Source of the DNA: Candidatus Multivoradales bacterium | GTDB taxonomy: Bacteria > Acidobacteriota > Thermoanaerobaculia > Multivoradales > J023 | NCBI GenBank assembly: GCA_965248925.1 | Contig: CBDFLE010000006.1 | Span: forward strand, 2,656,001-2,720,000 | Length of the DNA stretch: 64,000 bases | Direction of reading: 5' to 3' | Part shown: piece after piece, positions 1 to 64,000 of the stretch | How positions within the stretch are numbered: position 1 is the first letter of the stretch | Layout of the letters: the number at the start of each line of letters is the position of its first letter | Notes under the pieces: generated by a model | Seen by the model: only the letters and a program-made list of their open reading frames with translations | Databases searched by the model: none | What the model was told of the DNA's origin: nothing | Program-made: the position numbers and the translations under genes

Positions 1-543
1 TTGGGCGGCATCGACTTGTTCTTCGAGATTCCCCACCACTGCGATCCATCAGAGCTCTTGCGATCGCTTGCCAAACAGGGCGGCCAACGAGCTTTCGCCA
101 AGATCCGCACCGGCGGCGTTACCCGGGAGAGCATCGCCAGCAGCACCGACGTCGCCCGCTTCGTGGCCGCCGCCGCTCGCTGGCAAGCACCGTTCAAGGC
201 CACCGCCGGGCTGCATCATCCGCTGCGTGGCGAATACCCTCTGACCTACGACCAGGGGGCCCAACTGGGGACCATGCACGGCTACCTCAATCTTTTTCTC
301 GCCGCCGCGATGGCGGCCGCTAGCCTGATCGACGAGCAGGGCATCATTGAATTGCTGGAAGAGCGCTCGCCGGGTGCCCTCAAGATCGACGCCCGGTCCA
401 TCACTTGGCGAGACCGGGTGTTAACCACCCAGGCCGTCGACAAAGCGCGCCAGAACTTCGCTCTATCTTATGGTTCGTGTTCTTTTCGCGAGCCGCTCAA
501 GGACCTGCGGGCACTCGGCTCACCGATCCCGGCATCGCTCTGA
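1..543 (+). CDS. Conserved hypothetical protein linked to fumarylacetoacetase (5'-truncated by window)
   Basis: Motifs KIRTGG, PFKATAGLHHPLR, HGYLNL and SYGSCSFREP; stop 35 nt upstream of fahA. Confidence 0.8.
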   Translation: MGGIDLFFEIPHHCDPSELLRSLAKQGGQRAFAKIRTGGVTRESIASSTDVARFVAAAARWQAPFKATAGLHHPLRGEYPLTYDQGAQLGTMHGYLNLFLAAAMAAASLIDEQGIIELLEERSPGALKIDARSITWRDRVLTTQAVDKARQNFALSYGSCSFREPLKDLRALGSPIPASL

Positions 544-577
544 CCCCAACCACCACCGCACAGACTGAGATATCCCG

Positions 578-1915
578 ATGACCAAGAACCTCAATGAGAC
601 TCACCAACCCAGCTTGAGTAGCTGGGTCGATGCGGCCAATCTGGCCAACTGCGATTTCCCGATTCAGAACCTACCCTTCGGCGTTTTCCGCGCCAAGGGC
701 GCCGACTCGGGCGCCGATTCGGCCACCCTCGGTGTGGCGATCGGCGACCAAGTGCTCGACCTGCGCCAGGCACAACAGCTTGGCCTGCTGCGCTCGGCGC
801 CAGCGGCGGCCCTCGGCGCGACCACCCTTAACCAACTGATGGGCTGTGGCTCACACACCGCTTCAGCATTGCGCGCCGAGCTTTCTCGGCTGCTGCGCGT
901 CGGAGCGGCCAACACCGAGCAGGCCGCGACCGCGCTGCGACCCGTGAGCGATGTCGAGCTACTGCTGCCAGCGGAGATTGGTGACTACACCGACTTCTAC
1001 TGCTCGGTCCACCATGCCACCAATGTCGGCACCATGTTCCGACCCGACAACCCGCTGATGCCAAACTACAAGCACCTGCCGGTGGGCTATCACGGGCGCG
1101 CGTCGTCGATTATGGTCAGTGGCACGCCGGTCCGGCGGCCCAGCGGCCAGTCGAAGGCTCCTGACGCGGAGTCGCCGTCCTTCGGCCCTTCGAAGTTGCT
1201 CGACTACGAGCTCGAAGTCGGCTTCTACGTCGGCCGTGGCAATGCCTTGGGCGAGCCGGTGGGCATCGAGCGAGCGGAGGAGCATCTTTTCGGCTTCTGC
1301 CTGGTTAATGATTGGTCGGCCCGCGACATCCAAGCCTGGGAATACCAGCCGCTGGGACCCTTCCTGGGCAAGAGCTTTATCACCTCAGTATCGCCGTGGG
1401 TGGTCACCACCGAAGCCCTGGCACCGTTCCGAGTTGCCGAATTCGAACGCTCAGCCGACGATCCGCGACCTCTGCCCCACCTGAATTCAGCCGAGAACAG
1501 CCGCGGCGGCGGCATCGATCTGCAACTAGAGGTCTACTTGAGCACCGAGCGGATGCGCGAAGATGGCGCCAAGCCCTGCCGCCTCAGCCACAGCAACTAC
1601 CGCCACCTTTACTGGACCACGGCGCAGATGCTCGCCCACCACGCCTCGAACGGTTGCAACTTACGCCCCGGCGATCTGATGGCCAGCGGCACGGTGTCCG
1701 GCCCCGAGAAGAGCGCCCGTGGCTGCTTGCTCGAACTCACCTGGAGGGGCGCCGAGCCGATCACCCTGGACAACGGTGAGCAGCGAAAGTTCCTCGCCGA
1801 CGGCGACCAGCTGACCTTGCGAGGCCACTGTGCGGCGGACGGTGCCAGCCGCATCGGTTTTGGCGAATGCAGCGGCATTGTCTTGCCAGCCCTGACCTGC
1901 GAGGACCGAAGATGA
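578..1915 (+). CDS. fahA: Fumarylacetoacetase
   Basis: DFPIQNLPFG, GDYTDFY, PVGYHGRASS, LDYELE, NDWSARDIQAWEYQPLGPF, GFGEC. Confidence 0.95.
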   Translation: MTKNLNETHQPSLSSWVDAANLANCDFPIQNLPFGVFRAKGADSGADSATLGVAIGDQVLDLRQAQQLGLLRSAPAAALGATTLNQLMGCGSHTASALRAELSRLLRVGAANTEQAATALRPVSDVELLLPAEIGDYTDFYCSVHHATNVGTMFRPDNPLMPNYKHLPVGYHGRASSIMVSGTPVRRPSGQSKAPDAESPSFGPSKLLDYELEVGFYVGRGNALGEPVGIERAEEHLFGFCLVNDWSARDIQAWEYQPLGPFLGKSFITSVSPWVVTTEALAPFRVAEFERSADDPRPLPHLNSAENSRGGGIDLQLEVYLSTERMREDGAKPCRLSHSNYRHLYWTTAQMLAHHASNGCNLRPGDLMASGTVSGPEKSARGCLLELTWRGAEPITLDNGEQRKFLADGDQLTLRGHCAADGASRIGFGECSGIVLPALTCEDRR

Positions 1916-2292
1916 CTAGCCCCCTCAACCCGGCGACCGCCTGCCGCGCCCTGCTGCTCTGCCTCGCCCTGCTGCTGGTCGGCTGCGGCCAGACCCTCAA
2001 GCCGCCACCCCTCGGCGTAGCGCACCGCGAATCGCTGCTCGGCGCCGGCCGGATCTTGCAGATCACCAACACCAGCGAAGAACCCCTGACCTGTCCCCAG
2101 GTACGCATCGAGACCCCAGCAGGCGACGTCAAGACCCACCATCTCGGCGTACTGGCCAGTGGCGAGCTGGTAGAGCTAGGCTGGAAGAAGCTCGGCGGTT
2201 TCGAGATCACCCCCGGCGCCGAGGTGACTTTCGAGTGCGAAGGCTATTTGCGGCCGTTGGCCGTAACCATAGAGACCGCCGCCGATCAGTAA
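1912..2292 (+). CDS. Small putative lipoprotein
   Basis: ATG 1912 overlaps fahA stop (ATGA); hydrophobic stretch ending in lipobox LLVG-C. Confidence 0.7.
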   Translation: MTSPLNPATACRALLLCLALLLVGCGQTLKPPPLGVAHRESLLGAGRILQITNTSEEPLTCPQVRIETPAGDVKTHHLGVLASGELVELGWKKLGGFEITPGAEVTFECEGYLRPLAVTIETAADQ

Positions 2293-2328
2293 GCCGAGCC
2301 GGCGTTTCGCCCACCCGGCTGTGAGAGC

Positions 2329-2379
2329 TTGACTTTTCCGTCCACATTCTTAGAATAGAGAGAATCCGAATTCGGATTC
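2329..2379 (+). promoter_or_regulatory. Sigma70-like promoter plus TetR operator
   Basis: TTGACT(2329-34)-N16-TAGAAT(2351-56); perfect 18-bp palindrome GAATCCGAATTCGGATTC at 2362-2379. Confidence 0.75.
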
Positions 2380-2405
2380 GTAACTTGCGATCGCCTTGAG
2401 ACCTG

Positions 2406-3071
2406 ATGTTGCTCTATCACGCACACCAGTCACGAAGCCGGGAGTCCCAGCAGCGTCTGCTCGAGGCGGGGGCCCAGCTCCTGGATCGCTTCTCGTGGGA
2501 CGACATCTCGATCGCGGCAGTGGCCAAGGAAGCGAACACCTCTGTGGGCGGCTTCTACGCGCGGTTCAAATCGAAGGATTCGCTCCTGCTGGTGCTTCAC
2601 GAGCGGTACGAGAAGAGGCGAAATGACCATTTCGAGAGATTCTTCGAATCGGACATCCGGGCTCAACCGTTGTCGGAACGGATAACGGCCCTGGTCGAAG
2701 CCGTAGCCGAATGGATGCACGAGAATCGCGGCATCCTGCGCACCTTTCTTCTCCGCTTTTGGTCGAGACCGGATGAGTTCGACGGAGCATTCCGTGAGCA
2801 ACTCGGCAACCTGTACGGACAGGCGGTAGCACTCTTGGTCGGGGATCGAGAGGAGATCGGTCGTCCGGATCCAAACCAGGCAGCCCACATGGCTGTTGTC
2901 GTGCTGGCCGCCTCTTGCCGGGACGCCCTGGTCCTCAAACCGGCTCCGAATCCGGGAGCGCTAGAACAGACCTTGAGTGAATTCAAGCAGGCGATGGCGG
3001 AGATTACGTGGTGCTACCTGAGTGCCGCAACAACGCCTCTTGGAGTCACGGGAGAAGCAGATGAAGACTAG
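2406..3071 (+). CDS. TetR/AcrR family transcriptional regulator
   Basis: N-terminal HTH ISIAAVAKEANTSVGGFYARFKSKDSL. Confidence 0.9.
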   Translation: MLLYHAHQSRSRESQQRLLEAGAQLLDRFSWDDISIAAVAKEANTSVGGFYARFKSKDSLLLVLHERYEKRRNDHFERFFESDIRAQPLSERITALVEAVAEWMHENRGILRTFLLRFWSRPDEFDGAFREQLGNLYGQAVALLVGDREEIGRPDPNQAAHMAVVVLAASCRDALVLKPAPNPGALEQTLSEFKQAMAEITWCYLSAATTPLGVTGEADED

Positions 3072-4374
3072 AGTTTTGGCCGTTGGTCTCGCCGTTGTAG
3101 CCCTCGCCAGCTGTCGGCCGCCAGCCGCTCGTGTGGTCGAGTACCGGCTGGACGAGAAGCTCCAAGAGCTGGCGCTAGCGTTCTTGGCGAACGGAGACTT
3201 CTCCGGCGTTATCGCCGTGTCTCACGACGGAGAGGTGATTGGTGAAGCGGCCGTGGCATCGACGTATGTCCAGGGCGCAAGAGCGCTCGACACTCATACG
3301 AGCTTTCATGTGGCGTCAATCTCGAAGACCTTTACCGCCGCTGCGATCCGCAGTCTGGTGGCTCAGGACCGGTTTTCGCTCGACGATCCGTTGGCGGATT
3401 TTCTTCCCGACTTTCCGGCCAGCGAGAGCCTGACGATCCGCCATCTCCTGAACCACCAGTCAGGAGTTCCTGACTACTGGTCCCTTCCCGACGTGGGCGA
3501 ATACACCTCACGCCACACGCCGATCGCTGAGCTGATTGCATGGTTGGGTACGAAGCCGCTCGATTTCGCTCCCGGATCTGACACCTCCTACAGCAACTCG
3601 GGCTATGCGCTGCTCGCCGCGGTCGTCGAAGCAGCCTCGGGCCAGAAGTACCACGACTACTTGGCGCGAGAAATCTTCCCCGCTGCAAACCTGAAGGAGA
3701 CCAGCGTCTATCTGAATGACGCCGATGTCGTTGGCTACTCTCCAGCCTACGGCAGCGACAGAATCACGCCGAGCGCGCCCTACGACCCCTCGATTCTCAT
3801 CGGTGCTGGATCCTTGAAGTCGACGGCGAGCGACCTACTGCTTTGGTGCAAGGTCTTTATCGACAACTTCTTGGATGCCGAATCGGACACTTTCGTCTAC
3901 GGATGGGGAACTCGGGAGGAAAACGGCAGGCGGCACTTGGAGCAAACCGGCAGGAATCCGGGATTCAGCGCTCATCTTCGGGCCTATCCGGACAGCGGCA
4001 CCTGTGTCGTCGTGCTCAGCAACATCGAGTCCGACTCGGTTGCAGTCCTCGGCGCGGGTGCAGCGGCGATTGCCTTTGGCGAAGCGGTGACACCGCTAGC
4101 GAAGCGGCCCGTCATCTCGGTTTCTGAGGATAAGTTGGCCGCCTTCATTGGCCACTTCGAGATCTCCCCAGGAAACATCGTGGAAGTGTCCATGGGCGCC
4201 GGCGGGCTTCTTCTCCGCGGGCGAAACGGCCCGTTCTTGCCCCTGGAAGCAATCGGAGACGACAAGTTCTTTTATCGGCAGCTCTACACGATGATCGCAG
4301 CCGAGCGGGACGATCACGGGCAGGTCACGGCATTGCTGTGGGGTGGCTCTTGGAGGATGCCCAGAGTCGAATGA
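3061..4374 (+). CDS. Serine hydrolase, beta-lactamase class C/PBP-like lipoprotein
   Basis: SxxK (ASISKTF), LLNHQSG, YxN (YSNSGY), lipobox LAS-C; ATG 3061 overlaps tetR end. Confidence 0.88.
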   Translation: MKTRVLAVGLAVVALASCRPPAARVVEYRLDEKLQELALAFLANGDFSGVIAVSHDGEVIGEAAVASTYVQGARALDTHTSFHVASISKTFTAAAIRSLVAQDRFSLDDPLADFLPDFPASESLTIRHLLNHQSGVPDYWSLPDVGEYTSRHTPIAELIAWLGTKPLDFAPGSDTSYSNSGYALLAAVVEAASGQKYHDYLAREIFPAANLKETSVYLNDADVVGYSPAYGSDRITPSAPYDPSILIGAGSLKSTASDLLLWCKVFIDNFLDAESDTFVYGWGTREENGRRHLEQTGRNPGFSAHLRAYPDSGTCVVVLSNIESDSVAVLGAGAAAIAFGEAVTPLAKRPVISVSEDKLAAFIGHFEISPGNIVEVSMGAGGLLLRGRNGPFLPLEAIGDDKFFYRQLYTMIAAERDDHGQVTALLWGGSWRMPRVE

Positions 4375-4411
4375 CCGAGTGCGCCCGCGGTTGTCGCTCA
4401 GTACCTCTTGC

Positions 4412-4792
4412 TCACATCATACCGAGATCGAGGCGGGCGGCTTCGGACATCATGCTCGGGTTCCACTCCGGATCCCAGACCACCTCGACCTCGGCCGACT
4501 CGACGCCAGAGACGCCTTCGATCTTGTCCTGAACCTCACCGGGCAGGATGCCGGCCACCGGGCAGCCGGGGGAGGTCAAGGTCATTTTCACCGAGACTTT
4601 CTTGTCCGCGTCGACCTCGATGGTGTAGATCAAGCCAAGCTCGTAGATGTTGACCGGGATTTCCGGGTCGTAGACCGTGCGGATGGCCTCGACTATGCGC
4701 TCTTCGAGGGTCGGTGGGCCGCTGCTCTCTCTGCTGTCCACTATTTCGGCAGCGGTGTTTGCGGTGTCGCTAGAGTCGGTGGCGTGGTCCAT
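4412..4792 (-). CDS. sufT: DUF59 Fe-S assembly protein (SufT-like)
   Basis: DPEIPVNIYELGLIY, MTLTSPGCP, WDPEW; last gene of suf operon. Confidence 0.88.
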   Translation of the reverse strand: MDHATDSSDTANTAAEIVDSRESSGPPTLEERIVEAIRTVYDPEIPVNIYELGLIYTIEVDADKKVSVKMTLTSPGCPVAGILPGEVQDKIEGVSGVESAEVEVVWDPEWNPSMMSEAARLDLGMM

Positions 4793-4838
4793 GACAATGG
4801 GTTCCTACAGCTGGGTTAGTGGGCTGCTCGGGAGCGGC

Positions 4839-5306
4839 CTATTCGGTGGTCACGGTGTCGGAGTCGGACTTGGCCAAGGCGGCCTGTAACGTGTGCCAGG
4901 CGAGGGTGGCGCATTTGACCCGCATTGGGAATTCACGCACCCCGCCGAGGGCTTCCAAGCGGTCGAAATCTTCGTCGCCTTCTTCAGTCAGCGGCTTGGC
5001 TTCGTCGTTGGTGAGAAAATCGCGAAAGCGCTCGAAGATGCGGTGGGCAGTGGCCACCGGTTTGCCCTTGATGACTTCGGTCATCATCGATGCCGAAGCG
5101 GTCGAAATTGCGCAACCGGCACCGTGGAAGGTGATCTCGCGCACGACTCCGTCTTCAACTCGGGCAAAGACCTCGACTTTGTCACCACACAGAGGGTTGT
5201 AACCGTCAGCGTGGCAGTTGTGCCCTGCTAGCTCGGCGAAGTTACGCGGCTGCCGATAGTGATCGATGATCACCTGCTGGTAAAGATCGCGGAGATCGTC
5301 GTTCAT
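4839..5306 (-). CDS. sufU: SufU/NifU-like sulfur transfer protein
   Basis: LYQQVIIDHYRQPRN, NPLCGD, GCAISTASAS, RVKCATLAW. Confidence 0.92.
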   Translation of the reverse strand: MNDDLRDLYQQVIIDHYRQPRNFAELAGHNCHADGYNPLCGDKVEVFARVEDGVVREITFHGAGCAISTASASMMTEVIKGKPVATAHRIFERFRDFLTNDEAKPLTEEGDEDFDRLEALGGVREFPMRVKCATLAWHTLQAALAKSDSDTVTTE

Positions 5307-6571
5307 CTGCTGAATAGCTCCACCACCCGTAGCAGACCCGCCGCCAAGCGGTCGACCTCTTCTCGAGTGTTGTAGAAGGCCAAAGAGGCGCGAGCGGTGG
5401 CGCTCACCCCAAACCTTTCGATCGCTGGCTGGGCACAGTGGTGGCCGACCCGCACCGCGATGCCCTGGCGATCGAGAATGGTGCCGACATCATGAGCATG
5501 AACCCCTTCGACCATAAACGAAACCACCGCGACCTTGTGCCGCGCGGTGCCGATCAGTCGCACTTCGGGAATCGCTTGCAGCTGGGCTTGGGCGTATTCC
5601 AGCAGCTCAGCTTCGTAAGCCGCGATCCGCTCGAGACCCACTTTTTCGAGATATTCGATCGCCACACCGAGGCCGATCGCGCCGACGATATTTGGCGTGC
5701 CGGCTTCGAAGCGATGCGGGATCTCATTGTAGGTGGTGCCGTCGAAGCTCACCGACAGGATCATCTCTCCGCCACCCTGGTAGGGCTGCATCTCGCGCAG
5801 CAGCTCGGTCCGCCCCCAGAGCAGGCCGATGCCGGTGGGACCGACCATCTTGTGGCCGGACACAACATAGAAGTCGCAACCCAGCGCAGCCATGTCGAGA
5901 CTTTTGTGAGGGGCCGCTTGAGCACCATCGAGCAACACCGGCACCCCTTGACGGTGAGCTAACTCGACCATTCGCTCGACCGGATTGATGGTGCCGATGG
6001 CATTGGACACATGCACCGCGGCGACCATCTTGGTGCGCGGACCGAGCAACTCTTCGTAAGCTGCCATGTTGAGTTCGCCGCGATCGTCGAAAGGTACTAC
6101 CCGCAGCTCGGCGCCGGTTGCTTCGCAGACCATCTGCCAGGGTACGATGTTGGAGTGGTGCTCCATCGCGGTCAGCAAAATCTGGTCGCCGGCTCCTAAC
6201 CGCGGACGAGCGAAGCTCTGCGCCACCAGATTAATGCCTTCGGTGGCACCACGGACAAAGATCACCTCGCTGTTGTCGGCGGCACCGAGAAAACGCCCAG
6301 CGGTGGCTCGGGCTGCCTCGTAATGATCGGTAGCACGCTGCGACAGCTGATGCACGCCGCGATGAACGTTGGCGTAGTCGAAGGTGTAGGCCCGCGTCAC
6401 CGCGTCGATCACCACCTGCGGCTTCTGCGCCGAAGCAGCGCTGTCGAGATAGGCCAGCGGCTGGCCGTGAACTTGCTGAGCGAGGCCAGGGAAGTCGCGG
6501 CGGATTTGCTCGACATCAAATGCCGATGGCGAAACCTGGTTGGCTGTTGGCTGTTGGCTAGCGACGGGCAT
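5303..6571 (-). CDS. sufS: Cysteine desulfurase (class II)
   Basis: YLDSAASAQKP, ANVHRG, SGHKMVGPTG, RVGHHCA; start moved to ATG 6571 after GGAG. Confidence 0.93.
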   Translation of the reverse strand: MPVASQQPTANQVSPSAFDVEQIRRDFPGLAQQVHGQPLAYLDSAASAQKPQVVIDAVTRAYTFDYANVHRGVHQLSQRATDHYEAARATAGRFLGAADNSEVIFVRGATEGINLVAQSFARPRLGAGDQILLTAMEHHSNIVPWQMVCEATGAELRVVPFDDRGELNMAAYEELLGPRTKMVAAVHVSNAIGTINPVERMVELAHRQGVPVLLDGAQAAPHKSLDMAALGCDFYVVSGHKMVGPTGIGLLWGRTELLREMQPYQGGGEMILSVSFDGTTYNEIPHRFEAGTPNIVGAIGLGVAIEYLEKVGLERIAAYEAELLEYAQAQLQAIPEVRLIGTARHKVAVVSFMVEGVHAHDVGTILDRQGIAVRVGHHCAQPAIERFGVSATARASLAFYNTREEVDRLAAGLLRVVELFSR

Positions 6572-6604
6572 GGGCGGCGATCTCCAGATTCTCACTCGGG
6601 CGGC

Positions 6605-7933
6605 TCAAACCGCCTGGCGCACCACGTCGCCCTTGGGTAAGCGGGTGAAGAGGAATTCTTCGAGGTCGCGACGGATGCTTTCGAGACGAATCTCGCTCAG
6701 CACCTCAGCGGCGAAAGCGTAGGTCAGCAGGCTGGTAGCCGCCGCCTCGCCTATACCCCGTGAACGCAGGTAGAAGACCGCCTCGTCGTCGAGTTGACCA
6801 ATCGTCGACCCGTGGGTGCAGCGCACGTCGTCGGCAAAAATCTCAAGCTGAGGATTGGAGAGCGCCTTGGCCCCCGGCGAGAGCAGCAGATTGCGGTTCG
6901 ACTGCTTGGCGTCGGTCTTCTGGGCGTCTTGGTGGACATAGATCCGTCCATTGAATACCGCCTTCGACTGGCCTTCGAGGATTCCCTTGTAAAGCTCGTA
7001 GCTGTTGCAGTTGGGTTTTGCATGATCGACCCGCATCTGGTTGTCGACGTGCTGTCTACCGCGGGTCAAATAGAGGCCGTTGAGGGTGCATTCGATACCC
7101 TCGGCGTCGAGCATTGCCAGGATGTCGTTGCGCACCAAGGCGCCGCCGTGGGAGATCGAATGGGAGAAGAAGTTGGCGTCGCGCTGCAAGTAGACCTTCT
7201 GGTACGCAACGTGGAAAGCGTCCACCGACTCCTGCTCGAGCTTGTAGTGATCCACCACTGAACGCGGTCCGCAGATGATCTCGGTCACCGGACAGGTGAA
7301 GTAGCGCTCGCCGGTGATGCCGCCATAGGTCTCGATCACCGTCAGCTGGCTGTTCTCTCCGGCAACCAGCAGATTGCGCGGATAACTCACCAGCTCAACA
7401 CCGCCGGTGGCGGAGAAGAAGAGGAGGTGGATCGGCCGCTCGACCACCACTCCCCGCGGCACGTCGATGAAGGCGCCGTCCGCCAGGAAGGCAGTGTTGA
7501 GCGCCGCGAAGGGGTGTTGGCTGAGATCTACCTGGCTGCCGAGGTGCGCGAAGACCCGCTGCGGGCACTCCTCCATCGCCTGCGCCAGACTGCCGGCGAA
7601 CACTCCTGCGGGCAACTGACCGAGCTGCGATAGCTCGCTCGACAGCCGGCCACCGACAAAAACCAATTCGATGCAATCAGGCACCAGGAAAGGCCCTAAC
7701 TGATCCCGGCTCAGCCCTCGGGTCTCGCCGTTGGCCAGGGAGAAGCGGCGGCGGGCGATCGGCGCCACGTTGGTGTTGAGCCACTCTTCCTGGCGCATGC
7801 GGGGAAATCCCTGGCGCTCGAACTGCACGAGCCCGAGATGACGCAGCTCGGCCAAGCGCGGTGAGGCCGGACTGGCGGCCAGGAAGGCAGCGTAGCCTTC
7901 AAGAACATGCGGGCATTCGGCAACTGCTGGCAT
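6605..7933 (-). CDS. sufD: Fe-S cluster assembly protein SufD
   Basis: FNGRIYV, AQKTDAKQ, PQLEIFADDVRCTHGSTIG, FYLRSRGI. Confidence 0.93.
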   Translation of the reverse strand: MPAVAECPHVLEGYAAFLAASPASPRLAELRHLGLVQFERQGFPRMRQEEWLNTNVAPIARRRFSLANGETRGLSRDQLGPFLVPDCIELVFVGGRLSSELSQLGQLPAGVFAGSLAQAMEECPQRVFAHLGSQVDLSQHPFAALNTAFLADGAFIDVPRGVVVERPIHLLFFSATGGVELVSYPRNLLVAGENSQLTVIETYGGITGERYFTCPVTEIICGPRSVVDHYKLEQESVDAFHVAYQKVYLQRDANFFSHSISHGGALVRNDILAMLDAEGIECTLNGLYLTRGRQHVDNQMRVDHAKPNCNSYELYKGILEGQSKAVFNGRIYVHQDAQKTDAKQSNRNLLLSPGAKALSNPQLEIFADDVRCTHGSTIGQLDDEAVFYLRSRGIGEAAATSLLTYAFAAEVLSEIRLESIRRDLEEFLFTRLPKGDVVRQAV

Positions 7934-7942
7934 CGCGCTCTC

Positions 7943-8716
7943 CTAGACCGAGACCGCCGCGGTTTCCCGCGCGATCTCTTGCTCGAGCCAGGAATAGCCC
8001 TTTTCTTCGAGTTCCAACGCCAGCTCTTTGCCACCGGTGCTAACGATGCGACCGTCGAGCAACACATGGACAAAATCCGGCACGATGTAACTCAGCAAGC
8101 GCTGGTAGTGGGTGATGACAACGAAGGAGCGGTCCGCTGAGCGCATCTTGTTGACGCCGTCTGAGACGATCCGCAGGGCGTCGATATCGAGCCCCGAGTC
8201 GGTCTCGTCGAGCACTGCCAAGCTGGGTTCCAGAACCGCCATGTGGAAGATCTCGTTGCGCTTCTTCTCACCGCCCGAGAAACCATGGTTGACCGGCCGG
8301 TTGAGCAGCGTCTCGTCCATCTTGACCAGCTTCATTTTCGCTCGCGCCAGCTTGAGAAAGCTCAGCGCATCGACCTCGCTCTCGCCACGATGCTTGCGGG
8401 TGGCGTTGAGCGCCGCCTTCAAAAAGTAGGTATTGGACACGCCGGGGATCTCGACCGGGTACTGAAAGGCCATGAAGAGGCCCTCGCAAGCGCGAATCTC
8501 GGGCGCCATGTCGAGCAAGTTCTGGCCCTTGAACAGCACCTCGCCAGCGGTGACCTCATACTCTTCGCGGCCAGCCAACACCTGTGCCAAGGTGCTCTTA
8601 CCAGAACCGTTGGGGCCCATGATGGCGTGTACTTGGCCCTTGCCGATCTCAAGATCGACGCCTTTGAGAATCTGCTTGCCGTCGATTGCGGCCTGCAAGT
8701 TCTTGATCTTCAACAT
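7943..8716 (-). CDS. sufC: Fe-S cluster assembly ATPase SufC
   Basis: GPNGSGKS, FQYPVEIPGV, FSGGEKKRNE, LDETDSGLD; start MLKIKNL at 8716. Confidence 0.95.
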   Translation of the reverse strand: MLKIKNLQAAIDGKQILKGVDLEIGKGQVHAIMGPNGSGKSTLAQVLAGREEYEVTAGEVLFKGQNLLDMAPEIRACEGLFMAFQYPVEIPGVSNTYFLKAALNATRKHRGESEVDALSFLKLARAKMKLVKMDETLLNRPVNHGFSGGEKKRNEIFHMAVLEPSLAVLDETDSGLDIDALRIVSDGVNKMRSADRSFVVITHYQRLLSYIVPDFVHVLLDGRIVSTGGKELALELEEKGYSWLEQEIARETAAVSV

Positions 8717-8762
8717 CTCTGATCTATCTCCAAATTCTTGATCGTCGTGCGTCCGGGTCGGC

Positions 8763-10211
<1,449 letters not shown>

Positions 10212-10220
10212 CCGCTTATC

Positions 10221-10265
10221 TCCATCGGCGCTGGTTCCATTGGCACGGGTTCCATTGGCGCTGGC
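10221..10265. repeat. 15-bp imperfect tandem repeat x3
   Basis: TCCATCGGCGCTGGT / TCCATTGGCACGGGT / TCCATTGGCGCTGGC next to the sufB RBS. Confidence 0.8.
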
Positions 10266-10336
10266 TAGCCGAGTTCTTGCTCGCTTCTAAACCGGTCAAA
10301 GGGGTCGGCGGGTTAGGAACAGGTGGCCGCATGGCC

Positions 10337-10792
10337 CTACTGCTCCGTCGCGGTGTCACCACCACCGAGCATTACCAACTGCGGTTGTAGCGGCAGAGCG
10401 AGCATCTCGAGTGAGACTCTCTCAAGAGCATCACGAAGACTGTCGTTGATCATCTGCCAGTTGGCCCGCAGCAGACAGACCGCTTCTTGGCTGCACTCGC
10501 CCGGAGAATCCTCGATGCACTCGGTAAAAGCAATCGGGCCTTCCAGAGCCGAGATCATCGCCGCTACTGAGATCTTGTCTGCCGAGCGCGCCAGGGCGTA
10601 ACCACCGTGCGCCCCTCGATGGGAGATCAGCAGCCCTTCACGAACCAACAGTCTCAAGGTCTTGCTGATCATCGGCAGGGGAATCTGGGTTTCTGACGCC
10701 AACTCAGGAGCGGTCAGTCGCCGATCCCCATCCCGCGCCAGATGGGTCATCAAGACGATGCCGTAGTCAGCTTGTTTAGTCAGGCGGAACAT
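10337..10792 (-). CDS. Rrf2 family SUF regulator
   Basis: MFRLTKQADYG, RGAHGGYAL, three Cys (C-x7-C-x5-C); first gene of suf operon. Confidence 0.9.
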   Translation of the reverse strand: MFRLTKQADYGIVLMTHLARDGDRRLTAPELASETQIPLPMISKTLRLLVREGLLISHRGAHGGYALARSADKISVAAMISALEGPIAFTECIEDSPGECSQEAVCLLRANWQMINDSLRDALERVSLEMLALPLQPQLVMLGGGDTATEQ

Positions 10793-10932
10793 CTTAAGCC
10801 CAGAAACCTCAGATCTAAGATACAGGCCAGCCGTTAGTCAGGCCGGCCAGGCGCTGGGTCACAGCCGGCTTGCTGCTTAGACGCTGAATCGTTACTAGTG
10901 AATCGGGAGCAGTTGCAAACCACTTTCAAATC

Positions 10933-10988
10933 AATCTAGACCATTTTAGTCTTGTATTTGATCTTAGCAGCTGCTTCGCCGCTGTCAA
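10933..10988 (-). promoter_or_regulatory. suf promoter with IscR/Rrf2-type operator
   Basis: Minus strand TTGACA(10988-83)-N16-TAAGAT(10966-61); adjacent imperfect palindrome AATCTAGACCATTTTAGTCTTGTATT resembles the IscR type-1 site. Confidence 0.7.
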
Positions 10989-11065
10989 GAGACTTCACTG
11001 CCTAGCAGCGGCATCGCCAGGCGGCACCGCAGTCAAGGTCAGTCAAGTACCGGCGCCGGGGGCGG

Positions 11066-12160
11066 CTAGCCTAGCGTCTGAGGGACCTTGGGATTCGCCC
11101 CCAGCAACGCTGCCACCCAGCGAAAGTCGCGAGTGTTTTCGAGGATGATCTTGAGCACCATGGTCAGCGGGACTGACAACAGCATACCTAGGGGACCCCA
11201 CACCCAACCCCAGAAAAGTAACGAGAGAAAGACCACCAGAGCCGACAAGCCGAATTTTCGGCCCATCAGCTGCGGTTCAGCGAAATTGCCGATCAGCACG
11301 TTGACCACCAAGTATCCCAAGCCAACCAAGAGGGCCCGGCCGACGCCGAGTTCGACCAGGGCGATCAGCACCGCAGGTACCGCCGCGATGATCGATCCCA
11401 GGGTAGGAATGAAATTGAGCAGGAAAGCCACCAGGCCCCAGAGCAGGGGGAAGTCGACTCCGAGCAGCCAAACCCAGGCCGTGACCAAGGTGGCGGTGAC
11501 CAGGCTCACCAATGTCTTGATACGGAGATAGCGCTGGATCTCTTGGCGGGCGTTGGAGAGGCGGCTCAGATAGTCCTTCTTGATTCCGAAAGCTCGCTCC
11601 AGCTTGCGCGGCAGACCGGCAGCCTCGAAGAGCATGAATACCAGCAGCAGCAGCACCAGCATCGACTTGGTGAACAAGAAAGCGATGCCGCGAATCAGCG
11701 TTGCCACCCGGCCGACGACTATGTTGGTTGCCTGATCGACCAGCGCCGAGGTGTCGACGCCGAGTTCTTCGAGCTTGCCCGTATCAAGACCGTGGTCCTC
11801 GAACCACTCGACAGCTTCGGTGGTACGAACTCGCAGCTGCTGGCGATACTTCGGCAAGGCCTCGGTAAAGGCGTTCATCGAGCCGCCCACCGGCAACACG
11901 AAAGCCATCAGAATAGCAACGTTGGCCAACACCGCTAACAGCACCGCGAGCGGTCGGGGAACTCGCTTGCGAAGCAACCAGGAGAGCAAAGGCGAACTGA
12001 GAATGGCGAGAAAGAGAGCTACCAGCATGGGGAGCAGTAGATTGCCAGCATCCTTGAGACCGGCAATGATCACCACCAAGCCTGCCGCACTAACCAGAAA
12101 CCGGGCGCCTGGGGCTTGGTTTTTCCTGGACGCTGCGGGGGAAAGCTGCTCAGAGGACAT
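11066..12160 (-). CDS. AI-2E family transporter (TqsA/PerM-like)
   Basis: Multi-TM; LNFIPTLGSIIA, EPQLMG, FWGWVWGPLGMLLSVPLT. Confidence 0.9.
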   Translation of the reverse strand: MSSEQLSPAASRKNQAPGARFLVSAAGLVVIIAGLKDAGNLLLPMLVALFLAILSSPLLSWLLRKRVPRPLAVLLAVLANVAILMAFVLPVGGSMNAFTEALPKYRQQLRVRTTEAVEWFEDHGLDTGKLEELGVDTSALVDQATNIVVGRVATLIRGIAFLFTKSMLVLLLLVFMLFEAAGLPRKLERAFGIKKDYLSRLSNARQEIQRYLRIKTLVSLVTATLVTAWVWLLGVDFPLLWGLVAFLLNFIPTLGSIIAAVPAVLIALVELGVGRALLVGLGYLVVNVLIGNFAEPQLMGRKFGLSALVVFLSLLFWGWVWGPLGMLLSVPLTMVLKIILENTRDFRWVAALLGANPKVPQTLG

Positions 12161-12299
12161 CGATGCTCATCTTACTCCCTTGCCACGAGTCACGCCGGGT
12201 GGCTTTGCAGCCTCCTCCTGCGGGGATCCGGATCATTGCACCGCAGCTCTCCCCCTTCCCTACCGACCTCTCGATGAGCGAGGCCGTGAGACCTAGGAA

Positions 12300-12632
12300 T
12301 CAGGCTCCCGCCATCTCCTTGAGGCCCTTGAGGATCCTTGCCTTGACGACCCGGCGTGCTGGTTTGGCGGCGATCATGATGTCCTCGCCGGTGAACGGGT
12401 TGCGACCCGGGCGCGCCTTGGTGGCCGGTTTCCTAGTGACCGTCAACTTGAGCAGGCCGGGCAAAGTGAAGACACCAGCGCTGCGCGACTTCAGGTGGCG
12501 TAGCATGAGGTCGGACAACGACTGGAACACGGCGACGATTTCCTTGCGGCTTAGGCCGGTGTCCTCAGCAATGGAAGCGAACAGCTGGGCTTTGGTGTAG
12601 GGGTCACGAATAGCGGTTGTCTTCTTAGACAT
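12300..12632 (-). CDS. HU family DNA-binding protein
   Basis: KAQLFASIAEDTGLS, LPGLLKL, ARPGRNPFTGE, IAAKPA. Confidence 0.9.
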   Translation of the reverse strand: MSKKTTAIRDPYTKAQLFASIAEDTGLSRKEIVAVFQSLSDLMLRHLKSRSAGVFTLPGLLKLTVTRKPATKARPGRNPFTGEDIMIAAKPARRVVKARILKGLKEMAGA

Positions 12633-12856
12633 GGTTCTCTCCAGTTTGGTTGCAACGGTCTTCTTATGTCTGCGGTTTCGCGGCCTGGCCGGTGACGATC
12701 TGCTTGAGCTGTTGGCGGCGCACCAACAATCCGTCCGGGAAATAGCGCTCTAGTTCTGACTTCAACCTCGCCGTTTTGGGGGTTCAGCCATGCCTGCCGT
12801 CGGGTGTCGGCCGAGGTTAGCCGGCGGGCCCGCAGGTTGCAAGAGGACCCAGCCAA

Positions 12857-14173
12857 TCAACAGAGCTTTGGGTTGGATGTCCAGCTCTGTTCGCGAATCT
12901 CCCGCAGTAGGCCAACACTGACCGCGTCTTGCTCGACTGCTTGAAATAGTACCAGCAAGGAGCTCAGAGCCTTGCGGTGAACCTCCCTCGCTTGCAGGAT
13001 CGGTCCCAGCACTCGCACCAAGCGGCGCAGCTCCTGACGACGCCCTTGTTCGGCGTAGATCAGCGCCAGGTCAATGCCGAGAATGGCGCCGTCGTTCCAC
13101 AAGCGCTGAGGGAGCAAGGATTCGAGGGTGGCTTCGAGCAAGGTCTCGGCCCGCGCTAAATCGCCAGCGGCATGGTGTAGTCGGCCTTCGAGCCAACGTA
13201 GCCTGATGATCGCCACCTGGGCGTCCAAACCCTCGGCAATGCGGGTCGCGGCAACCCATTGCTGCCAGGCTTCGTCGAGTCGGCCAAGCTGACAATAGCA
13301 ATGGGCCAGATTGGAGCGCGCCGCCAACGTCTGCTCACCATCGCCACAACCTTCCAACTGCCCGAGCGCGGCCTCGAAGTCGGCGCTGGCGGCCAACATC
13401 TCGCCTTGCTCGAAGTGCAACATGCCGCGGCTGATCAACACTCGGGACAGCTGCTCGGTGGCTCCCGCCAGACGGTAGATTAGGATCGCTTCGTCGAGTC
13501 GCCTGGCGGCGTCTTTCATCGCTTGCCGATCTCGGTCCAACGAGGCCCACTGAGCCTCTACTTCAGCCCGAGCCAGCAAACAACCGCTACCGGCTTGCAA
13601 GTAGCGCTGGGCGCGATCGAAAGCGCGCTGGGAATCGGCTCGGGATTCTTTCTTGACGTTGCCGTTGGCGACTTCGTCGAGCGACAGCATCTTCATACAG
13701 CGATGGGTCAAGCTGTAGATGCTGGACACTTCGCGGCCCAGCAGCTGCGCGACCTCGGCGGCCCTAAAGCCATCGAAGAAGCGCAAACGCAACAGACGTT
13801 GGCACTTGGCCGGTAGTTTGGCCAACTGGCGTTCGATGTCGCTTTTTTCTACCCAGCGGTCTTCCGGGGACGGAATCTGGGGGTTGGAGCCGGCAGCAGT
13901 TTCAGCATCAATCTGTGCCTCGGGGTGACGGCGGCGGCGGCAGTACATCAGGCGTTGATTGACCAGCGTGCGGATCATCCAACCTTCCGGCTCAGCCATT
14001 CGCTCCCAACTGCGCAAGGTGGAGATCACCGTCGTCTGGATCAGATCTTCAGCATACTGTGCTGGCACCCCATATCTCGCCAGAATCTGTTTGAGACGAG
14101 GTTGCAGGCGCCGCACCAACGCTTCGATGGACTCCTCTTCACGGCAGGCGGCAAGATCAGACATGTCAGGCAT
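12857..14173 (-). CDS. ECF-type sigma factor fused to C-terminal TPR domain
   Basis: Sigma2 (AEDLIQ, EGWMIRTLVN), sigma4 (LAKLPAKCQRLLRLRFFDG..AEVAQLLG), then TPR-like helices; start uncertain (14197 TTG, 14173 or 14164 ATG). Confidence 0.8.
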   Translation of the reverse strand: MPDMSDLAACREEESIEALVRRLQPRLKQILARYGVPAQYAEDLIQTTVISTLRSWERMAEPEGWMIRTLVNQRLMYCRRRRHPEAQIDAETAAGSNPQIPSPEDRWVEKSDIERQLAKLPAKCQRLLRLRFFDGFRAAEVAQLLGREVSSIYSLTHRCMKMLSLDEVANGNVKKESRADSQRAFDRAQRYLQAGSGCLLARAEVEAQWASLDRDRQAMKDAARRLDEAILIYRLAGATEQLSRVLISRGMLHFEQGEMLAASADFEAALGQLEGCGDGEQTLAARSNLAHCYCQLGRLDEAWQQWVAATRIAEGLDAQVAIIRLRWLEGRLHHAAGDLARAETLLEATLESLLPQRLWNDGAILGIDLALIYAEQGRRQELRRLVRVLGPILQAREVHRKALSSLLVLFQAVEQDAVSVGLLREIREQSWTSNPKLC

Positions 14174-14267
14174 AGCGTACAATAATATCTGTCCCAACTA
14201 ACGCAGCAGCCCACCTGCCCGACCTTGAACCGGCCGTGCCCGCGGCCCCCTTACATCCCAAAAAGCC

Positions 14268-14375
14268 TCATCTCGATGAAGCGAGGTGATCGCCCCCGAG
14301 GACACCCCAAGGATCGATCAGCGGACCTTGCCGGTCGATCCCGCAATGCGCCGAAGAGAGTTTTTGTACACACAT
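14268..14375 (-). CDS. 35-aa small ORF MCVQKLSSAHCGIDRQGPLIDPWGVLGGDHLASSR
   Basis: AAGGAG 5 nt before ATG (minus strand CCAAGGAGCTGTC-ATG); co-oriented with and upstream of the sigma-TPR gene. Confidence 0.55.
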   Translation of the reverse strand: MCVQKLSSAHCGIDRQGPLIDPWGVLGGDHLASSR

Positions 14376-14662
14376 GACAGCTCCTTGGTCATCAACCGAC
14401 CCGAGCAGATCCTTGCGCGGTCTGTCCGCGCCCCCCGAGCGGCCCTTAGGGCCTCTCGACAACTAGGTGCGGCGAGTCGCCTCTGTTGCGGCATTGGCAG
14501 CGAGATTTCTCACCGTTTTTCCACCCGCGTTGAGAGCGACCACGGCCGAGGTCCCAGAGATCGCTTGCACAGCTGTCTAAAGAGTGCTGCAATGATCCGT
14601 ATCAATCTTCGAACGCCGTTGGGACGACTAGTAGCTGCTTTCTCAAGGAGGACAGGAGAGTC

Positions 14663-16081
14663 ATGGGCGAGGCCAAGATCAGCTTCTTCGAGCAGGTCAA
14701 CAGCAACTTCGACAGAGCTGCCAGCCTGACCGGCCACGATGACGCTTTGCTCGAGCAGATCAAGCAATGCAACAGCGTTTACCACATGAGTTTCCCGCTC
14801 AAACTGGACAACGGTTCGATCGAAGTGGTGCACGCTTGGAGGGCAGAGCACAGCCACCACAAGACGCCTACCAAGGGCGGTTTCCGCTATAGCGCGCAAG
14901 TCAACGAGGATGAGGTGATGGCGCTAGCAGCGCTGATGACCTACAAGTGCGCGATCGTCAACGTACCGTTTGGCGGCGCCAAGGGTGGGGTGAGAATCTC
15001 GCGGCGAGACTACTCCGTCGGCGAACTCGAACGGGTCACCCGGCGCTACACCTACGAGTTAACCCAGAAGAACTTCATCGGCCCGGGCATTGACGTGCCG
15101 GCGCCAGACTACGGCACCGGTCCGCGGGAGATGTCGTGGATGAGCGACACTTACCGCGCGCTCACCGCCAACGATATCGACGCCCTGGCTTGCGTCACCG
15201 GCAAACCGATCGCTCAAGGCGGAGTTCGAGGTCGCACCGAGGCCACTGGGCGCGGCGTTTTTTTCGGCATTCGCGAGACCTGTGAAATCGCAGAAGATAT
15301 GAAGGCTCTTGGCCTGACGGCCGGCCTGGATGGCAAGACGGTGGTGTTGCAGGGTTTCGGCAACGTCGGCTATCACGCCGCCAAATACTTGCAGCGGGCC
15401 GGCGCTCGGATCATCGCCATCGCCGAATACGACGGCGCGATCCTCCACCGCGACGGTATCGACATCGAACTTCTGCAAGAACATCGCCAAGAACACCGCA
15501 CGATCACCACCTACCCTGGCGTCGAGCGTTTGGCCCATAGCCATGACGCCCTGTTCTTGGACTGCGACATCTTGGTTCCGGCGGCGCTTGAGAACCAGAT
15601 CACGGCCGAAAATGCAGCTCTGGTGCAGGCCAAGATCATCGCCGAGGCGGCCAACGGGCCGCTGACCGCGGCCGCCAGCCAGAGCTTGGCGGAGCGTGGC
15701 GTGTTGGTGATTCCGGACACCTTCCTCAACGCTGGCGGCGTGGTGGTGTCTTACTTCGAGTGGGTCAAGAACCTGGCCCATGTACGTTTTGGGCGGCTGC
15801 AGAAGCGCTGGCAGAGCCAGGCCTACCGGGGTCTATTGGGGGCGGTTCAAGATATGACTGGCCAGCGTTTCCCCAGCGAAGTGGTCGAAGCTTTCGTTGG
15901 CGGTCCCGACGAGATCGACTTGGTCAACTCGGGCTTGGAAGAAACCATGGTCGGCGCCTTTCAAGAGATCCGCGGCGTGCGCCAGAAACACGGTGACCAA
16001 ATCGACCTGCGCACCGCGGCTTTCGCCAGCGCCATCGACAAGATCGTCATCAGCTACGAGGATTTGGGGATCTTTCCCTGA
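14663..16081 (+). CDS. gdhA: Glu/Leu/Phe/Val dehydrogenase (glutamate dehydrogenase)
   Basis: PTKGG, MTYKCA, PFGGAKGG, DVPAPD, VTGKP, QGFGNVG, EAANGP, NAGGVVVSYFEW. Confidence 0.93.
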   Translation: MGEAKISFFEQVNSNFDRAASLTGHDDALLEQIKQCNSVYHMSFPLKLDNGSIEVVHAWRAEHSHHKTPTKGGFRYSAQVNEDEVMALAALMTYKCAIVNVPFGGAKGGVRISRRDYSVGELERVTRRYTYELTQKNFIGPGIDVPAPDYGTGPREMSWMSDTYRALTANDIDALACVTGKPIAQGGVRGRTEATGRGVFFGIRETCEIAEDMKALGLTAGLDGKTVVLQGFGNVGYHAAKYLQRAGARIIAIAEYDGAILHRDGIDIELLQEHRQEHRTITTYPGVERLAHSHDALFLDCDILVPAALENQITAENAALVQAKIIAEAANGPLTAAASQSLAERGVLVIPDTFLNAGGVVVSYFEWVKNLAHVRFGRLQKRWQSQAYRGLLGAVQDMTGQRFPSEVVEAFVGGPDEIDLVNSGLEETMVGAFQEIRGVRQKHGDQIDLRTAAFASAIDKIVISYEDLGIFP

Positions 16082-16198
16082 GGCACCGCGAAGCAAAACC
16101 TTCCGCGAACCAGGTCCGCTCAGGCGCGGCGCAACGCTGCGAGAGGCGATGCATGAGTGGCCGAATAGCGGCAGTTGCTCCTGCGCCAGCTCCCAGCG

Positions 16199-16507
16199 TC
16201 AATCAAAATCCCAGGGGCGCGGCGGCGGTTCGGCATCTGGTTCTTTCTCCGCTCGCTTGAGCGCCTCGCTAAATTTTTCTTCCATCAGCCGGTCGCTGTC
16301 TTCGAGGGCGGTCATCTCGCGCTTGAAAACATCGCCGGCCCGATCTTTGGCAGCATCGACATCCGCTAGCAGGTCATCGAAGCTGTGCCCACCGACGATC
16401 GGTTTCGGCGCTTCCTGGTGCAGCAAAACTTGACCGCTGGCCACGTCAATGACCAACTCGCCACGACAGATCGGGCATTCGACTTTGAGGGATTCTGCGT
16501 CACTCAC
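16199..16507 (-). CDS. Small hypothetical protein with N-terminal CPxC motif
   Basis: VECPICRGELVID, charged helical C-terminus ending PRPWDFD. Confidence 0.75.
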   Translation of the reverse strand: MSDAESLKVECPICRGELVIDVASGQVLLHQEAPKPIVGGHSFDDLLADVDAAKDRAGDVFKREMTALEDSDRLMEEKFSEALKRAEKEPDAEPPPRPWDFD

Positions 16508-16650
16508 AGCCCTAGTCTATTCGTTTCCGGCTCCAGCTTCACCTCCCCTTCTTGGCCGACATTCGCTCGTGGTCGCTGGGCGGTCCCTCGATCGAATCTA
16601 AATAATTGCAAAAAAAGACCGTTCCGGCCACCGCGGCGAAACCCCTCACC

Positions 16651-16679
16651 TTGACAGGAACCCAGCGCTCAGTTAGAAA
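16651..16679 (+). promoter_or_regulatory. Sigma70-like promoter
   Basis: TTGACA-N17-TAGAAA about 190 nt upstream of the SBP gene. Confidence 0.55.
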
Positions 16680-16872
16680 TGGGGATGTTTTCCCGTAACT
16701 TCCGAATGTTCGGCTAGAACCTGAAGCTGGACTGCCGTGTTGGAACTTTTCCACCGAGTCCTAGGTCCAAGCTAAGAGTCGATCCCGACGTCCGGATCGC
16801 CCGGAACCCGCGGTGACCCACTGCTTCTCCGTGCGAGCGGTTTCACGCTGGTTTCAAACTGAGGTAGGCCCC

Positions 16873-18090
16873 ATGAAACGACTGACGGCAGGTACCCTCT
16901 CCCTGCTGATTCTCTGCGCTCTAGCTCTGTTCGCCACCGGCTGTGGCGACAAGGTCGCCAAGGTCGGCGCCGTACTTCCGCTGACCGGCGTCGCCAAGAG
17001 TTACGGCACGTCGATCAACAACGGTCTCATGATTGCCCTCGAGCAGCTCCGGGCTGACGAAAACTTCGCCCACGAGCTAGATTGGGTAGTGGTCGACTCG
17101 CAGAGCGACCCGAAGATTGCCAAGGAGCAACTTGAGCAGCTCTTCAAGGATGGTGCCGTCGCAGTCATTGGCGGCTGTACCTCCGCCGAGGCCAAAGAAA
17201 TGGTGCCAGTGGCCGAGGGCTACAATCGTCTCTTGCTCTCTCCCTCGGCATCGAGCCCGGACCTCACTGGGGTGTCGGAGAACTTCTATCGGGTGAGCCC
17301 GTCGGACTATCTCGAAGCCAACAAGATGGCCGACTTCGCCGCTCGTCAGCTACAGATCAAGAGCGTCGTTCTTTTCGCGGAAGAGAATCTCGAGTACGCC
17401 AAGGGCATCCAAGTCTTGCTCAAGGAGCAATTCGAGCTTTTCGAGGTCGAGATCCTCGAAGTCATCGAATACCCGGAGAGAACCACCGATTTCTCAGGCT
17501 TGGTGGAACGGGCGGTCACCCTGAAACCCGACGGGATCTACCTGGCGGCCTATGCCGAAGGTATTAGCTCGATGGTTCAAGAGTTGAGCATGGCGGGCTA
17601 CAAGGGCAAGATCCTCACCACCCAGGCCTTCGCCGATCCGCAGGTGATCCAATCGACAGGCGCTGCCGCTGAAGGCGTTTTGTTGACCAAGACGGTGTTC
17701 GAAATTGACAGCGAGTACGCCCACATCAAGACCTTCGTCACCGCCTATCGGGAGAAGTTTGGTGCTGATCCAAACATTTGGGCCGCCTACGGCTACGACT
17801 CACTGCGGGTGGTGGCCGAATCGATGCGCGGTCGTTCAGCTGATGCTTTCGAGCTGCTTAAGGGCATTCGCGCGATCAAGGACTTCCCGGGTGTAGTCGG
17901 CAGCATCCAATTCGACGAACGCGGTGATGTGAAGATCTTCCCTCGGGTATACGTCATCAAGGGCGATCTCGGGCTGTACAGCTTCGACGAGGAGTTCAAG
18001 CGTCAACAGGACGAACTCAAGCAACGCAAGGAGGAGCTGCGCAAGCGTCTCGAGGCCCTACAGCGGGAAGCTCGTCAACTCGGGGGCTGA
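16873..18090 (+). CDS. LivK-like ABC substrate-binding / PBP-activator-like lipoprotein
   Basis: Lipobox ATG-C, KVGAVLPLTG, VIGGCTS, AAYGYDS, FDERGD; RBS GAGG. Confidence 0.85.
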   Translation: MKRLTAGTLSLLILCALALFATGCGDKVAKVGAVLPLTGVAKSYGTSINNGLMIALEQLRADENFAHELDWVVVDSQSDPKIAKEQLEQLFKDGAVAVIGGCTSAEAKEMVPVAEGYNRLLLSPSASSPDLTGVSENFYRVSPSDYLEANKMADFAARQLQIKSVVLFAEENLEYAKGIQVLLKEQFELFEVEILEVIEYPERTTDFSGLVERAVTLKPDGIYLAAYAEGISSMVQELSMAGYKGKILTTQAFADPQVIQSTGAAAEGVLLTKTVFEIDSEYAHIKTFVTAYREKFGADPNIWAAYGYDSLRVVAESMRGRSADAFELLKGIRAIKDFPGVVGSIQFDERGDVKIFPRVYVIKGDLGLYSFDEEFKRQQDELKQRKEELRKRLEALQREARQLGG

Positions 18091-18126
18091 GCGGCGACGA
18101 ATTTTTGAGTTTCCAGGAACTGCTGA

Positions 18127-18158
18127 CAAGAGGGGTGAGGTAGATCTCACCCCTCTTG
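18127..18158 (+). terminator. Strong hairpin, probable terminator
   Basis: CAAGAGGGGTGAG-gtagat-CTCACCCCTCTTG, 13-bp stem; weak U tract. Confidence 0.65.
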
Positions 18159-18198
18159 CTGTCTACCTCCACCGAGCCCCTCACCCTGATCCACCGAG

Positions 18199-19002
18199 AT
18201 GCGCCAACTCGCCCTTAGCTTGTTTCGCTACCGCAGCCTGCTGTGGACGTTGACCGCGCGCGAACTCAAGGCCCGCTACCGCGGCTCTACCTTGGGCTAC
18301 CTGTGGTCGCTGATCAATCCGCTGATGCTGCTCCTGGTCTACAGCTTTGTCTTTGGCAAGCTACTCGGGACGCGGGACAGCAACGTCAACCCATATGCCC
18401 TTTACCTGGTCAGCGGGATCATGCCTTGGCTGTGGTTCCAGAATTCACTGATGGAAGGCAGCAACTCGCTGTTGGCCAACGCCGGATTGATCCGCAAAGC
18501 CACTTTTCCCACCGAGCTGTTACCCCTGGTCCCGGTGCTAGCCAACCTGGTGCAGTTCTTTCTCGCCTTGCCGGTGATCGCCAGCGGCTTCTTGTTGGCG
18601 CGCCGTTGGGGGTACAACCCGGGGGGGTGGAGCGCGCTGTGGCTGCCGCTGGTGATTCTCACCCTGCTGCCGATGATCGGCGGCATGGCACTCGGTTTGG
18701 CGGCGCTCAACACGCATTTCAAAGACGTCAAGGACATCCTCGCCAACCTATTGACCCTGCTCTTCTTCATGACCCCGATTCTTTACACCCTGGACCGGGT
18801 GCGAGCCTTTCCAAAGATTTTCCCGGTGGTCGAGTTCAATCCCTTCACCCCCGCCGTGTTGGCCTTCCAAGAGGTCCTTTTCTTTGGTCGCTCGCCAAGC
18901 GGTGGCTTGTGGCTCCAGCTGATACTAACCAGCGCTATTTGCTGGTGGGCCGGCAGCTGGTTGTTCGACCGCTTGCGCGATACTTTGGCGGAGGCGGTGT
19001 GA
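18199..19002 (+). CDS. wzm: Wzm-type ABC-2 polysaccharide export permease
   Basis: RELKARYRGSTLGYLWSLINPL, FFMTPILY, FNPFT. Confidence 0.9.
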   Translation: MRQLALSLFRYRSLLWTLTARELKARYRGSTLGYLWSLINPLMLLLVYSFVFGKLLGTRDSNVNPYALYLVSGIMPWLWFQNSLMEGSNSLLANAGLIRKATFPTELLPLVPVLANLVQFFLALPVIASGFLLARRWGYNPGGWSALWLPLVILTLLPMIGGMALGLAALNTHFKDVKDILANLLTLLFFMTPILYTLDRVRAFPKIFPVVEFNPFTPAVLAFQEVLFFGRSPSGGLWLQLILTSAICWWAGSWLFDRLRDTLAEAV

Positions 19003-20372
19003 GCGTCGCTATTCATGTCGACCAGCTGTCGAAGATCTACCGACGATCCACCGCCGGCCATCAGCTGCGCACCCTGAAGAGTGCCCTATTCGAACGCAAC
19101 CTGATCTCCGGCTTGCGGCCCGAGCAAGCTATTCGCGCAGTCGACGACGTCTCCTTCACCGTCGCCCGCGGCGAAGCGCTGGGAGTGATCGGTGGCAACG
19201 GCTCTGGCAAGTCGACCTTGCTCAAGCTGGTGGCCGGAATCCTCCGGCCCAGCTCTGGCAAGATCACCGTCAACGGTCGTGTCGCCGCCTTGATCGAGCT
19301 CGGAGCAGGCTTTCACCCCGAGATCTCCGGCCGCGAGAACATCTACATCAACGGTGCGGTACTGGGACTCAGCAAGCGCCAGATCAACCGCCGGTACGAC
19401 GATATCGTCGAGTTCGCCGGCCTCGAAGACTTCATTGAAGAGCCGGTCAAGAACTACTCCTCCGGCATGTACGTGCGGCTCGGTTTCGCGGTGGCGATTC
19501 ACACCGACCCCGACATTCTGCTGGTCGACGAGGTGTTGGCGGTGGGCGATGAGGCTTTCACCCACCGCTGCATGCGCCGGATCGAAGAGTACCTGGCCCG
19601 CGAACGCACCTTGCTGCTGGTCAGCCATGCCCTGGGACAGATCGAAGAGATCTGCGACCGCGCCTTGTGGATCGACCGCGGGCGGCTACGCCTCGAGGGT
19701 CTGCCACGCAGAGTGCTCGACGCTTATCGTCAGGAGGTGGCCGAGGCCGAGAGCAAGCGCCACCGAGAAGCCAAGGAGTTGTGCGAGGGCCAGTCCGAGG
19801 AGCCGTCGGCCATCGAGCTGACTAGGCGAGACTCCGAGAACCCTGAATCCGCGGCCGACAGCGCTCAACAGCCCGAACCGCCGGACGACGCGGCTGCGGA
19901 GCAGGAGGTACTGCGGTGGGGCTCGGGCGAGGCCACCATCGAGCGAGTGGTAATGTTGTGCGCAGGCGAGGAGCGCTATCACATCAAGAGCGGCGAAGAG
20001 GTGGCTTTCGAGATCGACATTCGGAGTCAGCGCGAATTCGACGACTTTGTCTTTGGTATCGCCCTGTCGACCCCTCGCGGAGTCGAATGCTGGGGCACCA
20101 ACACCGACCTGAGTGGCTGGGTCCCGAAACAGCTGCGGAGCGGCTCCGCACGAGTGCGGATCACTTGCCCGGAGTTGCGCTTGGCACCGGGTGAGTATCT
20201 ACTCGATGTAGCGGTCCACAGTCGCGAAGGCACTCCCTACGACTATCGCCGCAAGTTGCTGTCATTCAGCGTCACAGCCAAGCAGGGGGGCATCGGCCTG
20301 TATTTTCCCCAGCACCAGTGGAGCTTCTCGGAAGGAATCCACTGGCAGGGCGATGAAGGCGACCTAGAATAG
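18999..20372 (+). CDS. wzt: Wzt-type ABC ATPase with C-terminal Wzt_C domain
   Basis: GTG overlaps wzm stop (GTGA); GGNGSGKS, ELGAGFHPEISGRENI, YSSGM, DEVLAVGD; C-terminal RWGSGEA...LAPGEY. Confidence 0.9.
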   Translation: MSVAIHVDQLSKIYRRSTAGHQLRTLKSALFERNLISGLRPEQAIRAVDDVSFTVARGEALGVIGGNGSGKSTLLKLVAGILRPSSGKITVNGRVAALIELGAGFHPEISGRENIYINGAVLGLSKRQINRRYDDIVEFAGLEDFIEEPVKNYSSGMYVRLGFAVAIHTDPDILLVDEVLAVGDEAFTHRCMRRIEEYLARERTLLLVSHALGQIEEICDRALWIDRGRLRLEGLPRRVLDAYRQEVAEAESKRHREAKELCEGQSEEPSAIELTRRDSENPESAADSAQQPEPPDDAAAEQEVLRWGSGEATIERVVMLCAGEERYHIKSGEEVAFEIDIRSQREFDDFVFGIALSTPRGVECWGTNTDLSGWVPKQLRSGSARVRITCPELRLAPGEYLLDVAVHSREGTPYDYRRKLLSFSVTAKQGGIGLYFPQHQWSFSEGIHWQGDEGDLE

Positions 20373-20409
20373 GCTTGATCACCTGCTGGCCACAGGCGGA
20401 GACCACGAC

Positions 20410-20697
20410 ATGGCGGACGAACCCTCGGACAAAAGAAATCTCAATATCAAGATCGACGACGAGACGCTCAAGGGGCGCTATGCCAACCTGGTGCGTATCG
20501 TTCACACTCGCGAGGAGTTCATTCTCGATTTCGTCAACATGGTGCCGCCCCAAGGCGTGGTTAACGCCCGAATCGTCACCAGCCCGGCGCATATCAAGCG
20601 CTTGGTGCGCGCGCTGTCGAGCAATCTGCAGCGCTACGAGGAGAGTTTTGGTCCGGTACCGGACACTCCCGAGCCCGAGAAGGGCTCGGTCAACTAG
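20410..20697 (+). CDS. DUF3467 family protein
   Basis: GRYANL, EEFILDF, RIVTSPAHIKRL..AL..N...YE..FG; RBS GGAG. Confidence 0.85.
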   Translation: MADEPSDKRNLNIKIDDETLKGRYANLVRIVHTREEFILDFVNMVPPQGVVNARIVTSPAHIKRLVRALSSNLQRYEESFGPVPDTPEPEKGSVN

Positions 20698-20714
20698 CCA
20701 GCGGCCCGAGTTCG

Positions 20715-22028
20715 ATGCGCTTTCTCAGCACCCGGAAGAGCAGCTCGCCGGTTAGTCTCGCTGCGGCTTTGCGACTCGGCTTGCCGGCGGACGGCGGTTT
20801 GTTCATGCCCGAACGGCTTACCGCCATGTCCCCAGCTAGACTGCGGCGCCTGGCCGGGGCCGAGGCCAGCGTCGTCGGCGAGGCGGTATTGGGCCATTTG
20901 CTAAGCGACGACTTGCCCGCCCCGATTCTCGCCAATCTAGCCGCCGAAGCTCTCAATTTCCCTCTGCCGCTGCACCGACTCGAGCCCCGGCTCTTGGTGC
21001 TCGAGCTATTTCACGGCCCAACCCTTGCCTTCAAAGATGTCGGGGCGCGATTTCTGGCTCGCTTGCTGGCGGCAACCGACGACGGCACCGGCGGCGATCG
21101 ACCGCTGACTGTGGTGGTGGCCACTTCTGGCGACACTGGTGGCGCGGTCGCGCGGGCCTTTCACGGGGTTGCGGGCACTCAGGTTGCGATCCTCTACCCC
21201 GACGGCCAGGTCAGCCCGTTGCAGGAACGGCAGCTGGCCACCCTGGGCAACAACATTCGGGCCTTTGCCGTCGACGGCACCTTCGACGACTGCCAACGAC
21301 TGGTCAAGCGAGCCTTTGCCGAGCCGGGTCTACGCCAAGAGTTACGTCTGACCTCGGCCAACTCGATCAACGTTGGACGGCTGCTGCCGCAGATCATTTA
21401 CTACTTCGTGGCGGTCGCCCAGCTGAGCGCCACGGAAGCAGGCAGAAAGCGGCTCTTTGTGGTGCCGAGCGGCAACTTTGGCAACCTCACCGCCGGTCTG
21501 ATGGCCCAGCGACTCGGCCTCGGTGTCGATCACTTTGTCGCCGCCACCAATACCAACGACGTCGTACCCTGCTACCTTGACAGCGGTCGCTTCGAGCCGC
21601 GCGCTGCCCAACGCACCATATCGAACGCCATGGATGTCGGCAATCCAAGCAATTTTGACCGCATCTTGCACCTCTACGACAGCGATTGGCAGGCCATCCG
21701 GCATGATGTAAGCGGCAGCCGGCACGACGATGAGGCCACCCGGCAGACCATCTTGGAAGTCGAGCGCAAGCATCACTATCTGCTCGACCCACACACCGCG
21801 GTCGGCTACCAAGCCGCCCGCCATGCCTTGAGTCAAGCACCCACCGACACCCTGGCCATTGTTCTCGCCACCGCCCACCCGGCGAAATTCGGTGAAATCG
21901 TCGAGCCCCTCATCGGCCGCCCGGTGGAACTCCCCCCAGCCCTCGCCGAGCGTCTCGGCCTGCCTTTGAGCAAAGAGCCCATGGCCAACCATTTCCCGAC
22001 GCTGAAAGAGCGCTTGCTCAACTGGTGA
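20715..22028 (+). CDS. thrC: Threonine synthase
   Basis: ELFHGPTLAFKD, ATSGDTG, SANSINVGRL, VPSGNFGN, TAHPAKF. Confidence 0.95.
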   Translation: MRFLSTRKSSSPVSLAAALRLGLPADGGLFMPERLTAMSPARLRRLAGAEASVVGEAVLGHLLSDDLPAPILANLAAEALNFPLPLHRLEPRLLVLELFHGPTLAFKDVGARFLARLLAATDDGTGGDRPLTVVVATSGDTGGAVARAFHGVAGTQVAILYPDGQVSPLQERQLATLGNNIRAFAVDGTFDDCQRLVKRAFAEPGLRQELRLTSANSINVGRLLPQIIYYFVAVAQLSATEAGRKRLFVVPSGNFGNLTAGLMAQRLGLGVDHFVAATNTNDVVPCYLDSGRFEPRAAQRTISNAMDVGNPSNFDRILHLYDSDWQAIRHDVSGSRHDDEATRQTILEVERKHHYLLDPHTAVGYQAARHALSQAPTDTLAIVLATAHPAKFGEIVEPLIGRPVELPPALAERLGLPLSKEPMANHFPTLKERLLNW

Positions 22029-22425
22029 GGGCGAAAACGACAGTGCTTGCGCTGCCAAGACGGGAAGTGACTCGAAGAAGGCCGTAGAAGTGATGGCAAG
22101 CACCAGTTCAAGGAGTACTTGGCAAGCTCATCGCCAACAAATAGCCGCTTCCGAACGAAGTTCGAAGCCGGATTCCATCGGCGAAAGCGATTCTCGCTCT
22201 TTCGTGGCAGGAGAATCTTTGAAGGTCAGCGAGGATATTGTTCGTTTCATCCTGCTGAGCATTCAAGGAGACTTGAATCTTTTCCATTCCGTTGTTTCTC
22301 GAACGAGCTCTTTCATCGTGGTCTGTCACGAGTCTCGGATTATTGAAAGAGAGAGAACAAGTCTTGCAAGCTCTTCAAGCTTTGGAGAAGTTTCGTCATC
22401 ATGTTTTTACACCAACACATACCAA

Positions 22426-22477
22426 TATCTTCTAGACTCTCCTAGAAGATAATTGCGCCATCTAGTCGAGATGGCGC
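22426..22477. promoter_or_regulatory. Two adjacent perfect inverted repeats upstream of HicB-like gene
   Basis: TATCTTCTAG-N6-CTAGAAGATA (22426-51) and GCGCCATCT-N5-AGATGGCGC (22455-77). Confidence 0.6.
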
Positions 22478-22502
22478 GGTCTGGTCTATCGAAAGGAGCA
22501 TC

Positions 22503-22829
22503 ATGCACAATCCACCAAATTTTGCCGATAAGATTAGAGCCGTCTGCTTTAAGGAGTCTGGGAAGTGGGTGGCAGTGTGTCTGGAGCACTACATCGCAAC
22601 TCAGGCAGATTCTCTCAACGATCTGCTCTACGAACTGGACCGTACTTTGGTAAGCTACGTCGCTATTGCGATGGAGGAAGGCAAACAGCCTTTTGGTGGG
22701 TTACCAAGAACTCCTCAGCGATATCACGAAATGTGGGAAGAAGCCGAGCGCCTCCCGGAGTTCAGAGAAATTTTCGAACAGAAAGGGCGGCCAGAATCAG
22801 AAGTCGGTCTGTATCTACAGGCAGCATAA
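22503..22829 (+). CDS. HicB-like (RNase H-like fold) antitoxin candidate
   Basis: RBS AAGGAG; WVAVCLEHYIATQADSLNDL pattern. Confidence 0.65.
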   Translation: MHNPPNFADKIRAVCFKESGKWVAVCLEHYIATQADSLNDLLYELDRTLVSYVAIAMEEGKQPFGGLPRTPQRYHEMWEEAERLPEFREIFEQKGRPESEVGLYLQAA

Positions 22830-22847
22830 GCTTTGAATACACCCCTC

Positions 22848-23093
22848 ATGACTCTGCACGACCTGATCGCCACGGCGTCAGCCAGAGGCGCGAAGCTTGG
22901 GGATCGGAATCTGGGCGGCCCGCGCGGGCAGGTAGTCAGCAGATTCCTTAGAATCGACGGTGGCCCGGCGGTTTTTCTGCCTGGTGGTGATCTTGATCAG
23001 CTTCTCTCTGAATCAACCGTAGATTCAATTGTGACTAGCCTTGGCCTTGGTCATCTCCGTGAGGATTTTCACCTCGCCCCAGCCGAAGACTGA
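22848..23093 (+). CDS. Small HicA-like protein candidate
   Basis: alpha-beta3-alpha pattern MTLHDLIA..GAKL..LSESTVDSIVTSLGL; directly follows the HicB-like gene; start 22833 or 22848. Confidence 0.5.
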   Translation: MTLHDLIATASARGAKLGDRNLGGPRGQVVSRFLRIDGGPAVFLPGGDLDQLLSESTVDSIVTSLGLGHLREDFHLAPAED

Positions 23094-23308
23094 CCGTTAG
23101 CAACTCGCCAGAGCCTTTTCAGGAGCCATTGGCGCGAACGCCACTACCTTGGCGACGGTTTGTCTGGATTAGGCGAGATCGGGAGCACCAACGGAATCCT
23201 CTCCCGTCACTCGTTTTTCTGCGGTGTCCGTAAGATACTCGTACTACTTCTGTCCAACAACTCCACCGCCCTCGCCCCGAGTAGCGCGGTTGGCTTCCGT
23301 GCCCCCCG

Positions 23309-23494
23309 CCGACACCCTGGCCCTGGTGCTCACCCCCACCCACCCTGCAAAGTTTGGCGAGGTCGTCGAGCCCCTCATCAGCCGCCCGGTGGAACTCCCT
23401 CCTCGCCCTCGCCGAGCGAATCGACCTACCGTTCGACAAGGAGCCTTTGGCCAATCGCTTCGCGGCGTTCAGAGAGCGCCTGCTCAGCGGGTAG
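23309..23494 (+). pseudogene. thrC: Diverged duplicate of thrC 3' end (frameshifted)
   Basis: Encodes DTLALVLTPTHPAKFGEVVEPLISRPVELPP/ALAERIDLPFDKEPLANRFAAFRERLLSG*, homologous to 21844-22028. Confidence 0.85.
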
Positions 23495-23688
23495 AGCGAT
23501 GGGCCCGAGGAGGCTGCATTGCCGAGGCAAGTGAGCGGTGGAGAAAGAAGGCCGGTCAATGGCTGCCAGGGAAGTAGATGCCCGAGAAGGGGCAGCAACC
23601 ACTGACCGGCGGATGCATCGAGGAGCTCTGTGGTGGTGCGACGAGCATCGATGGCAGAAGGGCCGGTATGGCGGAAGAACTTGGGCGC

Positions 23689-24288
23689 TCAGCGCCACTT
23701 TTCGCTTTCGACATCGTAGATCATGATGCGGATGTGGCCGTGGCGGCTGCTGATCCGGGTGGCGGCCAAATGGCGATTTCCGTCGGTAACGTAGACCGTG
23801 CCCGGCGTCGCCGTACCTAGGGGCGAGAAGGACGCTAGATCGCTGTTGTTGAAACGGATCGGATCGTGCAAACGCCCCAGCCGACGCCGCGGGTCACTGG
23901 GATCGCGGGGCGGCAAGCCCAGAGGGAAGCCAGGGAAGACCATCCGGCCGAGGCGGCGCATCGGCCGTGGTGGTAGTAGTTCGGGGTCGGTGCCGTCGTC
24001 AATATCTCGATTGCGCACCCCATCGCCGTCGCCATCACCATAGAGCGCCCAGCTGATATCCCCTGAGTCGCCGATCAGGAATTTCACCGCTACATTCTTG
24101 TTGCGTTGGATGGCATATTGCCGCGCCTTCTGCAATGCCGAGGCGACCTCGGAAGCCGCGGCCTCCACTTTGGTTACCCCATTCCAACTGAGCAGCGACG
24201 GTACGCCGAGTAAGGCAGCCCACAGACTCAGGGCGAGAACGACGAGCATTTCGAGCAGGTTGAAGCCGCATTGTTGCCTGATCATCAT
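23689..24288 (-). CDS. FimT/GspH-like type IV minor pilin
   Basis: Class III signal G|FNLLEMLVV; RBS GGAGG; FSPLGTATPGTVY. Confidence 0.85.
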   Translation of the reverse strand: MMIRQQCGFNLLEMLVVLALSLWAALLGVPSLLSWNGVTKVEAAASEVASALQKARQYAIQRNKNVAVKFLIGDSGDISWALYGDGDGDGVRNRDIDDGTDPELLPPRPMRRLGRMVFPGFPLGLPPRDPSDPRRRLGRLHDPIRFNNSDLASFSPLGTATPGTVYVTDGNRHLAATRISSRHGHIRIMIYDVESEKWR

Positions 24289-24352
24289 CGGCCCTCCATG
24301 GGCGAAGAAAGGCGATCGAGGGGAGGCCATGAAGCCTCCCCTCGATGCTGCT

Positions 24353-24706
24353 TCAGTGGTTTTCCTCGGCAGGGGGCGTCGGACGGGCCTTGCTGCTCAG
24401 CGTGGTCTCACCGGTGGTGACTACGAAGGGGGCCATCAGGGTGTAGGTTTTCTCACCGATGCCCCGTACCAGGATGAGATCTTCGGGGCGCTCGAACTGG
24501 CCATTCTCTTGGCGAAAATCCAAGATGCGCTGAGCTAGAGCAGGTCCAATCCGCGGCAAGTAGGTCAGCTGCTCGGAACCGGCGGTGTTGATGTTGACTA
24601 CTCCTGCGGCGGGCTGGGCCAGCGCCGGTAATGAGCACAAGGTCAGGGCGACGAGGACGAAGAGGCTGAGGAGCTGAGTAAGAGGTCGGTTGATTTGAGC
24701 TTGCAT
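24353..24706 (-). CDS. comEA: ComEA-like helix-hairpin-helix DNA receptor
   Basis: Signal peptide; VNINTA, LPRIGPALAQRI, F..PEDL..VRGIGEK. Confidence 0.88.
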   Translation of the reverse strand: MQAQINRPLTQLLSLFVLVALTLCSLPALAQPAAGVVNINTAGSEQLTYLPRIGPALAQRILDFRQENGQFERPEDLILVRGIGEKTYTLMAPFVVTTGETTLSSKARPTPPAEENH

Positions 24707-24854
24707 GGGTTTCTCCTTGAATCGAGGTGTTGGTTGGTTTCTGGTTGGTTTCTATTTGGGGCCTACCCGGCCCCGGGGGTTGTCCTTCATTCCTGTCTGT
24801 TGGATCTCGGTGTTCGCCGCACCTCCTTTCTTGTTGGTTATGCGAAGGCCTTAT

Positions 24855-24911
24855 TTCACGCTCGGTGCCAGCTGCTTAGCGATTTGTTAATCGCTGAAAA
24901 TAAAGGAGTTA
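24855..24911 (-). promoter_or_regulatory. Possible sigma54-like promoter with upstream IHF-like site
   Basis: Minus strand TGGCAC-CGAGC-GTGAA (-12 deviates from TTGC); AT-rich TAACTCCTTTATTTTCAGCGATTA just upstream. Confidence 0.4.
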
Positions 24912-25056
24912 AGGATCCACTTAGCGAAAGGTCGGATTCCTGGCCGTCAAGCCATTCAGCCGCCGAAAGGGGATTTAGACGGCTCATCGGTGCTCACGCC
25001 CGGCGGCACAGGGAGTTGGCAGCGTGTCCAGCGATTGCGACAGGCTGCCGAATGAC

Positions 25057-25164
25057 TGGACAAAGATGATTGGACGGTGGTGACTGGACGGTGGTGACTG
25101 GACGGTGGTGACTGGACGGTGGTGACTGGACGGTGGTGACTGGCCGGTGGTGACTGGATCGTGG
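25057..25164. repeat. 14-bp tandem repeat (TGGACGGTGGTGAC)
   Basis: Five perfect copies 25071-25140, one variant copy, degenerate flanking copies. Confidence 0.95.
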
Positions 25165-25222
25165 CAGGTTGGCCGCTGCCGGACTGGCTCGAAGAGGGGG
25201 GATTCGGTTACATTAGGCCGTC

Positions 25223-25945
25223 ATGAGCGAAAACCAGCCTGCCCCAGAGACCCGTTCGTTGTTTCGGGAGTACCTAGAGGCGATCCTTATCGCGGCGATC
25301 TTCCTCGGCTTCACCAACACCTTCGTGGTCAAGACGTTCTACATTCCGAGTAGCTCGATGGAGTCGACTTTGGAGATTGGCGACCATCTCTTCGTCAATC
25401 GCTTCATCTATGGACCGGCCTCTGGGTGGGGGCAGAAGTTGCTGCCTGGGCGCGACGTGCGGCGCGGAGACATTGTTGTTTTCCGCTCACCGCAGAGCCC
25501 TGAAACCGATCTGGTCAAGCGCTGCATCGGCGTTCCCGGCGACCAGATCCAACTGCGTGATCAGGTGCTCTGGGTCAATGGGCAAGAGGTTGAGGACAGT
25601 AGTTTCGCGCACTACGACATCCACGATGACCTGGGCAAACTACCGGCCAGTGTGCGCTCCCGACTGCGTCATACGCGAGATAATTTTGGCCCCTTCGAGG
25701 TGCCGGACAACGAATTCTTCTTCCTCGGCGACAATCGCAACCACTCCAACGACTCCCGCTTCTGGGGCACCGTGCCACGGGAGATGATCAAGGGACGGGC
25801 TTTGCTGGTCTATTGGTCGTACGGCGGCAAGACGCCGGATGGAACTTGGACTTCTGCCGGCGAGAAACTGCTGCATATCGGCCAAACTCTGCTCGGCTTT
25901 TTTCCCAAGACTCGCTGGAGTCGCACTTTTCACCTAATCCGCTAG
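25223..25945 (+). CDS. lepB: Signal peptidase I
   Basis: IPSSSM (Ser), LVKRC (Lys), GDNRNHSNDSRFWG. Confidence 0.93.
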   Translation: MSENQPAPETRSLFREYLEAILIAAIFLGFTNTFVVKTFYIPSSSMESTLEIGDHLFVNRFIYGPASGWGQKLLPGRDVRRGDIVVFRSPQSPETDLVKRCIGVPGDQIQLRDQVLWVNGQEVEDSSFAHYDIHDDLGKLPASVRSRLRHTRDNFGPFEVPDNEFFFLGDNRNHSNDSRFWGTVPREMIKGRALLVYWSYGGKTPDGTWTSAGEKLLHIGQTLLGFFPKTRWSRTFHLIR

Positions 25946-25961
25946 GGTCCCGAGCTTCTCG

Positions 25962-26705
25962 ATGTCCACCAGTCTTCGACTGAACACGATCGGCGGCAAC
26001 ATGCAGCGCTGGGCAGGGACGGCCAGGGCCACGCTGAGGGGCTGCCTCGAGGCCCTTTTGGTGGCGTTGATCCTGGCTTTGTTTGTGCGCACCTTCCTCT
26101 TTCAAGTCCTAGAAGTGCCCAGCGACTCGATGGAACCCGGTCTGCTGGCCGGCGACCGGTTACTGATCGACCAGATGACCTTTGCTCGCCACGGTTCCCT
26201 GGCCGGCATCTGGCCAACCCGACCCGTGCGCTCAGGGGAGCTAGTGTTGTTCCGCTTTCCTGAAGATCCGTCGCGCAGCTTTGTCAAACGCTGCTTGGGG
26301 ATGCCAGGCGACGACATCGAAATCCTCAACAAGCGGCTCTACATCGATGGTGAAATCCAGGATGAATCGGGCTACGTCGTACACCGAGATCCGCGGACTT
26401 ACCTCGATTCGGAGTTTCTCGACGAGGAATTCCGCCTTCGCGACCACCTGGCGCGCCAACAAGTGCCGGCGGAACATCTCTTCTGCTTGGGCGACAACCG
26501 CGATGTATCCAACGACTCTCGCTATTGGGGTCCGGTGCCGCGGTCTTCAGTGCTCGGGCGACCGCTGCTGGTGCTGTGGTCCTTCGAGCGCAACGACTCG
26601 GCGAGGGACCGTCTTTCAGACCCCGACTGGGGTAAGATCCGGGAATCCTGGTTCAACGAGGGTAAGGGCGTTCGCTGGCATCGCTCGCTAAAGAGGGTCC
26701 AGTGA
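25962..26705 (+). CDS. lepB: Signal peptidase I paralogue
   Basis: VPSDSM, FVKRC, GDNRDVSNDSRYWG; start may be 26001. Confidence 0.9.
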   Translation: MSTSLRLNTIGGNMQRWAGTARATLRGCLEALLVALILALFVRTFLFQVLEVPSDSMEPGLLAGDRLLIDQMTFARHGSLAGIWPTRPVRSGELVLFRFPEDPSRSFVKRCLGMPGDDIEILNKRLYIDGEIQDESGYVVHRDPRTYLDSEFLDEEFRLRDHLARQQVPAEHLFCLGDNRDVSNDSRYWGPVPRSSVLGRPLLVLWSFERNDSARDRLSDPDWGKIRESWFNEGKGVRWHRSLKRVQ

Positions 26706-26746
26706 AGGTCGGCCAAAGCAGGTAACGATCGAGTAGGAGGTTGGCG

Positions 26747-27115
26747 ATGCGTCGGTTGGGTTCGCAGAGTGGAGAAGGCAGGGCCGGTTGCCTGTTGTGG
26801 ATTCTGGTCTTGCTGGCTGGCATCTTGGGCGCTTCTCGGGTGATTCCCGTGACCATCGCCAAGGCAGAGCTGAAGGACTATATCGTTGAGATTTCGCAAC
26901 GGCATCCGCGCTGGAATGCGAGGCGAATCAGCAAGAAGCTGGTCGACCGAGCCGAGGAACTCGACTTGCCGCTCGACAAGAAGAACGTCAAAGTCCGAAA
27001 GACCGCCGATCGGATGGTTGTCGAGATGACGTTCGTAACCCCTTTAGATTTCTACGTTTACACTTGGAATTGGGAACACCACATCGAGGAAGCACGAGAT
27101 ATTTTCTACTTCTAG
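26747..27115 (+). CDS. DUF4845-like membrane-anchored protein
   Basis: RBS AGGAGG; basic N-terminus, GxG and TM helix; lies after lepB, as DUF4845 genes often do. Confidence 0.7.
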   Translation: MRRLGSQSGEGRAGCLLWILVLLAGILGASRVIPVTIAKAELKDYIVEISQRHPRWNARRISKKLVDRAEELDLPLDKKNVKVRKTADRMVVEMTFVTPLDFYVYTWNWEHHIEEARDIFYF

Positions 27116-27161
27116 CCACCCTGCGCGGCGGGCTGAAGATGGTGGCGCTGGCTCGCCGGGT

Positions 27162-28877
27162 GTGGCCGAGCGGCTTGAGATCATTCTCAACGCTCTCGTC
27201 CCGGGGCTGCTAGCCGGAGCGCTGCTCACCGGTTTACTGTTCTTCCTCAATCCACAGCTGCCGTTTGAGGCGTTTCCGGCCTTTCTAGGAATCGGCGTCT
27301 ATGGCGGGCTGGCCGGACTGCTCAGTTCTCTAGCGGTCCTTCCCTTTACCTGGCGTAGCCAGCAGCGCTCCCGACGCTGGCTGCCGTGGCTGGTGACTGT
27401 GGTGCTCGGCGGCGTCGCGGTGGTCGCCTGGGGCCATGCGGTTCGTCACGGCTTCTTACTGCCTCCCGGCATCAATCGACGGCTGTTGAAGGCGGCAATA
27501 TGGCTCAGTCTAGGTGCGGTGGTGGGTCTCTACCTGGCGTGGGCCAGCAGGCTGCGACAACGCACACCTGGCAGGAGAAGCGGCTTCCTGATGCTGTTGC
27601 TGGCGACGGTGTCGATCTACGTCGTTTTCGAGCGGCGTGACGCTTTCAAGGCTAGCTCCGGCCCGACTCCCAGACCAAGCGTGGTCGAGGGGGTGCAAAG
27701 ACCGCATCTATGCTTGGTGGGTCTCGATTCCGCCACTCTCGACGCTTTGCTGCCGCTCGCCGAGCAAGGTCGCTTGCCCTTCTTCTCGCGCCTCTTGCAA
27801 GAAGGCTCATTCGCCCGCATGAGTTCCCAGCGCCCTGCCCTGGCCGCCCCTTTGTGGACCACGCTATCCACCGGAAAGTTCCCGTATCAGCACGGCGTGG
27901 TTGGCCAACGGCGTTATGCCGACGGTCTGCTGGCGGAAGGTGCGTCTTTGCGCCTATTGCCCTTGGGCTCAAGACTGGATCCCTGGGCCTGGACGAGCGG
28001 CTCTCGTGGGTCCAACCGGCTTGACCGCAAGGTCTTGGCCCTATGGCAAACTCTCTCTCGCCTAGGTGTCGCTACCGGGGTGCTGGGATGGCCGTTGACC
28101 TCCCCCGTCTCCAAGGAAATTGACTGGCTGCTCTCGGAGCGCTTTTTCACCACGAGCGCGAGCCTCGGCGATGGCCATCCTGAGGAACTGGGAGAGCAAG
28201 CCCGCCTTTTCCAGACCGCTCTTTCCGACCTCGATCCACAGATTCTCTCGCGCTTCGGCGAAGAGCCACCCCAGGTGGTGCTACAGAGCCTCCCTCAAGA
28301 TCTCTGGCGTCGGGATTTGGCGCAGCTAATCCTCGGCCGCGAACCTTCCCCAGGTGCTCTGCTGACCGTTCTTCCCGGCTTGGCGGCGGTCTCCCGGGAG
28401 CTTTACGGCGGTTACCAGGCAAGTCGCCTGGATGGCTTGCAGGAGGCCGCTGCCGAGGAGGCCGCACGGCTGATCGACAGCTACTACGCTCACCTGGACG
28501 AGATTCTCGCTCAGCTCTGGGAACGCACCCCGACTCCGCGACTGATGATCGTGGTCTCACCGCGAGGGATCGAAGGCGCCGGCGGCTGGCGCGGCCTATG
28601 GCAGCAACTGATTCGCCGACCGGCGCTGCGCGGCTATGACCACAAGGCCCCCGATGGAGTGCTGATGATCATGGGAGAAGGGGTCGCCAAAGGACGGCAG
28701 ACAGGCCGAGCAGAATTGGTCGACGTGGTGCCTACCCTTCTCTATGCATTGGGTCTGCCCGTGGCGCGCGATCTCGATGGCAGCGTGCTCAACGATTTTT
28801 TTGAAACCGACTTCTTGGTGCGTCAACCGCTGACGTTCGTTCCTTCGTATGAGACCTTGTCAGCCAACCGACAATAG
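27162..28877 (+). CDS. Membrane protein with alkaline-phosphatase/phosphodiesterase-fold domain
   Basis: About 5 N-terminal TMs; VGLDSAT, G.LP, WTTLSTGK..HGV, DVVPTLLYALGLP..DG. Confidence 0.8.
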   Translation: MAERLEIILNALVPGLLAGALLTGLLFFLNPQLPFEAFPAFLGIGVYGGLAGLLSSLAVLPFTWRSQQRSRRWLPWLVTVVLGGVAVVAWGHAVRHGFLLPPGINRRLLKAAIWLSLGAVVGLYLAWASRLRQRTPGRRSGFLMLLLATVSIYVVFERRDAFKASSGPTPRPSVVEGVQRPHLCLVGLDSATLDALLPLAEQGRLPFFSRLLQEGSFARMSSQRPALAAPLWTTLSTGKFPYQHGVVGQRRYADGLLAEGASLRLLPLGSRLDPWAWTSGSRGSNRLDRKVLALWQTLSRLGVATGVLGWPLTSPVSKEIDWLLSERFFTTSASLGDGHPEELGEQARLFQTALSDLDPQILSRFGEEPPQVVLQSLPQDLWRRDLAQLILGREPSPGALLTVLPGLAAVSRELYGGYQASRLDGLQEAAAEEAARLIDSYYAHLDEILAQLWERTPTPRLMIVVSPRGIEGAGGWRGLWQQLIRRPALRGYDHKAPDGVLMIMGEGVAKGRQTGRAELVDVVPTLLYALGLPVARDLDGSVLNDFFETDFLVRQPLTFVPSYETLSANRQ

Positions 28878-28958
28878 CCCGGAGATAATCTGTTAAGTGT
28901 TTGTGTTTCAGTGACTTACCTGTATTTTTATAATCTAGACCGTACCTTTTTTGGTGAT

Positions 28959-29366
28959 TTAGCCTTCTTTGACTCCAGGCATTCGAGTCACTTTCTCGCC
29001 GGTTTTCTGCTTCTGGCGCGGGCGGTCCATTGAGCAGCGACCTTCAAAGAAAGCACCGTCTTCGATGGTCAGCGATGGCGTTTGGAGATCAGCCCGGACC
29101 TTGCCTTCAGAGGTGATCTCCACTTTCTCCAAAGCGCTCAGGCTGCCGTCGACCTCGCCCGACACGAAGATCCGGCGAACACTGATTTCAGCATCGACCC
29201 TTCCGCCTTCACCGACAATGAGATCTCCATCGGAGACAATCGAACCGGCGAATTTTCCGTCGATGCGGAAGGTATCCTCGAAACGCAGCTCGCCCTGGAG
29301 CTGGCTGCCAGCATCGAGAAAACCGTTGAGTTCCCCTTGGCCACCGCCTCCCTTATTGAACATCAC
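28959..29366 (-). CDS. Bactofilin (polymer-forming cytoskeletal protein)
   Basis: Beta-helix repeats LQGELRF..RIDG.F.G, V.G.V.G, LTIEDGAFFEGRCSM. Confidence 0.9.
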   Translation of the reverse strand: MMFNKGGGGQGELNGFLDAGSQLQGELRFEDTFRIDGKFAGSIVSDGDLIVGEGGRVDAEISVRRIFVSGEVDGSLSALEKVEITSEGKVRADLQTPSLTIEDGAFFEGRCSMDRPRQKQKTGEKVTRMPGVKEG

Positions 29367-30255
29367 TTGCCCCTTTCCGGTCGTGAAGCCGGTCGTATAG
29401 CCGAATCAATTCCTCTTCGGAATGAAAATGCACCTGAATGACACCACCGCGACGGCGGCGGACGATTTGAACTTTGGTTTGCAACGCTTGGGTAAGCCTT
29501 TCTTGTGCCGCCTGGGCATGCACGTCTAGTGTTTGCTCCTTGCGAGCTGGTTTATCGAGCGCTTTCGGCTGGGCCGCCAGTGCTTCCAAATCACGAGCGG
29601 TGAGGCCTTTCTCGACCGCTTGCTCAGCGATCTCAAGCTGCCGCTTGGGGTCGAGAGCCAGCAGCGGCCGGGCTTGTCCGGCGGTCAGCCTCCCGCTGCG
29701 CAGGAGATCTTGCACTTTGGCCGGTAGACGCAGCAACCGCAGGGCATTAGTGACTGTCGTGCGTCCCTTGCCCACCTTCTTGGCTACTGCTTCTTGGGAC
29801 AGGCCGAACTTGTCATTCAGGGTTCGGAAAGCCTCTGCCTCTTCTACTGGGTTGAGGTCGGCCCTCTGAAGATTCTCCACCAGGGCGAGTTCGAGCAGTT
29901 GCTGATCGTCCGCTACTTCGCGCACAACGACCGGAACTTGGTTCAATTCAGCAAGTTGCGCAGCCCGCCAGCGACGCTCTCCGGCGACGATAGTGTAGCG
30001 ACCGTCTTCCCTTGCCGTGACCACGACGGGCTGGACGATCCCCTGGCTGCGAATCGATTCAGCGAGTTCCTCGAGTCCGCTGTCATCAAAGTCCGTGCGC
30101 GGTTGGAAGCGATTCGGCACCAACTCGCCGACCGCTAAAGTAGCCGGGCCAACTCGGGACACGGCCGCGGTCTCCGCCACGGCCAGGGTGGTCTCGCTAG
30201 TACCACCGAGCAGAGCATCCAGTCCACGGCCCAGACCGCGGCGCTTGGTCTTCAT
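29353..30255 (-). CDS. parB: Chromosome partitioning protein ParB
   Basis: LGRGLDAL, PNRFQPR, GIVQP, IVAGERRWRA, ENLQRADLNPVEEA. Confidence 0.96.
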   Translation of the reverse strand: MKTKRRGLGRGLDALLGGTSETTLAVAETAAVSRVGPATLAVGELVPNRFQPRTDFDDSGLEELAESIRSQGIVQPVVVTAREDGRYTIVAGERRWRAAQLAELNQVPVVVREVADDQQLLELALVENLQRADLNPVEEAEAFRTLNDKFGLSQEAVAKKVGKGRTTVTNALRLLRLPAKVQDLLRSGRLTAGQARPLLALDPKRQLEIAEQAVEKGLTARDLEALAAQPKALDKPARKEQTLDVHAQAAQERLTQALQTKVQIVRRRRGGVIQVHFHSEEELIRLYDRLHDRKGASDVQ

Positions 30256-31010
30256 GCCGCGCGCTCCAGGAACTCACGGGCCAGGGCGAGGTAGGCCTCG
30301 GCACCTCGACTCTTGATGTCATAGCGAAGGATCGGCTGGCCATAGCTCGGCGCTTCGGCCAGGCGAATATTACGCGGAACTACGATTTCGAAGACTTTAG
30401 CAGCAAAGTGTTGCCGCACTTCGGCTGCCACGTCACGGGCCAAGTTGGTCCGTTCGTCATACATCGTCAGCAAGATGCCGCCTATCTCCAGGTTTCGGTT
30501 GAGCCGCCCTTGCACCCGGCGAACCGTGGCGACTAGCTCACTGACCCCTTCGAGCGCGAAATACTCGCACTGCAGTGGTACTAAGATCTGATCCGCGGCA
30601 GTCAGAGCATTGACCGTGAGGTGGCCCAACGAGGGCGGGCAGTCGAGCAGCAAGTAGTCGTAGTCCTTACGCGTTTCTGCCAGCGTTTCGCGCAAGTGCT
30701 GTTCCCAGCCATCCACACCGACCATCTCTACCTCAACACCCACCAGCTCTCGGTCCGAAGGCAGAACATCGAGACCCGGAAAATCGGTCCGCCGGATGGC
30801 GTCCGATGCCTTCGCATCGCCGCTCAGCAAGTGGTAAAGATGGGGCGGCTCGGCGGTCAGACCGAGGCCCCGTGTCGCATTGCCTTGGGGATCGCAATCG
30901 ACAATCAGGACCTTTTTTTCCAAAGCTCCAAGGGCCGCCCCGAGGTTGATTGCGGTGGTGGTCTTTCCTACCCCACCTTTTTGGTTCGCGATCGCGACGA
31001 TGGTCGCCAT
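30252..31010 (-). CDS. parA: Chromosome partitioning ATPase ParA/Soj
   Basis: NQKGGVGKTT, DPQGNAT, DCPPSLG, QCEYFALEG, EAPSYG. Confidence 0.96.
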   Translation of the reverse strand: MATIVAIANQKGGVGKTTTAINLGAALGALEKKVLIVDCDPQGNATRGLGLTAEPPHLYHLLSGDAKASDAIRRTDFPGLDVLPSDRELVGVEVEMVGVDGWEQHLRETLAETRKDYDYLLLDCPPSLGHLTVNALTAADQILVPLQCEYFALEGVSELVATVRRVQGRLNRNLEIGGILLTMYDERTNLARDVAAEVRQHFAAKVFEIVVPRNIRLAEAPSYGQPILRYDIKSRGAEAYLALAREFLERAA

Positions 31011-31141
31011 GTAAGTGCCTCACCTGTTTTTCCACGAAGGCTGGCCGCGTCCGTTCCGGCGCCAGGCCACTTCTCCGAAATTCCCCGGATTCTGCTCTTC
31101 AGAGAGATGACGACTGAAGCCGTCCCGCCACCGGTCTCATT

Positions 31142-31780
31142 TTATCGAGGATGGATCTCTCGGATGTGCCGAGCCCCTCGCAACTCTATTTTTCGTCCGC
31201 CCTTCCATCCGGTGGGGAGGTCCGGCTCGGACTCCCCCAGCCAGAGAAAGAACCGCACTCCCGGCGAATGCTCATAGATCGTGCGCAGTAGCATTGGTTC
31301 GCAGCGAACTGCACGCATGGTGACAACATCTATTGTCTCTGGCCAGCCTGCCGGCAATGGGCTTTCGACTCTAGCATTGAGACATCGACACGACAAAGGA
31401 CCAATCGCCGAGACTGAGCGCAAGGTGGCTTCCAGAAAGGCCCATTTCCGTTGTCGAGACTCGGCCAGAACCACTTCCATTTCGGGTCTTGCGATAGCCA
31501 GCGGAATACCGGGAAAGCCAGCACCAGTACCAAGATCTAGCAGCGATCGGTCAGGGCTGGAAAGTAGGGGAAGAGCGGCTAGCGACTCCCCATAGTGCCG
31601 CTCGACCAAATCCCTAGCGGTCCCGGGTCCGATCAACGACAGCCGCGGGTTCCAGCGTAAGAGTTGCCGGTAGTGAGTTTCGAGAGCGGCCACGACCTGA
31701 CCAGAGAGAGGTCGCGGAGCGACAGCGAGTAACTGGCGCTCGAACTCTCTTGAACTCAGCTCGGGGAGAGGGTTACCCAT
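31142..31780 (-). CDS. rsmG: 16S rRNA m7G527 methyltransferase
   Basis: WN..L.L, RHYGES, LDLGTGAGFPG, ES..RK..FL, MRAV. Confidence 0.9.
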   Translation of the reverse strand: MGNPLPELSSREFERQLLAVAPRPLSGQVVAALETHYRQLLRWNPRLSLIGPGTARDLVERHYGESLAALPLLSSPDRSLLDLGTGAGFPGIPLAIARPEMEVVLAESRQRKWAFLEATLRSVSAIGPLSCRCLNARVESPLPAGWPETIDVVTMRAVRCEPMLLRTIYEHSPGVRFFLWLGESEPDLPTGWKGGRKIELRGARHIREIHPR

Positions 31781-31795
31781 GTTTCACGTGAAACA
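31780..31795. other. parS: parS centromere site
   Basis: Perfect consensus palindrome TGTTTCACGTGAAACA. Confidence 0.93.
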
Positions 31796-31874
31796 GATTG
31801 GCGAGTTGGACAGGGAGACGCTGGTCGCAGAAAGGCACGTCAGCCAACGACGCAAGATGCGTTGGCTCTCCAAC

Positions 31875-32768
31875 TCAGGAGGGGTAGATCGTCACGCACT
31901 TGAAGAACCCCTCTCCGTGGCTCTCGGTAACCACGCCTGGGTCGTCTGCCAGGGTGATGTGGATGATCCTGCGATCAGCAGGGTTCATCGCTTCGAGCTC
32001 CTTGGCCAGTTGGTCGTCGCGAACTTCCTCGGCAGACCGAGCGGCCAATTGACGCAGGTTTTCTTCGTGCTTGGCTCGATAGCCCTCGCAATCTACAGAA
32101 CACTGTAGGCCAATCCCGCAGTAGCCGCGGGCAACACGGGGAAGCAGGTGCTCCAAGACCAAGAGAAGCTGCCCGTCCTCTTCGATCAGACGATCGCTGT
32201 CAATCCCGCTCAATTCGGCATGAAAACACTCATCGGTCTCCTCGACTGACGGGCTGACATCTAGATCACCTAGTTGCAGCAAGACTTCGATCGCTTTCTG
32301 AACCGCCGCCAAGGGAGCCAATTCCTCGATTTCTTCAAACGGCACTCGGTCTTCCATCGGGGTCTCGACAAATGGATCTTTCGCCGGACGATCAGAATCG
32401 CGACCGCTGCCCTGGCGGTCGTGCCACCGCTCCGCACCGCGAAGACCACCCTCGCGCGGCCCGCTTTGCCGCCGCGGCCCGCTGTCCGGACGAGACCCGC
32501 GCGCTTGCCGAGCCACGGTCGCCTGACGTTCTTGCCGTTCCTGCTCTGTCTGGCGGTCAGCTTCCTGCTGCGCCATTTCGACCTGCTCGGCAGACTTCTC
32601 TGGTGCCTGCGGATCGATTTCGATAACCACGCGCCGGCGCTGATTGACGAAGCCATGTTTCTTTTCACGAAGGCTGTAGGCCACCCTCTGAGGGTCGAGC
32701 TTGTAAGACCGTGCCGCTGCCAAGACTGCTTGCTCAAGGGTATTCCCCGAGAAAAAACGCCGCTCCAT
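31875..32768 (-). CDS. jag: Jag/EloR (KhpB) RNA-binding protein
   Basis: Jag_N (FSGNTLEQAV), KH-like region, R3H (MNPADRRIIH); start at MERRFF after GAGG. Confidence 0.87.
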   Translation of the reverse strand: MERRFFSGNTLEQAVLAAARSYKLDPQRVAYSLREKKHGFVNQRRRVVIEIDPQAPEKSAEQVEMAQQEADRQTEQERQERQATVARQARGSRPDSGPRRQSGPREGGLRGAERWHDRQGSGRDSDRPAKDPFVETPMEDRVPFEEIEELAPLAAVQKAIEVLLQLGDLDVSPSVEETDECFHAELSGIDSDRLIEEDGQLLLVLEHLLPRVARGYCGIGLQCSVDCEGYRAKHEENLRQLAARSAEEVRDDQLAKELEAMNPADRRIIHITLADDPGVVTESHGEGFFKCVTIYPS

Positions 32769-33031
32769 GACCTCTTTTCGCCTCCATCTGCCACCGCTCA
32801 GTGGGCGGCAGCAACGATTCTTGATCTCAATCCTGTCCGCTATCTCAATCCCAATGCCTGAATTGTCCGCTGCCTCAACTGTCGACCGGATCCTCTTTTC
32901 GATCCAGCCAGCTTGCCCTGACTCTTGGCTAGTCTTGCTCCAGCGCTCCATCTTACTACTACCGTCCAACGACTGCCGTGCCGGGCTGTTCCTTCGCTGC
33001 AAGCGGCGACGGGCGGCCATCAGCGCGCCGT

Positions 33032-34834
33032 CTAGCTCTTCTTAGTGCTCTGTACGGATGCCGGCTGCTCGCGACCTTTCTTCAACAACTGCTGCTGCCC
33101 CATGGTGAGTATGTTGTTGGTAACCCAATACAGCAGCAGCCCGCTGGGGAAGTTGATCGCGAACACCGAGAACATGATTGGCATCATCTGCATCATGCGG
33201 CGCTGCATCGGCTCGGCAGCAGCCGGGGTCATCTTCTGTAGCAACACCCCACTGACTAGCAATAGGCCTGGCAAGACCCAGAACGGGTCGGGGGTCGACA
33301 AGTCGTGAATCCAGCCAATCCAGGATGCTCCGCGCAGCTCAACGGCGACCGACAGCAGCTTGTAGAAGGCGAAGAACACTGGCAGCTGCAGCAGCATCGG
33401 GAAGCAGCCGCTGGCCGGGTTGACCCCCGCCTGCTTGTAGACCGCCATGGTTTCCTCGTTCATCTTGCGCTGGGCTTCCATGTTGGGTTTGCCCTGCTTG
33501 TCCTTCAGTTTGCTCTTGTACTTGGCGCGAATCGCTTGCACCTTCGGGTTGAGTTCCTGCATCTTCTGCATCGACTTCTGACTCTTGTGGGTCAGCGGCA
33601 TGAACAGCAGCTTGATCAGCACCGTCATCAGGATGATGGCCCAGCCGTAGTTCGCTACCACCTCTCGGTAGACCCATTTCAAGCCCCAATAGAGCGGCCG
33701 CGCCAAGGCACCGAAAAAGCCCCAGCGCACCGTTTCGCCAAGACCGTGCGGCAGTTGCGAGAGCTTGTCGAAGCGTTTAGAGCCGAAGTAGGTGAGCACT
33801 TCCATGTGCGATGCCGAGGCGTTGAGCAAAAGGAGTTGTTCATCGCTGAGCTCTTCCTCCAACTCGGAGCCCAGCGGCAGGAAGCGTGGTTTGCCAGCGC
33901 TCACTTCGCTCCGTTGCAGGACTGGTTTCACCACCACGTCGCGCACCCCGCTCACCGGCACGATCGCGCTCAGAAAGTAATTGTCCTCCAAGGCAATCCA
34001 GTGCAAGCCGGTAGCTGAGATTGCCGTCTCCTGGCCCTGCTTTCCAGGCCGGAGCGAGGTCTTTTCCTCACCCGCGAAATACGAGACCATCGACTGCAGA
34101 TAGCGGCTGTCGCGCTCCTTCCCTTGCAGATCGCGCAGACCCGGGCCAATCAAAACACCCCAGTCAGTGCTTCCCGCAACCGTGATCTCGACCCCAAGCA
34201 TGCCGTCATCGCGCAGTAAGAATCGCTTCTCAGCGTCTCCCTTCTCGCCCCGATAGCGCAGCCTCAGATCACCGACCACACCGGTCTCCAACGCACCGCC
34301 CTGCTGTCGATCCATTGCCGAGGTGTCTTGCCAAGCGAAAAAAGCGGAGTTCAAAGGGTGGATCCGGCCCTCGACAGTCAAGGCAAACGGGTAAGGATCG
34401 CGGCCCCGACTGCGGATCATCTCCACGGGCTCGCCTTCAGCGGTGAGCTGATCCTTCAACCGCAGCGAGGTCAGCTGACCACCCAGGTTGCTGAAGGTGG
34501 CAACCAGAGAGTCGCTCTCTAGAGTACGGCTTTCCTCGTGGCTGGCCACGATCTGTTCGACCTGCCGCGGTTCGCCGGTCTCGAGATCCACCGCTGGCTC
34601 CGCTGATGCCAGGGTATCCACCGCCGGAGAGTCGGTCGAGAACATCGAGCCTGGGTCGGCAGAGCTGGGCGCCAGCGAGGTTGCAGGCGATTCTAGTGGC
34701 GATTCAAATGCTGACGGTTCCGCCCCCGACTCAACGGGCACCGGAGGCGGCGTTGGCGACGGCATTAGGTAGCTCCACAGGAGCACCACTAGGAGAGACA
34801 GGGCTGAAGCAAGCACCAGACGGCGGTTATCCAC
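33032..34834 (-). CDS. yidC: Membrane protein insertase YidC
   Basis: NYGWAII, SMQKMQ.L.P, NP..GCFP.LLQLPVF, PSGLLLYW. Confidence 0.95.
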   Translation of the reverse strand: MDNRRLVLASALSLLVVLLWSYLMPSPTPPPVPVESGAEPSAFESPLESPATSLAPSSADPGSMFSTDSPAVDTLASAEPAVDLETGEPRQVEQIVASHEESRTLESDSLVATFSNLGGQLTSLRLKDQLTAEGEPVEMIRSRGRDPYPFALTVEGRIHPLNSAFFAWQDTSAMDRQQGGALETGVVGDLRLRYRGEKGDAEKRFLLRDDGMLGVEITVAGSTDWGVLIGPGLRDLQGKERDSRYLQSMVSYFAGEEKTSLRPGKQGQETAISATGLHWIALEDNYFLSAIVPVSGVRDVVVKPVLQRSEVSAGKPRFLPLGSELEEELSDEQLLLLNASASHMEVLTYFGSKRFDKLSQLPHGLGETVRWGFFGALARPLYWGLKWVYREVVANYGWAIILMTVLIKLLFMPLTHKSQKSMQKMQELNPKVQAIRAKYKSKLKDKQGKPNMEAQRKMNEETMAVYKQAGVNPASGCFPMLLQLPVFFAFYKLLSVAVELRGASWIGWIHDLSTPDPFWVLPGLLLVSGVLLQKMTPAAAEPMQRRMMQMMPIMFSVFAINFPSGLLLYWVTNNILTMGQQQLLKKGREQPASVQSTKKS

Positions 34835-34912
34835 GGATCCGCGTTCCTTTCTCAGAACGATTCGATTCTCTGTTTTGCGACTTCGGTTGCAGACGGTCTC
34901 GATGCAAATCGA

Positions 34913-35119
34913 TCAAGGAAGGTCAATACCGCCCGGCATTAGAGGCTGGCAGCGAGCCAGCCGCAACAGCGCTTTCCAACTTCCCCGCCACGCTCCGTGC
35001 TTCAGAATCGCCAAACGAGCATATTCCGAGCAAGTTGGCGAAAAACGACAGGCTTGCGGTAGCAAGGGCGACACGTAGCGCTTGTAGAACCACGGTAAAT
35101 CCGCCAGCCACCTCTTCAC
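34913..35119 (-). CDS. yidD: Membrane protein insertion efficiency factor
   Basis: YVSPL, CRFSPTCSEY, RCQP..PGG.D. Confidence 0.92.
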   Translation of the reverse strand: MKRWLADLPWFYKRYVSPLLPQACRFSPTCSEYARLAILKHGAWRGSWKALLRLARCQPLMPGGIDLP

Positions 35120-35562
35120 GCCTTGCTCCTCGATCTCCCTAGAGGGCCACGCTGAGCAGATCTCGACGGCCGGCCGGGCCGCGCCAAAGGCTGAGCCAGC
35201 GCCAGTAACTTGGCCAACAGCCTTTCCAGCTCGACGGCGAAATCCCCAAATCTAGCACTGCCGGCAGCAGGCTTGAGATGGACCACGATGTCGGCAGCCG
35301 GCAAGTCAGGGCGCCCAGGCCAACGCCTGAAGACTTCCCGCACGCGACGCTTCAATCGATGACGCACCACCGCATTGCCAACTTTCCGACTAGCGGTAAT
35401 TCCCAGACGGGCGGTAGAGACTGAATTGGGGTGAACATGCAGAGTCAGCAACGAACCATGGCGCCTCTGACCTCTGCGATAGCAGCGCAGGAACTGCGCA
35501 CTATTGCTCAGTCGAGCGCTGCGGCACAGCCCTTCACCGGCTGGTGAGGAGTGCCCGCTCAC
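35116..35562 (-). CDS. rnpA: Ribonuclease P protein component
   Basis: RLGITASRKVGNAVVRHRLKRRVRE. Confidence 0.92.
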   Translation of the reverse strand: MSGHSSPAGEGLCRSARLSNSAQFLRCYRRGQRRHGSLLTLHVHPNSVSTARLGITASRKVGNAVVRHRLKRRVREVFRRWPGRPDLPAADIVVHLKPAAGSARFGDFAVELERLLAKLLALAQPLARPGRPSRSAQRGPLGRSRSKA

Positions 35563-35564
35563 GC

Positions 35565-35699
35565 TCAGACCGCGATACGCTGACGACCCTTGCGCCGACG
35601 GCGGGCGATGATCGCTCGTCCATGGCGGGTGCGCATCCGCATGCGGAACCCATGTTTCTTTTTGCGACGACGATTATTTGGCTGGAATGTCCTCTTCAC
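35565..35699 (-). CDS. rpmH: 50S ribosomal protein L34 (not in ORF track)
   Basis: GTG start; [44 protein letters not shown]. Confidence 0.96.
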
Positions 35700-35920
35700 G
35701 GCATCAACCTTCTTTGCTGCTTTCTCGAATCGGCGGACGGCGTTTTGGGCCGACCGGTGACTCTCTGTTTCTGTCGCTATGTTCGGGGACGAATTCTTAT
35801 TCGCTCCCCGCCTTCCTCACTCTTCGAACACACCCGGACCGTCACCGGATTGCCGTAGCGGTCTCGGACCATCTCTAGGATGTCTTGAACGGGTGGCTCG
35901 AACAGCCCGCAGAACGGCGC

Positions 35921-35950
35921 ACTCTAGCGCATCTGACTAGGGAAGGTCAA
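35921..35950 (-). promoter_or_regulatory. Putative rpmH operon promoter
   Basis: Minus strand TTGACC-N18-TAGAGT just after the tRNA CCA end. Confidence 0.5.
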
Positions 35951-35951
35951 A

Positions 35952-36042
<91 letters not shown>

Positions 36043-36122
36043 GCGAATCGCGACGACTCTACCTCTTCGTCCCGCCGGCGCCAAGAGCAGCTACCACGGA
36101 TTGGACGCTAACCGGGGCAGTT

Positions 36123-36213
<91 letters not shown>

Positions 36214-36254
36214 TTTGAACTGTCGTCTCTCAAAGATCCGCTGCGCGGCGTCTG

Positions 36255-36776
36255 CTATGGCACCTGCTTCGCGCGCGCCCGCCGACGCAGAGCAGAGAAA
36301 AACTCTTTGAGCTGCGCCGCGCAGGCTGTTTCCAGGACTCCCCGCTGCACCTCCATACGGTGGTTGAGGCGTCGGTCCTGAACCAAGTTGCCAAGGGTAC
36401 CGCAAAACCCTCCCTTCGGGTCACCGGTACCATAGACCAATCTCTCGATCCGACTGTTCACCAAGGCACCAGCACACATCGCGCAGGGTTCCAGGGTGAC
36501 ATATAGAGTGCAGCCTTCAAGGCGCCAGCTGCCGAGGCATCGTGCGGCGCGGCGAATGGCGATCAGCTCGGCGTGGGCGAGGGGATCCGCATCAGCCTCT
36601 CGCCGATTGCCACCGCGAGCGATGATCCGGCTTCCCTCGACGACCACCGCGCCCACCGGCACTTCGCCTGCCAAACCCGCACGATGCGCTTCGGCCAAGG
36701 CTTCGCGCATCCACCGCTGATCGACGGACACCAGTGCTGGTAACGACGCTTTGTCCGTGTCAGACACCTCTTCCAT
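36255..36776 (-). CDS. tadA: tRNA adenosine(34) deaminase
   Basis: EVPVGAV, HAE, TLEPCAMC, DPKGG, LNH; exact start uncertain. Confidence 0.93.
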   Translation of the reverse strand: MEEVSDTDKASLPALVSVDQRWMREALAEAHRAGLAGEVPVGAVVVEGSRIIARGGNRREADADPLAHAELIAIRRAARCLGSWRLEGCTLYVTLEPCAMCAGALVNSRIERLVYGTGDPKGGFCGTLGNLVQDRRLNHRMEVQRGVLETACAAQLKEFFSALRRRARAKQVP

Positions 36777-36792
36777 CAGACACCTCTTCCAT
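36761..36792. repeat. 16-bp perfect direct duplication at tadA start
   Basis: CAGACACCTCTTCCAT x2. Confidence 0.9.
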
Positions 36793-36958
36793 CACCAGGC
36801 CGGATTGTATTCGCTTCCATCTCATCACGCTGTAGGTCTTCGCCGCCAGGCACCAATCGGAGCGGACCCTCCGGCCAGGGCGGTGGATCGTCGTGCACCC
36901 CACTTTACATTTTGCTTCCTTTGCACGTACCATGACCTTTCGAGCAGCGATTTGCGAA

Positions 36959-37058
36959 GGGTTCGGGTCCTGTGCATCGGTCGGTTCTGAACCTCGTCAG
37001 GCCCGGAAGGGAGCAGCGATAAGGTATTCGTCCGAGTGCCGCAGATTCACCGGGACCC
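36959..37058 (+). ncRNA. ffs: SRP RNA (4.5S)
   Basis: Helix-8 motif TCAGGCCCGGAAGGGAGCAGC; terminal pairing; usual position upstream of dnaX. Confidence 0.92.
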
Positions 37059-37179
37059 TTCGCAGGTCGCTGCTCGACAACGTATCGAGCGGCAAGGCCG
37101 CTGCCGGCCCGACCGCGGTGACTACCCTAATTTCTGTCGCTATCCGAGCGCTTGCCACAAAAAAGCCGCCACATCCACC

Positions 37180-38844
37180 ATGACCTACCAGGTACTGGCC
37201 AGAAAGTGGCGTCCACAGGACTTCTCCTCACTGATCGGGCAACAGCCGATCGTCACCGCGCTCCGCAATGGCCTGACGGACGGCCGTATCGCCCAGGCCT
37301 ACATGTTCTCCGGCATCCGCGGAGTCGGCAAAACAACCGCGGCGCGGCTCTTGGCCAAAGCCCTCAACTGCTCCACCGGGCCCGCTGGCGAACCCTGCAA
37401 CGACTGCCAGTCCTGCCGCGAGATCACAGCCGGAAACAGCCTTGATGTGTTGGAGATCGATGCCGCGACCTACTCGAAAGTCGAGCAAATCCGTGAACTG
37501 ACCGAGAGCTTGCGTTATGGACCGGCCCGAGATAGCTACAAAGTGGTCATCTTGGACGAAATCCATCGTCTCTCGCGACAAGCCTTTGATGCCTTGCTCA
37601 AGATCGTCGAGGAACCTCCGGCTCATCTGGTTTTCATCTTCGCCACCACCGAGGTCGAAGCGGTTCCGGCAACCGTGCTGTCGCGCTGTCAAGAACACCG
37701 CTTTCGCCGGGTCTCTTCGACCGAACTCGCGGCCTACATGCGCGGCGTTTGCCAGGCGGAGCAGATCGAGGCCAGCGACACCGCCTTGAGGATGATCGCG
37801 CGAGCCGGTGAGGGCAGCGTTCGCGACTCGGTCGCGCTGCTCGACCAACTCGCCACTTTTGGTAGCAATAAGATCTCCGATCAGGAGGCCAAGAACCTCC
37901 TCGGCGGCGTCGACGCAACAGTCTTTCATCGCCTACTCGGCGCCATTCTTGGCGGCGTGCATGCCGAAATCAGCAGCATCGTTCACCAAATCGAGGAGCA
38001 GGGTTGGGATCCACACGGCGTCTACAGCCAGTTCATGAGCTACTGCCGAGATGCACTCCACCTGGCGGCGGGAGCTACCGCTGAGGGTATCGACCTGCCG
38101 CCGGAAGATACCGCCACCCTGGCCAAGTTGGCTCGCCCGGCTGGTTTGGAGAACCTCTTGCGCCTGACCCATCTGCTGCTTTCAGGGGAGCCAACAGTAC
38201 GCCGAAGCGAGATCGGTGGATTGGCCTTGGAGATTCTCTGGTTGCGAGCTGCCGAGTTGCCCAAGCTCACCCGCATCGAGAACCTCCTGGCCGGCGGCGC
38301 ACCGCCGATTTCTAGCCCGCCTCCCACCGCTACCATCTCACCCCGCGACACCACTACTGTGGTGCAAGCTTCGGCCAAGACTGTACCGAAGCTCAGTTCG
38401 GAACCACTCGTTAAGAGCGACTCTCCGCCGGCCGAGCTGGCGACGGAACCACCTTCGACGGAGGCCACCGCGGCCCCGTCGTTACCAGACTTCAAACGGG
38501 CTTTGGGTCGCAAACGGCAATCGCTTTCCGCTCTCTTTGCCCAGGTAGAGAAACTTCGCCTGCACCAGGGCTGTTTGGAGATCTACCCGGCAGCTAGCGA
38601 CAGCCTACTCAGCACCGCTCTCGAGCGGCAGCGCAACGCCGCCCTGGTCGAGGAAGTGGTGCACGAACTGTGTGGAGCCGGCTTCGAGTGGCGCCTGGTC
38701 ACTGGCCCGGCGATCACAGCGCCGGTCAAGGCCGAGGCCACCCAAACCACGGACCAACACCCAGCAGTGCAGGCGGTGCTCGATATCTTCACCGACAGCG
38801 CGATCGTACAACCCGCGAAAAGCCCACACAGCGAGGACACTTGA
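37180..38844 (+). CDS. dnaX: DNA polymerase III gamma/tau
   Basis: MTYQVLARKWRPQ, GIRGVGKTT, Zn Cys motif, DEIH, SRCQ. Confidence 0.95.
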   Translation: MTYQVLARKWRPQDFSSLIGQQPIVTALRNGLTDGRIAQAYMFSGIRGVGKTTAARLLAKALNCSTGPAGEPCNDCQSCREITAGNSLDVLEIDAATYSKVEQIRELTESLRYGPARDSYKVVILDEIHRLSRQAFDALLKIVEEPPAHLVFIFATTEVEAVPATVLSRCQEHRFRRVSSTELAAYMRGVCQAEQIEASDTALRMIARAGEGSVRDSVALLDQLATFGSNKISDQEAKNLLGGVDATVFHRLLGAILGGVHAEISSIVHQIEEQGWDPHGVYSQFMSYCRDALHLAAGATAEGIDLPPEDTATLAKLARPAGLENLLRLTHLLLSGEPTVRRSEIGGLALEILWLRAAELPKLTRIENLLAGGAPPISSPPPTATISPRDTTTVVQASAKTVPKLSSEPLVKSDSPPAELATEPPSTEATAAPSLPDFKRALGRKRQSLSALFAQVEKLRLHQGCLEIYPAASDSLLSTALERQRNAALVEEVVHELCGAGFEWRLVTGPAITAPVKAEATQTTDQHPAVQAVLDIFTDSAIVQPAKSPHSEDT

Positions 38845-38848
38845 GACG

Positions 38849-39142
38849 ATGAATATGCAGAAGCTCCTGAAGCAAGCTCAGGATATGCAGGATCGGATGC
38901 AGCGTGAGCTGGGAGACACCTTTGCCGAATCCACCGTCGGGGGTGGCCTGGTTACCGTCAAGATGAACGGCCACAAACATGTGGTAGCGGTCCACATCGA
39001 CCCCGAAGCCATAGATCCGAAAGACCCGGCGATGCTCGAGGACTTGATCCAGGCAGCGTTCAACGAAGCGGTAAGGAAGATGGACGACACCCTCCGCCAC
39101 AAAGTCGGATCGATGGCCTCGGGTTTGCCCAACCTGTTCTGA
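38849..39142 (+). CDS. ybaB: YbaB/EbfC nucleoid-associated protein
   Basis: MNMQKLLKQAQ.MQ, GGGLVTV..NG, LEDLI.AA.N. Confidence 0.92.
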   Translation: MNMQKLLKQAQDMQDRMQRELGDTFAESTVGGGLVTVKMNGHKHVVAVHIDPEAIDPKDPAMLEDLIQAAFNEAVRKMDDTLRHKVGSMASGLPNLF

Positions 39143-39151
39143 GCCAGCTGG

Positions 39152-39736
39152 ATGTCGGATCCTCTTGCCAAGCTGGTAGGCGAGCTATCGCGGCTGCCGG
39201 GCATTGGCCCGAAGACCGCTACCCGCCTCGCCCACCATGTGCTCCGCGCGCCGCGGGGTGAAGCAGAGAATCTGGCGACGGCTTTGGTCGATGTCAAAGA
39301 CAAGCTCTTTCATTGCTCGACCTGTCACTCAATCACGGCCAAGGACCCCTGCCGGATCTGCCAGGATCCACAGCGCGACCAATACTGGCTGTGCGTGGTC
39401 GAAGAGCCCTTCAACATCCCGCCGCTGGAACGCACCGGCGAGTTCCGCGGGCTTTACCATGTGTTGCTCGGCGCCCTCTCGCCGCAGCGCGGAATCGGCC
39501 CTGATCAGCTGCGTATCGACTCACTGATGCGGCGCCTCGACGGGGTGCAGGAAGTCATCCTGGCAACCAACCCAAATGTCGAGGGCGAGGCGACGGCGTT
39601 CTATTTGGCCAGACTGCTCAAGCAACGCGGAATCAACGTCAGCCGCCTTGCCTTCGGCATGCCGGTTGGCGGTGATATCGAGTACACCGACGAGGTTACC
39701 TTGGGCCGGTCGTTAGCTGGTCGGCTTCCCCTCTGA
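39152..39736 (+). CDS. recR: Recombination mediator RecR
   Basis: LPGIGPKTA, C4 zinc finger, YHVL.G, EVILATNPNVEGEAT. Confidence 0.95.
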   Translation: MSDPLAKLVGELSRLPGIGPKTATRLAHHVLRAPRGEAENLATALVDVKDKLFHCSTCHSITAKDPCRICQDPQRDQYWLCVVEEPFNIPPLERTGEFRGLYHVLLGALSPQRGIGPDQLRIDSLMRRLDGVQEVILATNPNVEGEATAFYLARLLKQRGINVSRLAFGMPVGGDIEYTDEVTLGRSLAGRLPL

Positions 39737-39747
39737 GTGGGTCCACG

Positions 39748-40314
39748 GTGCTAGAACGCCCCTTCAAAATCGCCTTCGTCGGCAGCCACGGAGTCGGCAA
39801 GACCACTCTCTGCTACGGCTTGGCTGCGCGCCTCAAAGCTCTGGACGTGGTGCTCGACGTGGTCTACGAGGTCGCTCGGCGCTGCCCTCTGCCGATCAAC
39901 CACGACACCACCCTGGCGGCTCAGTCCTGGATTCTGCACACCCAGATCGCTGAAGAAGTGCTGGCCGCGGCCCGCCACGATCTGGTGATCTGTGACCGCA
40001 GCGTGCTCGACAACTACGTCTACCTACTCAGTGCCGCCGGCCGCCAGCCTCGTCTTGAGCAAATGGTTGATAGTTGGCTACCCACTTACGATCTGCTGGT
40101 CCATGTGCCGATCACCGAGGGTCTGGCGGTCGATGGTCTGCGCTCGACCGATCCCTCGTTCCAAGAACTGATCGAGCAGCAATTATTGAAAGAAATCGCA
40201 CACCGCGGCATCCAGACATTGGAACTCGGAGAGACTCCTCGCGAGCGCTGGATCGAGGCGGTGGAAGAGAGGGTCTTAGAACACCTGGGACCGGCCCAGT
40301 TGCGGCTGCTCTAA
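39748..40314 (+). CDS. AAA_28/NadR-like P-loop nucleotide kinase-fold protein
   Basis: GSHGVGKTT, EVAR, CDRSVLDN, DG.R. Confidence 0.8.
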   Translation: MLERPFKIAFVGSHGVGKTTLCYGLAARLKALDVVLDVVYEVARRCPLPINHDTTLAAQSWILHTQIAEEVLAAARHDLVICDRSVLDNYVYLLSAAGRQPRLEQMVDSWLPTYDLLVHVPITEGLAVDGLRSTDPSFQELIEQQLLKEIAHRGIQTLELGETPRERWIEAVEERVLEHLGPAQLRLL

Positions 40315-40390
40315 GAGCGCCTGAGGAACTTGCCTCGAGCCCTCATTCCCTCCTGTTCATCGCCACCGATCGGTATACAATGCCCGGGTT

Positions 40391-41389
40391 GTGTCGGTAG
40401 TTGAGCGCATCCGAGATTTCGAAATTCTGTCGCATCTTTCGCCCGAGCAGTCTGCGGCCCTGGCGGAGTGCATCACGCCGCTTGATTTCGCCGTCGACGA
40501 TAAAGTCCTCGAAGAAAGGGAACACAGTCGCGAGGCCTATCTGATCGACCGCGGGCGACTGCGCATCCAGCGCGATACACCGTACGGCCACTACACCCTG
40601 GCCGACCTCGACGCCGGCGCGTTCTTCGGCGAAACCAGCTTTATCGACGAGCATGGACGTTCAGGTGACGTGGTCGTGCTCGAAGCAGCGACCCTGTTGC
40701 CCTTCAACCCGCTGGCCCTCGAAGATGCCTTCCAGGCAGACCGTCGGCTTCGCATCGCCCTCCATTGGGCCTTCTGGAAGAGCCTTTCACGGAAGCTGCG
40801 CCAGACTAACCAGATGCTCGCTGACTTCTTTTCCGGCGCCGACGACCCCCCCACCACCGTTGCTTTCGACCCGCGTCAAAGTGGAGAATTCCACATCGCC
40901 CTCAGCGCCAAGCGCAAGCTCTTCCGTGAGCAGAAGCTGTCGACCATGGAAATCAACTTCCTCTCTTCCCTGTCGACGGAGAGAAGCTATGAGGCGGGCC
41001 ATGAGATTTTTCGCGAGGGTGAGCCTGGAGACAGCTTGTACGTGGTTCTCGATGGCCGCGTGATGATCAGCAAGATCATCTCCGGAGCTGGCGAAGAAGC
41101 TCTGGCAATTCTTGAGCGCGGTGCCTATTTTGGAGAGATGGCGCTGATCGACAGCGAACCGCGATCGGCCAATGCTAAGGCGCACGAGGGCGGTGCCGTA
41201 GTGCTGAAAATTTCCCGTGATGTGCTGGGCGGAATTCTCGACATCCAAAAAGTGTCATCTTTCCGCTTGCTCAATCTACTCTGCGGCCTGGTGGCGAAGC
41301 GATTACGAGAAGTCGACGATAAGCTGGTCGGCTGGCATATCTTCTCTTCCGGATCGGGTCAATCTCTGGAAAAACCCTCCTCTTCCTGA
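40391..41389 (+). CDS. Tandem cyclic nucleotide-binding domain protein
   Basis: Two CNB repeats: FFGETSFID..GRS and YFGEMALID..PRSA; no HTH. Confidence 0.88.
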   Translation: MSVVERIRDFEILSHLSPEQSAALAECITPLDFAVDDKVLEEREHSREAYLIDRGRLRIQRDTPYGHYTLADLDAGAFFGETSFIDEHGRSGDVVVLEAATLLPFNPLALEDAFQADRRLRIALHWAFWKSLSRKLRQTNQMLADFFSGADDPPTTVAFDPRQSGEFHIALSAKRKLFREQKLSTMEINFLSSLSTERSYEAGHEIFREGEPGDSLYVVLDGRVMISKIISGAGEEALAILERGAYFGEMALIDSEPRSANAKAHEGGAVVLKISRDVLGGILDIQKVSSFRLLNLLCGLVAKRLREVDDKLVGWHIFSSGSGQSLEKPSSS

Positions 41390-41397
41390 ACCTCTTT

Positions 41398-42471
41398 TCA
41401 GCCTCTTTTGAGGACTTGTTGACGAGGCTGTTCAAACCAGCTCCTCAGCACTTTGTCGACCATCGAAGACACCGGATACTGATCGCCTCCTAGGGGCTCA
41501 ACCCACGCTGCTTCCGGTCCCTCCGCCACACTCTCGCCAGCTGTCAATTCTCCGCCGTGGATCCACCCAATGATCGCTCGATGGGTGATGTGATGGCGGA
41601 TCTGCGCCGTCGCCTTGCCGTCTAGCCGCCATTGGCCGCCATACCGGGTCTCCAACTCGGCCTCAAGCTGCCTAGGTTGAGCGCCCATGGCGACTGTCGG
41701 CAACTCCCACATGCCCGCCAGTAACTCGGCGTCGCTCGGCCGGCGAAAAAGCAGCACTCGCCCAGCCTTCTCAATCACCACCATGGCCAGCTCCAGCCGC
41801 TCCGTCCGCCGCCGCCGCCGCGGGCTCGGGTAGAGTTTGACTTGGTCGTTCACGCGCGCTCGACAACCTCCCGCCAAAGGACATCGGCCGCAATCTGCCT
41901 GCTGTGGCCGGCAGAGGGTGGCACCGAGCTCCATCAATGCCTGATTGCTGTCACCTGGCCGGCCGCGCAGCAGCAGTCCAGTCGCGGTTTCGACCAACTG
42001 CCGGCGCAACGTGCTCCTTTTAGGATCCCCCGCAAGAGCGAGAAATCGGCACAGGACTCGCTCCACGTTGCCATCGAGCACGGCAACATGCTCGCCAAAA
42101 GCAATACTAGCTATCGCGGCCGCGGTGTAGGGCCCAATCCCAGGCAAACGACGCAACTCCTCAGCGCTACCAGGCAACTCGGCCCGCAACGCCGCAACCT
42201 GCACCGCTGCGGCGTGGAGCTGGCGGGCACGACGGTAATAACCCAAACCCGACCACAGAGCGAGCACCTCTTCGATCTCGGCCGCCGCTAGCTCGCTAAC
42301 GGTCGGAAACCGATCCAGGAACTTCTCGTAATAGGGCAGCACTGTCGCCACCTGCGTCTGCTGCAACATGATCTCAGACACCCAGATTCGATAGGAATCG
42401 CGAGATCGCCGCCAAGGTAAATCCCGACGCCGACGGTCGTACCACTGCAAGAGTTCGGTCGCCAGGCTCAT
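41398..42471 (-). CDS. mutY: A/G-specific adenine glycosylase
   Basis: WVSEIMLQQTQV, W.GLGYY.RA, LPGIGPYTA, DGNV, Fe-S Cys motif. Confidence 0.95.
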   Translation of the reverse strand: MSLATELLQWYDRRRRDLPWRRSRDSYRIWVSEIMLQQTQVATVLPYYEKFLDRFPTVSELAAAEIEEVLALWSGLGYYRRARQLHAAAVQVAALRAELPGSAEELRRLPGIGPYTAAAIASIAFGEHVAVLDGNVERVLCRFLALAGDPKRSTLRRQLVETATGLLLRGRPGDSNQALMELGATLCRPQQADCGRCPLAGGCRARVNDQVKLYPSPRRRRRTERLELAMVVIEKAGRVLLFRRPSDAELLAGMWELPTVAMGAQPRQLEAELETRYGGQWRLDGKATAQIRHHITHRAIIGWIHGGELTAGESVAEGPEAAWVEPLGGDQYPVSSMVDKVLRSWFEQPRQQVLKRG

Positions 42472-43260
42472 CCCCTAGATCCCCAGAACCCGCTGTAGAT
42501 CCTAGTTGACAATTTTTTTCAACTCCGGTGACAAGTGATGTTGCTCAAATACTGCTCGATGCGGATTCCGAAGGGCGCCAACAGCCTTCTGCGAGTTCAT
42601 CGCTGTCGAGAGTAACCAACGCCGACGCCCAACCGCCTTTGACCCTAGGCGGCGAAATCGCCAACAGACTATGAGATTGTGGAACTGAATCCAAGAGTTC
42701 AGGATGGGGGAGGTTCGGTACTTGGAGAGACTTGTCGGTCTACCCCTGTAGAGAAGGGGAGTGGGAAGAGAATTGTGGACGAGATACGGAGATCTCGTAG
42801 GTCAGGATTGTCTTTGAGACTAGAGGCGTGGACCTCGAACCCCCCCCGGGTTATCCTGTTGTATGACAGTGTCCGCAATCATCGTGCCAACTCATCAGGA
42901 TCGGCCTTTCACTATTCACTTATCGTCAAGCCGCGACGCGAAGGCGCCCAGAAGCCCAATTTTGCTCTGGATCTTCCTGCAGCGACGCGGTATCTTGATT
43001 CTTCCCGTTAGGGAATCCGTCTGTCTCAGAGTGTCGCCCCCTTCTCTTGGAGCGGGCGGTCGAGCTACCAGAAGCCGACCCCCGAACAGCCTTGGTGCCA
43101 GACCTCCAGGCACACCCTCCAATCAGCTCCGGAGTGCTGTGGGGACACCGAAGGACAGCTTTAAATTGCCTCGTTTGGGGCGTCAGCCTGTGTTAGGCTA
43201 ACCGCCTATATTGCCGGCACAATTACAGTAGTGCATCGACTTCCAGATGCATTTGGAAGC

Positions 43261-43298
43261 TGTGGAATTTCCACATCTTGTGGAAAAACTGTGGATAT
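43261..43298. promoter_or_regulatory. DnaA-box cluster upstream of dnaA
   Basis: TGTGGAATTTCCACA palindrome, TGTGGAAAA (43279-87), TGTGGATAT (43290-98). Confidence 0.75.
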
Positions 43299-43354
43299 TC
43301 GGACCGCCGCCTGTTGACCGCGCGGTCCATAGGTCAAAAAGCGGCGCTGGGTAG

Positions 43355-44644
43355 ATGAAACAGACGCGTTGGAATCAAGTTAAAAGCCATCTAGAAGAGC
43401 AGCTCGACCCTGAAGAGTTCTCCACCTGGTTCGGTCCCCTCCGGGTGCGCTCTGATCGCGATAGCCGGCTCGTGCTGCAAGCTCCGAATCAGCATTTCGT
43501 CCGTACTCTTGAGCAGAGCTACCGACCGGCGATCGACCGCGCCGTCGCCGGCCTCGACAAGGCCGGCTTCGAAGTTCTCTTCACCGTTGACGAAAACGAA
43601 GAATCCCCGACCCCTCGACCCGTACCTTCGACCCAATTCGACCCTCGCTACCGGTTCGAGAATTTCATCGTCGGCAATTCGAATGAATTCGCTCATGCGG
43701 CCGCCCGCGGCGTCGTCGAGAGCGTCTCCCACAGCTACAACCCTCTGTTCCTCTATGGCGGAGTCGGACTCGGCAAGACCCACTTGATGCACGCCATTGG
43801 CCACGAGATCTTGGGCCGAGATCCAGCCAAGCAGGTGATGTACCTGCCGGCCGAGCAATTCGTCAACGAGTTGATCAACTCGATCCGTTTCGATCGCATG
43901 CCGGCCTTCCGCGACCGCTACCGCACCATCGACGTGCTACTCATCGACGACATCCAGTTCATCGCCAACAAGGAACGCACCCAAGAAGAGTTCTTCCACA
44001 CCTTCAACACCCTTTACACCAGCCAGAAGCAAATCATCTTGTCCTCGGATTGCTCGCCGCGCAATATCCCGGCTCTTGAAGAGCGCCTGCGCAGTCGCTT
44101 CGAGTGGGGCTTGATCGCCGACATCCAACCTCCCGAGTTGGAAACCAAGATCGCCATCTTGCGGCGCAAGGCCGAGGTTGCCGATATCGACCTTGAAGAC
44201 GATGTAGCTCTGTTCATCGCCCAGCACGTCAAATCCAATATCCGTGAACTCGAAGGCTTGCTCAACAGAGTCCGTGCGTTCGCCTCACTCACCGGCCAGC
44301 GCATCTCTCTCGACCTGACCAAGGACACCCTGCGCGACATCTTGCCCGCCAATGGTCAGCGGGTCACCAGCGGTGAGATCATCAAATTCGTCGCCCGCCA
44401 CTACGGTCTCAAAGTGAGCGAGATCAAGAGTCGCAACAACTCCAAGCACATCTCATTCCCCCGCCAAGTGGCCATGTACCTGTGCAAGAAGCTCACCCGC
44501 CTTTCCTTCCCGGATATCGGCAAGCAGTTCAACAACAAACACCACTCGACTGTGATGTACTCAGTAGAGAAGATCGACCAGCTACGCGAAAAAGACCCGG
44601 ATCTGGACCGCACCGTTGTCGGCCTGCTCGAACACTTCACCTGA
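43355..44644 (+). CDS. dnaA: Chromosomal replication initiator DnaA
   Basis: YNPLFLYGGVGLGKTHL, DDIQF, QEEFFHTFN, RLRSRFEWGL, HSTV. Confidence 0.98.
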   Translation: MKQTRWNQVKSHLEEQLDPEEFSTWFGPLRVRSDRDSRLVLQAPNQHFVRTLEQSYRPAIDRAVAGLDKAGFEVLFTVDENEESPTPRPVPSTQFDPRYRFENFIVGNSNEFAHAAARGVVESVSHSYNPLFLYGGVGLGKTHLMHAIGHEILGRDPAKQVMYLPAEQFVNELINSIRFDRMPAFRDRYRTIDVLLIDDIQFIANKERTQEEFFHTFNTLYTSQKQIILSSDCSPRNIPALEERLRSRFEWGLIADIQPPELETKIAILRRKAEVADIDLEDDVALFIAQHVKSNIRELEGLLNRVRAFASLTGQRISLDLTKDTLRDILPANGQRVTSGEIIKFVARHYGLKVSEIKSRNNSKHISFPRQVAMYLCKKLTRLSFPDIGKQFNNKHHSTVMYSVEKIDQLREKDPDLDRTVVGLLEHFT

Positions 44645-44706
44645 TCCGCTCTTCACCTGACGCTGATCATCGGCTCCTCCACCAGTACCAGCCTCATAGT
44701 GATTCG

Positions 44707-44747
44707 GAAGTAGCTATCCGGCCAAGAAGTAGCTATCCGGCCAAGAA
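44707..44747. repeat. 19-bp perfect tandem duplication
   Basis: GAAGTAGCTATCCGGCCAA x2 plus GAA. Confidence 0.9.
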
Positions 44748-44749
44748 AA

Positions 44750-45025
44750 CGGCCGGTGGAAAAGCTCTGCAAAAACCTGCGGCATGGTTGTGCACACACT
44801 GTGGAAATCTCCCACTTCGACTATTTTCCACAGTCTATCCACAGCCGCTCCGCAGCCCAGGCTGGAAGGGGCAGCGGAAAAACCGCGGATTATCGCTCAA
44901 CGCAGTATCTGTTGGGCGTTCGGGCCAACCTTCCTCTGTTTCTCCACAGCTCCGGGGCGACTTCTCCACAGCCTCTTGCACAATCCACAGGACCGTCTAT
45001 TACTGTATTCCTGTGTGATAACTTC
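44750..45025. other. oriC: Probable oriC (dnaA-dnaN intergenic)
   Basis: DnaA-box-like 9-mers TTTTCCACA 44824, CTATCCACA 44835, TTCTCCACA 44940 and 44962, CAATCCACA 44981, then GGACC and TATTAC trios. Confidence 0.8.
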
Positions 45026-45054
45026 CCCCTACCTAAGGAGGAGGAAGACAGGTC

Positions 45055-46152
45055 ATGGAAATTCGACTGAATCGAGCCGAGTTCTTGAGCGAGCTCGTGC
45101 CGATGCTGGGGATCGTCGAGCGCCGCACGACCATCCCGGTTTTGTCCCATCTCTTACTTCGCGCTGGCGAAGATAGACTCGCAATTGCGGCCACCGATCT
45201 GGAGGTCTCATTGACTTCCTGGTGCACTGGTGAGCTGGTCCAGGAGGGCACCATTGCCGTTCAGGCCAAGAAGCTGGCGGAGATCATCCGTGCATCCGCT
45301 GGTGACGAGGTCACGCTGACCATCGCTGATCCCGGCACCTTGTCGATCCTAGTCGGCAAATCGCGTTTCAAGATTCGCGGCCTGCCGGCGGAGGACTTCC
45401 CCACTCTGCCGAGAATAGAGGTAGAAAAGACGGTAGAACTGCCTTTTGGCACCTTCCGGCAGATGATCGCCAAAGTGTTCTTCGCCATCTCCAACGAGGA
45501 GTCGCGCTACCAACTGTCAGGCGCCCTGATGCAGCAGGGGGAGGAGCTGCTCAGCCTGGTGGCGACCGATGGACACCGTTTAGCGTTGGTCGACTGCGCG
45601 GTGGCCGGGTTGGCTGCCGCCGAGGGCGTGCTAGTACCGCGCAAGGCCCTGCAAGAGTTGCAGCGTTTTGACAGCGAAAAGGATATGTCCTTCCGCCGCG
45701 GCGAGCACCATCTGTCGTTCACCGTGGGCCGGCGACAGCTGATATGCCGGATTCTCGAAGGCACTTTCCCCGACTACGAACGGGTGATAGCCAAGGACAA
45801 CGACAAACATGTAGTCACTGACCGCAAGCATCTCTCGGAGGTTGTCCACCGGGTCAGCCTGTTGACCGGCGACCGAACTCGCGCCATTCGCCTCGAGGTG
45901 CATCCCGGTCAGCTGGTGCTGTCGGCGGCCAACCCGGATCTCGGTGAAGCAACCGAGAGCGTGCCTTGCGCCTACGAAGGCGAGGAAATTTCGCTGGGGG
46001 TCAACCCTGACTACCTGCGCGAGTTCCTCGCCGCCACAGCCACCGATCAGGTGCGTCTCGAACTCAAGAATGAGGATTCGCAGTGCGTCACCTATCCGGT
46101 GGATGGCCCTGATCGGCGCTATGTCTGTGTGATCATGCCAATCCGCCTCTAG
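45055..46152 (+). CDS. dnaN: DNA polymerase III beta clamp
   Basis: TIPVLS, ATDLE, VATDGHRL, FPDYERVI, IMPIRL; RBS AAGGAGG. Confidence 0.96.
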   Translation: MEIRLNRAEFLSELVPMLGIVERRTTIPVLSHLLLRAGEDRLAIAATDLEVSLTSWCTGELVQEGTIAVQAKKLAEIIRASAGDEVTLTIADPGTLSILVGKSRFKIRGLPAEDFPTLPRIEVEKTVELPFGTFRQMIAKVFFAISNEESRYQLSGALMQQGEELLSLVATDGHRLALVDCAVAGLAAAEGVLVPRKALQELQRFDSEKDMSFRRGEHHLSFTVGRRQLICRILEGTFPDYERVIAKDNDKHVVTDRKHLSEVVHRVSLLTGDRTRAIRLEVHPGQLVLSAANPDLGEATESVPCAYEGEEISLGVNPDYLREFLAATATDQVRLELKNEDSQCVTYPVDGPDRRYVCVIMPIRL

Positions 46153-46166
46153 AGAACCCTGCTGGG

Positions 46167-47216
46167 TTGTTGGTTCATTTCGAAGCGCGCGGATTTCGCA
46201 ACTTGGCGCCCTTTGACCGCGCCTTCGAGAGAGGTTCTCATCTAATCCTGGGAGATACTGGCGCCGGCAAGACCAGCCTGCTCGAAGCTATCTACCTGCT
46301 GGCTACCACCCGCAGCTTTCGCACTTCTCAAATCGCCGACTGCCGCCGCCATGGAGAGTCGACCTTCGAACTCGCTGGCGAGGTTGAGAACGACGCTCGC
46401 CAGCGGCTCGAAGTTAGCTGGTCGAAGAGTGGGCGACGACGAAAGTTCAATGGTTCCCGGAGTTCATTAGCCAAACACCTCGCCGTTTTGCCGGTGATCT
46501 GTTGGACTTCTAACGATTGTCAGATCCTCACCGGGCCGCCCGAGGCGCGGCGGCGTTTCCTCGATCGGGGTTTGGTTGGTCTGCGGCCCGCAGCGGTGTC
46601 GGTCTTCGCTCGTTACCGCCAGGCCCTGGCGGCGAAGCGGCAACTGCTGCTGACTGGCGGTGGTGAACTACGAGTTTGGAACAAGGTGCTAGCGGTAGCC
46701 GCTGCTGAACTGATTGCCCTCCGTGGAGCCTACGTCGAGCGCCTGTCACAAGCTTTGGCAGAGGTGCTCGGGGAAAACAACTTGGGCCTGCCCGAAATAT
46801 CCCTCACTTACCGTCCCTCACCAGCCGCCCAAACTGCCGAGGGTCTCGAGAGCTTGTTCGAAGCGGTTGCCGAGCGCGAATTGCAGGCCGTGCGACCGTT
46901 GCTGGGGCCGCACCGTGACGACCTCCGAATCCGCTGGCAAGGGCATGAAATCCGCCGTGTGGCCTCAGCCGGTGAGCGCAAGCTCCTCGGCCTCTCATTG
47001 TTGGCTGCCCAAGGAAGAGTCTTGGCAGCCTCCAAAAAGCGCCCCATCTATCTGCTAGACGATGTTGATACCGAACTCGACGGTCGACGCTTGGCTTCCA
47101 TCTGGGCTGTATTTTCATCCGCGGAACAGCTCTTCGCGACCTCCAACCGGGCTCGGATATGGCGCGATGTGGAGCCCCTTCAGCGTCTGGAGTGCAGTGC
47201 CGGAGAGTTTGCCTGA
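46167..47216 (+). CDS. recF: DNA replication/repair protein RecF
   Basis: GFRN, G.TGAGKTSLLEAIY, RRRFLD, GPHRDDL, SAGE, LLDDV..ELD. Confidence 0.93.
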   Translation: MLVHFEARGFRNLAPFDRAFERGSHLILGDTGAGKTSLLEAIYLLATTRSFRTSQIADCRRHGESTFELAGEVENDARQRLEVSWSKSGRRRKFNGSRSSLAKHLAVLPVICWTSNDCQILTGPPEARRRFLDRGLVGLRPAAVSVFARYRQALAAKRQLLLTGGGELRVWNKVLAVAAAELIALRGAYVERLSQALAEVLGENNLGLPEISLTYRPSPAAQTAEGLESLFEAVAERELQAVRPLLGPHRDDLRIRWQGHEIRRVASAGERKLLGLSLLAAQGRVLAASKKRPIYLLDDVDTELDGRRLASIWAVFSSAEQLFATSNRARIWRDVEPLQRLECSAGEFA

Positions 47217-47510
47217 AGAGCTCCTCAATGGGCCGGGTAGTTGGCGCCTAACTACTTGTTCTTCTCGTAGTTTAGGAAAGTGCAAACAGGTGCTTCGTAT
47301 GGTAGACTAATAGGGTTCGGAAAGCGTGTCTCATGTGCTGGGTGAAAACCCCGGAATCTGCCTGAAACAGTCTGATAAGCAATCCCTGGAAAGCGACTTT
47401 CTAGAGCGAGTTTGGTGCGCTTCTGTCTAGCGTTCGCGGGCAAGCGCAGGGTTGTCGATGGTTCGGCGAAGGCTACTTCAAAGTCTAGATTCTCAGCTTG
47501 GATTCGGTGA

Positions 47511-49997
<2,487 letters not shown>

Positions 49998-50104
49998 CCA
50001 CTGGGTAGGGAGATCACCTAGCGAGGATGATCCCGACGAACGACAACAACTAGCTATCTCGGGCAGCCCACCGCGGCCTGCTCGGATCGAGGTCGGCTAG
50101 ATCG

Positions 50105-52702
50105 ATGAGCGAAGACAGCAAGCCTATAGACGATATCCAGCCGATCGATATCGAAGAGGAACTCAGACGGAGTTACCTCGATTACGCCATGAGCGTGATC
50201 ATCGGCCGGGCCCTCCCCGACGTTCGCGACGGCCTCAAGCCAGTGCACCGGCGGGTGCTCTACGGCATGTGGGAGAGCGGCAACCGGGCCGGCCGGGCGT
50301 ATAAGAAGTCCGCCCGCATCGTTGGTGACGTGATGGGTAAGTACCACCCGCACGGCGACGGTCCGATCTACGACACCGTGGTTCGCCTGGCGCAGGACTT
50401 CTCGATGCGCTATCCGCTGGTCGACGGCCAAGGTAACTTTGGTTCCCTCGATGGCGACAGCCCGGCGGCGATGCGCTACACCGAAGTCCGCCTGACTCGT
50501 CTAGCCGAGGAGATGCTGCGCGAGGACATCGACAAAGAGACCGTAGATTGGCTGCCAAACTACGACAATTCAGAGACCGAACCCACCGTCCTGCCGGCCC
50601 GCCTGCCCAATCTGCTGATCAATGGCTCGACCGGTATCGCAGTCGGTATGGCGACCAACATTCCGCCGCACAACCTGAGCGAGGTCATCGCTGCGGTGGT
50701 GCTGTTGATCGACCAACCGGACGCTACCCTGGCCCATCTGCTCGAGGTGATGCCGGGTCCGGACTTCCCCACCGCTGGCTTTCTGCACGGCACCGACGGG
50801 TTGCAAAGCGCCTACGCCACCGGCCGCGGCTCAATCCAGATGCGGGCGCGGGCCAGGATCGAAAATCTGCCCCATGACCGCTATGTAATCATCGTCACCG
50901 AGATCCCCTTCCAGGTCAACAAAGCTCGCCTGGTGGAGCGCATCGCCGACTTGGTGCGCGACAAGAAGATCGAAGGCATCAGCGATCTCCGCGACGAGTC
51001 GGACCGCAACGGCATCCGCATCGTCATCGAACTCAAGCGGGGTGAGGTTGCCGAGGTGATCTTGAACACCCTCTACAAGATGACCCAGCTGCAGACCTCT
51101 TTCGGCATCAACATGGTGGCGATCGTCGACAATCGTCCGCAGGTGCTGGGTCTGCGCGAGATATTGGGTCACTTCCTCGACCACCGCAAGACGGTGATTA
51201 TTCGCCGAGTGCGTTTCGATCTGCGAAAGGCCGAGCATCGGGCGCATATCTTGGAAGGACTGCTCAAAGCCCTTGATCATATCGACGAGATCATCGCCAC
51301 CATCCGCGCCTCGGCAACTCCTGAGGAAGCCCGTGGCAACTTGATGAGCCAGTTTGCCTTCACCGAGATCCAGGCACAGGCGATTCTCGACATGCGTCTG
51401 CAGCGCCTCACCGGCTTGGAGCGCGACAAGCTGGTCGAGGAGTATCGCCAGCTGATGGAGTTGATCGAACGCTTGCGCTCCATCTTGGCTTCCGACGAGC
51501 TGTTGTTGGCCGAGATCCGTGGTGAGTTGTTGGATATCCGCGACACCTATGGCGATGCGCGTCGCACTGAGATCATCCACGCCACCCACGACATCACCAT
51601 CGAGGACATGATTGCTGACGAGGACATGGTAATCACTGTTACCAAGGCGGGCTACATCAAGCGCTCGCCGCTAGCGATCTACCGTGAGCAAGGGCGTGGT
51701 GGCAAGGGCCGCAAAGGGATGGTGATCAAAGAGGGCGATTTTGTCGAGCACCTCTACATCGCTTCAGCCCACAGCTACATTCTGGTCTTCACCATGAGCG
51801 GCCGAGTGCATTGGCTGAAGGTGCATCGGATTCCGGAACTCGGGCCGGCAGCGCGGGGCAAAGCGATCGTCAATCTGCTCCAACTCGAAGCCTCCGAAAA
51901 GGTCGCAACCACCGTCGCGGTGCGCGACTTCGCCGCTGGCTACTTAATCTTCGCCACCCAAAGCGGCACGGTGAAGAAAACCGAGCTGGCAGCCTTTGGC
52001 CACCCCCGGGTCGGCGGCATCATCGCCATTCGCATCGACGACGACGACCGCCTACTCGATGTGCGGGTCACCGACGACGACAGCGATATCTTCCTGGCCA
52101 CCGCGGGAGGCTATGCGATCCGTTTTCCCTCGACTGACGCCCGGCCTCTGGGTCGAGCCACCCGCGGCGTGCGCGGCGTCCGCCTGCGCTCCGGCGATCG
52201 GGTGGTCGGCATGGAGACCCTGGTGCCGGAGGGCGATCTGCTCACCGTCAGCGTTCTGGGCTACGGCAAACGCACTAGTCTCGACGAATATCGCGTACAA
52301 AGCCGTGGCGGTAAAGGCATCATCAACCTCAAAGTGTCGGAGAAGACCGGTGAGGTGGTCGGCGTCAAGCAGGTGCGGCCTGAAGACGGTCTGGTCTTGA
52401 TCACTCAAGGTGGCAAACTGATCCGCACCGACGTTGCCGGAGTCAGCCAGATAGGCCGCTCCACCCAGGGGGTCAAGGTAATGAACCTGGGGCCTGGCGA
52501 CACCGTGGTGGCAGTGGCCAAAGTAGTCGAGAGCGATGACGAGGAAGAGGGTAAGCAGAATCCGGACGGTGAGACTGATGGCACCGATGCGGACCAGCCT
52601 ACTGAAGAGCAATCCACCCCGGACGGCACCGACAGGGATGCAGGTGATGGCGAATCCAGCGACGCAGAAAAAGACGACACCGATCCAGATCTAGTGAATT
52701 GA
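50105..52702 (+). CDS. gyrA: DNA gyrase subunit A
   Basis: [23 protein letters not shown], GyrA-box-like QGRGGKG, acidic tail. Confidence 0.97.
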
Positions 52703-52760
52703 CCGGGTCCTGTGGTCTGAACCCATCAATTTTGAACCGAGATCCTCAGCGGGAGGCACA

Positions 52761-53417
52761 ATGCTTTTCTTTCTCGATACCGCAGATCTACAACAAATCG
52801 AAACCGGCCTGGCCTGGGGCATGGTCGATGGCATCACCACCAATCCGAGCTTGATCGCCAAGATGGGCAAGCCCTACTTGCCAACGGTGCAGGCTATCGC
52901 CCAGCTAGTGCCGGGTCCGGTCAGCGGCGAAGTGCTGGCTACGGATCACGATGGCATGGTGGCCGAAGGCCGAAAATTAGCGGCGTTGGCCGGCAACGTG
53001 GTGGTCAAGGTGCCGCTTGGGGTCGATGGCCTGCGCGCCGTGCGCTCCCTGGCCGCCGACGGCATCAAGACCAACGTCACCCTCTGCTTTTCTTCCGCCC
53101 AAGCGTTGTTGGCCGCCAAAGCGGGGGCGACATACATCTCGCCCTTTGTTGGCCGGCTTGATGATGTTGGCCAGGATGGGATGGCGTTGATCGAAGAGAT
53201 CGTCACCATCTACGAGAACTACGATTACGAGACCCAGGTGTTGGTGGCTTCTGTGCGCCATCCAATGCATGTTGTGCAAGCGGCGCAGATCGGCGCCGAG
53301 GTAGCGACCATCCCATTCAGCATTCTCACCAAGCTCTACCGACACCCGCTCACCGACCGCGGTCTCGAGGGTTTTCTCGCCGACTGGAAGAAGACCGGCA
53401 AGAGCTTCGACGATTGA
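52761..53417 (+). CDS. tal: Transaldolase / FSA family
   Basis: [37 protein letters not shown]. Confidence 0.9.
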
Positions 53418-53986
53418 ACTCTGAGCGTTCCGACGAGCCGGCCCAGCCAGGTTTCTATCGTCTAGCTTGGGGCTTTTACCTGTTGCTCGCCCTGGGCGGA
53501 GTGGTTTGGCTGGGCACCACTCAAGGGAGTATTCAGGCGCCGGTTTTTATCGACTCCGACCACTGGTGGCAAGATCTGCTGCTTGGCCTAGCTGCCGCCT
53601 CGGTCTTGCTGCTCAGCTGGCGGGTGGCGCAGTTGTTCCTCACTCCGGTCCAAGAACTCGAGCGACAACTCGGCAAAATGCTGAGCGGAATTGCTCCTAA
53701 CGACGTCTTACCCCTAGCCCTACTCTCTGGCTTTGCCGAGGAGTTCTTCTTTCGTGGCGCCATGCAGATGGCCTGGGGATGGCCTTGGACAACGGCCATT
53801 TTCGCCCTGCTGCATACCGGCAGGCAGCGCATCTTTCTACTGTGGACTGCTTTTGCCGCCCTTGCCGGCCTACTTTTTGCCTTGCTGACGGAGTGGCGCG
53901 GCAATCTGCTTCCAGCGATACTCGCCCATGTGCTGGTCAATGCCATCAACTTGCGTCGAGTGCTGCGCCAGGCATCCCTCGACTGA
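53414..53986 (+). CDS. CPBP family intramembrane metalloprotease
   Basis: EEFFFRG, FALLH, AH..VN; multi-TM. Confidence 0.87.
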
Positions 53987-54032
53987 GCCAAGCGCTCGGA
54001 GTCTGCGGGTCTTGCCCCCAACCGCAGGCATG

Positions 54033-54158
54033 GTTAGACTGCCAAATCGCTGTGGCTGTTCAAGTTGCTATGACTTTTCAAGCCACCAGGATTTTCCAGG
54101 TCGTTGTTGTTTTCCAAGTCACGGTTGTTTTCCAAGTCTCTGTTGTTTCTAGACTTGT
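54033..54158. repeat. Degenerate 18-bp tandem array (~7 units)
   Basis: Units such as TGTTGTTTTCCAAGTCAC, GGTTGTTTTCCAAGTCTC, CAGGATTTTCCAGGTCGT, TATGACTTTTCAAGCCAC. Confidence 0.8.
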
Positions 54159-54181
54159 TCAAATCTAAGGAGTGTTGCTTG

Positions 54182-55564
54182 ATGTCGATCAGTAGCCAAG
54201 ATGTGATGGACCGCATCGCTCGCGAGGAGTCTACCTATCTGGAAGAGCTCAAGGAATATCTCCGGATTCCCTCGATCTCGACCGATCCGGAGTATCGCGG
54301 AGAGGTCTTGCGCTGTGCTGATTGGGTGCTCCAGAAGATGTACGCGGCGGGCCTTGAAGCGCGTTTGATCAAAACCGCGGGTTACCCGTTGGTCTATGGT
54401 GAGTGGCTCGGCGCACCGGGTAAGCCAACGCTGCTGTTCTACGGCCACTACGATGTGCAGCCCCCCGATCCGCTGGAACTCTGGCGCAATCCGCCGTTCG
54501 AGCCGACCATAGAAGGCGATATTCTGGTGGCCCGTGGTGCCACCGACGACAAGGGTCAGTCTTTCGCTCACCTGAAGGCGGTCGCCGCCATCCTGGCCGA
54601 GCGCGGCTCGTTGCCGATCAATGTCAAATTCCTCATTGAGGGAGAAGAAGAGTCCGGTGGCGAAGCGATCGAGAGTTTTGTCGTCGAGGACGCAGGCAAA
54701 CTGCTGGCCTGTGACGCGGTCTACGTTTCAGACTCTTCGATGTACGCGCCTGGTCAGCCGTCGTTGGTCTACGGCCTCAAGGGCATGGCCTACGTCGAGC
54801 TCAAGGTCACCGGTCCCAACCGCGACTTGCACTCCGGCAGTTTCGGCGGTGCGGTGACCAACCCGCTCAATGCCTTGGGCGAGATCGTCGCCAAGCTGCG
54901 CGATCCACAGACTGGCAAGATCTTGATCCCCGGCTTCTACGACAAGGTGCGGCCGATCGCCGATTGGGAGCGCAAAGAATTCGCCAAGCTGCCCTTCGAT
55001 GCCGAAGCCTACCGCCAAGAGATCGGTGTCACTGAGCTGTTTGGCGAAGAGGGCTTTACTACTCTGGAGCGCACCTGGGCTCGCCCGACCTGTGATCTCA
55101 ACGGTATCTTCGGCGGCTACATGCAAGAAGGCGCCAAGACCATCTTGCCCTCGTGGGGCGGCGCCAAGGTATCGATGCGCCTGGTGCCGGATCAGGAAGC
55201 AGCCGAGATTTCGCGTCTGTTCGAAGACTACGTGCGCCAAATCGCACCACCGGGAGTCGTTGTCGAAGTCACCACCCACCATGGCGGCGACCCAGTGCTG
55301 GTCGATACCGACGGGCCGATTGTCGACGCTGCCTTGGCGGCGATGGAGGATATCTGGCAACGACCCCTGCGGGTGCGAGAAGGTGGATCGATACCGATCG
55401 TAACCACCTTCTCGCAGGTCTTGGGAGTGCCTATCCTCCTGCTCGGCTTCGGACTCTCCGACGATCGCCTGCATTCGCCCAATGAGAAATTTAATCTGAG
55501 CAACTTCTACGGTGGTATTCGCGCCATCGTCCGCACCCTGGATCGCCTGGGCGCCGCCAGCTGA
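54182..55564 (+). CDS. M20 family dipeptidase
   Basis: YGHYDVQP, RGATDDKGQ, EGEEE, DLHSG, GGSIP, HSPNE; RBS AAGGAG. Confidence 0.92.
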   Translation: MSISSQDVMDRIAREESTYLEELKEYLRIPSISTDPEYRGEVLRCADWVLQKMYAAGLEARLIKTAGYPLVYGEWLGAPGKPTLLFYGHYDVQPPDPLELWRNPPFEPTIEGDILVARGATDDKGQSFAHLKAVAAILAERGSLPINVKFLIEGEEESGGEAIESFVVEDAGKLLACDAVYVSDSSMYAPGQPSLVYGLKGMAYVELKVTGPNRDLHSGSFGGAVTNPLNALGEIVAKLRDPQTGKILIPGFYDKVRPIADWERKEFAKLPFDAEAYRQEIGVTELFGEEGFTTLERTWARPTCDLNGIFGGYMQEGAKTILPSWGGAKVSMRLVPDQEAAEISRLFEDYVRQIAPPGVVVEVTTHHGGDPVLVDTDGPIVDAALAAMEDIWQRPLRVREGGSIPIVTTFSQVLGVPILLLGFGLSDDRLHSPNEKFNLSNFYGGIRAIVRTLDRLGAAS

Positions 55565-55592
55565 TAGAGCATCCCTAGGGAGGATCAATCTC

Positions 55593-56156
55593 ATGAGTTC
55601 CACGGCGCCCGAGAGGGAGCTCAAATTTGCCAACGCTGACCACAGCGGCTTGCGAGAGCGATTGGTCGAGCTAGAAGCGGAGAGTCAGGGCTCGCCAGCG
55701 TTGGAGGATAACTGGGTGCTAGAAAGCAGCGATCGGCCGTTGGCGGAGGGGTATACGCTGCGCTTGCGGGTCGACCGACGAGGTGCTCAACTCACTCTCA
55801 ATGGGCCCGCCTCGTTCGAAGAACGGGTCAAGGTGAGCCAAGAACTGACCACCGGTATTAGCGATGTTGAGCAGACCCTCGCCTTGTTGGCCAAGCTCGG
55901 CTTCGAGCCGGCCCACCGATACCAGAAATATTGCGAAGAATGGCACCTCGGTTCGGTAGTGATCGCCCTCGACCACACGCCCATCGGTGATTTCGCGGAG
56001 TTTGCCGGCGCCGGCTGCGAGAGAGTGGCCAAACGCTGCGGTCTCGATCTGTCGACCGCTGAGCGTCGCAACTACCTTCGCCTCTATCGGGACTACCGCG
56101 CTAACCATCCGCAAGCCCTGCCCGATATGGTTTTCCCGCCAACAACGCGGCCGTGA
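55593..56156 (+). CDS. CYTH-domain (class IV adenylate cyclase-like) protein
   Basis: ERELKF, LRLR, LDHTPIGDFAE, Y..LY; RBS GGGAGG. Confidence 0.82.
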   Translation: MSSTAPERELKFANADHSGLRERLVELEAESQGSPALEDNWVLESSDRPLAEGYTLRLRVDRRGAQLTLNGPASFEERVKVSQELTTGISDVEQTLALLAKLGFEPAHRYQKYCEEWHLGSVVIALDHTPIGDFAEFAGAGCERVAKRCGLDLSTAERRNYLRLYRDYRANHPQALPDMVFPPTTRP

Positions 56157-57205
56157 GCACCGCGTCGGTGGCTACCGCGGCGCCCAAGGCATTGGTGCTG
56201 GCGGCGGGTTTAGGAACCCGTCTCCGACCCCTTACCACTCGCCTGCCGAAACCACTGCTGCCGGTTTGCGGGCAGCCGGTGGCGGCACGAACATTGTCTA
56301 CCCTGGCTCGGGCAGGTTGTCGGGCGGTGGCCCTCAATCTTCACCATCAAGGCGAGTCGATCTGCAACTACTTCGGAGAACACCACGAAGGCATGGCGCT
56401 GACCTACTCCAGGGAACCGACTCTGCTCGGCACCCTCGGCGCGTTGCTGCCGCTGCGAGACTTCTTAGCCGATGCGTCGGCGATTCTGCTGGTAAATGGT
56501 GACGCCCTGTGTCGGTGGCCGTGGAAAGCGCTGCTCAAGCGCCATTTCAGTAGCGGCGCGGACGCCACACTCCTGCTCTCCCGTCACTTGGATGTAGATG
56601 GCTACGGTGGCGGAGTCGGGCGGGCCGCAAATGGCCGCATCGCCCAGCTGCGCGACGGCCAGCCAGTGGCTTCCGTCACCAGCCGTCATGTCTTTACAGG
56701 TGCCCACATCCTGTCACCGCGGCTGTTAGAACACCTGCGACCGGGCTTTGCCGACATCGTCGGTGATCTATACATGCCATTGCTGGCCGCGGGACGACCG
56801 CTCGAGAGCGTCCTCAGCTCTCGCCGTTGGCATGATTTGGGCACCCCGGCACGTTATTTGGCCGGTTGCCTCGACTGGCGCCGAGCTGGGCGGGTGGCCG
56901 CCGGTTGGCGTCGGAGCGGGGTTGCTCCATCGGCCCAGATCGCTGCCGGAGTGCGGCTTCGCCAAACGGTTATCGAAGCGGACTGCGAGATTGGCACTCG
57001 GGTCACGATCGAAGGATCGGTAGTACTCGCCGGTGCTCGTATAGCCGCCGGATCGCGCTTACTAAATTCACTCATCGGGCCGCAGGTGCAGCTGCCGAAG
57101 AGCCGCATCGAAGATCGCATGATCTGTCATCCAGCTGCCCATGAGCCTCTAGATGAAAAAGCAACTCTGCTGGGAGATCTGCTGTACATCCCCCTAGAGC
57201 GCTAG
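56153..57205 (+). CDS. NDP-sugar pyrophosphorylase family nucleotidyltransferase (MurU/MPG-like)
   Basis: LAAGLGTRLRPLT..PKPL, NLHH, LGT.G, NGD, W.DLGTP, hexapeptide C-terminus. Confidence 0.88.
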   Translation: MSTASVATAAPKALVLAAGLGTRLRPLTTRLPKPLLPVCGQPVAARTLSTLARAGCRAVALNLHHQGESICNYFGEHHEGMALTYSREPTLLGTLGALLPLRDFLADASAILLVNGDALCRWPWKALLKRHFSSGADATLLLSRHLDVDGYGGGVGRAANGRIAQLRDGQPVASVTSRHVFTGAHILSPRLLEHLRPGFADIVGDLYMPLLAAGRPLESVLSSRRWHDLGTPARYLAGCLDWRRAGRVAAGWRRSGVAPSAQIAAGVRLRQTVIEADCEIGTRVTIEGSVVLAGARIAAGSRLLNSLIGPQVQLPKSRIEDRMICHPAAHEPLDEKATLLGDLLYIPLER

Positions 57206-57494
57206 GAGGTCGAGGCGGAACTCAGGTAGCCGGGCGAACCAGTCCAAAAGTGGCCAAAAGGGCAGAAGCGTCCCTAAAAAGGGACGTTTCTCGAAGGTCT
57301 CAGATGAGATCTCTTCTGCCGATAAGGTCTATCCTGGGTCAGAAGATGCCGTAGAATGGCGCATCGGAAGTGTTTTAGAAGTTGGTATCCACGTGTCGCA
57401 CGCATCTTGCAAACGGATACCGTGAGGCCTGACAGCTCGGTGGACGCCGCAGCCTCTCGATGCCGTCCTGGCCAGTTTTTTCGATTTCAAGGAG

Positions 57495-58754
57495 ATGAAA
57501 GACATGCAACGAGTCCTCCGCCCATCACTCATTGCCCTGCTGGCAGCGGTGACGGTCAGCAGTGCTGTGCTGGCTCAGGCCGCGGGACGTGTCCAGATCA
57601 ACGCCAAGGACACCACCGGCGCGCCACTCAAAGGGGTCAACGTCATCGTCACTAGCGATGAGATGCCCAAATTCTTTCTTGAGCGACAAACCAACAAGAA
57701 GGGCAAAGTGACCCTGACCTTCGTCGACGCCACCAAGCGCTATAACTTCGAATTCCAGTACGAAGACTACCCCTCGCAAGAAGCGGTCATCAAACCGCAG
57801 ATTGGCGGCGTGGTCGTGCGCGACATTACCCTCAACCGCAATGCCGAGGTCGGTGGTACGTTGACTGACGAAGTGCTCTTTTCGCCGTCCGAGAAGAAAT
57901 TCAACGAGGGTGTCGGCTTCCTGCAAGCCAAGGATTTTGCCAACGCCAAGGGACGCTTCCTCGAAGCCTTGGCGATGGACGCGGACATGTCGGCTGCGCA
58001 CTCGGCCATCGCCGCGGCGCAGATCCAACTCGGTGAGTACGATAGCGCCATTGCGTCGGCCAATCGCTATTTGGAACTCGAAGGTGATAACCCACGAGCC
58101 TACCGCCTGCTCTACGAGGCCTACAACGCCAAGGGCGACAAGGGACAGGCCGATGCTGCGCTGAAGAAACTCTCCAAATTGGACACCGCTGGCGATGCCG
58201 TGGCGCTGATCTACAACGAGGGTGTCGCCGCCTTCAGGGTCGGCGACTACGAAGCCGCCAAGACCAACTTTGAAAAGTCCCTCGAATTCAATCCCGAGCT
58301 ACCGCAGGCCCTATCGGCCTTGGCGCGGATCTATCTAGCGGATAAGAACTACGCCGGTTCGGCGGCGATGGCCGAGCGCCTATTGGCGGTCAATGCTGAT
58401 GATCTCGGCATCATGAAGATCCGCTACGACGCCTATCGCGGAGTCGGCGACGCGGCCAAGGAGAAAGAGGCCTTCGATGCGCTGGCGGCGGCAGATCCGA
58501 AGTTCCTGGCCGCGGATTTGTATAACAAGGGAGCCAAGCTCTTTGACGGTGGCGACGTAGCCGGTGCTCAAGAGGAATTCGAGCGGGTGCTGGAGATCGA
58601 CCCGATGCACCCCAAGGCGCACTACCGGCTAGCGCTTTGCTATGTCAACTCGGACCAAGCCGCCAAGGCCAAGGAGCATTTGCAGAAGTTCATCGAGTTG
58701 GCGCCCGAGGATGCCGAAGCGGCGGTCGCCAAGGACATGCTGGGCTTTCTGTAG
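57495..58754 (+). CDS. Secreted protein: carboxypeptidase-regulatory-like domain plus TPRs
   Basis: Signal peptide, G.PL.GV.V, TNKKG, multiple TPRs (YNEG, YNKG..F). Confidence 0.85.
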   Translation: MKDMQRVLRPSLIALLAAVTVSSAVLAQAAGRVQINAKDTTGAPLKGVNVIVTSDEMPKFFLERQTNKKGKVTLTFVDATKRYNFEFQYEDYPSQEAVIKPQIGGVVVRDITLNRNAEVGGTLTDEVLFSPSEKKFNEGVGFLQAKDFANAKGRFLEALAMDADMSAAHSAIAAAQIQLGEYDSAIASANRYLELEGDNPRAYRLLYEAYNAKGDKGQADAALKKLSKLDTAGDAVALIYNEGVAAFRVGDYEAAKTNFEKSLEFNPELPQALSALARIYLADKNYAGSAAMAERLLAVNADDLGIMKIRYDAYRGVGDAAKEKEAFDALAAADPKFLAADLYNKGAKLFDGGDVAGAQEEFERVLEIDPMHPKAHYRLALCYVNSDQAAKAKEHLQKFIELAPEDAEAAVAKDMLGFL

Positions 58755-58762
58755 GACCTACC

Positions 58763-58790
58763 GGGCGGGGTGCTGACAGCCCCCGCCCCC
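58763..58790 (+). terminator. GC-rich hairpin after TPR gene
   Basis: GGGCGGGG-tgctgacagc-CCCCGCCC followed by pyrimidines. Confidence 0.5.
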
Positions 58791-58821
58791 TTCTCCTGCC
58801 GCAGTTTTTTTCGCTACCTTC

Positions 58822-61296
58822 ATGGACAACGATCTGAGCAGCCGTCCGGTGGTAACGACCAGTTGGCGCCAGCGGCTGCTGCTGATCGGCTTTGGCTTGC
58901 TGGTGTGGGTCGTCTTCGTCTTGCTCGCCGAGGGCACGCTGAAGCAGCTCGGGGTCGGCGACCCCTATCTCCATGACGATCCTTTTGTCGGCTTTGTCGC
59001 TGGCCGCGACCTGTTCGAGTTGCGAGGAGATAGGTACCACACCCATCCCGACAAACTGGCCTTCTTCAACCCCCAGAGCTTCGCCGCCGCCAAACCGGCT
59101 AACAGCTACCGCATCTTCACCCTCGGCGGTTCGACCACCGCCGGCCGGCCGTACGATCACCGAGTCGCCTTTTCGAGTTGGTTGCAGATCTACCTCGAGG
59201 ACGCCGACCCGAGCCATCCCTGGGAAGTGATTAACGCTGGGGCCATTTCCTACGCCAGCTATCGGGTGGCGGTGTTGATGCAGGAACTGCTGCGCTACCA
59301 GCCCGACCTCTTGGTGGTCTACACCGGACACAACGAATTTCTCGAAGAGCGCAGCTATGCCGATATCGCGCATCGCCATCCGTTGCTCAAGAGAGTCCAG
59401 GCCTGGTTGACCGGCTGGCGCAGCTTCACCCTCGCCCGCCAAAGCTGGCTGGAATTCAGCGGCAATGGAAGCGCCGCCAAGCCTGGAAACCGTTTGCCGG
59501 CGGAGGTCAGTGCACGCCTGGACGGTTGGACCGGGGTCGATCAATACCACCGAGACGACCCGCTGCGCGCGGCGGTGCTAGAGCACTTCGAATTCAACCT
59601 GCGACGGATGAGCCGGTTAGCACGGGAGCATGGTGTCCAGCTGATCTTCATCAGGCCGATCGCCAACTTGCGGGACTTCTCACCGTTCAAGTCAGAACAC
59701 GGCAGCGGCGTCTCGGCCACCGACCGCGTCGCATTCCTCGTCCGTCTAGAGCGCGGCAAGACATTGCTCGATCAAGGCCAGCCGGCAGCGGCTGTCGCAT
59801 CACTGGCCGAGGCAGTAGCCATCGACGGCCAGTATGCCGAGGCCCACTATCGTCTCGGCCGAGCGCGACTGGCACTTGGCGAGCACCAGGCAGCCACCGC
59901 CAGCCTGCTGCTGGCCAATGAACTCGACATCGCACCGCTGCGTGCCCTGCAGCAGAGCGACCAGGTCTTGCGCCAGGTGTGTAAGCAAGAGCAAGTAACC
60001 CTGATCGACCTGCGAGCCCTACTCGAGCAAGAAAGTCTCGAGCGCAATGGCAACATCCTGCTCGGCGACGACTACCTCCTCGATCACGTACACCCTGATA
60101 TTCCGGTGCATAGTCAGCTTGCCGAGCTGCTTCTTGACGAGTTCGAACGGCAGCGAGTGCTACGACCGCGCAGCGAGTGGAACGATTCTCGTCGGCAGCA
60201 GCTCTACGCCGAGCATTTGGCGGGCCTGGACACGAGCTATTACGCTCGTCGAGATCTGAATCTGGCTAAGGTCTTAGGTTGGTCGGGCAAGATCGAGGAA
60301 GCGCGTGCGCCGCTCGAACGAGCTGCCGCCGCGTTGCCGGAGGAGCCCGAAGTTCATCTCAATCTCGGCATCGTCTATCAGCGTAGTGGCCAGTTCGAAG
60401 CTGCCGAACAGCGATTGCGGCGGGCGGTGGAACTTGCTCCCGAGATGCCTGAGGTCCATTTCAACCACGGTGTGGTCCTGGGTCGGCGCGGGCGCCTCGA
60501 AGAAGGTATCGCGGCACTGCAAGAAGCGCTCGCCCTTCGACCCGAGTACGGTGCAGCGCATTTCAATCTGGCAGTTCTACTGCGTCAGGCGGGTCGCTTG
60601 ACCGAGGCGGATCAACAGCTGACGCGAGCTCGGCAATTGCATCCCGGAACCACCGAGGTGCTGCGTGAAGCCGCCTTCCTTGCCCGCGACAGCGGCCGCT
60701 TGGAAGAGGCCACGGACTATCTTCGCCAAGTTCTGGCTCAGCGTCCGGCGGATCTCGAGAGCCGCGTGGCGCTGGCGGTGGTGCGGGCTCGCTCCGACGA
60801 TCTCGGGGCAGCCCGGCAGCTGCTCGAAGAAGTGTTGGAGCTGGATCCCCCGCACCTCGAAGCACGCTACAACCTGGCGCTGGTGGCAGCTCGCCAGGGG
60901 CGTGTCGAGGCAGCGACCACGGCTTACGAGGAACTTCTCGAACGAGTTCCCTGGCACGCTGGGGCGCTCAACAATTTGGCGCTGATCCATGCTGGCAAGG
61001 GACGTTCCGCGGCAGCCAAGGAACTCCTCTTGCGGGCCATCGACGCGGCTCCTGAATACGCCGCCGCACATTTCAATCTTGGGGTCGTTTTCGACCAGGC
61101 GGGCCAGCCGCAGGCGGCCATCGAGGCGATTGATCGGGCGTTGGAACTAGAGCCGGAGAATCCGCGCTTCAACCTGGCACGGGGTAGCTACTACTTGGCA
61201 GTGGGCGACTCTCACGGTGCCCGAGTCGCATTTGCCAAAGCTCAGGCCGGAGGCCTCGAAATACCCGCCGCGGCCCGTCGCCGACTGGGTCTATGA
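58822..61296 (+). CDS. SGNH/GDSL hydrolase with TPR insert and TPR tail
   Basis: N-terminal TM; GGSTT, NAG, YTGHNE, DHVHP; many TPRs. Confidence 0.85.
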   Translation: MDNDLSSRPVVTTSWRQRLLLIGFGLLVWVVFVLLAEGTLKQLGVGDPYLHDDPFVGFVAGRDLFELRGDRYHTHPDKLAFFNPQSFAAAKPANSYRIFTLGGSTTAGRPYDHRVAFSSWLQIYLEDADPSHPWEVINAGAISYASYRVAVLMQELLRYQPDLLVVYTGHNEFLEERSYADIAHRHPLLKRVQAWLTGWRSFTLARQSWLEFSGNGSAAKPGNRLPAEVSARLDGWTGVDQYHRDDPLRAAVLEHFEFNLRRMSRLAREHGVQLIFIRPIANLRDFSPFKSEHGSGVSATDRVAFLVRLERGKTLLDQGQPAAAVASLAEAVAIDGQYAEAHYRLGRARLALGEHQAATASLLLANELDIAPLRALQQSDQVLRQVCKQEQVTLIDLRALLEQESLERNGNILLGDDYLLDHVHPDIPVHSQLAELLLDEFERQRVLRPRSEWNDSRRQQLYAEHLAGLDTSYYARRDLNLAKVLGWSGKIEEARAPLERAAAALPEEPEVHLNLGIVYQRSGQFEAAEQRLRRAVELAPEMPEVHFNHGVVLGRRGRLEEGIAALQEALALRPEYGAAHFNLAVLLRQAGRLTEADQQLTRARQLHPGTTEVLREAAFLARDSGRLEEATDYLRQVLAQRPADLESRVALAVVRARSDDLGAARQLLEEVLELDPPHLEARYNLALVAARQGRVEAATTAYEELLERVPWHAGALNNLALIHAGKGRSAAAKELLLRAIDAAPEYAAAHFNLGVVFDQAGQPQAAIEAIDRALELEPENPRFNLARGSYYLAVGDSHGARVAFAKAQAGGLEIPAAARRRLGL

Positions 61297-61312
61297 ACGA
61301 GCCGCCGCGCGG

Positions 61313-62497
61313 TCAGTAGTCGAGGTAGCCGCCGCGGGTGCGCACTCGCAGACCCGCCGCGCGCAAGCGAACAGTGACCTTGTGCCAAGAGCCATCATTG
61401 AGCGCATTGTCAGGGTAGTAGCCGAGAACATACTGCTCACGCAATTCGGCGAGAATCTCGCGAAAAGCAGCTTCAGCTTGGTCGATACTGGCCAGGGTGA
61501 CGATCCTGCCGCCGGTCTCCAGCACGGTGTCGATCAGCATGTCGTACTCAGCCCGATAACGTCTTGGGTTCTTCCACGACGAGAATCGCGACTGGCGACG
61601 TTCGTCGCCGGGGTCAGTGCGGATCCAATAGACCAGCGCGCGACTACGCCGGGCCAGCCAGCGAGCCTCGCGCATGCGCAAGGCGGAATGACTATCGATA
61701 CCGTCGGAGAGCAAGATCACCACCCGCCGTCCCTGCCGGGTCTCTAGTCGTTTGAGCGCCAGGTAGAAGTGGTCATTGAGAGCTGTACCGCCGTCGGCCG
61801 AGACCCCAGCCAAGCCAGCGAAGAGCTGTTCGGGGTCGTTGGAGAAAGGGGTCACATGAAGCAAGCGATCAGAAAAAAGGAAAAGTGCCGCGCTGTCGGA
61901 TTCCTTCATTCCCTTGATGAAGGAGGTGGCGCCGCGCAGGGCGTGCCTGAGCCGCGAGCCAACCATGCTCGCCGAAGCATCTACCAAGATGGCGGCGGTT
62001 AGCCGGACATCACCTCGGGCGAAGGTAATGGTCTGCTGTAGTGCCCCTTTGTCAACGATGGCGAAGTCTTCCTGATGGAGGTTCAGCACCCGACTCGAAC
62101 CTCTGGTGACGGTGATGTAGAGCTGTTGCAAAGACGCATCGACGGCTTCATTGACCGAGAAAGCCGGCGACACCACGAGGGCTTCGGCCATCTCGCCGTT
62201 GGCATCGTAGGCTCGAGCCTCGAAACGATGTTCGAGGTTTTTCTCGCCGACATCCACCCAAGCGCGGAAGGGTGGCTGGTCAAGGTCGGCGACAGTCTTG
62301 CCATCAACCATCAGCTCGACGCGAGCGACTTGGTTGGCGGGATAGACGTCTACAACCAACTCGAGTTCACCGAACTGAGGCTCGCCCGCTGTTGGTTGCG
62401 AAATAAAAATACCGATGGCTTCCTCGCCCGAGACTAGCGATCCGTAGATCAGCCCGATCAGAGCTAGCAGCCACCTGTTCTTAGCGAAAACAGTCAA
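61313..62497 (-). CDS. Exported Ig-like plus VWA-domain protein
   Basis: Signal peptide, Ig-like N-terminus, MIDAS DASASM, GGTAL, LSDG, LREQYVLGY. Confidence 0.87.
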   Translation of the reverse strand: MTVFAKNRWLLALIGLIYGSLVSGEEAIGIFISQPTAGEPQFGELELVVDVYPANQVARVELMVDGKTVADLDQPPFRAWVDVGEKNLEHRFEARAYDANGEMAEALVVSPAFSVNEAVDASLQQLYITVTRGSSRVLNLHQEDFAIVDKGALQQTITFARGDVRLTAAILVDASASMVGSRLRHALRGATSFIKGMKESDSAALFLFSDRLLHVTPFSNDPEQLFAGLAGVSADGGTALNDHFYLALKRLETRQGRRVVILLSDGIDSHSALRMREARWLARRSRALVYWIRTDPGDERRQSRFSSWKNPRRYRAEYDMLIDTVLETGGRIVTLASIDQAEAAFREILAELREQYVLGYYPDNALNDGSWHKVTVRLRAAGLRVRTRGGYLDY

Positions 62498-64000
62498 GGT
62501 GAGTTCCCTTCTGTGTTCCCGAGGGCATTGCGCAGGCTGCCGGCTCGTGCTTGAGCAGCATCGCCAAGTTCATGGCGACCTTGCTCGAGCGGAAGTGAAG
62601 GCCAGGTGTCGTAAGTGCGTCGAGCCGACGTTGTTGTTGTGGAGGTCAGAGTTTCGGTGGCGTCGGCGGCCTGCCGGTTGCGACCGAGGCGGTCATAGAC
62701 GTAAGCGAGCAGAACCTGGGTACTGTTCTGGCGGGGTGCGAACTCGGCCGCCCGCTCGAGGATGGTGGCGGCGTCTTCCAGCTGACCGCTTTCGATCATG
62801 CCGCGAGCAGCCTCTTGGCGGGCGAGAACCCGTACCCAGGTGGGCGAACGATCACCAGTCGCCTGTAGCAGGAGTTCATTGGCGCGGCTCCTATCGCCCA
62901 TCCGCCGCAAGTTGACCGCCAAGCGCAGCAAGCCCTCTCCATAGTTGGGTGAGACCTCAACTAGGTTCTCCAGATAGTGAGCGGCCTCGAGATAGTCGCC
63001 GAACTTCTCGTGGCTAGCAGCCAGCCCCACCAAGGCCGCCTCGTTGCGCGGGTCGAAGGACAGGGAGAGCTTGAACAGGCGCCGACTACCGGCCGGAAGG
63101 TTGGCTGCCTGCAGGTAGCCAGCCAAGTTCGCCAAAGCACGGGCAGCGGTGATTCGCGAGCCCTCGGTGCCGCCTCGCTCAGCATAGGTCATGGCGATTC
63201 GTTCGATCATCGTTCGGCTGTGAGAGACCAAGGAGAAGATATTCCGCTGCCGATAGGTGCGATAGAGCTCATCGTGCGCCATCAGGATCGGCAACAAGCT
63301 CTCGACGTCTCGATCCGCCAACTCTTCGACCACTGCCATTTCGGCCGCTTGGAGAGAGCCGATGGTGCCGCGAGAGCCTTCTTGCAGAACTTGTGATTCG
63401 AGAGCAAGAATAGCTGAGCGGCCGCTAGTCTGCGAATCCGAGCGCAGCTCGGCGAGGGCCAGACGGTATTTCTCCGCCAACTTGCGTCGGCGTCGGCGTT
63501 CGGCGCGTTTGCTGGGCTCGGCCGCCGGCTTGGCTTGTGGGGTGCTATTCACAGCCTTGGCTGCTACCACCCGGTCGGCCTTGTCTTCCTTTTCCCCAGA
63601 CAGAAGCCAACGCAAGTCAGTCCACAAGAGATCTCGTTCGCGAACCTGGCCACCGAGCAGCATGATGGGGATGCCCGGAGACTTCATTCCCTTGGTGTCA
63701 TCGGCCGTGTCATCGGTGAGTATCGTGCGTAGACGATAGGAACCGGGCTCGGCCTGGGGCGCAGTGAACTGGATGCGCCAACAGCCGGGCCCGCTCTGCC
63801 GACCACTGCAAGGCTCCAGCGAATCCAGGTTGGCCGCGGCGACCACAACCGACTCACTCATCGTAGAACCGTGAACCAGCTCGACCCGCGCCGCAGGGGT
63901 AACGGCGGGCGCGAGGGTTGGCAGGAAGAGAAAAGCTTCGGTCTTTCTGCCAGCAACCAAGACCGGCCGGGTGGCGGGACTGAGCGGCTCGCCGTCAGCG
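62494..64000 (-). CDS. Large protein with C-terminal TPRs (5'-truncated by window)
   Basis: Frame open to window edge; TPR helices; stop overlaps VWA gene start. Confidence 0.75.
   Translation of the reverse strand, partial: ADGEPLSPATRPVLVAGRKTEAFLFLPTLAPAVTPAARVELVHGSTMSESVVVAAANLDSLEPCSGRQSGPGCWRIQFTAPQAEPGSYRLRTILTDDTADDTKGMKSPGIPIMLLGGQVRERDLLWTDLRWLLSGEKEDKADRVVAAKAVNSTPQAKPAAEPSKRAERRRRRKLAEKYRLALAELRSDSQTSGRSAILALESQVLQEGSRGTIGSLQAAEMAVVEELADRDVESLLPILMAHDELYRTYRQRNIFSLVSHSRTMIERIAMTYAERGGTEGSRITAARALANLAGYLQAANLPAGSRRLFKLSLSFDPRNEAALVGLAASHEKFGDYLEAAHYLENLVEVSPNYGEGLLRLAVNLRRMGDRSRANELLLQATGDRSPTWVRVLARQEAARGMIESGQLEDAATILERAAEFAPRQNSTQVLLAYVYDRLGRNRQAADATETLTSTTTTSARRTYDTWPSLPLEQGRHELGDAAQARAGSLRNALGNTEGNSP

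Follow-up and report, generated by a model that had tools for sequence, protein, structure and literature searches.

A candidate single-chain derivative of a peptide-linked ECF sigma/anti-sigma module in Thermoanaerobaculia

Closest described systems and the window locus

The RRNPP(A) systems (Rap-Phr, NprR-NprX, PlcR-PapR, PrgX, AimR-AimP and Rgg-SHP) pair the gene of a cytoplasmic TPR-type receptor with an adjoining small gene, and the conserved C-terminal part of the small protein is the candidate ligand. Two publications present RRNPP systems as belonging to Firmicutes and their mobile elements (PMC10075063, PMC9765709), and a term search of PMC9765709 returned no mention of 'Acidobacteria', 'Gram-negative' or 'sigma'. 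Here we describe a locus with the same gene plan in a 64,000-nucleotide stretch (the window) of a Candidatus Multivoradales genome (Acidobacteriota, Thermoanaerobaculia), which an initial annotation had proposed to be a peptide-responsive sigma system. Its features are the following.

14376..14662, no strand: spacer shared with the divergent glutamate dehydrogenase gene, without an Rfam family or a significant fold
14381..14386, minus strand: Shine-Dalgarno sequence AAGGAG, 5 nt 5' of the ATG (direct sequence reading)
14268..14375, minus strand: small ORF (sORF) of 35 codons plus TGA, candidate leaderless G-x-x-Phi-D-P-x-G peptide (direct sequence reading and ORF list)
14304..14327, minus strand: family motif G-P-L-I-D-P-W-G, sORF codons 17-24, followed by an 11-residue tail (direct sequence reading)
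14265..14282, minus strand: weak terminator-like hairpin and T-run across the sORF stop, probably not significant
12857..14173, minus strand: 438-aa gene, in-frame fusion of an ECF sigma with the TPR sensor region of its partner (Pfam, BLASTP, AlphaFold2)
13928..14119, minus strand: sigma region 2, residues 19-82 (Pfam PF04542, E 1.3e-9; TIGR02937, 58.7 bits)
13685..13840, minus strand: sigma region 4, residues 112-163 (Pfam PF08281, Sigma70_r4_2, E 1.7e-8)
13643..13675, minus strand: fusion joint, about residues 167-177, where likeness to free sigma factors stops and likeness to the partner from residue ~165 starts (BLASTP)
12860..13642, minus strand: TPR sensor part, residues 178-438, 13 helices (BLASTP, AlphaFold2, Foldseek)

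The predicted structure of the window TPR part resembles Rap (4gyo, 8rsv), paralogues in the same genome have an XRE-type HTH before the TPR, and the small proteins of relatives carry signal peptides, as in RRNPP(A) systems. Unlike these systems, the host phylum is the diderm Acidobacteriota, an ECF sigma factor provides the output in place of an HTH or a phosphatase, and the TPR part matches generic TPR Pfam families only, with no RRNPP-specific family. One motif is, moreover, common to all the pairs described here, with a free C-terminal glycine in the set from the window's own genome. Like the gene of an RRNPP(A) pro-peptide, the sORF adjoins the putative receptor gene, but its putative product has no signal peptide and continues for 11 residues after the motif, whereas the small proteins of relatives have a signal peptide and a C-terminal motif. 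The convergent leaderless peptide genes of this genome (see below) resemble the Rgg-SHP layout.

A single chain with sigma regions 2 and 4 followed by about 200-260 TPR residues, without an adjacent anti-sigma gene, is also the plan of the ECF42 sigma factors. Their C-terminal extension is described as essential and as probably acting by binding another protein (PMC8999054, PMC7826278). In contrast to ECF42, the window TPR part is homologous to the separate partner gene of related sigma factors, the fusion appears recent and is seen nowhere else, the extension matches only generic TPR Pfam families, and the best 150 of 5980 matches include no fused relative. DUF6596, the Pfam domain that marks ECF42 tails, is not matched in the window protein, and in place of the small conserved DGPF/YCII-like neighbour of ECF42 there are HU and glutamate dehydrogenase genes. 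Neither the tail nor the neighbouring genes have the traits of ECF42.

Two other classes share single traits with the locus or its relatives. The conserved H/C head of the partners of related sigma factors, one of which (P0021) matches zf-HC2, resembles the zinc-binding ZAS/zf-HC2 soluble anti-sigma factors (RsrA, ChrR); the partner spacing is H-x4-C-x2-C, however, and the window protein has no N-terminal anti-sigma domain. In the type III secretion pairs of a TPR chaperone and an AraC activator (IpgC-MxiE, SicA-InvF), the TPR protein recognises short motifs in secreted proteins and in this way controls the AraC-type activator. Paralogues in the window's own genome similarly have an AraC-HTH and a TPR in one chain beside a motif peptide, but there is no secretion system at the locus and the TPR domains are far larger here.

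The sigma-TPR fusion gene and its origin

The initial annotation described a gene that joins sigma2-sigma4 to a TPR array, and Pfam indeed places Sigma70_r2, Sigma70_r4_2 and TPR_12 in one 438-aa chain, the last of these at residues 282-351 (E 1.4e-5; its 25.6 bits fall short of the curated 30.1). This length counts from the ATG; translation from the TTG at 14197 would yield 446 aa. The protein has regions 2 and 4 only, without 1.1 or 3, and is by this test a member of the ECF (group 4) sigma-70 family. It scores 58.7 bits with TIGR02937 (NCBIfam cut-off 42.9), and no specific NCBIfam sigma subfamily reaches its cut-off. The adjacent genes encode an HU-type protein (12300-12632, PF00216) and a glutamate dehydrogenase (14663-16081, plus strand; Pfam Glu/Leu/Phe/Val dehydrogenase), in agreement with the annotation that no anti-sigma gene is adjacent.

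AlphaFold2 predicts 13 helices for the C-terminal 260 residues (pLDDT 89.1, pTM 0.85). The model of the whole 438-aa chain (pLDDT 86.6, pTM 0.66) was built on an alignment, A3, that pairs partner N-termini with the sigma part, and its sigma half thus rests on a noisy alignment. Given a pTM of 0.66 for the whole chain versus 0.85 for the TPR part alone, no fixed packing of sigma against TPR is predicted. Foldseek matches the TPR model to LGN (5a6c, TMq 0.71) and Rap (4gyo, TMq 0.71, rmsd 4.3), as well as to KLC and to 8rsv (phage phi3T Rap with its pheromone). Both Rap structures rank below LGN, KLC and others. The window TPR fold is thus predicted to be of a peptide-binding type. It keeps all invariant columns of a 46-sequence TPR alignment and has no membrane segment. 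The complex predicted from the TPR part (alignment A2) and the 35-mer scores 0.19 and 0.14, where the mark is 0.32, a result that weighs neither way on binding.

The initial annotation pointed to ECF groups that are controlled by C-terminal extensions. The TPR part is no ordinary extension of that kind but the sensor of a partner protein, which the nearest relatives encode separately. In the two nearest of the genomes compared (genus g9), sigma and partner are separate, overlapping genes, with a sigma factor of 177-181 aa that is 53% identical to the window sigma and a partner of about 400-430 aa. BLASTP aligns window residues 181-378 with residues 195-392 of the g9 partner, and residues 181-430 with residues 165-414 of the unfused 418-aa protein P0002 at 62% identity and with 0 gaps. 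P0002 sits on a contig of only 1371 nt. Aligned to P0002, the window protein is missing the first ~164 residues of the partner, and the best reading of these alignments is that an in-frame deletion removed them and joined the TPR sensor to the sigma factor. One g9 genome, L016, shows synteny with the window, in the order HU, partner, sigma, Zn-ribbon and substrate-binding protein, and the dehydrogenase gene of the window lies between genes that adjoin there.

The partners of related sigma factors start with a conserved G-x-L...R-x-[IV]-x-R-H-L-L-x2-C-x2-C. This head has H-x4-C-x2-C spacing, and only 1/93 conforms to the classical H-x3-C-x2-C. Pfam zf-HC2 matches P0021 (E 7.2e-7, 29.6 bits, cut-off 22.2) but none of seven partner N-termini, and it is not among the 25 families listed of the 31 found for 57 members of alignment A3. 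The ZAS-like head is present in more distant partners and absent from the window protein, from P0002 and from the L016 partner. Judging from these comparisons, the ZAS-like head of the partner is deleted in the window protein.

No other sigma-TPR fusion was detected in the best 150 of 5980 matches from a search of 1.84 billion protein representatives, nor among the 15 matches of a second protein search, and we therefore regard the fusion as a one-off and not as a conserved class. Since it is unique and lacks the head and the first repeats of the partner, it may be a recent lesion. Genus g1 is represented by the window genome alone, and a metagenome scan for close relatives yielded no more than 5 loci, all of them distant, with 36% identity over 64 residues. 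No small gene precedes the sigma gene in either of the two nearest genomes, where the gap measures about 48 nt (L016) or 122 nt (L015), and the window sigma is not nearer to sigma genes that follow a small gene (4/20 of the top matches vs 20/117 overall; Mann-Whitney p 0.60). Positions 12800-14500 were recovered in contigs from four runs of one sample with 0 differences, so the fusion and the sORF are not artefacts of one assembler.

The small ORF and its motif family

The start site proposed for the sORF is present as described: on the minus strand, AAGGAG (14386-14381) and the spacer CTGTC precede an ATG (14375-14373) that opens 35 codons up to a TGA (14270-14268). The sORF ends 95 nt before the ATG of the co-oriented fusion gene and 70 nt before its alternative TTG (14197), which accounts for the annotated interval of 70-95 nt. 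The ORF list also has this frame open from a TTG at 14462 (64 aa), a start without a Shine-Dalgarno site. Length alone makes the sORF nothing special, with 111 ORFs of >=30 aa between 9000 and 19000. No Pfam family matches it, no paralogue is found by sequence in its own genome, and an Rfam search of 12000-15000 has no match at E up to 1. Terminator-like hairpins with T-runs number 5 in the region vs 2.2 +/- 1.5 in shuffles, and the one at the sORF stop does not exceed shuffled sequence. As the fold z-scores around the sORF are -0.28 (the terminator-like hairpin), -1.73 and -0.41, we claim no RNA structure there. Inspection of the spacer by eye revealed no convincing ECF-type promoter, whereas the small genes of relatives have a conserved block upstream. 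A 'DLWDL' stretch upstream in another frame scores -1.2 bits with the small-protein profile and was dropped.

The initial annotation mentioned D-x-G-x-x-I-D-P-x-G small proteins near TPR genes of Thermoanaerobaculia. The association is real and strong: among 75 Thermoanaerobaculia loci retrieved with a TPR profile, 35 carry a small protein with a signal peptide and G-x-x-[ILVM]-D-P-x-G, encoded immediately before the sigma or TPR gene and in every case in the same orientation as the TPR gene. The gene next to the small gene encodes the sigma factor in 20 cases (median gap 111.5 nt, range 34-135) and the TPR partner in 14. Only two motif ORFs lie on the opposite strand, each of them an alternative reading frame of a sigma gene. 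A signal peptide was called from a 10-residue window with Kyte-Doolittle >=2.0 in the first 35 residues plus inspection, and because the set was chosen with the same filter, the proportion that has signal peptides is no independent figure. The filter excluded five short or long motif ORFs (L090, L092, L112, L114 and the second of L127), and L095 was dropped as an alternative-frame artefact. The ECF-linked small proteins all have a signal peptide and an amphipathic W/L-rich helix. Tails of 5-26 aa follow the motif in 12/46 small proteins of relatives, and the DPWG variant occurs in 4 of their 65 motif copies. The TPR partners are soluble: only 5/110 have a 19-residue window with Kyte-Doolittle >=1.6, and in those five the window sits in a conserved TPR helix. 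The Thermoanaerobaculia G-x-x-Phi-D-P-x-G small-protein family is undescribed and is defined here; our searches of the literature outside subscription journals found nothing on RRNPP in Acidobacteriota, on sigma factors with peptides in Thermoanaerobaculia or on ECF anti-sigma factors with tetratricopeptides and pheromones. As a lead only, the ESM Atlas places the small protein of one relative with 'hypothetical protein' clusters of Acidobacteriota (score 0.89).

The window's own genome has a second arrangement. A convergent leaderless sORF that ends in Phi-x-P-x-G-stop lies beside 27/75 TPR-profile matches (24 distinct), with its stop -4 to +18 nt from the stop of the TPR gene; the background for a convergent P-x-G-stop sORF is 12/4358 gene-like ORFs. 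All 24 distinct peptides stop right after the glycine and 20 have an aromatic residue before the first glycine, and conservation is confined to the C-terminal nine residues and the free end. The invariant proline is encoded by CCC (5), CCG (10), CCA (6) and CCT (3), and the last glycine by GGT (4), GGC (16), GGG (2) and GGA (2), a synonymous codon use that shows selection on the motif at the protein level. The 17 other motif peptides of the genome are leaderless and 11-43 aa long, and the other motif sORFs have AAGGAG, GGGAG, AGGAG or GAGGAG 5-8 nt before the ATG. Paralogous TPR proteins have an XRE-type HTH before the TPR (HTH_31) or an AraC-type HTH_18, the latter in 4/25 peptide-linked and 6/11 other TPR ORFs scanned. 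Examples with their own peptides are the XRE-TPR gene at C4:168176-169534 and the AraC-TPR gene at C6:2762797-2764551. ORFs ending in [ILVM]DP.G-stop are not in excess genome-wide (24 vs 6-25 for permuted control patterns), and the own-genome motif signal lies only in the position of the ORFs, not in their number. A profile of the 46 small proteins of relatives, run against all ORFs of the genome, gave a best E of 0.092 and no long secreted form. The motif is genetically coupled to the TPR family, in three gene arrangements and with four outputs (ECF partner, XRE-HTH, AraC-HTH and sigma fusion).

The sORF fits this family in several respects. Its motif lies 11 residues from the stop, within the 26 residues used to delimit the family, and it is co-oriented with the fusion gene and 95 nt upstream of it, inside the 34-135 nt range of relatives. 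Its size, Shine-Dalgarno type and atypical codon-position composition match those of the other motif peptides of the genome. The peptide has no hydrophobic N-terminus, which bears out the annotated absence of a signal sequence; this is no oddity here, because all motif peptides of this genome are leaderless. The GC content by codon position (.64/.53/.56 vs about.65/.42/.75 in neighbouring genes) decides nothing, as well-supported peptides of the genome are equally atypical. Across the 15.96 million six-frame positions of the genome, the pattern G..[ILVM]DP.G has 114 matches, of which 13 also have a Met upstream in frame and a tail of <=26 aa. The number of motifs expected by chance on that strand of the 489-nt spacer is accordingly 0.0035 or 0.0004. 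On the other side, the sORF lacks the signal peptide and the W/L-rich amphipathic helix of the ECF-linked branch, as well as the marks of the own-genome branch, since Gln replaces the aromatic residue and 11 codons are read past the glycine. The profile of the relatives' small proteins scores it at 2.2 bits (i-E 0.099 in a six-sequence database), which is not significant.

Proposed mechanism and its alternatives

We propose, with a probability of about 0.5, that the locus arose in this lineage as a single-chain version of a peptide-linked sigma/anti-sigma(TPR) module. That module, a set of three genes common in Thermoanaerobaculia, encodes a small protein with one or more G-x-x-Phi-D-P-x-G units at its end, an ECF sigma factor and a soluble partner in which a ZAS-like head is combined with a TPR sensor. 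In the window, the small gene would have been kept as a 35-codon leaderless form with an intact motif, like the other motif peptides of the genome. Most likely, the concave face of the TPR superhelix would bind the IDPWG segment of the peptide, and peptide occupancy would change whether the tethered sigma domains join RNA polymerase. The sORF would be translated, and its peptide would act in the cell or after export and re-uptake. A wider and more tentative reading, which we consider possible but doubtful, is that the genome runs a large network of peptide-receptor pairs of one family, in which no fewer than 24 different leaderless peptides are recognised by a free [FYW]-G-x-x-Phi-x-P-x-G end and every peptide has an XRE-, AraC- or other TPR regulator of its own. 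The locus would be the single-chain extreme of this network, a sigma factor with a built-in receptor, where a 35-residue peptide encoded 95 nt upstream directly gates RNA polymerase recruitment without an anti-sigma factor; it would then hold the first peptide-gated sigma factor, within the first family of peptide-pheromone type outside Bacillota.

A serious rival, although on the whole an unlikely one, is that the locus is a decaying relic, in which the deletion fused the sigma factor to the rump of its anti-sigma partner, the sORF is the still-open 3' end of a dead small gene whose 5' part was lost, perhaps when the glutamate dehydrogenase gene arrived upstream, and the fused protein is unregulated or inactive. 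The fusion occurs in the window genome only, the nearest genomes have no small gene at this place, and the dehydrogenase gene separates genes that adjoin in L016, all of which suits decay. An intact 438-codon frame that keeps every invariant TPR column and aligns with P0002 over 250 residues with 0 gaps argues against it. The form of the sORF can be read either way: the missing signal peptide and amphipathic helix, the 11-residue tail and the GC values that depart from the neighbouring genes would fit a remnant, but its motif is intact, a strong Shine-Dalgarno sequence stands at the right distance from the ATG, tails of 5-26 aa occur in 12/46 relatives, and the motif peptides of this genome are as a rule leaderless, 11-43 aa long and just as atypical in composition.

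Motif and TPR proteins could also be functionally coupled in another way than as signal and receptor, if the small proteins were regulon products (e.g. secreted amphipathic peptides) or if the TPR were a chaperone of the unexported small protein, whose secretion frees it for sigma or DNA. The latter would be a partner switch coupled to secretion, as in IpgC-MxiE and SicA-InvF. The Sec-type signal peptides of the ECF-linked small proteins beside cytoplasmic TPR partners, the many AraC-HTH/TPR fusions among the paralogues and the place of the small gene as the first in a presumed operon are consistent with this idea. We nevertheless consider it improbable, given that the own-genome peptides lack signal peptides and are as short as 11-19 aa, that the same motif is paired with three unrelated output domains, and that the retention of only nine C-terminal residues and a free end suits a ligand better than an exported product. 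That the sORF is a chance product of a G+C-rich spacer with a coincidental motif is very improbable: short ORFs are plentiful (111 of >=30 aa in 10 kb), the 35-mer has no sequence relative in the genome and its profile score is not significant, but only 0.0004-0.0035 motifs are expected in the spacer, and the consensus Shine-Dalgarno sequence at N5 comes with a place and strand typical of the family.

To our knowledge, cytoplasmic peptide sensing by TPR proteins is textbook knowledge only for Gram-positive Bacillota, their phages and their plasmids. The loci described here follow the same genetic logic but connect it to an ECF sigma/anti-sigma switch, and they belong to a diderm class of soil bacteria with almost no cultured members. 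There are four output formats, and more than twenty pairs occur in one genome. The window locus is the cheapest test object, with one protein, one peptide and one in-vitro transcription read-out. If the proposed binding is true, it would constitute a new type of input for ECF sigma factors and would offer synthetic biology a collection of short peptide-regulator pairs that are probably orthogonal. It would also make cell-to-cell or intracellular peptide signalling in Acidobacteriota open to direct test, because the ligands can be predicted from sequence.

The window sORF and the sigma/TPR gene

The initial annotation had placed an AAGGAG-N5-ATG small ORF (sORF) upstream of a co-oriented sigma/TPR gene with no anti-sigma gene adjacent, an arrangement borne out by the sequence, by Pfam and by Logan contigs (those from four runs of one sample match window positions 12800-14500 identically). 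The features are as follows:

14386-14381, minus strand: Shine-Dalgarno AAGGAG, five bases before the sORF ATG
14375 (ATG) to 14268 (end of TGA), minus strand: sORF of 35 codons, read from the sequence
14173 (ATG) to 12857, minus strand: sigma/TPR gene of 438 codons, with Pfam sigma region 2, region 4 and TPR

The sORF frame is also open from a TTG at 14462 (64 aa), a start without a ribosome-binding site. The gap from the sORF stop to the fused gene is 95 bases if that gene starts at ATG 14173 and 70 if it starts at the TTG at 14197. In the fused protein, Pfam places sigma region 2 at residues 19-82 and region 4 at residues 112-163, with the TPR repeats C-terminal to both, and NCBIfam assigns it at the ECF superfamily level only. 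The gene borders on an HU-type gene on its downstream side and on a divergently oriented glutamate dehydrogenase gene on its upstream side, and therefore no anti-sigma gene adjoins it. Downstream of HU lie an Rrf2-family regulator (10337-10792, minus strand) and an AI-2E-family transporter (11066-12160, minus strand), for which we saw no tie to the finding.

Motif small proteins beside TPR genes

The initial annotation also placed small proteins with D-x-G-x-x-I-D-P-x-G near TPR genes of Thermoanaerobaculia, and rightly so: among 75 loci from named genomes collected with the TPR profile, 35 carry a small protein that starts with a hydrophobic, signal-like segment and also contains an amphipathic W/L-rich helix and between one and four motif copies. 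It is encoded in the same direction as the TPR gene in all 35. The gene after it is the partner, a separate TPR gene beside the sigma gene, in 14 loci and sigma in 20, where the gap has a median of 111.5 nt and a range of 34-135 nt. In an initial sample from order-level relatives, sigma-partner pairs likewise have co-oriented ORFs with the motif end beside them. Only two motif ORFs are on the opposite strand, both within a sigma gene in another frame. Across 46 proteins, the last motif is followed by no residue in 15, by two in 19 and by 5-26 in 12, and the DPWG form (W at the variable place) makes up 4 of 65 motif copies. Pfam and NCBIfam hold no family covering these proteins.

At the array-type loci L054-L081 of relatives, the small-protein genes are preceded, at a distance of about 60-170 nt, by a conserved block in the order TGTCC, about 15 nt, GCGGTAACTCT, GCCTATGGCTATTC and a purine-rich ribosome site; it is a candidate sigma-dependent promoter with a leader hairpin. 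Five further loci (L102, L117, L119, L122 and L124) have another conserved G+C-rich hairpin in common.

The long secreted form of the small protein was not found in the window's own genome. The TPR profile matches 75 ORFs of at least 250 aa there, and 27 of these (24 distinct, with three identical copies) have a convergent sORF ending in P-x-G-stop, its stop located -4 to +18 nt from that of the TPR gene. Of 4358 other gene-like ORFs, taken as background, 12 have such an sORF; cruder earlier counts among 19 paralogues had given 6 and later 9. The peptides are leaderless, 11-43 aa long, preceded in nearly all cases by a strong Shine-Dalgarno sequence, and their last nine residues read [FYW]-G-x-x-[IVL]-x-P-x-G. 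The invariant Pro and the invariant Gly are each encoded by all four of their synonymous codons, and every one of the three stop codons is seen, so it is the protein rather than a DNA site that is constrained. Genome-wide, ORFs ending in [ILVM]DP.G-stop show no excess over permuted patterns; the evidence for the motif peptides is their location, not their number. Scanning 25 peptide-linked TPR ORFs revealed an AraC-type HTH in four and an XRE-type HTH in four (E up to 1e-5).

Contig C4 (285 kb) carries six TPR-regulator/convergent-peptide pairs spaced 20-30 kb apart (TPR ORFs at 168176-169534, 188008-189360, 202289-203647, 222135-223499, 243247-244647 and 272049-273416), four with an XRE-type HTH_31. 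Very long ORFs with Ig-like and Glucodextran_B domains (L129:3437-6100 and counterparts) come after at least three of the pairs. The C4 pairs give the impression of a cassette present in several copies, and the contig may be a plasmid. A 450-aa TPR ORF occurs in triplicate (C5:39734-41086, C5:52060-53412 and C4:188008-189360) with equal profile score and the same convergent peptide, which suggests a recently copied or mobile unit. At C6:4569905-4570909, a TPR paralogue is broken by one in-frame TAA while the convergent motif peptide is kept 10 nt behind, probably a fresh pseudogene of a pair. Behind the AraC-TPR gene C6:3268047-3269813 (minus strand), a convergent ORF at 126 nt encodes G-I-D-P-F-G and a 10-residue tail, the only other tailed motif copy seen in this genome.

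The partner protein and the origin of the fusion

Partners across the class are soluble, with a median of 458 aa; a hydrophobic 19-residue window occurs in only 5 of 110, situated within a conserved TPR helix. In many, the N-terminus is a conserved stretch up to R-H-L-L-x2-C-x2-C that resembles a zinc anti-sigma head lengthened by one residue. The relative P0021 matches Pfam zf-HC2 above the cut-off, a family with no match in seven partner N-termini tested and not among the 25 families listed of 31 found for the 57-member alignment A3. We infer, with partial support, that the partner may be an anti-sigma factor that is soluble and senses through its TPR part. The zinc anti-sigma-like head is absent from the window protein and its nearest relatives, and the same TPR domain is also joined to XRE-type and AraC-type DNA-binding domains. 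Its predicted fold has 13 helices (pLDDT 89.1) and resembles peptide-binding TPR superhelices generally, with LGN/Pins, kinesin light chain and BtubC as top structure matches and Rap proteins with bound pheromones at ranks 35-44; this prediction is evidence for the kind of fold, not for RRNPP membership. P0021 (916 aa) has two partner-like TPR units and the zf-HC2 head in a single chain, and in P0097 (1090 aa) an XRE-HTH/TPR unit comes after a partner-like TPR unit; both proteins may have arisen as natural tandem fusions or be run-ons of the gene calling.

By the names given to its homologues, the window's organism falls within Thermoanaerobaculia. In the two nearest genomes compared (another genus of the same family), sigma is a stand-alone protein of 177-181 aa and the partner a separate gene (about 400-430 aa) overlapping the end of the sigma gene. 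Residues 4-163 of the fused protein are 53% identical to this free sigma, and residues 181-378 align with partner residues 195-392. The closest protein among the matches listed is P0002, an unfused 418-aa partner, whose residues 165-414 match window residues 181-430 at 62% identity with zero gaps. Given these alignments, the window gene is an in-frame fusion minus the partner's first ~164 residues. No other sigma-TPR fusion was found in 15 matches of a word-based search, and none of the best 150 of 5980 matches (1.84 billion representatives searched) has sigma and TPR in one chain, the four two-stretch matches among them having no sigma domain by Pfam. The fusion is a one-off.

Locus L016, in one of these two genomes of another genus, has its genes in the window's order (HU, partner, sigma, Zn-ribbon gene, substrate-binding protein) and is syntenic with it. 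The window's dehydrogenase gene (14663-16081, plus strand) lies between the sigma/TPR gene and the 102-aa Zn-ribbon gene (16199-16507, minus strand); since sigma and the Zn-ribbon gene adjoin directly in L016, about 48 nt apart, the dehydrogenase was gained in the window or lost in L016.

Candidate mechanism, alternatives and known systems

The motif accompanies the same TPR domain in three arrangements (ahead of the sigma gene, immediately ahead of the partner gene, or convergent with the 3' end) and across four output types (ECF partner, XRE-HTH, AraC-HTH and sigma fusion). Because motif and domain travel together over these arrangements and outputs, the simplest reading is that the TPR groove would recognise the motif directly. 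In the common module of three genes (small protein, sigma and partner), the TPR part would sense the peptide for a soluble anti-sigma partner, and binding would either release sigma or trap it. The window protein has lost the head presumed to hold sigma and has the sensor tethered to sigma, and peptide binding would act within one chain. When the whole chain is modelled, TPR and sigma show no fixed packing (pTM 0.66 vs 0.85 for the TPR part alone).

We put the odds that the window sORF descends from or belongs to the motif family at about 3 to 1. In favour are the motif G-P-L-I-D-P-W-G, the family-typical place on the right strand with a typical gap, and a likeness to the genome's other peptides in ribosome-binding site type and size. 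The motifs expected on that strand of the 489-nt spacer number 0.0035, or 0.0004 if only a Met-started frame with a short tail is counted (the underlying genome count already includes true family members), and a chance ORF is highly improbable. Against membership, the sORF has no signal peptide or helix such as the ECF-linked branch carries. It also differs from the own-genome branch, having no aromatic residue and reading on for 11 residues past the motif before its stop, and the family profile gives it no score. Moreover, the two nearest genomes have no small gene upstream of sigma, no close relative of the locus was found that could show sORF conservation, and the window sigma is not specifically nearer to sigma genes preceded by a small gene.

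The chances that the sORF is still a working gene are about even. That the locus is a relic of a decaying module is unlikely, if the weightiest of the alternatives; the 438-codon frame is unbroken and the TPR part retains all invariant columns of a 46-sequence alignment. Less probable again is a coupling without signalling, in which the small protein is a regulon product or a chaperoned secretion substrate. If the TPR groove does bind the motif, the leaderless forms suggest a ligand acting inside the cell, the alternative being export and uptake as in RRNPP systems.

The initial annotation had proposed the sORF peptide as ligand of an in-cis TPR receptor on an ECF sigma factor, by analogy with RRNPP regulators. 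This proposal is supported in part. The link between motif small proteins and TPR genes is real; the TPR fusion is not conserved, and the locus is like RRNPP systems in genetic logic but differs in effector domain and sequence family. Its phylum is also new for such systems, which the abstracts of PMC10075063 and PMC9765709 tie to Firmicutes; a term search in the latter paper gave zero mentions of Acidobacteria, Gram-negative or sigma. ECF42 sigma factors likewise carry a TPR tail, according to PMC7826278 and PMC8999054, but the window tail is of different origin and not conserved as a fusion. We found no account of this combination of features in the literature outside subscription journals. 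Three features set the window apart: a sigma-TPR single chain that lacks the anti-sigma head, leaderless peptides whose motif end is free, and the number of family members in one genome. The high interest in the window locus is tempered by the real chance that it is a recent lesion; it matters as part of an undescribed family.
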